Made by a program: the position numbers and the translations under genes. Shown one piece after another: positions 1 through 32,000 of a DNA stretch of 32,000 nt. The notes under the pieces are model-generated. The model did no database searches. It was not told the DNA's origin and saw nothing but the letters and a program-made list of their open reading frames with translations. The DNA is from Candidatus Saccharimonadota bacterium. Its GTDB lineage: Bacteria; Pseudomonadota; Gammaproteobacteria; Enterobacterales; Enterobacteriaceae. How positions within the stretch are numbered: position 1 is the stretch's first letter; the number at the start of each line of letters is the position of its first letter. The stretch is taken from contig NZ_CP010048.1 of the NCBI RefSeq assembly GCF_000973505.1, forward strand, positions 420,001-452,000, read 5' to 3'.

Positions 1-8361: not shown

Positions 8362-9129
8362 TTATTTTTCTAAAAATTCGTTCACCTGATTTAATTCCTC
8401 AGGAGTATCTACATTAATATAAATTCCATTATTATTAATTACCGAAACATATATTTTTTCACCATACCATAATATTCGAAGTTGCTCTAAAGATTCAATT
8501 TTTTCCAAAGAGGTAATTTTCCAATTAACATAACGATGAATAAAACTCACACGATAAGCATAAACTCCAATATGACGCAAAAAAATATTATCAACATATT
8601 GATTCTCATTAACAAATAAAGAATAATTTTTGCACCAGGGGATCAAAGAACGAGAAAAATATAAAGCATGATTTTTTATATTTACTACTACTTTTACCAC
8701 ATTACTATTATACAATTCTTCTAAAGAAACTATTCGAGCAGCTAACGTCGAAACACTAATATCATTCATAGTTAACAAATTATTTGCTACTTGATTCAAC
8801 ATATCTGATGATATTAATGGTTCATCACACTGAAGATTTATAATTATTTGATTATCCGAAAACTGATACTTCTTAACAACTTCCTCTAATCGTTCTGTAC
8901 CTGATTGATGATCTGTACTCGTTAATATAACCTCTGCAAGAGTTTTTTCTTTTTTAATTATATTCAGTATACCAATATGATCGGTAGCAATAATTACTTG
9001 TTCAGCATGAGACATTAATGCAATTTTCATAACACGTACAATCATCGGTTTCCCTTGAATAGTGGCTAACGGTTTACCAGGAAATCGACTAGAAGAAAAT
9101 CGAGCGGGTATAATAACAACGAAACTCAT
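8362..9129 (-). CDS. kdsB: 3-deoxy-manno-octulosonate cytidylyltransferase (CMP-Kdo synthetase)
   Basis: The N-terminus [21 protein letters not shown] matches E. coli KdsB [54 protein letters not shown].RYVNW and LEQLR.LWYGEKI are also present. The start overlaps the ycaR stop by 4 nt (ATGA). Confidence 0.96.
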   Translation of the reverse strand: [255 protein letters not shown]

Positions 9130-9311
9130 CTTTTTATCTTATCATTAAAAAAAAAATTCCTAGATCTATCTTTTAACAATATTGGAATACCATGTAAAAT
9201 AGGAAAAGATATTTGATCAAATCTACAAATTAATTTCCACTGTGATTTTAAAAAATATAAAGATCTATAACATATCGGACAAACAAGAATTCTCAATAAT
9301 TTATTATCCAT
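9126..9311 (-). CDS. ycaR: Trm112-like small zinc-ribbon protein YcaR (UPF0434)
   Basis: MDNKLLRILVCPIC...LIC..D...FP...GIP.LL resembles E. coli YcaR ([35 protein letters not shown]). It holds the conserved position between lpxK and kdsB. Confidence 0.82.
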   Translation of the reverse strand: MDNKLLRILVCPICYRSLYFLKSQWKLICRFDQISFPILHGIPILLKDRSRNFFFNDKIKR

Positions 9312-9420
9312 GATAACCTCATTATTAATATAAATTTTCCTTCATTGCATGAGTTTATAAAAACAACAACCACTTCAAAGAACAAACAATTTATTTCTTT
9401 TTAATACATATTTTTTTAAA

Positions 9421-10443
9421 TTATATATGATTATTAAAAATATGTTTTTTATACTTTAAAATATTTTTTTCAATTGGTCTTATTAATAATTTTTTTGATT
9501 GTTGAGATAAAACTGCTTCCACTTCCAAATACCACCAATTATCATGAGCAAATAAACAACATTTAACTGCATCTTTTTCAGTCATCAATAATAATTCATG
9601 TTTTTCAGCTACCCTATCTAAAACATTTTCAGAATATATTTGGTGATCTGAAAATGATACCTCTTTAATTGGAATAACACCATACATATGTAATGTAGAA
9701 AAAAATTGAGATGGATGTGCAATCCCAGCCATTGCAACCACATCAGACAATATAGTATTAAGTAATCGTCGTTCTTTAGTTAATATATTAACAATTGCAA
9801 CTGGAATTACCCTCATAGATATTTCACTTGGCATCACATGATTACCAGAAAAAATTACTTGCTGTACAGTATTCAACCTGTTAAGCTTTTCGCGCATAGG
9901 TCCAGCCGGCAACAAACAGCCATTTCCAAAACGGTACTCACTATTAACAACAACCCATTCAATATCCCTTGCTAAAGAATAATGCTGCAAACCATCATCA
10001 GATATTATAATATCTAATAGTGGATAAGTTTTTAATAATTTAGCTACTGCATCTGTTCGACAAGGCGATACGGCCACTGGAACATTCGTACGTTGCCAAA
10101 TAAGTATCGGCTCATCACCACATTCATCAGTATTACTATTTTTATCTAAAATAATCGGATAACGTTGAGAACGTCCTCCATAACCTCTTGAAACTACACC
10201 AACATTCCATCCTCGATGTTTCAATTGTCGCACTAACCATAACACCATAGGTGTCTTCCCATTACCACCAATTGTCAAATTGCCTATAACTACAACAGAT
10301 AGTGGAAAACGATACACTTTAAATATGCCATATTTAAAACTAAGCCTAATAATATAACTAACAAAACCATACAACCAAGAAAACGGCAACAATAACAAAT
10401 AATATGGGAAAATATTATTAAACCAAATATGCCTAATAAACAT
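9421..10443 (-). CDS. lpxK: Tetraacyldisaccharide 4'-kinase (lipid A biosynthesis)
   Basis: Carries the P-loop VVIGNLTIGGNGKTP plus VVSRGYGG, GDEP and ISDDGLQH. Its ATG overlaps the msbA TAA stop by 1 nt, and the msbA-lpxK order is conserved. Confidence 0.93.
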   Translation of the reverse strand: MFIRHIWFNNIFPYYLLLLPFSWLYGFVSYIIRLSFKYGIFKVYRFPLSVVVIGNLTIGGNGKTPMVLWLVRQLKHRGWNVGVVSRGYGGRSQRYPIILDKNSNTDECGDEPILIWQRTNVPVAVSPCRTDAVAKLLKTYPLLDIIISDDGLQHYSLARDIEWVVVNSEYRFGNGCLLPAGPMREKLNRLNTVQQVIFSGNHVMPSEISMRVIPVAIVNILTKERRLLNTILSDVVAMAGIAHPSQFFSTLHMYGVIPIKEVSFSDHQIYSENVLDRVAEKHELLLMTEKDAVKCCLFAHDNWWYLEVEAVLSQQSKKLLIRPIEKNILKYKKHIFNNHI

Positions 10444-12191
10444 TATGAAAACTGTAATTGATATAATTGAGAGTATATTCCTTGACGACTAATAAGTGTT
10501 TGATGAATTCCCCGATCAATAATTCGACCATTGTCTATTACCAAAATTTCATCAGCTCTTTCTACAGTTGACAAACGATGAGCGATTACCAACGATGATC
10601 GATTCCTTCTTAATGTCTCTAATGCTTTTTGAATCATCCATTCAGACTCAAGATCTAAAGCCGAAGTAGCTTCATCAAGAATTAAAATAGAACAATCACG
10701 AAGCAAAGCACGAGCAATAGCAATGCTTTGTCTTTGTCCACCAGATAATAATACTCCATTTTCTCCAATTATGGTATCTAAACCATACTTCATTTTTCCG
10801 ATAAAACTCATTGCACATGCCATATTTGCAGCAGTCTCAATTTCCTCCCTGGAATATACGCCACTAGTAGCATAAGCAATATTATTAGCAATAGTATCAT
10901 TGAATAAATGAATATTTTGCGATACTAAAGCAATTTGACTACGTAAAGAAGACAACTTGTATTTACTAAGACTCACCCCATCAAGTAATATCTCACCATC
11001 GTGAACATTGTAAAATCGAGTCAATAAATTAGCAATAGTTGTTTTTCCGGATCCAGAACGACCCACTAACGCTATAGTCTTTCCAGCAGGAATAGTAAAA
11101 TTAACATTATATAACGTTGGGGTATCTTTACCAGGATAAAAAAACGTAACATTATTGAACATAATACTATGAGCAATATTTTTTACTTCTAATGTACCAT
11201 CATCTTTTTCTGCTTCCATATCTAAAATAGCAAAAAGAGCCTGACAGGCCGCCATACCTCTTTGAAATTGGGCATTGACATTAGTTAATGATTTTAATGG
11301 TTTCATTAAAACTATCATAGAAGAAAAAATAACAGTTACAATACCTGCAGTTAATGTTTCCATAATACTAGGAATACTAGCCGCATACAATACTGTTGCC
11401 AATGCCAAAGAAGCAATAAATTGAATTAAAGGATCAGAAGCTGATACAGCAGCCACCATTTTCATCCCTTGTTGACGCATACGATTACTAATATAACGAA
11501 AATTTTTATTTTCAATAGACTGCGCGCCAAAAATCAATATTTCCTTATGTCCTTTAAGCATTTGTTCTGCGCTACTAGTCACTTGCCCCATAGCATTTTG
11601 CACTTTTTCACTAATTTGACGAAAACGATTAGATACCAAATAAATAGTCAATGAAACAATTGGAGCAATTGCTATTAAAATCAACGATAATTGCCAACTA
11701 TAATAAAACATCATACTACATAAACCTATAATAGAAGCACCTTCGCGAACAACAGTAATTAACGCACCAGAAGACGATGATGCTACCTGCTCAGAATCAT
11801 AAGTAATACGAGATAACAATTTTCCAACAGGCTGATTACCAAAAAATGATACTGGCATACTCATCATATGTTGAAACAATTGGCGACGCATTTGCATAAC
11901 TACTTTTCCAGAAACCCAAGATATACAATAATTAGAAATAAATCCACTGCAACCTCGTAATCCCATTAAACAAACAACTACTAATGGCATCCAAACAAAA
12001 ATCTCTTTGTTTGCTTTTCCAAAACCATCATCCAGCAATGGTCTTAATAAAGCCAACATAAGCGCATCACTAATAGCATTAATTATTAAAGTAATCGAAG
12101 AAATAATCAAGCCAATTTTGTAAGGAGATATCATCGGCCAAAGACGACAAAAAGTCCGCCATGTAGACAAATCATTAATAGATTTAGACAT
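10443..12191 (-). CDS. msbA: Lipid A/LPS flippase, ABC transporter MsbA
   Basis: Has an N-terminal 6-TM domain followed by Walker [13 protein letters not shown] signature LSGGQRQ and Walker [13 protein letters not shown]. It is highly similar to E. coli MsbA across its 582 aa. Confidence 0.96.
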
Positions 12192-12301
12192 TCATTTTCC
12201 TAATGAAAATAATTTTTCCCAGCAAAAAAATAACATAACACATAACTTAACATTAATACACTCATTGTTATATTGAAAAAAATGAGAAACTCAATACTAC
12301 A

Positions 12302-13990
12302 TCATGAATCAGTTTTAGTGGCCGCCTTAAAAGCTTCTGTCATTACATTCGAAAAATTTTGCTTCACATCTTTTGATTGCTTACTTGCATTAGGGGAATT
12401 AATAATTTTAGAATTAGTATTATCAAAATCATTAATTACAAAAGGAATACTTAAATTGATCATACGACTCTTACGATCTATACCATTACATTTAACCTCA
12501 ATATTATCTCCAATATTATATGTTTTTTCATTTTGTTTATCAACATCAGAAAATAACACATACCCTACAATCATATCTGTCAACTTAACCGACATACCTT
12601 TTGTGTTAATTGATAATATTGTTCCAGTAACAACTTTCTTTTTTTGATTCAATGATAAATATATATTTAATGGATCTTCTTCTAAATGTTTTATACTCAA
12701 AGAAATACGTTCACGTTCTGCATCTACTTGCAGTATTACAGCTGCAACTTCATCTCCCTTTTTATACTTTTGCATTATTTCCTCAATACTTAAATGCCAA
12801 GAAATATCAGAAAGATGTACTAAACCATCAATTCCGCCCTCTAAACCAATAAAAATACCAAAATCAGTAATCGATTTAATTTTTCCTATAACACTATCTC
12901 CCTTGTTATAAGTCTCCAAAAACTGTTCCCATGGATTTACTGTACATTGTTTTAATCCTAATGAAATACGACGACGAGATTCATCAATATCTAATAACAT
13001 CACTTCAATGAATTCACCTACATTAACTACTTTAGAAGGATGAATATTTTTACTAGTCCAATCCATTTCAGAAATATGAACTAATCCCTCAATACCTCCC
13101 TCCATCTCTACAAAACAACCATAATCAGTCAGATTAGTCACTTTACCTGTCAAGCGCATACCCTCATGATACCGTTTTGTGATAGCAGTCCATGGATCTT
13201 CTTCAAGTTGTTTTAACCCTAAAGAGACACGATTTTTTTCTCGATCAAATTTTAATACTTTTACAATAATCTCATCACCAATACCAACTACCTCACTTGG
13301 ATGTCTAATCCGTTTCCATGCTATATCAGTAATATGCAATAAACCATCAACACCACCTAAATCAATAAATGCACCGTAATCAGTCAAATTTTTAACAATA
13401 CCCTTAATTTGCATACCCTCGTGTAACTGCTCTAATAATTGATTACGTTCTGAAATATTTTCTGATTCAAGTACTGCACGACGAGAAACAACAACATTAT
13501 TACGTTTTTGGTCTAATTTAATTACCTTAAATTCAAACTCCTTCCCCTCTAAATTCATATTTTCACGAATTGGGCGAATATCGACCAAGGAACCAGGAAG
13601 AAAAGCTTTAATACCATTTAATTCCACCGTAAATCCACCTTTAACTCTACCATTAATAATACCAACAACTGTAGATACTTCTTCATATGCTTTTTCTAAT
13701 ATTAACCAAGATTCATAACGTTTCGCTTTTTCACGCGATAATATTGTTTCACCAAATCCATCTTCCACAGCATCTAAAGTAACATCAACTTGATCTCCAA
13801 CTTTGATTTCTAAAACACCTTGAGAATTATAAAATTGTTCAATAGGAATAGGAGATTCTGATTTCAAACCAGCATCAACTAGCACTATATCATTTTGAAT
13901 AGAAATTATAGTCCCACGAATAATAGAACCTGGAGAAGTTTTTATCCTTTTAAAGGATTCTTCGAGCAATTGAATAAAGGACTCTGTCAT
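12302..13990 (-). CDS. rpsA: 30S ribosomal protein S1
   Basis: MTESF.QL.EES...I...PGSI..G.... is followed by six S1 repeats (e.g. [56 protein letters not shown]). The C-terminus FSN..M.EAFKAA matches E. coli S1. Confidence 0.97.
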
Positions 13991-14377
13991 AATCGATTAT
14001 CTTTAAATTTTAAAATTATTATCCACATACCACGTTCCATGTTATACACTAGGATAACTAAAATAGACACTCACCATCCAAATATGAGCTATTAAATATA
14101 ATTATAGTATATAATCCTACTACTTTATCATCATTCACCTATTCCTAACACACTAAATGAATAGTGACACAAAATCATCGAATAATCAACAAATATGAAA
14201 TGCCGTAAAACATAAACTTATTTAACTTATTTTAAACAATACACACTTAAGATAATAACATTCGTAAAATTATTAACAATTATAAAACAAAAGTTAAAAA
14301 CTATAAACAATTCCATCTTTAGTATATCAACACTATTGCATCAACTGCACAAATATAAAATAAATTATATATAATTT

Positions 14378-14502
14378 CTGCTAATCAGGGTGGAGCTATC
14401 CAGAATAACAATAATTACTCATGCCCTTAATTTTTACCACGGGTCGATCTCAACTGGCATTAAAAGTTTTCTTTGCACTCGATCTGACCTATATGCACAG
14501 CG
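14378..14502 (-). pseudogene. cmk: Cytidylate kinase (cmk) remnant with in-frame stops
   Basis: The minus-strand reading is RCAYRSDRVQRKLLMPVEIDPW*KLRA*VIIVILDSSTLIS. The end, VILDSSTLIS, resembles the E. coli Cmk C-terminal motif ALVLDSTTLSI, preceded by an RD..R...PL-like stretch. In-frame TAA (14434-14436) and TGA (14419-14421) are present. The site is exactly where cmk sits in E. coli (between aroA and rpsA), and it is a locally GC-richer patch in an otherwise ORF-free 950-bp spacer. Confidence 0.5.
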
Positions 14503-14941
14503 AATTTTAAATAATTTACTAAAACATAATTTAAAAAATCAAATAAAAAAACACCTGTAATTCAAAAATTGCACAATAATTTATTTAGTCAAACAACACA
14601 TTTCTCTGGAATAAAAATAACGTTTAAAATCGATAATTTCGATACAAATCAAATGATCGCTTTTTTATCATTAAAATAAAACATCACTCCTTAATAACAT
14701 TAAAGTATAAAACGATTTCATTAAATATTCCACACAACAAGAATTAATATATTATAGAATATAACTTTCAAAATTCTAAATTAAAAAAAACGATAATTAA
14801 CCTTATTAAATATTCTCATTATTAATTAATATACCAACTACGTTATAACAAGTCCTTATCTTTACATGATTTACTTATTATAATATTATAACTCAAATTA
14901 AAAACCACCAACTGTTAACACATGTAACACATTTTAATAAT

Positions 14942-16246
14942 TCACACAAATGTACTGATTGCAAAAAAATCTTTGAAAAAAGATGGAAATGTTTTATTAA
15001 CACATGACGGATTCAAAATAATAACGGAACTATCAGATAACGCTGCTAAAGAAAAAGCCATAGCCATACGATGATCATTATATGTGTTAATTGTCGCAAA
15101 TCGGATTTTTTTTGGCGCAACTATCTTAATATAATCTTCACCTTCAATAATACTCGCTCCTAATTTACGTAATTCTATTGCCATGCCTCTTAATCGATCA
15201 GATTCTTTTAATCTCCAATTATAAATATTACGCAGTACAGTAGGCAAATCATCATTAACAAACAATGCTGTAACAGCAATCGTCATAGCTGCATCTGGAA
15301 TATTATTCATATCCATGTCAACAGAACGTAAAACATTTCTTGTACATGAAATATAATTATCTCCCCAACAAATAACACTACCCATTTTTTCTAAAACATC
15401 AGCACATTGTATATCTCCTTGTATACTATGTCGTCCAACACCAGTAACACAAACAGTTCCGCCACGAATAGCAGCTGCAGCTAAGAAATATGATGCACTG
15501 GATGCATCACCTTCGATGAAATAATTGCCAGGTGCTCGATAAAATACACCACCGAAACAATAAAACACCCGATAATCATCATGTTTTATTTCAACACCAA
15601 AAGCCCTCATTAGAGACAATGTAATATCAATATAAGGTCTAGAAACTAAAACTCCATCAACATGAACACGAGTGTCTTGAGGAATAAGAGGAGCCATCAT
15701 TAATATTGCAGAAAGAAACTGACTAGAAATATTTCCACGAATCGTAATATCACCTCCAGAATACCCCCCGGAAATTTGTAAAGGTGGATAACCATCACTT
15801 TCTAAATAATCAATTTTGGCACCACCTTGACGTAAAGCACTTATTAAATGTCCAATAGGACGTTCCTTCATTCGTGATTCACCGGTAAGCATTACATTAT
15901 GTTCTCTCAAACACAATGCAGCAGTTAACAATCGCATACTGGTGCCAGAATTACCAAGAAACAAACTTAATTTTTCATTCTTCGAGTATAATGCACCACC
16001 AATTCCATCAACTTCACATATTTTTTTATTTTGTGAAAAGCGAAAATGTACACCAAGTTGCTTTAAAGCAAATAGCATATAATTTACATCATCACTTTCT
16101 AATAAATTAATTAATCGTGTTGTACCAACTGATTGAGCAGATAACAATAAGGCTCGATTTGAAATACTTTTTGATCCAGGTAAATCAATACAACCATCTA
16201 CTGATTTGATAGATTTTAATTCCATAGCACCCTGTGTACTTAACAT
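14942..16246 (-). CDS. aroA: 3-phosphoshikimate 1-carboxyvinyltransferase (EPSP synthase)
   Basis: [87 protein letters not shown] and [15 protein letters not shown] are collinear with E. coli AroA. AGGAG lies 4 nt upstream of ATG 16246. Confidence 0.96.
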
Positions 16247-16516
16247 AAAACTCCTAAAAATCGACTTTTAATCAAAATATTTTAAAATTTCTCATTACTT
16301 CAATTCAAAAAAATAAATTATTCAACTTTCAAAATAACCATATTTTAAAACTGATACTAAAAACTGACACTAAATAATATATACAAAAAATTTTTTAAAA
16401 TATCTTAATATTTTTGTTAAAACACAACTAAAATACACAAAATCATTATACTCATAAAAATAAATACTACATTAATAAAGAAATTATCTTATATAACTAA
16501 ATTACAACTAAATGAT

Positions 16517-17608
16517 TTATCCATATTTTTTAGCAAACCATTCCATAAACTCAACCAACATTTCCACTCCTTGTAATGGCATCGAATTATACAATGATGC
16601 TCTCATTCCACCTACTGATCTATGACCCTTTAGAGCATACAATCCAACATAATTAGATTCTTGTAAAAAAATATCATTTAATTTTTCATCGTGTAAATAA
16701 AAAGGAACATTCATATATGATCGATTCATCTGTGCAATATTATTATAATAATAATCGCTACTATCAATAGCTTCATAAAGTAAATTTGCTTTCTCTATAT
16801 TTCGCAAACTCATTGCTATTAACCCTCCATGCCTCTTAATCCACTTAAAAATTAATCCTGCAACATACCACGAAAAAGTTGGAGGAGTGTTAAACATAGA
16901 TTTATAATTATTAAGAATACTATATTGTAATGTTGATGGCACTTGATGACATTCACGATTTAACAAATCTTCACGAATAATTACAATCGTTAAACCGGGT
17001 AATCCAATATTTTTTTGGGCAGCAGCATAAATCATACCAAAACAATTAACATTAATCGGTGCCGACAACAATGTAGAAGAAAAATCTCCAACAACGACAA
17101 CACTATCATTAAATTCAGGTTGTTCATGAATAGCTACACCATCAATAGTTTCATTAGGGCAATAATGTAAATAAGCACTATTGCTAGATAATGGCCAATC
17201 CTTCATATTCTTTACAGAACATACATGATTCTCATCCAAAATGCTGACATTAATTAAATTTACTTTACAATATTTTTCAGCTTCCTGTGCAGCACTTCGT
17301 GACCAATAACCACTATTAATGTAATCAGTAACATGAAATCCCCCCAATAAATTCATTGGAACAGATGAAAATTGTGTGCGAGCACCACCATGACAAAATA
17401 ATACCTTATAAACATTAGGTATATTTAATAACTCTCGTAAATCATGTTCTGAATTGTAAACTATCTCATGAAATTCGTCACTACGATGACTAATTTCCAT
17501 AACAGACACATTCAAATTATGCCAATTTTTTAATTCCGCGTCTATTTGATCTAAAACTTCTCTTGGTAACATTGCCGGACCGGCACTAAAATTAAATATG
17601 TCATTCAT
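16517..17608 (-). CDS. serC: Phosphoserine aminotransferase
   Basis: FNFSAGPAMLP.EVL, ...SHRS.EF, GGAR.QF...PMNL and GG.R.S.YN.MP..GV..L..FM..F... are collinear with E. coli SerC. It lies upstream of aroA as in the serC-aroA operon. Confidence 0.95.
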   Translation of the reverse strand: MNDIFNFSAGPAMLPREVLDQIDAELKNWHNLNVSVMEISHRSDEFHEIVYNSEHDLRELLNIPNVYKVLFCHGGARTQFSSVPMNLLGGFHVTDYINSGYWSRSAAQEAEKYCKVNLINVSILDENHVCSVKNMKDWPLSSNSAYLHYCPNETIDGVAIHEQPEFNDSVVVVGDFSSTLLSAPINVNCFGMIYAAAQKNIGLPGLTIVIIREDLLNRECHQVPSTLQYSILNNYKSMFNTPPTFSWYVAGLIFKWIKRHGGLIAMSLRNIEKANLLYEAIDSSDYYYNNIAQMNRSYMNVPFYLHDEKLNDIFLQESNYVGLYALKGHRSVGGMRASLYNSMPLQGVEMLVEFMEWFAKKYG

Positions 17609-17890
17609 AACTTATATAGTATTGTAATACTTAGTAAAAGTAACAACTTTTTTAAACAAAAACACTACGATAATTAAAGTATTATATATCTATTATGATA
17701 AAAATATTTTAAGCCAATATGTCAACTCGAATTCATAATTATAACTATAATTTACATTTTAAACACGAACATAAAATATGATATTCTAAATGATACATAA
17801 CTACAACATAATAACACTATTTTAAAAACAAAAATACATAATTCAATTCATATATATTGTGAAATACACAAAAAAACAAACATAACACTA

Positions 17891-17922
17891 CTCTTTAAAA
17901 TATAAACTCTTTAAAATATAAA
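17891..17922. repeat. Perfect 16-bp tandem duplication (ctctttaaaatataaa x2)
   Basis: Read directly: 17891-17906 is identical to 17907-17922, in the serC-serS spacer. Confidence 0.9.
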
Positions 17923-17969
17923 AATATAACTCGTAATCAAATAATACATAACAAACATTTTCCATTCAA

Positions 17970-19289
17970 CTATAATATATATTGCTGTTTGCGCAAAGGA
18001 TAAATACAAGTTAAACCATTCATATATGATTGTAAAACAGATGGTACTTCAACACTACCATCCAACAACTGATAATTTTCCAATACTGCCGCTAAAGTAC
18101 GACCAATCGCTAATCCAGACGCATTTAAAGTATGCAAAAATTTTATCTTTTTATCTTGAAAATTACGATAACGAGCATGGATACGACGAGATTGAAAATC
18201 ACATACATTTGAACAAGAAGCCACTTCACAATATTCATTCCGGGAGGGCAACCAAACATCTAAATCATATGTTTTACAAGCTGAAAAACCAATATTGCCA
18301 GCAGCTAATAACATTTTTCGATACGGTAACTTCAATGACCGTAATACTCGTTCTGCATGGCCAGTCATTTCCTCTAATACTTGCATCGAATTTTCTTGCT
18401 GAACTATCTGTACTAATTCAACTTTATCAAATTGATGCATACGAATTAATCCCCGACTTTCGTGACCATACGTACCCGCTTCTGCACGAAAACAAGGAGT
18501 ATGCGCCACCATCTTAAGAGGCAAATCTTGTTCCTCAAAAATTTGACCACCTACTAAATTTATTAACGGTACTTCAGCAGTCGGTATTAAGGTGTATATA
18601 TTATTTTTATTTTTCCAAGATTGTATATGAAATAAATCATTAAAAAATTTAGGCAATTGCCCTGTGCCATATAAAGAAGACTGATTAACTAAATAAGGTA
18701 CATAATACTCTTGATAACCATGGTGCCTAATATGCAAATCAAGCATAAATTGAGATAATGCTCTATGTAAATAAGCTACTTGACCACGCATTACTATAAA
18801 ACGCGCCCCAGTTATTTTCGTTCCAGATGTAAAATCCAATCCCCCTGTTATATTACCTAACTCAATATGATCACGAATTGGAAAATTATATTTTTTCGGT
18901 ACCCCCCAACGAAAAATTTCTACGTTATCTTCCTCATTGTTTCCATCCGGAATATGATCATCTGGAATATTAGGTAAAGATAAAATATATTCTTGAGATT
19001 CTTTTTGTAATAACTTAAGAGAAACTTGTATTAAATGTAAACGATCATTTAAAATATTAACTTCTTCGCAAAGATATTTTGTATCTTGTCCTTTAGATTT
19101 AGCAATACCAATTGTTTTAGATTTTAATTTTCGTACAGATCTCAAACGTTCAACCTCTACTTGTAATTTTTTTCTCTTTAACTCTCTGATACGTACATTA
19201 TTAATATCTAACACACAATTTTTACGTGATAACTTCTTCTTAAGTACAGAAAGACTATTATCCTGACGTAATAAACTAGGATCTAACAT
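17970..19289 (-). CDS. serS: Serine--tRNA ligase
   Basis: Has an N-terminal coiled-coil arm (MLDPSLLR...) and class II motifs: GARF..MRGQ.A.L.RAL..FMLD, TAEVPL.N, FR.EAG..G...RGLIR.HQF.KVE and AxGRTLAA.LENYQ. It is collinear with E. coli SerS. Confidence 0.96.
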   Translation of the reverse strand: MLDPSLLRQDNSLSVLKKKLSRKNCVLDINNVRIRELKRKKLQVEVERLRSVRKLKSKTIGIAKSKGQDTKYLCEEVNILNDRLHLIQVSLKLLQKESQEYILSLPNIPDDHIPDGNNEEDNVEIFRWGVPKKYNFPIRDHIELGNITGGLDFTSGTKITGARFIVMRGQVAYLHRALSQFMLDLHIRHHGYQEYYVPYLVNQSSLYGTGQLPKFFNDLFHIQSWKNKNNIYTLIPTAEVPLINLVGGQIFEEQDLPLKMVAHTPCFRAEAGTYGHESRGLIRMHQFDKVELVQIVQQENSMQVLEEMTGHAERVLRSLKLPYRKMLLAAGNIGFSACKTYDLDVWLPSRNEYCEVASCSNVCDFQSRRIHARYRNFQDKKIKFLHTLNASGLAIGRTLAAVLENYQLLDGSVEVPSVLQSYMNGLTCIYPLRKQQYIL

Positions 19290-19579
19290 ATGACTTTAAC
19301 TTGAAATGCTAATATATTTCACAAAGTATCATAATTAAAATATGATTACCACAATTCTTTTATAAAATATACCGTAATACATCGATTGTAAAAAAATAAT
19401 ATCAATACATAAACAGATACAAACCACAACAAATAAAAAATTAGTCATTGTTCTTAAAACTAAAAAATATTTAACACATATAATATTATGAAAGCTATCA
19501 AATGATAGCATCATAATAACATAAAAATATCACAACTTACATACAAACACGACAGTTAATAACTAATGATTATAATAAT

Positions 19580-20200
19580 TTAATATTTTCCCCAGCGCTG
19601 TTCATCAATCACTACCCCATTTGGTAGTAAAAAATTAAACGTATTTATATTAAACCGCCGAATATCATGATTAGTTAATTGATAATTAATATGCTGATCA
19701 TCTTTATTCACAATCTCAAAATTTTTTATTATACCCTGGTTAGTTACTGTAATTATTAGTGACTTAAACATAGAAAAATCACTTTTTTTTGAAACCAAAA
19801 AAAAACTATCATTCTTTTTATCAATATTATATTCACACCAATTACTATCAAAAGTACTTGTCAACAACATTAAGAATGTGTCACCTATAACATCACTTAA
19901 CCAACTAATAGTTACTTGATTAATATAAGGATCATAAAACCACAATGTTTTACCATTAGATATTAAAAAACATTCTTCTGGAATGAATACATGATAATGA
20001 AACAAATTGGGATGCTGAACCCACAATTCCCCATTATTTTCTTGTAAAATTAGGCCTGTTTGATCACTAATAGTTTGAACAAATTGAGCATAAAAACTGT
20101 TAATATGATTCAAACGAGTACGCAATTCAATTGCATTATCACCTAATGTAGGAAATATCACTGCCAAACATAAAACACAAAACACAAAAAAAATTTTCAT
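19580..20200 (-). CDS. lolA: Periplasmic lipoprotein chaperone LolA. ATG 20200 is preferred over the track's TTG 20212.
   Basis: A 20-aa signal peptide (MKIFFVFCVLCLAVIFPTLG) precedes L..RL....SF.A.F.Q...D..G...QE..G.LWV..PNLF..H, DGKTLWFY.P...Q.T..WL and YQL. It is collinear with E. coli LolA and keeps the ftsK-lolA order. Confidence 0.9.
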   Translation of the reverse strand: MKIFFVFCVLCLAVIFPTLGDNAIELRTRLNHINSFYAQFVQTISDQTGLILQENNGELWVQHPNLFHYHVFIPEECFLISNGKTLWFYDPYINQVTISWLSDVIGDTFLMLLTSTFDSNWCEYNIDKKNDSFFLVSKKSDFSMFKSLIITVTNQGIIKNFEIVNKDDQHINYQLTNHDIRRFNINTFNFLLPNGVVIDEQRWGKY

Positions 20201-20383
20201 CGCTATTTTCAAAATAATTAATCATAGTATCATAACATAATATGCAATATAATTGCATACACACAATTAATATATAAAATACATCCATGTCATTTATAAA
20301 TAATGTTTTATAAACAACAATCCTATAAATTAATTAATAACAAATTAATTAATATATGACTATAATTAAAATATACTGGTATT

Positions 20384-22621
20384 TTATTTATAAAAAATAT
20401 TTTTTAAATATTTCACCACCAACAAAACTTCTTCATCAGATACAAAAGCACCATGAACACGAATAGGTACAGATGAACAAGATGATAAATACAACATATC
20501 TCCCATACCAAGCAAAGATTCAGCACCAGATTGATCAAGAATAGTTCGTGAATCTATCTTGCTAGATACAGTAAATGCAATTCGACTTGGAATATTAGCT
20601 TTAATCAATCCAGTAATTACATTTACAGACGGTCTTTGTGTGGCTAATATTAAATGTATACCACAAGCTCTCGATTTTTGTGATAATCGTATAATTAATA
20701 ATTCTATTTCTTTTCCAGCTGACATCACTAAATCTGCAAATTCATCTATTATAATCACAATATATGGCAATTTATTCTTTAACCCTTTAATTAACGTATC
20801 ATCCTCCGTAATATTATCAGAAGACAATGAACTATCCACATATTCATTAACGTTATATGACTTTATACGATCATTACATTTTTTTAAATCGCGTACACCA
20901 TAATAGGCCATAATTTTATAACGACGTTCCATTTCATCTACACACCAATTCAAAACAGTAATAACACTTTTAATGTCAGTAACAACATTTCTTAAAAGAT
21001 GGGGGATATCATTATAAACTGATAATTCCAACATTTTTGGATCAATCATGATAAATCGAACATCTTCTGGTGTTGCTTTATATAAAATACTAATAATTAT
21101 GCTATTAATCCCAACTGACTTTCCCGATCCGGTGGTACCAGCTATTAATAAATGAGGCATCTCACTTAAGCATGTTATTACCGGATAACCAGAAACATCT
21201 TGTCCTAAACCTAACGTTAAAACATCACAAGAAGACCGAAACTGTTTAGTTTCTAAAATCTCTCGCAAATACACTATCTTACGATGTTCATTGGGTATTT
21301 CTACGCCGACATATGGTTTTCCAGGAATGACTTCTATAACCTGAAGATGACATACAGATAAAGAACGAGCCAAATCTCGAGACAAACTAAAAATACGTGA
21401 AGATTTCAAACCTGGTGCTAAATCTAACTCAAATCTAGTAATCACTGGACCTTGCAAAACATTAACAACTTGAGCACGTATATGATACTCTGCTAATTTT
21501 GATTCTAACAATACAGACTTTTGCCGTAACGCATCCATGTCCAAATCTTTTTTAAAAGATGAAGGAAATAATAATTCTATATTCGGAAATACATTTACCA
21601 TTTTCTGTAATAGCAACTGATTATTATGATGAATGTGTGACGAAATATTAATTGGGAATTTCAAATCATTCGTTCTTAGACAATCTTTATCAATCGACTC
21701 ATAATCTTTACAACAACTATTATTATGGTATGCTACAGCGTTATTCATATCATTTGAATTTTTTACATCACATAATGCACATTCGTTATTTAATTTAAAA
21801 CTATTAAAAAAAATGGTACTATCTAAATTTAATCTACATGATAAATATCGAAAAACAAAATTTCTTATACCACCAAGATTTAATTTTCGAAATAATATCC
21901 CGAAAAAATTAAACAAATGATTATTACACATCTTATATATTACGGAAAAAAATATTTTCGAATCATACCTACTACACTGTTGGATTAAATATACGCAACA
22001 ACAAATAAAAAAATTTAAAATAATAAACATAATCTTTTTTAATATTGCCCACCAGAAACCTGGTGTTAGTAGCACTACACCTAATATTAAAGATAAAAAT
22101 AATATAAAATTGATTGTCATATCACTTTTAAATATATGTATGATCTGAGCTCGCAAAAAAAATCCTACTATCCCACCAGAATAACAATAATAAAATTCTT
22201 TAATAAAAAATTCCGCTAATCCACAAAGACTAAATAATAGTATTATTCCTCCAAATATTTTATTCATTATATCAAAAACATTTAAAACAATATTCTTAAA
22301 CAAAACACCCCAAATTAAAAAACACATAATACATGGAAGAAAATATGCCGATAAACCAAAAAGAAAAAATAAAATATCAGAACATACAGCGCCATAATAT
22401 CCAAAAATATTATGAATATCATCATTTCCAGTATATTGAAAATAACTATCATCAAAAGGATGAAAAGTCATCAATGATGACATTATAAAATATATGATAA
22501 ATCCAAAAAAAAATAAAAATTTTTTTCTTAAAGACAAAAAAATAACAATAATATTTTTACACATCATAGCTTTCATTATATAAAACATTGTGTATTTCAC
22601 AATACATTTACTAAAAATCAA
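20384..22621 (-). CDS. ftsK: DNA translocase FtsK with N-terminal membrane domain, short linker and alpha/beta motor, and no gamma domain. The exact start is uncertain.
   Basis: N-terminal TM helices match the E. coli pattern ([11 protein letters not shown]......IHN..G..GA...D.LFF.FG.SAY). The motor has Walker [15 protein letters not shown] and Walker [14 protein letters not shown], plus [34 protein letters not shown]. The ORF ends ...[25 protein letters not shown]. The track's start is TTG 22621, and several downstream ATGs are possible. Confidence 0.9.
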
Positions 22622-23044
22622 TAATTTTCATTAAAATTTTAATCAAAATACCTAAATAACAAAATATCACAGATAAACATAACGATATCTACAATATTTA
22701 AAATATATTATATAATATTCTGGTATTTAAAATAGATGATCGATACAATATCAATATATTATTATTAGGTTAATAGTCTAATTTAAGAATAAAAATATGT
22801 ACAATAACCAAGATAATACAATTATTTCATGATTTTATTTTTAAAATTATTAAAAATTGTGTAATAAAAAATATGTGTAATTTTTAATGTCAACATTTAA
22901 AAATTATATTTTTAATCTAATTCAGAAACTCATTCAAATATTCTTATGTCTTTAATTACATAATATTACCTGTACATAAATATTTGAATTTAACTAAAAT
23001 ATTTAATAAAATACTTTTTATAACAATATTATTAATATTTAATT

Positions 23045-24001
23045 ATGTCAAACATAAAACATTCTCAAATCATCATATTAGGTTCAGGACCAGCAGGATA
23101 TACTGCAGCTATTTATTCTGCCCGTGCTAACTTACACCCAATACTTATTACTGGAACAGAATATGGAGGACAATTAATTAAAACTAATCAAATAGAAAAT
23201 TGGCCCGGTGATCCCGATCAACTCGCTGGTCCCAAACTTATGGAAAGAATGAATATTCATGCAAAAAAATTCAATACAAATATCATCGTAGATAATATTA
23301 CTAATGTAAATTTAAATAGTCAACCATTTTACCTGGCCAGTGATTATCATAAATACACCTGCGATTCATTAATTATTTGTACCGGTGCCTCTGCAAAACA
23401 TATGGGATTACATTCAGAAACACAATATCAAGGAAAAGGTGTATCCTATTGTGCCACATGTGATGGTTTTTTTTATAAAGATAAAAAAGTAGCTATTATC
23501 GGAGGAGGTAATACTGCAATAGAAGAAGCATTATATCTCACTAACATTGCTGCTGAAACACATTTAATCCATCGTCGCAATACTTTTACAGCAGAAAAAA
23601 TACTAATTGATCGATTAATGACTGCAGTAGAAAAAAATAATATTATATTACATTGTCCTTTCACACTTATTGAAATATTAGGTAATACAAATTACGTTAC
23701 AGCTATAAATATAAAACACAATATTACACATCAATATACACAATTAAAAGTTGATGGTGTGTTCATTGCTATTGGTTACAAACCAAATACAACTATATTT
23801 TCTAATCAACTTTTACTAAAAGATGGATATATTTGCACAACAAACACAAAAAATGAACAAACAGCAACATCTATTCCTGGTATATTTGCTGCAGGAGATG
23901 TTATGGATCAATATTATAAACAAGCAATTACCGCTGCTAGCTCTGGTTGTATGGCCGCGATAGATGCAGAACGTTATTTATCTAAAATAAAAAACAAATA
24001 A
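23045..24001 (+). CDS. trxB: Thioredoxin reductase
   Basis: Has an FAD GxGxxG motif ([14 protein letters not shown]), the redox-active CATCDG, an NADPH-site GGGNTA.EEALYL and a C-terminal AAGDV.D..Y.QAIT.A..GCMAA.DAERYL. Confidence 0.96.
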
Positions 24002-24288
24002 CAAAATAAATTTACTGATATAATAAACAATCCAATGAAAATTTCACTATGTTATATTACATATATATCTATACTAACAATTAACAAACAAATGAAAAAA
24101 CTGCTACGTAATGATCACAAATTTAATAAAAATACAACACATAAATAAAAAAACATACAAACTATATTTTTAACATAGTGTTAAAAAAAATTTATAATTT
24201 TTAGTGAACATTTTATGTAACATTGTAATACATAATTATTTTATACTCATAATATTAACAACAAAAATATAACTATTAGGTAACACTA

Positions 24289-24507
24289 ATGACAAAAGAG
24301 GATCATATCGAAATGCATGGTACTGTGCTAGACACGCTTCCAAATACTATGTTTCGAGTCAAATTAGAAAATGGACATATTATCACAGCACATATCTCAG
24401 GAAAAATGAGGAAAAATTACATTCGTATTTTAACAGGCGATAACGTTGTAGTTGAGCTAACTCCTTATGATTTGAATAAAGGCCGAATTATTTTTCGAAA
24501 CCGTTAA
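24289..24507 (+). CDS. infA: Translation initiation factor IF-1
   Basis: The 72-aa product reads [26 protein letters not shown]...[34 protein letters not shown], essentially the E. coli InfA sequence. Confidence 0.98.
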
Positions 24508-24914
24508 CATAACACAACACACTAAAAATTATAATAAAAAATAATTATTACTCTTTACTCACATATATAAAACACCTTACACATTATAAAATTTCAGATT
24601 TGAACTGCAAATTTAACTATACAATAATAATAACATATAATTAATTTAGGACCAACATCCTTCGCATACTACTTATGTATGTATACTAAAACAATAAACA
24701 ATATGTAAGTTACAACAAACATATAACCAAAACAAAATGACACCCAAAAAAAATTAATTTTGTTAATTGTCAACCACATTCTATCTATATTTCATGACAT
24801 ACTTTTTGTAACTTTTATGAACCATAAACATCCGCTCAACACTTTATTTGATCAAATTTTAAAACTGACTAACTCTCAAAAAATCTAAAATCAATAATCA
24901 TATTAACATTTAAT

Positions 24915-24936
24915 TTATCCAATGCTGATTGGATAA
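24915..24936. repeat. Perfect 9-bp inverted repeat with a 4-nt loop (ttatccaat gctg attggataa)
   Basis: Read directly in the ORF-free spacer downstream of infA. No flanking T-run exists on either strand, so it is not a canonical intrinsic terminator. Confidence 0.7.
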
Positions 24937-25400
24937 CACATGTATTAAAACATCAATCATCACATCATTGAATTATACTACTTGTTCAACAAAAATAACC
25001 AATCGTATCTTCAAAAATAGATATCGATAGTTTATCTGAATTATATATTCTAACCTCTAACTATTATAAAACTACGAACCTTTATCATATAATTACAAAA
25101 CATAGTGCACCTTGTAAAATATACCATCTTTCCAAAATAATCACTCCTCATAAAACTATTTAAAGATCCTTAATGATACTGAAAAATTACATATTTCTCA
25201 AAAAACATAAGCACTAAAAAATTCATATAACAACAACAAACACTAAACATTTACTTATTACCATCTAATATACCAAATATACCACCACATTCCTTAAAAA
25301 AACTAAATCAATATTTATCCCTAATTACAAATAAACAAAAACCTAAAAAATATTTCAAAGTATCAATACCATCACTAAAAATATGAGCTAAATAAACACA

Positions 25401-25517
25401 TTAAAAAAATAACTCATAAGAAAAAAAATCACGAGCTTTAGTCACAGTAATCATTTTAAACTCAGCATTATTCATTAATTTTAGCAATATTCTTACAATA
25501 ATTACTTTCGTATAAAT
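25401..25517 (-). pseudogene. clpS: Possible clpS remnant (ClpA adaptor) with an in-frame stop
   Basis: The minus-strand reading IYTKVIIVRILLKLMNNAEFKMITVTKARDFFSYELFF*CVYLAHIFSDG aligns, with a few gaps, to the E. coli ClpS core [43 protein letters not shown] (Y.KVI.V, EF, V, K, FFSY[DE], LA.H). The location fits E. coli synteny, where clpA-clpS follows infA on the opposite strand. Confidence 0.4.
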
Positions 25518-25963
25518 ACACTAACTAATATATGACATTTAACGAATCTGACATAACTCAAAAAATACAAAAAATAAAAAAACATACAATTTTTATCAAA
25601 AAATATTTAAACAAAATTTTCAACTTATAGATAAAAATAACAACATAACTTTAAAAAATATCAACCCTCACATTATGTAAAAATTAAAATAATTGATACA
25701 AAAACAATAATTACAAAGAATGATTCTTCAAATTTTCTATAAAAAAATACATTATCTATCTATGATACTATACTATGATATGAACTTATAAAATAAAACA
25801 TATAAGAAAAATTCCAAAATATCATTTTTTATGCTATCTTTACATTACAATATTCTCCAAATATCTAAATAGTTAATGATTCATAAACATACATAAAAAA
25901 ATATAATATACATATTAATAAAACCATCCTTTAGTCAGTATAATTATATTAGGATTATTTATA

Positions 25964-26653
25964 ATGAAATATATCATCCATTCTACTATTATATTTGATA
26001 CCACAGAATATCTTCTAACACCCCTAACCGACAATAATCAATCAATTAAACTTTCCAATTCTGCAGGACGTATATTAGAAGAACTAATAAAGTATCAAAA
26101 TACCGATGAACCAATTACCCGAGAATATTTATTTTCTACAATATGGAGACAACACGGACTAGAACCATCACACGGAAATTTAAATCAACAAATCAGTTTA
26201 ATCAGAAAAAGCTTAGGATCATTTGGAATTAGTCCTACATCAATTATCACCATTCCTAAACGAGGATTAAAATTAAATAAAGAAATATCAATAGAAATCA
26301 CAGATAAAAAAACATCTGTTATCCCATCTGCAACAATTTCAGCTAACAACAAAAGAACATTTAATAAAACGCCATTTTTCTCAAGTCCGGCAATATTAAA
26401 AAGCAATCCAAGATATGCTATTATTTTACTCATATTAATAATTACAGTACTAAGCATCAGTATAATATATATGTATATCAAAGATAAAAATCTTAAAAAA
26501 TTACATTTGTGTAAACAAATAAATTCATGTAATATTTGTACTTTTCATCAAACACCAAATTTAGAATGTAATGATCTCACATTTAAAAACTCTGAGAATA
26601 CACAAAAAAATAACGAAGACTATAACAAAAAATACACTGAAATACAATTTTAA
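25964..26653 (+). CDS. ToxR/CadC-like membrane-anchored transcriptional regulator: N-terminal OmpR/PhoB-type winged helix, single TM, short Cys-rich periplasmic tail
   Basis: Residues about 5-105 (IIFDTTEYLLTP.....IKLSNSAGRILEELIK.....ITREYLFSTIWRQHGLEPSHGNLNQQISLIRKSL.......IITIPKRGLKL) are collinear with V. cholerae ToxR (FTFDPLSNTL...IRLGSNESRILWLL.....ISRNDLHDFVWREQGFEVDDSSLTQAISTLRKML....YVKTVPKRGYQL). A hydrophobic TM lies at residues about 151-172 (YAIILLILIITVLSISIIYMYI). The 57-aa tail carries 4 Cys (HLC, NSC, NIC, LEC). Confidence 0.8.
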   Translation: MKYIIHSTIIFDTTEYLLTPLTDNNQSIKLSNSAGRILEELIKYQNTDEPITREYLFSTIWRQHGLEPSHGNLNQQISLIRKSLGSFGISPTSIITIPKRGLKLNKEISIEITDKKTSVIPSATISANNKRTFNKTPFFSSPAILKSNPRYAIILLILIITVLSISIIYMYIKDKNLKKLHLCKQINSCNICTFHQTPNLECNDLTFKNSENTQKNNEDYNKKYTEIQF

Positions 26654-27181
26654 CACCGTTAAAAATTTTTTAAACGCACCAATACACACAATAACAAATA
26701 AAAATTATTTCTTTAAACATCGTTATCATGAAAAATATAAAAAATATATGTACTATTTTCATTGAAAGTTTTAATTTTTATACCTGTGATACACAGTATA
26801 TTTTAAAAAATATATATAAAATTTTAATACATAAAAAAATCCACACACTAAACAAACTAATATTCAATTATAAACATATATATCAATATCAAAAAAAATA
26901 TTTTTCATACTCGTTCCAATAATTAAGTGTAACTACAAAAACACTAAATTTCATTTAATGAACACAATATAAAAACTCAAATTTCTGTAAATATTTATAA
27001 AAAACTACAAAATTAACAACAAAAATGATTTTATTTAACTTTTAGTAAAGCATTAAAAAATGACAAACACAATAATTATTCAAAATCTAACCAAAAATTT
27101 AAAACAATTATTTTTTAATAATCATTCATCTCTGAAAAATGAACAATATATTAATAATCACAATCTAACAATAAATATCCT

Positions 27182-27556
27182 ATGAAGAAGCATAATACTA
27201 TATTTGAACAAATCATTCAAAAAAAAACTGCCACACAACTACTATATCAAGACAATCTAGTTAGTGCATTTTATGACATTCATCCACAAGCACCAATACA
27301 TGTCTTAATTGTGCCAAACATACCAATCCCTACAGTGAATGACATAACACCTTATCATGAAAAAACTATAGGAAGATTATTCACAGTTGCAGCTAAAATT
27401 GCTGTAAAATTAAAAATAAACGAATCGGGTTATCGATTGATAGTAAACTGTAATAATGATGCAGGACAAGAAATTTACCATTTACATATGCACCTTCTAG
27501 GAGGTAAAACACTTGGACCATTAATTTCTAACAGTACTATAACAAACTTAATGTAA
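27182..27556 (+). CDS. hinT: HIT-family purine nucleoside phosphoramidase HinT
   Basis: IF..II......Q.LYQD.LV.AF.DI.PQAP.H.LI.PN..IPTVND....HE...GR...VAAKIA......GYRLI.N.N...GQE.YH.HMHLLGG..LGP includes the HIT motif HxHxHLL. It is collinear with E. coli HinT. Confidence 0.92.
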   Translation: MKKHNTIFEQIIQKKTATQLLYQDNLVSAFYDIHPQAPIHVLIVPNIPIPTVNDITPYHEKTIGRLFTVAAKIAVKLKINESGYRLIVNCNNDAGQEIYHLHMHLLGGKTLGPLISNSTITNLM

Positions 27557-27698
27557 AAAATATGCTATATTTATAAATCCAATACACATAATCAAATGAC
27601 ATAAAAACTATCTGTGCTATACGATTAATAATCATACAACTAATACTGATGGTAATTGATTTTACTAAAATAAATCGTACGTTATACACAACTAATTA

Positions 27699-28282
27699 AT
27701 GAAAAAAAAAATATTTTTTTAATTATATTATCTTTCATATATAATCAGATAGGTTTCAGTGAAAAAATTCTACAAACAGAAACATCAATATTTAATAATC
27801 AGATAAATTTTCAAACAAAGGCAGTTAACACAATACCTACTCCACCAAAAATCCACATCATTATAGATTGGCGAAAACACTTTCTCTTACACATACAGGA
27901 AATAATTACATTTATTACAAAAACTCAACATAAAAACAAGATCATTGCATTATTCATCAACAAAATTGAAAATTACTCTGATTATCCTCTAAATATTCAA
28001 CAAACTACAAATAATTTGAAAAATTTACTACACGAATTAAATAATAATAACAATTTTATAATCATTAATTCATATATTTCATGTGAAATATATGAAAATA
28101 TAAAATTATTAAACAAAAACCTAACACCCCGCAGTACAAGTATTAAATTAGCAAGACATATGAATGCTGAGTATATACTATATAGTACTGCATACAATGA
28201 CACAAAAAACATAAATATAAAATTAGAATTAATATCAGCAAAAAATGGCGAAATAATGTGGTCAAAAATTACTAATACCTAA
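27699..28282 (+). CDS. lpoB: LpoB-like (PBP1b activator) gene, frame-interrupted at the A10 tract. It is either rescued by slippage or an early-stage pseudogene.
   Basis: The frame is open from 27674 to 28282, but its first canonical start is TTG 28016. Upstream of that TTG the same frame reads ...IHIIIDWRKHFLLHIQEIITFITKTQHKNKIIALFINKIENYSDYPLNIQQTTNNLKNLLHEL.., collinear with E. coli LpoB HIRHYDWNGAMQPMVSKML....GSVLLVDSVNNRTNG.LN...ATE.LRNAL. The C-terminus PRSTSIKLARHMNAEYILYSTAY......IKLELISAKNGEIIWS-type region matches GTRSKAIGIARNVGAHYVLYSSA....LQMQLMLVQTGEIIWS. It sits after hinT as in E. coli. Confidence 0.6.
27702..27711 (+). repeat. A10 homopolymer separating the lpoB ATG from its conserved reading frame
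   Basis: ATG 27699-27701 is followed by ten A residues (27702-27711). As written, it reads MKKKIFF* with a TAA at 27720-27722. The long conserved frame is offset by one nucleotide. Confidence 0.9.
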
Positions 28283-28300
28283 TTAAAAATATTTAACAAT

Positions 28301-29509
28301 ATGTATCAACCTTTTATAATATGCATTGGATTGCGTTATATTTTTAAGAAAAAATTTTATCAATTGGAACAATTCACTGCTTACACTTCTATACTTGCTA
28401 TTACACTTGGTGTAACAGCATTGATAGTTACATTATCAATTATGAACGGAGTTGAACAAAAATTAGAGCAAAAAATACTTAACATCGTACCTCATGTATT
28501 ATTAACCTCACAAACACAAAACATTAACCCTGAAAACAATAAAAAATATTTTTTAAAAAACCTACGTGGTATAACACAAGCAAATACCATAGTAAATTTT
28601 GACGGAATATTACAAAGCTCTAACAATATCTCTTTTGGAAAAATAATTGGCATTAATCCTACAGATTATGAACCATTGTCTCGTTTTATGATTTATGGAT
28701 CTACAAAACAATTAATACCTAACAAATACTATGTAATTATCAGCGCAACATTAGCCCAACATTTAAAAGTACAAATAGGAGATAATATTCGCATAATATT
28801 ACCTAATATAACAAAAATTACCCCTATAGGACGTATTCCTACACAAAGACTATTCCAAATAATAGGAATTTATATCACTAACACTAATGTTGACGATTAC
28901 CAATTACTAATTAATCAAGAAGATGGAGCACATTTACTGCATCTTCCAACTACACATATCACAAACTGGAGATTATGGTTAAAAGAACCATTAAAAATAA
29001 ACTCTTTTAATAAACAAAAATTACCTAAAAATGTTATTTTCAAAACAGACTGGAGAGAGTATCAAGGTAATACTTTTAAAGCAATTCAAATGGAAAAAAA
29101 CATGATGGGGCTCCTATTAAGTTCAATTATACTAATATCAGGTATCAATATACTCACTTACTCTTCTTTATTAATTACAGAAAAAAAACAAGAAATTGCT
29201 ATTTTAAAAACATATGGGTTAAATACAAAAAAAATTATATTATTATTTAGCATACAAGGAACTTGTATTGGTGGAATGGGTACAATATTTGGTATTTTAT
29301 GTGGATACCTTATAACAAAAAACATAAATTGGATAACAGCTATGTGCAACTTATTAAATAATGAAGAAATATTACCTGTTCAAATTAAAACATCTCAAAT
29401 CACCGTAATTACCATTATAACAATATTAATATCTTGCTTATCCACATTATATTCAGCAAAAACTGCAACAAACATTAATGTAATCGAGACACTACAACAA
29501 AATGAATAA
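28301..29509 (+). CDS. lolC: Lipoprotein-release ABC transporter permease LolC
   Basis: The N-terminus [13 protein letters not shown] matches E. coli [36 protein letters not shown]...[16 protein letters not shown] and LSTLYS...A....  are collinear. Confidence 0.93.
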
Positions 29510-30182
29510 TTCAATATTACTACAATCGCACCAACTTAGTAAAACTTATCAAGACGCGAATTTTTTTATTCAAGTATTAAAAAACATCAACTTTACTGTA
29601 CAAACAGGAGAAATGATCACTATTATTGGACATTCGGGCTCAGGTAAAAGCACGTTATTACATTTACTGGGAGGATTAGACACACCTACGCACGGTAAAG
29701 TCATTTTTAATGGACAAATATTACATCAAATATCTGAAAAAACACGTGCATTAATACGCAACCAACAATTAGGTTTTATTTATCAATTTCACCATTTATT
29801 GTCTGATTTTAACACACTAGAAAACATAGCAATGCCTCTTATGATTCAGGGGAAAAAATTCAAACATGCAAAAATAATAGCAAAAAAAATGTTAAAATTG
29901 GTAAACTTACACCATAGAGACGATCACTATCCATATGAATTATCAGGAGGAGAACGTCAAAGAGTAGCTATCGCACGTGCGTTAGTAAATAAACCAATAT
30001 TAGTCTTAGCTGATGAACCTACTGGTAATTTAGACAAAAAAACAGCAAACAACATTTTCCAATTATTACATACAATAAATATAAATTATGGAACTACATT
30101 TTTAGTAGTAACACATGATATATGCTCTAACACATACTTTAACAGAACATTAGAACTATGTCATGGAGAATTAAAACCATAA
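29502..30182 (+). CDS. lolD: Lipoprotein-release ABC transporter ATPase LolD
   Basis: Carries Walker [11 protein letters not shown]-loop/LolD motif region [20 protein letters not shown], signature [15 protein letters not shown] and Walker [14 protein letters not shown]. It overlaps the lolC end by 8 nt. Confidence 0.96.
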
Positions 30183-30208
30183 AATAAAAAAATGAATAAA
30201 ACATAAAT

Positions 30209-31453
30209 ATGCAAACGATATTACTTTCACTATATCTTGCTTGGCGATTGTATCGCAATCCTAAAAAAAATAAAACAATATCTTTTATATCTATTGTATC
30301 CATTATTGGAAATGCATCAAGTATAGCTATTTTAATTATTTGTTTAAGTGCAATAAATGGATTTAAAAATGAACTTAATGAACGAATTTTTTCAATTATT
30401 CCTCATGGAAATATCCAATCAACAAATTCAACATTTTCTGATTGGAACATAATACTAAATAAAATTAAAAACATTCCGGGTATCGTACAAAGCGTTCCAT
30501 ATGTTGATTTATCAGGATTAATAGAAAAAAACAATAAATTTCACCCAATTCAAATTCATGGAATTAGTACACTACATAACATGCACCCTAATATCATTTC
30601 CTATCTTTCATCAATAAACACCATTCCAAACTTTGTCCCAAATAAGCAAATAATTATATTAGGACAAGGCGTTGCTAACACTTTAAATATTAAAAAAAAC
30701 GATTGGATTAATATTATAATTCATAACACTGACGGAAATAATAAGCTACTTCCCTATAAATTCATAAACGCACACGTTATTGACATACTAAATTTAAAAA
30801 GTTATCTAGATAATAACATTGCTATCATTCCATTATCAGACGCACAAAATTATTTAAATAAACAGAAATATATTTCTGGTATCAACATTAAAATAAACAA
30901 TATTTTTCATATTAATAAATTATTAAAGCAAATTATAAACACCATTAAGAATGATCATATTATTACTCAAAGTTGGATCAATACATATAAATATATGTAC
31001 CAAGATATCCACATAATAGAAACAATCATATATTTAACAATGACACTAGTCATATGTATCGCATGTTTTGGAATTGTATCTATATTAACTTTGATTATAA
31101 AAGAAAAAAATCACGATATAGCTATTTTGAATACACTAGGTTGTAAAAATAAATTAATTTACTCTACTTTTATCTGGTGCGGCTTATTACATAGCTTAAT
31201 AAGCATTGCAATAGGAACCACTAGTGGAACATTGATTGCATTATATTTAACCAAAATATACTTTTTGATAGAAAATTTATTTGACTACAAAATATTATCT
31301 CATAATGTTTACTTTATTAATTTTTTACCTACTGAAGTACATACAAAAGACATAATTTCTATTATAACCATAAACTTATTACTAAGCTTTCTAGCCACTT
31401 TATACCCTATAATAAAAACAAATTACAGCAATCCCGGTGCAATATTAAAATAA
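30209..31453 (+). CDS. lolE: Lipoprotein-release ABC transporter permease LolE
   Basis: IPHG.I, IILG.GVA..L.IKK.DW..I.I, IPL.DAQ.YL, SGI.IK....F..NKL, SWI.TY.YMY.DI and FI.FLP.E.H.... are collinear with E. coli LolE. The lolCDE order is conserved. Confidence 0.93.
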   Translation: MQTILLSLYLAWRLYRNPKKNKTISFISIVSIIGNASSIAILIICLSAINGFKNELNERIFSIIPHGNIQSTNSTFSDWNIILNKIKNIPGIVQSVPYVDLSGLIEKNNKFHPIQIHGISTLHNMHPNIISYLSSINTIPNFVPNKQIIILGQGVANTLNIKKNDWINIIIHNTDGNNKLLPYKFINAHVIDILNLKSYLDNNIAIIPLSDAQNYLNKQKYISGINIKINNIFHINKLLKQIINTIKNDHIITQSWINTYKYMYQDIHIIETIIYLTMTLVICIACFGIVSILTLIIKEKNHDIAILNTLGCKNKLIYSTFIWCGLLHSLISIAIGTTSGTLIALYLTKIYFLIENLFDYKILSHNVYFINFLPTEVHTKDIISIITINLLLSFLATLYPIIKTNYSNPGAILK

Positions 31454-31608
31454 TCACATACAAAAAACAATACTTGCAAAAATATATAATACTAACCAAT
31501 CAAATTGTAAATACTTAATAATTCATTTAATTAAATTTAACTATAAAATACAACAACTAATTTTAATAATATTTTACTCTGAAAAAATTAATAATTTTTT
31601 TCCTTCAT

Positions 31609-32000
31609 TTAAAAAAATGTAATCGATTCATCAACTAAATTTTTTGCATACCCAATATACTTGTCTGGAGAAATTTTTTTAAGACGCTCCTTTTCCAAAA
31701 TTGGTAACGGCAAAGAATCAATAAATGATTTCATTTCAGAATCACTAACATATCGTCCTTTCGTAAATTCTTTTAACATTTCATATGATCCCTTAATACC
31801 ATAACGCCGCATAACTGTTTGAATAGCTTCAGCTATCACTATCCAATGTTGATTTAACTCATTCAATAAATGTTCAGAATCTACTTTCAAAGTGTCAATG
31901 CCTTTTAAACTAGAACGATACGCAACTAAAGAATATGCAACACCTACACCAATATTTCTCAAAACAGTAGAATCACTTAAATCTCTTTGCCAACGAGATA
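31609..32000 (-). CDS. purB: Adenylosuccinate lyase, C-terminal part (the gene continues beyond the window end)
   Basis: The minus-strand reading from 32000 is SRWQRDLSDSTVLRNIGVGVAYSLVAYRSSLKG....V....L..EL..HW.V.AE.IQTVMRRYGI...YE.LKE.T.G, matching the E. coli PurB C-terminal third. The internal M at 31962 in the ORF track is not the start. Confidence 0.92.
   Translation of the reverse strand, partial: SRWQRDLSDSTVLRNIGVGVAYSLVAYRSSLKGIDTLKVDSEHLLNELNQHWIVIAEAIQTVMRRYGIKGSYEMLKEFTKGRYVSDSEMKSFIDSLPLPILEKERLKKISPDKYIGYAKNLVDESITFF

What the first reader, a model, noticed from the sequence alone, without database searches (positions are those of the whole stretch)
25964..26653. ToxR/CadC-like one-component transmembrane regulator isolated between large ORF-free spacers
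The N-terminal 100 residues align motif-for-motif with the ToxR winged-helix domain (F.FD, L...RIL..L, .R..L....W...G.E.....L.Q.IS..RK.L, T.PKRG..L). A single strong TM helix follows, then a 57-aa extracytoplasmic tail with four cysteines. ToxR-family periplasmic domains use Cys pairs as redox/fold sensors.

Environment-sensing membrane regulators are unexpected in a genome that has shed lrp, clpAS, cmk and other genes in this same window. No ToxS/TcpH-like partner ORF is evident downstream; the two 64-aa ORFs there lack TM character. The gene has no E. coli synteny counterpart here. It is flanked by about 1.45 kb and about 0.53 kb of ORF-free AT-rich DNA. The regulon is unknown, and the non-syntenic surface protein at 5664-7604 is one conceivable target.
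Basis: partly seen in the sequence, partly recalled or inferred. Interest (0 to 1): 0.7.

Follow-up and report, generated by a model that had tools for sequence, protein, structure and literature searches.

The report
Truncated ToxR-like membrane regulator (yqeI)
This is a real membrane-anchored ToxR-type DNA-binding regulator, but it is the already annotated yqeI gene found in all Blochmannia ant symbionts, and it has lost its partner gene, most of its outer sensor domain and, in this genome, its neighbouring copper-receptor gene.

Summary
Window 25964-26653 (+) encodes a 229-aa protein with three parts:
- an N-terminal ToxR-type winged helix (Pfam PF00486 above its cutoff; ToxR in PDB E 3e-11; Foldseek TM 0.89);
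- one strong transmembrane helix (residues 151-172);
- a 57-aa tail with four cysteines.

It is not an unexpected orphan. The window is Blochmannia of Polyrhachis turneri. The gene is listed as yqeI in that genome's 2015 ortholog table, and its B. floridanus ortholog Bfl390 was described in 2006. Every Blochmannia homolog recovered is intact, as are those of Wigglesworthia and the Sodalis clade.

Three things appear to be new:
- Free-living relatives carry a two-gene yqeI-like/fidL-like cassette of the VtrA/VtrC "co-component" type. Blochmannia lost the fidL partner and the last ~60 residues of the periplasmic domain.
- The remaining beta-hairpin stub is conserved and regained a four-cysteine complement.
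- The 1.45-kb upstream spacer is where the oprC copper-receptor gene was deleted. The 0.53-kb downstream spacer is an inversion junction.

The most likely function is a largely signal-blind, membrane-tethered transcription factor. Its targets are unknown. Interest is modest.

The parts
25964..26653 (+). yqeI-like CDS, 229 aa plus stop. It encodes a membrane-anchored ToxR-family regulator.
   Evidence: The ORF is. It is 100% identical to P0001, a wHTH domain-containing protein of the Blochmannia endosymbiont of Polyrhachis turneri. The published ortholog table lists it as yqeI. The N-terminus MKYII... is conserved from the first residue in all orthologs and in ToxR.
25964..26302 (+). [quoted passage not shown]
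   Evidence: PF00486 scores 30.1 bits against a cutoff of 26.2. Model pLDDT is above 90. Foldseek gives ToxR 8b4b at TM 0.89. Counterparts of ToxR DNA-contact residues Gln78, Pro101 and Lys102 are Q75, P98 and K99, all invariant in 59 homologs. ToxR Thr77 corresponds to an invariant Asn74. Mean identity among six Blochmannia is 69% with dN 0.20, tighter than trxB.
26303..26413 (+). Disordered juxtamembrane linker, residues 114-150.
   Evidence: Model pLDDT is below 50. Identity among Blochmannia is 22% with dN 0.81, close to neutral.
26414..26479 (+). Single transmembrane helix, residues 151-172.
   Evidence: The Kyte-Doolittle 19-residue maximum is 2.92. AlphaFold2 shows a helix at 149-177 with pLDDT around 91-94.
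26480..26650 (+). Periplasmic stub, residues 173-229. It is the remnant beta-hairpin of the ancestral sensor domain plus a lineage-specific low-complexity tail.
   Evidence: The alignment with ~270-aa relatives shows the last ~60 residues missing in all Blochmannia. The full-length Sodalis model gives a b-b-a-b-b-b periplasmic fold, of which only the first hairpin and part of the helix are retained. Stub residues 173-205 are 55% identical among Blochmannia with dN 0.33. The model gives no confident fold here, with pLDDT below 50.
26510..26569 (+). Four-cysteine cluster: Cys183, Cys189, Cys192 and Cys202.
   Evidence: C189 is universal (36/36 Blochmannia, 23/23 full-length). C192 is in 36/36 Blochmannia, against Tyr in 23/23 full-length proteins. 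C183 is in 35/36, against Phe/Leu/Met. C182 is in 33/36. The three sequences lacking C182, this one included, all have C202.
24508..25963 (.). Upstream ORF-free spacer. This is the site where the divergently transcribed oprC-like TonB-dependent copper-receptor gene was deleted.
   Evidence: Four Camponotus Blochmannia have infA, then a Plug/TonB_dep_Rec gene on the minus strand, then yqeI on the plus strand. Sodalis sp. Psp has trxB, the same receptor and yqeI, without infA between them. The receptor matches TIGR01778 TonB-copper. The ortholog table lists oprC in only one of its three columns. No protein-level or DNA-level remnant is detectable here.
26654..27181 (.). Downstream ORF-free spacer, an inversion junction. 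No fidL remnant is present.
   Evidence: In Camponotus Blochmannia and B. obliquus, yqeI is followed by emtA (SLT). Here it is followed by hinT-lpoB-lolCDE, so the emtA-to-hinT block is inverted relative to Camponotus Blochmannia. A FidL profile and a profile of the C-terminal domain find nothing. The two 64-aa ORFs have no Pfam hit on record.
25915..25954 (+). Candidate promoter (TTAATA, 18 nt, TATAAT, at 25915-25944) and Shine-Dalgarno AGGA (25951-25954, 9 nt before the ATG).
   Evidence: The consensus scan is, but such sites are at chance frequency in this AT-rich DNA (27 found, 28.2 expected). This is a weak, inferred feature.
26784..26806 (+). Terminator-like hairpin followed by a T-rich tail, ~130 nt after the stop codon.
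   Evidence: It is the only terminator-like site in 24400-27300, against 0.1 expected. Its function was not tested.

Best explanation
The gene is the Blochmannia ortholog of yqeI (Bfl390). It encodes a ToxR-family transcription factor held in the inner membrane by one TM helix, with its winged-helix domain in the cytoplasm.

Its ancestor, still seen in free-living Sodalis, Acerihabitans and Biostraticola, was the DNA-binding half of a two-gene "co-component" sensor of the YqeI/YqeJ, MarT/FidL and VtrA/VtrC kind. In such systems the factor's periplasmic b2-a-b3 domain docks a FidL-like lipocalin encoded just downstream.

In the Blochmannia lineage the fidL gene was lost. The factor's periplasmic domain was also cut back to its first beta-hairpin, which removed the partner-docking strands and three of four cysteines. 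The hairpin stub then acquired new cysteines. They most likely staple it by disulfides, since dsbA and dsbB are retained.

What remains is most likely a largely signal-blind, at most redox-sensitive, membrane-tethered DNA-binding protein that recognises AT-rich DNA as ToxR does and controls a few promoters.

An oprC-like copper-receptor gene sits divergently next to it in Camponotus Blochmannia and Sodalis sp. Psp. That gene is gone from this genome, which leaves the 1.45-kb spacer. The function that keeps the regulator under selection here must therefore involve other, unidentified targets.

Shown: identity, architecture, truncation, partner loss, neighbour loss, purifying selection. Inferred: DNA binding in vivo, disulfide stapling, signal blindness, regulatory role.
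For: **Identity and fold.** ToxR DNA-contact residues are conserved: Q75, P98 and K99 are invariant in 59 homologs, and the ToxR contacts come from PMC10629549.

**Family.** BLASTP of the window protein against E. coli YqeI gives E 5e-14 over the wHTH and TM. hhalign of the family profile against YqeI gives 98.8% probability over 247 columns, with all four periplasmic cysteines aligned. YqeI/YqeJ, MarT/FidL and GrvA/FidL are described as VtrA/VtrC-like co-component systems in PMC9214523.

**Partner.** A gene homologous to the Acerihabitans FidL-like protein (which itself matches Pfam PF15941) abuts or overlaps the regulator in 11 free-living or recently host-associated relatives. It is absent from Blochmannia, Wigglesworthia and Sodalis sp. 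Psp. Sodalis sp. Psp keeps a stop-riddled remnant.

**Truncation.** The alignment is and the full-length model.

**Cysteine turnover.** dsbA and dsbB are listed for B. turneri.

**Selection.** The wHTH has dN 0.20 and 69% identity. The stub has dN 0.33 and 55% identity. The linker has dN 0.81. trxB has dN 0.265, and lolA and ftsK are 38-39% identical. The ORF is intact in all 36 Blochmannia-type sequences.

**Neighbour.** Parallel loss of oprC and tonB is reported in PMC4389277.
Against: - There are no expression, DNA-binding or regulon data for any member of this clade.
- The 200 bp upstream of the gene show no conserved block in six Blochmannia.
- The ToxR-box consensus occurs at chance frequency, so no operator could be defined.
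- The stub is not predicted to fold (pLDDT below 50), so disulfide stapling is conjecture.
- The stub is clearly conserved, which could mean it still senses something. That would argue against "signal-blind".
- Wigglesworthia and Sodalis sp. Psp lost fidL but kept the full periplasmic domain. Partner loss therefore does not by itself force truncation.
Confidence: 0.7

Rival explanations
1. The Cys-bearing tail is a working minimal periplasmic sensor of redox state or of a metal such as copper. The protein is then a true one-component signal transducer that adjusts transcription to conditions in the bacteriocyte.
For: The stub is under purifying selection (55% identity, dN 0.33, against 0.81 for the linker). 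Three Blochmannia-specific cysteines are nearly fixed, and a complement of four is kept even when positions differ. The ancestral neighbour is a TonB-dependent copper receptor. Periplasmic disulfides are conserved in most factors of the co-component family (PMC9214523), and from general knowledge they modulate ToxR and CadC activity.
Against: The folded sensor domain and the ligand-binding partner are gone. The stub has no predicted structure. Cysteine number ranges from 3 to 7 among Blochmannia. Gaining cysteines is equally explained by the need to pair the orphaned C189 in a DsbA-containing periplasm.
Confidence: 0.2
2. The protein is the dedicated regulator of the adjacent oprC copper-receptor gene.
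For: The divergent oprC/yqeI arrangement is shared by four Camponotus Blochmannia and Sodalis sp. Psp. Biostraticola has the receptor ~1.4 kb upstream.
Against: B. turneri and B. obliquus lack oprC yet keep an intact gene. Turneri retains every family-invariant residue and shows no greater divergence from the other Blochmannia than its trxB does. Wigglesworthia keeps the gene between pgpA and rpoD with no receptor nearby. None of the free-living Sodalis or Acerihabitans loci held shows a receptor within the 6-8 kb flanks.
Confidence: 0.12
3. The protein activates the inverse-autotransporter surface protein at 5664-7604. This would parallel MarT/FidL activating the MisL autotransporter and GrvA/FidL promoting LEE (intimin)-dependent adherence.
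For: ORF 5664-7604 carries an IAT_beta domain (PF11924, 94.6 bits) and resembles YchO, SinH and invasin. Relatives of this regulator family control adhesins according to PMC9214523.
Against: The two genes are 18 kb apart. The longest word shared by the two upstream regions is 13 nt, and 44 of 300 shuffles reach that length. The distribution of the autotransporter in other symbionts could not be established.
Confidence: 0.08
4. The ORF is a non-functional relic that merely happens to remain open.
For: The partner, half of the sensor domain and the neighbouring gene have all been lost. The gene sits between eroded spacers. The C-terminal 24 residues are lineage-specific low-complexity sequence.
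Against: A 243-codon open frame in DNA of about 24% G+C is far beyond chance. The gene is intact in 36 Blochmannia lineages of a symbiosis dated at ~40 My (PMC4389277). The wHTH evolves more slowly than trxB.
Confidence: 0.05

Closest known systems
E. coli YqeI/YqeJ, Salmonella MarT/FidL and EHEC GrvA/FidL: VtrA/VtrC-like co-component signal transduction systems (Kinch et al. 2022, PMC9214523)
   Same: The wHTH and TM architecture is homologous. BLASTP against YqeI gives E 5e-14. The profile of full-length relatives aligns end to end with YqeI, including four periplasmic cysteines. Free-living relatives have an abutting FidL-like gene downstream.
   Different: Identity to YqeI is only 25%. The Blochmannia protein lacks the three C-terminal strands that carry the conserved disulfide and dock the partner. 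No fidL gene is present. New cysteines sit in the retained hairpin. It is not associated with a T3SS or pathogenicity island.
Vibrio cholerae ToxR (with ToxS)
   Same: ToxR is the best structural and PDB sequence match for the DNA-binding domain (33% identity, TM 0.89). Counterparts of Gln78, Pro101 and Lys102 are conserved. It has the same N-in, single-TM, C-out layout.
   Different: ToxR has a folded ~100-aa periplasmic domain and needs ToxS. Here only a ~35-aa conserved stub remains and there is no partner. ToxR Thr77 is replaced by an invariant Asn, so base preference probably differs.
B. floridanus Bfl390 (yqeI) and the yqeI genes of other Blochmannia and of Wigglesworthia
   Same: These are direct orthologs at 42-58% identity. 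The gene occupies the same position after trxB-infA in all six Blochmannia loci examined. Bfl390 was already described as Trans_reg_C plus one TM.
   Different: In this genome the oprC neighbour is deleted and the downstream block is inverted. C182 is replaced by Leu, with C202 present. There is a ~20-aa low-complexity C-terminal extension. Wigglesworthia keeps the full-length periplasmic domain.
E. coli CadC
   Same: Both have a membrane-bound wHTH. CadC is the fourth PDB hit (5ju7) and gives a weak NCBIfam hit.
   Different: The CadC model (NF007540) is 516 positions long and the window protein matches only positions 42-130, the wHTH region. The NCBIfam score is 20 bits against a cutoff of 400.

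Membership tests
OmpR/PhoB-type winged-helix DNA-binding domain (Pfam PF00486 Trans_reg_C) | HMM score at or above the Pfam gathering threshold | tested here: met
   30.1 bits against 26.2, residues 26-102.
OmpR/PhoB-type winged-helix DNA-binding domain (Pfam PF00486 Trans_reg_C) | N-terminal beta-sheet, three-helix bundle and beta-hairpin wing fold | tested here: met
   The AlphaFold2 model has pLDDT above 90 for residues 1-113 with strands and helices in the expected order. Foldseek hits ToxR, CadC, PhoB and OmpR domains.
ToxR-like membrane-bound transcription factors | N-terminal cytoplasmic wHTH followed by a single TM helix | tested here: met
   There is one hydrophobic segment, 151-172, with KD 2.92. 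The model shows a helix at 149-177.
ToxR-like membrane-bound transcription factors | Folded C-terminal periplasmic sensor domain (b2-a-b3 core) | tested here: not met
   Only the first hairpin and part of the helix are retained. The ~60 C-terminal residues are absent and the stub has pLDDT below 50.
ToxR-like membrane-bound transcription factors | C-terminus located in the periplasm | not testable with these tools
   This is inferred from homology to YqeI and ToxR. The flanking charges are ambiguous, with 2 K/R before the TM and 4 after it.
VtrA/VtrC-like co-component systems (YqeI/YqeJ, MarT/FidL, GrvA/FidL) | Transcription-factor component homologous to YqeI, MarT or GrvA | tested here: met
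   BLASTP against E. coli YqeI gives E 5e-14. hhalign of the family profile against YqeI gives 98.8% probability over 247 columns.
VtrA/VtrC-like co-component systems (YqeI/YqeJ, MarT/FidL, GrvA/FidL) | Adjacent gene for a membrane-anchored lipocalin-like partner (FidL, YqeJ or VtrC) | tested here: not met
   No FidL-like sequence lies downstream in the window or in five other Blochmannia loci. It is present in 11 Sodalis-clade relatives.
VtrA/VtrC-like co-component systems (YqeI/YqeJ, MarT/FidL, GrvA/FidL) | Conserved disulfide between the last two periplasmic beta-strands, and a C-terminal edge strand that docks the partner | tested here: not met
   That region is deleted in all Blochmannia. 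Three of the four ancestral cysteines are gone.
VtrA/VtrC-like co-component systems (YqeI/YqeJ, MarT/FidL, GrvA/FidL) | Heterodimer formation and ligand-dependent activation | not testable with these tools
   This needs biochemistry.
CadC (lysine decarboxylation activator) | NCBIfam NF007540 equivalog score, which requires the full 516-position CadC model | tested here: not met
   20.4 bits against a cutoff of 400. Only the wHTH region matches.

The most novel reading that the evidence does not exclude
The Blochmannia-specific four-cysteine hairpin (C-x5/6-C-x2-C, plus C182 or C202) is a newly evolved minimal periplasmic sensor. It would have replaced the lost FidL-dependent domain and would read redox state or copper/zinc in the bacteriocyte. 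That would make this the smallest known ToxR-type signal transducer and one of the few signal-responsive regulators left in an obligate endosymbiont. It might control envelope or surface genes such as the inverse autotransporter at 5664-7604.
Probability: 0.12. Interest if true: 0.6.

Novelty: new variant of a known kind. Interest (0 to 1): 0.3.

Why it matters
Obligate insect endosymbionts keep very few transcription factors. A regulator maintained in Blochmannia, whose symbiosis is dated at ~40 My (PMC4389277), and also in Wigglesworthia, is a candidate for controlling something important to the symbiosis.

This analysis shows that the protein is the stripped-down DNA-binding half of a two-gene sensor cassette otherwise known from enteric virulence regulation. 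That gives a concrete evolutionary picture of how a sensing system decays: partner first, then sensor domain, then neighbouring gene, while the DNA-binding module persists.

It also suggests tractable experiments, namely DAP-seq with a 113-residue domain and cysteine chemistry on a ~35-residue peptide.

The gene itself is already annotated and published, so the finding is an incremental refinement and not a discovery.

Tried and rejected
1. **oprC remnants in the 1.45-kb spacer.** I ran tblastn with the B. floridanus and Sodalis receptors, a five-sequence receptor HMM against six-frame translations and blastn with word size 7. They returned only chance or AT-rich noise. The deletion scar is inferred from synteny alone.
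2. **fidL or C-terminal-domain remnants downstream of Blochmannia yqeI genes.** None were found. Only Sodalis sp. Psp shows a decayed fidL (E 0.0011, with stops).
3. **Conserved operator or promoter.** The MAFFT alignment of the 200 bp upstream in six Blochmannia is 53% identical with no conserved block. The sigma-70 scan is at chance (27 found, 28.2 expected). The ToxR box TNAAA-N5-TNAAA occurs 24 times against 22.5 expected.
4. **Motif shared with the region upstream of the inverse autotransporter.** The longest shared word is 13 nt, reached by 44 of 300 shuffles. Repeats in the locus are only low-complexity AT pairs.
5. **Structured RNAs in 24000-27300.** There were no Rfam hits at E up to 1.
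6. **Distribution of the inverse autotransporter.** The word-indexed search returned only the protein itself, so this was uninformative.
7. **Names for the nearest outgroup.** The closest non-Sodalis relatives (Serratia, Rahnella, Pantoea, Erwinia, Leminorella) carry only generic wHTH or 'CadC' labels. No characterised close relative exists.
8. **Literature on expression.** I found no paper in the held library reporting expression or function of yqeI in Blochmannia, Wigglesworthia or Sodalis. A search for Blochmannia Dsb literature was also empty. The presence of dsbA and dsbB came from the ortholog table.
9. **CadC membership.** Rejected on score and length.
Full report
**What is in the sequence**

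Window 25964-26653 (+) is an intact 229-codon ORF. The open frame is 243 codons from stop to stop. Shuffles of the surrounding 2.7 kb give a mean longest ORF of 71 codons and never exceed 157 in 500 trials.

Residues 26-102 match Pfam Trans_reg_C above the gathering score, at 30.1 against 26.2 bits. Residues 1-106 align with the crystallised cytoplasmic domain of V. cholerae ToxR at E 3e-11.

An AlphaFold2 model built on 59 homologs is very confident for residues 1-113 (pLDDT above 90). It also shows a long helix at 149-177. Its best structural matches are ToxR bound to DNA (8b4b, TM 0.89, 33% identity), then CadC and TcpP.

A single hydrophobic segment, residues 151-172, has a Kyte-Doolittle 19-residue mean of 2.92. 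The 56-57-residue tail holds Cys183, 189, 192 and 202.

**Where it comes from**

The protein is 100% identical to a GenBank entry from the Blochmannia endosymbiont of Polyrhachis (Hedomyrma) turneri.

Orthologs of 197-229 aa and 42-58% identity were recovered for B. floridanus, B. vafer, B. ocreatus, B. vicinus, the Colobopsis symbionts and many unnamed contigs. Homologs of 265-291 aa occur in Wigglesworthia (where the gene is named yqeI), in Sodalis-allied symbionts, and in free-living Sodalis, Acerihabitans and Biostraticola.

The ortholog table of the paper that published this genome lists "trxB / infA / oprC / yqeI / ...". yqeI is present in B. obliquus, B. turneri and the Camponotus symbionts (PMC4389277). 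The B. floridanus ortholog Bfl390 was described in 2006 as a Trans_reg_C domain followed by one TM helix (PMC1360075). The gene and its basic architecture are therefore already known.

**Family placement**

E. coli K-12 YqeI matches the window protein at 25% identity and E 5e-14 across the wHTH and TM. A profile of the full-length relatives aligns with YqeI over 247 columns at 98.8% probability. All four periplasmic cysteines are in register.

An exhaustive HMMER search found 2739 cluster representatives at E up to 1e-3. There is a clear gap between the Sodalis/Blochmannia/Wigglesworthia clade (at least 282 bits for the full-length members) and the next hits (170 bits or less). Those next hits are unnamed wHTH proteins of Serratia, Rahnella, Pantoea, Erwinia and Leminorella.

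Kinch et al. 2022 (PMC9214523) place YqeI/YqeJ, MarT/FidL and GrvA/FidL with VtrA/VtrC and ToxR/ToxS as "co-component" systems. In these, a membrane-tethered wHTH factor has a periplasmic b2-a-b3 domain. Its C-terminal edge strand docks a lipocalin-like partner encoded by the next gene, and a conserved disulfide links the last two strands.

**The partner exists in relatives and was lost here**

In 11 Sodalis-clade loci a 155-aa gene follows the regulator directly, often overlapping its stop codon. The Acerihabitans protein matches Pfam FidL_like, and the others were identified by homology to it.

No such gene is present in Blochmannia, Wigglesworthia or Sodalis sp. Psp. A FidL profile finds nothing in the Blochmannia downstream spacers. 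It does pick up a stop-riddled remnant in Sodalis sp. Psp (E 0.0011).

**The sensor domain is truncated**

All Blochmannia proteins end about 60 residues before their ~270-aa relatives. A model of the full-length Sodalis sp. Psp protein gives a periplasmic b(180-185)-b(188-192)-a(198-212)-b(222-230)-b(242-251)-b(257-266) fold at pLDDT ~70-86. This matches the published core.

Blochmannia keep only the first hairpin and at most part of the helix. The three strands that carry the conserved disulfide and form the partner interface are gone. No trace of them lies beyond the stop codons. In the window protein the stub is not predicted to fold on its own (pLDDT below 50).

**The stub is nevertheless conserved and has remodelled cysteines**

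| Region or gene | Mean identity among six Blochmannia | dN |
|---|---|---|
| wHTH (1-110) | 69% | 0.20 |
| Linker (111-150) | 22% | 0.81 |
| TM (151-172) | 39% | 0.56 |
| Stub (173-205) | 55% | 0.33 |
| trxB | 66% | 0.265 |
| lolA | 38% | 0.57 |
| ftsK | 39% | 0.46 |

Across 36 Blochmannia-type and 23 full-length sequences:
- The ancestral Cys189 is universal.
- Cys192 replaces an invariant Tyr in 36 of 36 Blochmannia.
- Cys183 replaces Phe, Leu or Met in 35 of 36.
- Cys182 replaces Phe in 33 of 36.
- The three sequences without Cys182 (this one and the two Colobopsis symbionts) all have Cys202.
- Four tail cysteines is the commonest count in both groups: 23 of 36 truncated and 22 of 23 full-length.

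Three cysteines were therefore lost with the deletion and about three were regained nearby. dsbA and dsbB are listed for B. turneri. The simplest reading is that the new residues pair the orphaned Cys189 and staple the hairpin. That is inference, and a sensory or metal-binding role is not excluded.

**The DNA-binding module looks competent**

In the ToxR-DNA structures, Thr77 and Gln78 of the recognition helix and Pro101 and Lys102 of the wing make the key contacts (PMC10629549).

In the alignment these correspond to Asn74, Gln75, Pro98 and Lys99 of the window protein. All four positions are invariant in 59 homologs. The loop between helices 2 and 3 (W61...G65-L66-x-P-S69-x-G71-N72) corresponds to the ToxR transactivation loop and is the most conserved stretch of the family.

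**The spacers**

In four Camponotus Blochmannia the order is trxB, infA, a ~720-aa Plug/TonB-dependent receptor on the minus strand, then yqeI on the plus strand. Sodalis sp. Psp has lrp, trxB, the same receptor and yqeI. Biostraticola has the receptor 1.4 kb upstream of yqeI-fidL.

The receptor matches the TonB-dependent copper receptor model TIGR01778. The Sodalis copy scores 685 bits, above the 472 cutoff. The B. floridanus copy scores 449, just below it. It is called oprC in the published table.

B. obliquus has only 590 bp and B. turneri 1456 bp where the Camponotus symbionts have ~2.7 kb. The 2015 paper reports that oprC and tonB were lost in parallel in several lineages. The upstream spacer is thus what remains after oprC decayed beyond recognition.

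Downstream, Camponotus Blochmannia have emtA next to yqeI. The window has hinT-lpoB-lolCDE, so the emtA-to-hinT block is inverted and mntR is missing. The 528-bp spacer is therefore an inversion junction. The two 64-aa ORFs have no Pfam hit on record.

**What it probably does**

The evidence supports a membrane-tethered ToxR-type DNA-binding protein under purifying selection. It has lost the apparatus by which its relatives sense ligands. I therefore favour a constitutive, or at most disulfide-dependent, activator or anti-silencer.

The only contextual candidate for an ancestral target is oprC. However, the regulator is retained intact where oprC is gone (this genome and B. obliquus), and it sits in an unrelated context in Wigglesworthia. 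Other targets must therefore exist.

The inverse autotransporter at 5664-7604 (IAT_beta, 94.6 bits) is an attractive guess, because MarT and GrvA control adhesins. I found no supporting motif and could not trace its distribution. No operator, promoter or RNA element could be defined in this AT-rich DNA.

**Verdict**

I found no mention of the following three points in the papers I searched:
- its origin from a YqeI/FidL-type co-component cassette;
- the Blochmannia-wide loss of the partner and the docking half of the sensor domain;
- the compensatory cysteine gains.

This makes it a degenerate variant of a known system, of modest interest until a target or a signal is shown.

Noticed in passing
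window 5664-7604 (+): This is a 646-aa inverse autotransporter (intimin/invasin type). It matches Pfam IAT_beta at 94.6 bits and shows weak YchO, SinH and Inv similarity. It is annotated in GenBank as a 627-aa 'inverse autotransporter beta domain-containing protein'. A surface adhesin-type protein is notable in an obligate intracellular symbiont. The homolog search returned only the protein itself.
   Followed up: partly
window 28016-28282 (+): The LpoB-like ORF is only 88 aa here, against 188 aa in B. floridanus at L002:18204-18770. It may be truncated or mis-started.
   Followed up: no
window 22622-23044: The 423-bp gap between ftsK and trxB has no lrp. Sodalis sp. Psp has an AsnC/Lrp-type gene at this position, L005:2115-2609. 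None of the six Blochmannia loci examined has a gene called there.
   Followed up: partly
window 27182-31453 and L001:7270-15915: The block hinT-lpoB-lolC-lolD-lolE-purB-mnmA-emtA is inverted as a whole relative to Camponotus Blochmannia. B. obliquus differs again in the order of purB and mnmA. The 2015 paper reports inversions in eight genomic regions, and this block appears rearranged in its ortholog table.
   Followed up: partly
L001:14243-15267 (outside the window), compared with L023:10498-10968, L025:10662-11126 and L026:9788-10252: A MntR-like (Fe_dep_repress) regulator gene lies next to emtA in B. obliquus, a Camponotus symbiont and B. ocreatus. No such gene is called in B. turneri, where a ~1-kb gap remains, or in B. 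floridanus and B. vafer.
   Followed up: no
L005:8817-10689 (Sodalis sp. Psp): A 1.9-kb gene-free stretch downstream of yqeI contains a decayed fidL. The profile hit has E 0.0011 and in-frame stops. This catches partner loss in progress while the regulator keeps its full periplasmic domain.
   Followed up: partly
whole window: GC skew is negative in every 1-kb bin, from -0.05 to -0.56, and AT skew is positive throughout. The extreme is in the yqeI upstream spacer at 25001-26000, with GC 0.20 and GC skew -0.56. This probably reflects strand-specific mutational bias.
   Followed up: no
window 27060-27185 (+): A 41-aa ORF overlaps the hinT start codon (ATGA) and was called as a gene in one assembly. 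It has no family hit and is probably spurious.
   Followed up: no

Follow-up and report, generated by a model that had tools for sequence, protein, structure and literature searches.

The frameshifted lpoB gene of the Blochmannia endosymbiont of Polyrhachis turneri: a candidate for correction by transcriptional slippage at an A10 tract

Introduction

How might a bacterium obtain a full-length protein from a gene whose start codon is out of frame with nearly everything that follows it? The question is raised by lpoB in the window analysed here, a stretch of 32,000 nucleotides whose first letter is position 1, in which an A10 tract lies between an ATG and the body of the gene. A sequence-only reading of the locus had proposed that RNA polymerase slippage on this tract rescues lpoB, and had presented poly(A) slippage as an established phenomenon in ant and aphid endosymbionts; for the genus Blochmannia, it is indeed documented (PMC3017870, PMC5009743).

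The window belongs to the Blochmannia endosymbiont of the ant Polyrhachis turneri (hereafter B. turneri), which has a genome of 749,321 bp (PMC4389277, Williams and Wernegreen 2015). Its gene order (trxB, infA, yqeI, hinT, lpoB, lolC, lolD, lolE, purB) and its lack of cmk are those listed for B. turneri in Table S3 of that study (PMC4389277). In that genome, homopolymer frameshifts were annotated as intact genes owing to polymerase slippage, with seven counted, and the authors inspected frameshifted genes by hand and reported one pseudogene genome-wide (PMC4389277). The deposited protein for the present locus, GenBank AKC59956.1 ("Penicillin-binding protein activator LpoB", 194 aa), clusters at 90% identity with the window's own gene call and is residue-for-residue identical to the product reconstructed by extending the tract to A11; the slippage interpretation thus repeats the depositors' own annotation.

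The poly(A)-frameshifted lpoB of B. turneri is, then, an already-known case, for which slippage rescue is a candidate explanation. Our literature search found no list naming the seven frameshifted genes, and no link between Blochmannia and ycfM or lpoB beyond the supplementary gene table. The class of homopolymer-frameshifted, slippage-corrected genes as a whole was reportedly described in 2008 by Tamas and colleagues. To this the present analysis adds a confirmation of the tract length, a structural case against shorter products, a possible history of start loss and the observation of a missing lipobox.

Results

The start codon and the body of lpoB lie in different frames

Inspection of the region downstream of hinT (Table 1) bore out the anatomy on which the slippage proposal was built. 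ATG 27699 and the A10 tract that follows it read ATG AAA AAA AAA ATA TTT TTT TAA, encoding MKKKIFF and terminating at 27720-27722; the A10 and T7 runs are separated by a single T and a single A. The body lies in the -1 (+2) frame relative to this ATG, and reads CGT TAT ACA CAA CTA ATT AAT GAA AAA AAA AAT ATT TTT TTA around the start. As described earlier, the offset frame is free of stops from 27674 until TAA 28280-28282, and the first ATG, GTG or TTG within it is TTG 28016. Replacement of A10 by A11 yields MKKKNIFLIILSF...TNT, the 194-aa product that had been predicted and that matches AKC59956.1, and replacement by A8 yields a 193-aa version.

Downstream, lpoB probably shares one transcript with lolC and lolDE. 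A scan for promoters and terminators around lpoB yielded no more sites than did shuffled sequence, and Rfam and tRNA scans of the window for RNA genes returned zero matches.

Table 1. Coordinates of features at the lpoB locus, numbered within the window
Feature	Position	Strand	Remarks
hinT	27182-27556	+	Pfam HIT domain, E = 3.8e-26; upstream neighbour of lpoB
lpoB body, whole open frame	27674-28282	+	202 sense codons and TAA 28280-28282; opens right after TAA 27671-27673
ATT, body frame	27695-27697	+	4 nt upstream of ATG 27699; possible non-canonical start or mutated ancestral ATG; would give (M)NEKKNIFLIILSF...
ATG	27699-27701	+	sole canonical start upstream of the signal-peptide-like segment; 1 nt out of frame with the body
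A10 tract	27702-27711	+	one extra A, or the loss of two, in the mRNA brings the ATG and the body into a single frame
T7 tract	27714-27720	+	final T is the first base of the stop; read directly from the sequence
TAA	27720-27722	+	terminates the 7-codon ATG frame (MKKKIFF)
Hydrophobic core IFLIILSFIY, signal-peptide-like N-terminus	27713-27742	+	from translation; modelled helix at residues 4-17; no cysteine after the core
PTPPKIHIIIDW, P-x-P-P-K-(I/L)...(D/N)-W motif	27836-27871	+	entry to the globular domain; upstream of both later candidate starts
LpoB globular domain, residues 58-194	27869-28279	+	AlphaFold, Foldseek, Pfam
ATT, alternative start	27914-27916	+	used by a second public gene call (P0001); 122 aa, MTKTQHK...
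TTG	28016-28018	+	first canonical in-frame start; residue 107; 88-aa product (P0072)
lolC	28301-29509	+	begins 18 bp past the lpoB stop

The open frame encodes a diverged LpoB and needs its upstream part

The frame upstream of TTG 28016 is not open by chance. When the sequence was shuffled 200,000 times with its composition preserved, a run of 114 stop-free codons arose in this position 14 times (analytic P about 6e-5). The same stretch is coding-like in the body frame only, with a codon-usage log-likelihood of +19.2; 102-codon pieces of window genes score 37.7 +/- 11.5 (minimum 10.1) on this scale, and intergenic DNA scores at most -1.0.

The protein reconstructed from this frame matches the Pfam LpoB family (PF13036) over residues 74-191 with 41.8 bits against a cut-off of 22.3, and falls below the threshold of the NCBIfam equivalog TIGR02722 (43.6 bits, cut-off 110.55). 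Judged from its sequence, B. turneri LpoB is a highly diverged member of the family. A phmmer search matched residues 84-189 to the E. coli and Salmonella LpoB structures, and in a full HMMER scan against 1.8 billion representatives every protein recovered was LpoB-like. The AlphaFold model of the 194-aa product (mean pLDDT 76) has helices at residues 4-17 and 58-76, separated by a segment (residues 18-57) without secondary structure, and a globular domain at residues 58-194 with pLDDT values of 77-95; values below 50 over residues 19-39 mark the linker between anchor and globular domain as predicted to be disordered. The best Foldseek match of this model in the PDB is E. coli LpoB (4Q6Z; E = 3.4e-12, target-normalised TM 0.81), such that the earlier description of the body as collinear with LpoB is upheld by both the Pfam score and the fold.

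Conservation also extends across the codons upstream of the TTG, as had been claimed. Since the TTG is residue 107, the Pfam match, the phmmer match and a PPK...DW motif at residues 47-58 all begin ahead of it; in the family alignment, P50 and W58 of this motif are invariant, and P47 and K51 are found in at least 90% of sequences. The globular domain and this family-wide motif start about 50 codons upstream of TTG 28016.

Three shorter routes to a protein were considered as sources of a functional product and rejected. The 88-aa product of TTG 28016 would lose helix 1, strand 1 and half of helix 2, and the 122-aa product of ATT 27914 would lose most of helix 1; neither has an export signal. 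A ribosome re-initiating at ATT 27722-27724, which overlaps the stop, would make a protein whose signal lacks its charged portion entirely and its hydrophobic portion in part. With no export signal and a truncated predicted fold, neither the 88-aa nor the 122-aa product would serve, and translation of a working LpoB has to begin near 27700.

Divergence of LpoB and the case for a recent pseudogene

The most serious competitor to a working gene is a recent loss of one: lpoB would have been silenced when it lost its in-frame start, its frame would still be open because too little time has passed, and any slipped product would be noise. The state of the protein lends this reading some weight. Among the seven endosymbiont sequences in the comparison, B. 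turneri LpoB has diverged furthest, keeping 20 of the 34 family-conserved positions where the others keep 21-29. It has S-D-Y in place of the near-invariant TNG motif, and the lipobox cysteine is absent, in that the sole cysteine is residue 126 and none occurs near the N-terminus in any of the three frames; lacking this residue, the product cannot be a lipoprotein. Taken together, the divergence and the loss of both the TNG motif and the lipobox cysteine point to a possible relaxation of constraint. The missed equivalog cut-off of TIGR02722 and the restriction of the defect to this lineage agree with recent silencing, as does the finding that homopolymer indels are a common first step of gene erosion in such genomes (PMC3017870).

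Other features of the locus speak against silencing. A single substitution would turn 64 of the 190 body codons into a stop, yet no stop is present, and codon usage is gene-like over the full length. Nor is divergence peculiar to the broken gene: in the lineage L020, whose frame is intact, LpoB keeps 21 of 34 conserved positions, and the LpoB of B. nipponica also lacks the lipobox cysteine, which the contigs L014 and L015 retain. That an intact gene is nearly as diverged, and that another lineage is likewise without the cysteine, indicates that divergence does not equate with gene death in this clade. In E. coli, moreover, LpoB that is mislocalised by a wrong-membrane tether still activates PBP1B (PMC9593243), and by analogy lipid anchoring may be dispensable for LpoB. 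The single pseudogene counted by the genome's authors is a further point against silencing.

A further reason to expect a working lpoB lies in its partner. According to Table S3 of PMC4389277, B. turneri has mrcB, lgt, lspA and lnt, and mrcA and lpoA occur in no Blochmannia; the cognate synthase PBP1B, the product of mrcB, is thus encoded in the same genome and is the only class A PBP there. In E. coli, PBP1B depends on LpoB for its function, and lpoB shows synthetic lethality with mrcA as well as with lpoA (PMC3060616), so that retention of mrcB without mrcA or lpoA reproduces the background in which E. coli lpoB is essential. With PBP1B as its only class A PBP, B. turneri probably still requires LpoB, and selection for the protein is plausible by analogy with E. 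coli. We conclude that lpoB of B. turneri is most likely still a working gene, and regard recent silencing as unlikely, if well worth keeping in view.

Transcriptional slippage as the leading route to a full-length product

If lpoB works, the offset between its start and its body must be overcome. The break coincides with an A/T run of at least nine nucleotides (A10), 190 open codons follow it, and a single-base insertion (one A) restores the frame. When polymerase slips in A/T runs, it mostly inserts a single base, and such insertions become exponentially more frequent as the run lengthens (PMC5574713). In long poly(A) runs of Buchnera and Blochmannia, 12-50% of transcripts were found to be corrected (PMC5009743), and about 30% of transcripts were full-length in long poly(A) runs in another study (PMC3017870). 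Against the slippage reading, in a transcriptome-wide study of Buchnera none of the transcription errors recorded put a gene back in frame (PMC5574713). The adjacent T7 run offers a second site, since the frame would also be restored by one extra T, or if tRNA-Phe slipped by -1 while UAA occupied the A site, with a product beginning MKKKIFFLIILSF...; the mechanism here is conjectural.

Of three routes by which a full-length product might arise, transcriptional slippage, initiation at a non-canonical codon and correction by the ribosome, we infer that the first ranks highest; the three are not mutually exclusive. Our preferred account, held tentatively and a little short of an even bet, is a working lpoB corrected by slippage, in which an extra A on the A10 tract (or, less often, an extra U) gives rise to a 194-aa, non-lipidated activator of PBP1B. 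The original slippage proposal fares unevenly in this light. What it said about the sequence itself holds; however, it overlooked the routes through ATT 27695, the T7 slip and a ribosomal -1 shift, and the change in tract length that it implied is one of two possible origins of the break.

Related lineages and the origin of the frame offset

Comparison with relatives bears both on how the offset arose and on whether translation might begin at another codon. The order hinT-lpoB-lolC is found in L011 (B. obliquus), L013 (B. nipponica), L019 and L020, that is, in all Blochmannia loci examined, and in each of these four other lineages lpoB has an in-frame ATG. The frame offset of B. turneri appears in no other sampled lineage, and there is thus no sign of its long-term maintenance. 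A different break in the lpoB frame, at a T9 run, is present in the Blochmannia-like contig L014.

We found no sister strain of B. turneri in the genome, protein or metagenome collections searched. A scan of genome contigs with LolC gave nothing closer than 41% identity, and a Curculioniphilus match has mfd, not lpoB, upstream of lolC. With the same query, the best matches in the protein database (43% identity) are not from Blochmannia and likewise have mfd upstream in their contigs. A word-indexed search of that database with the 194-aa product recovered the window's own gene call only, a profile built from the LpoB alignment recovered no LpoB from Camponotus Blochmannia, a query for contigs carrying the window's 122-aa gene call came back empty, and the metagenome scan recovered three distant, irrelevant loci only.

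The lpoB start of B. obliquus reads ATG TAT ATT AAG TTA AAT GAA AAT AAA AAA AAA TTT TTG. [quoted passage not shown] The starts of L020 (ATG AAT TGT AAA AAA) and L019 (ATG ATA TAT AAA AAA) both fit the pattern (ATT) AAT GAA AAA AAA, and ATT 27695 can be paired by eye with the ATG at which L020 starts, although MAFFT places the starts elsewhere and these alignments are short, A-rich and ambiguous. The in-frame AAT GAA shared with B. obliquus suggests that the offset in B. turneri may stem from the loss of an in-frame ATG instead of a one-base change in tract length, and makes the two origins equally likely. With the tract at codons 2-4 and a single ATG upstream of the break, a tract indel and a loss of the start are indistinguishable.

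If the start was lost and nothing took its place at the ribosome's first step but a poor substitute, LpoB might be made at a low level from AUU. On this reading, the ancestral ATG became ATT 27695-27697, and the A10 tract has stayed in its original frame (GAA AAA AAA AAT, encoding E K K N). The arrangement of ATT AAT GAA AAA AAA AAT in the body frame is what such a history would leave behind, and B. obliquus reads AAT GAA AAT AAA AAA AAA in frame after its upstream ATG, with the ATG of its own AATGAA out of frame. The L020 and L019 starts are both of the form M-x-x-K-K, as would be (I)NEKK, and AUU is a proven start codon in E. coli infC and pcnB (bioRxiv 10.1101/063800). Set against this are the efficiency of AUU in E. 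coli, about 1-2% (0.02-3%) of that of AUG (bioRxiv 10.1101/063800), and the strong AUG 4 nt downstream, at which most ribosomes would initiate instead. The N-terminal alignments carry the ambiguity already noted, with MAFFT setting the B. obliquus ATG opposite other positions, and MKKK... is an equally typical LpoB N-terminus (MKKYLL... in free-living relatives). We judge initiation at AUU to be improbable.

Start loss can also be combined with slippage, in a scenario that we put forward with correspondingly little confidence. The A10 tract itself would never have mutated; the ancestral ATG would have been lost (now ATT 27695), and the out-of-frame AUG within AAUGAA, present beforehand and seen to this day in B. 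obliquus, would have taken over together with slippage on A10 or U7. Homopolymer breaks near the start would then be a recurrent feature of lpoB across Blochmannia-like lineages, as the T9 run of L014 might exemplify, and could act as a crude setting that holds LpoB, which activates the genome's only class A PBP, at a low dose.

Correction by the ribosome

The offset might alternatively be corrected during translation, by a -1 shift on A AAA AAA, by sliding on the A run, or by a -1 slip of peptidyl-tRNA-Phe on UUU UUU before UAA. The body frame is the -1 frame of the ATG, the direction taken in classical shifts at slippery heptamers, and one such heptamer, A AAA AAA, occupies 27704-27710 in the ATG frame; indeed, homopolymer makes up nearly all of the 19 nt that separate the ATG from the stop. 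E. coli ribosomes slide on poly(A) (PMC4363877), yet this sliding is robust at A11 and weak at A9 and A10 (PMC4363877). A review has proposed that compensatory frameshifting is tolerated by endosymbionts (PMC5009743), but the configuration seen here is not conserved among relatives, and a downstream stimulatory structure is missing, with the predicted fold of 27712-27800 at -5.7 kcal/mol (z = 0.15). No Shine-Dalgarno-like element lies upstream either; as most window genes have none, its absence ahead of ATG 27699 is uninformative about initiation there. The prospects of ribosomal correction as the main route are slim.

The A10 tract is unlikely to be a miscount

The sequence-only reading had itself allowed that A10 might be a sequencing or assembly miscount, an alternative that we checked. 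The published genome was sequenced by Illumina at 1223x coverage, with the consensus verified against reads. An independent Logan re-assembly (L021, SRR1660458) is 100% identical to the window over 27557-28020 (464 bp), the A10 tract included. Because SRR1660458 adjoins SRR1660457, the source of the B. obliquus contig L012, it is presumably the original read set for B. turneri. The window genes other than lpoB are all intact, and more than 30 tracts of A8-A9 and one T10 tract (in ycaR) lie inside them, which indicates that the assembly is not riddled with homopolymer errors. A miscount of A10 is, accordingly, unlikely. Long homopolymers are the most error-prone sequencing sites, and only two 10-nt tracts occur in the window, but with the read depth, the matching re-assembly, the other tracts in frame and the authors' inspection of frameshifted genes by hand, a true A11 (or A8) with a simply intact lpoB is highly improbable.

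Discussion

The observations assembled here are consistent with a gene that encodes a complete, if diverged, LpoB and is expressed through an error of transcription. In the slippage account, RNA polymerase would slip backwards on the T10 template and leave one extra A in a fraction of transcripts or, more rarely, an extra U in the U7 run. In a slipped mRNA, the AUG would open a 194-codon frame for a protein in which an export signal, charged and hydrophobic, is joined by a disordered linker to the globular domain of LpoB. On an unslipped mRNA, the ribosome would make MKKKIFF and stop. As only slipped mRNAs would encode LpoB, the full-length output would be a fraction of that of an in-frame gene. 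The protein would reach the periplasm unlipidated, for want of a lipobox cysteine, and would activate PBP1B there. Dependence of PBP1B on LpoB would explain why the frame has stayed open.

If LpoB is made, cell-wall synthesis in this endosymbiont hangs on an error of RNA polymerase or of the ribosome at codons 2-4. Were this the case, lpoB would offer a clear instance from nature of a genome in decay that is sustained by phenotypic correction.

The closest precedents are the homopolymer-frameshifted genes of Blochmannia and Buchnera (Tamas 2008; Wernegreen 2010; Williams and Wernegreen 2010, 2015). Like them, lpoB has a poly(A) tract at a single 1-nt break, is otherwise intact and is represented in the database by its corrected translation; unlike them, it carries the tract at codons 2-4, and its break is found in no other sampled lineage. 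The ribosomal counterparts, -1 frameshifting on A AAA AAG in dnaX and IS elements and sliding on poly(A), share with lpoB an A-rich zero-frame heptamer and a -1 target frame. At lpoB, however, there is neither a stimulatory structure nor an internal Shine-Dalgarno element, the A10 tract is below the robust length, and the arrangement is not conserved. E. coli infC and pcnB, which initiate at AUU, resemble lpoB in the in-frame ATT directly upstream of its body, but differ in that lpoB has a competing AUG 4 nt downstream.

As for the protein, its model is E. coli LpoB (YcfM), the outer-membrane lipoprotein that activates PBP1B. The B. turneri product has in common with it the globular fold, the N-terminal export signal, the disordered linker and the PPK...DW motif, as well as adjacency to hinT and an mrcB gene in the same genome. 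It departs from E. coli LpoB in lacking the lipobox cysteine, in having SDY for TNG and in scoring below the NCBIfam equivalog cut-off.

lpoB starts and lipoprotein signals in related symbionts

An out-of-frame lpoB start was also seen in a Blochmannia-like symbiont represented by a 910-bp contig (L014:269-349; Logan SRR31149412), in which the signal-peptide ATG likewise lies outside the frame of the body. The locus holds a T9 run (303-311); adding one T yields MKLKLFCKIYNIFFLFIFGC joined to VHINN..., and this restored product carries a lipobox. In Blochmannia obliquus (L011:6001-6040; CP010049), lpoB contains an A9 tract, and the ATG inside AATGAA is out of frame, as it is in B. turneri; an in-frame ATG is retained five codons upstream of it. 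For the homologue in a further locus, L015, the automatic gene call (P0045; L015:2975-3025) places the start nine codons too late; moving it to the correct codon restores a canonical lipoprotein signal, MKKILLFISMLILFSC.

Inspection of the LpoB N-termini revealed that the lipobox cysteine is missing from the proteins of both B. turneri (window 27699-27770) and B. nipponica (L013:3001-3080). The lipoprotein pathway itself is kept in B. turneri, for which Table S3 of PMC4389277 lists lgt, lspA and lnt, and the window encodes lolA together with lolCDE. In part of the clade, LpoB may no longer be a lipoprotein.

Other homopolymers and probable gene remnants in the window

The window has only one 10-nt homopolymer besides the lpoB A10, namely the T10 in ycaR, an intact gene whose stop codon overlaps the kdsB start. 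Homopolymers show a strong strand asymmetry: on the forward strand (1-32000) we count 35 A runs of eight or more nucleotides vs four such T runs, an imbalance that persists through the minus-strand gene block (7.6-22.6 kb).

Features of the window containing homopolymer tracts
Feature	Position	Strand	Description
ycaR	9126-9311	minus	intact, 61-codon; ends RNFFFNDKIKR*
T10 (sense strand) within ycaR	9147-9156	minus	near ycaR stop
646-aa ORF	5664-7604		weak matches to inverse-autotransporter invasins (YchO/SinH/Inv family), E ~1e-21

The 646-aa ORF contains nine A8-A9 tracts, every one in frame; an invasin-like gene of this sort is unexpected in an obligate intracellular mutualist.

Neither an ORF nor an RNA gene was found in two long stretches, 13991-14941 and 24508-25963, which are probably eroded remnants. 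The former occupies the position of cmk in other Blochmannia, a gene missing from B. turneri (Table S3 of PMC4389277); the latter is flanked by infA and yqeI, a position taken by oprC in B. obliquus.
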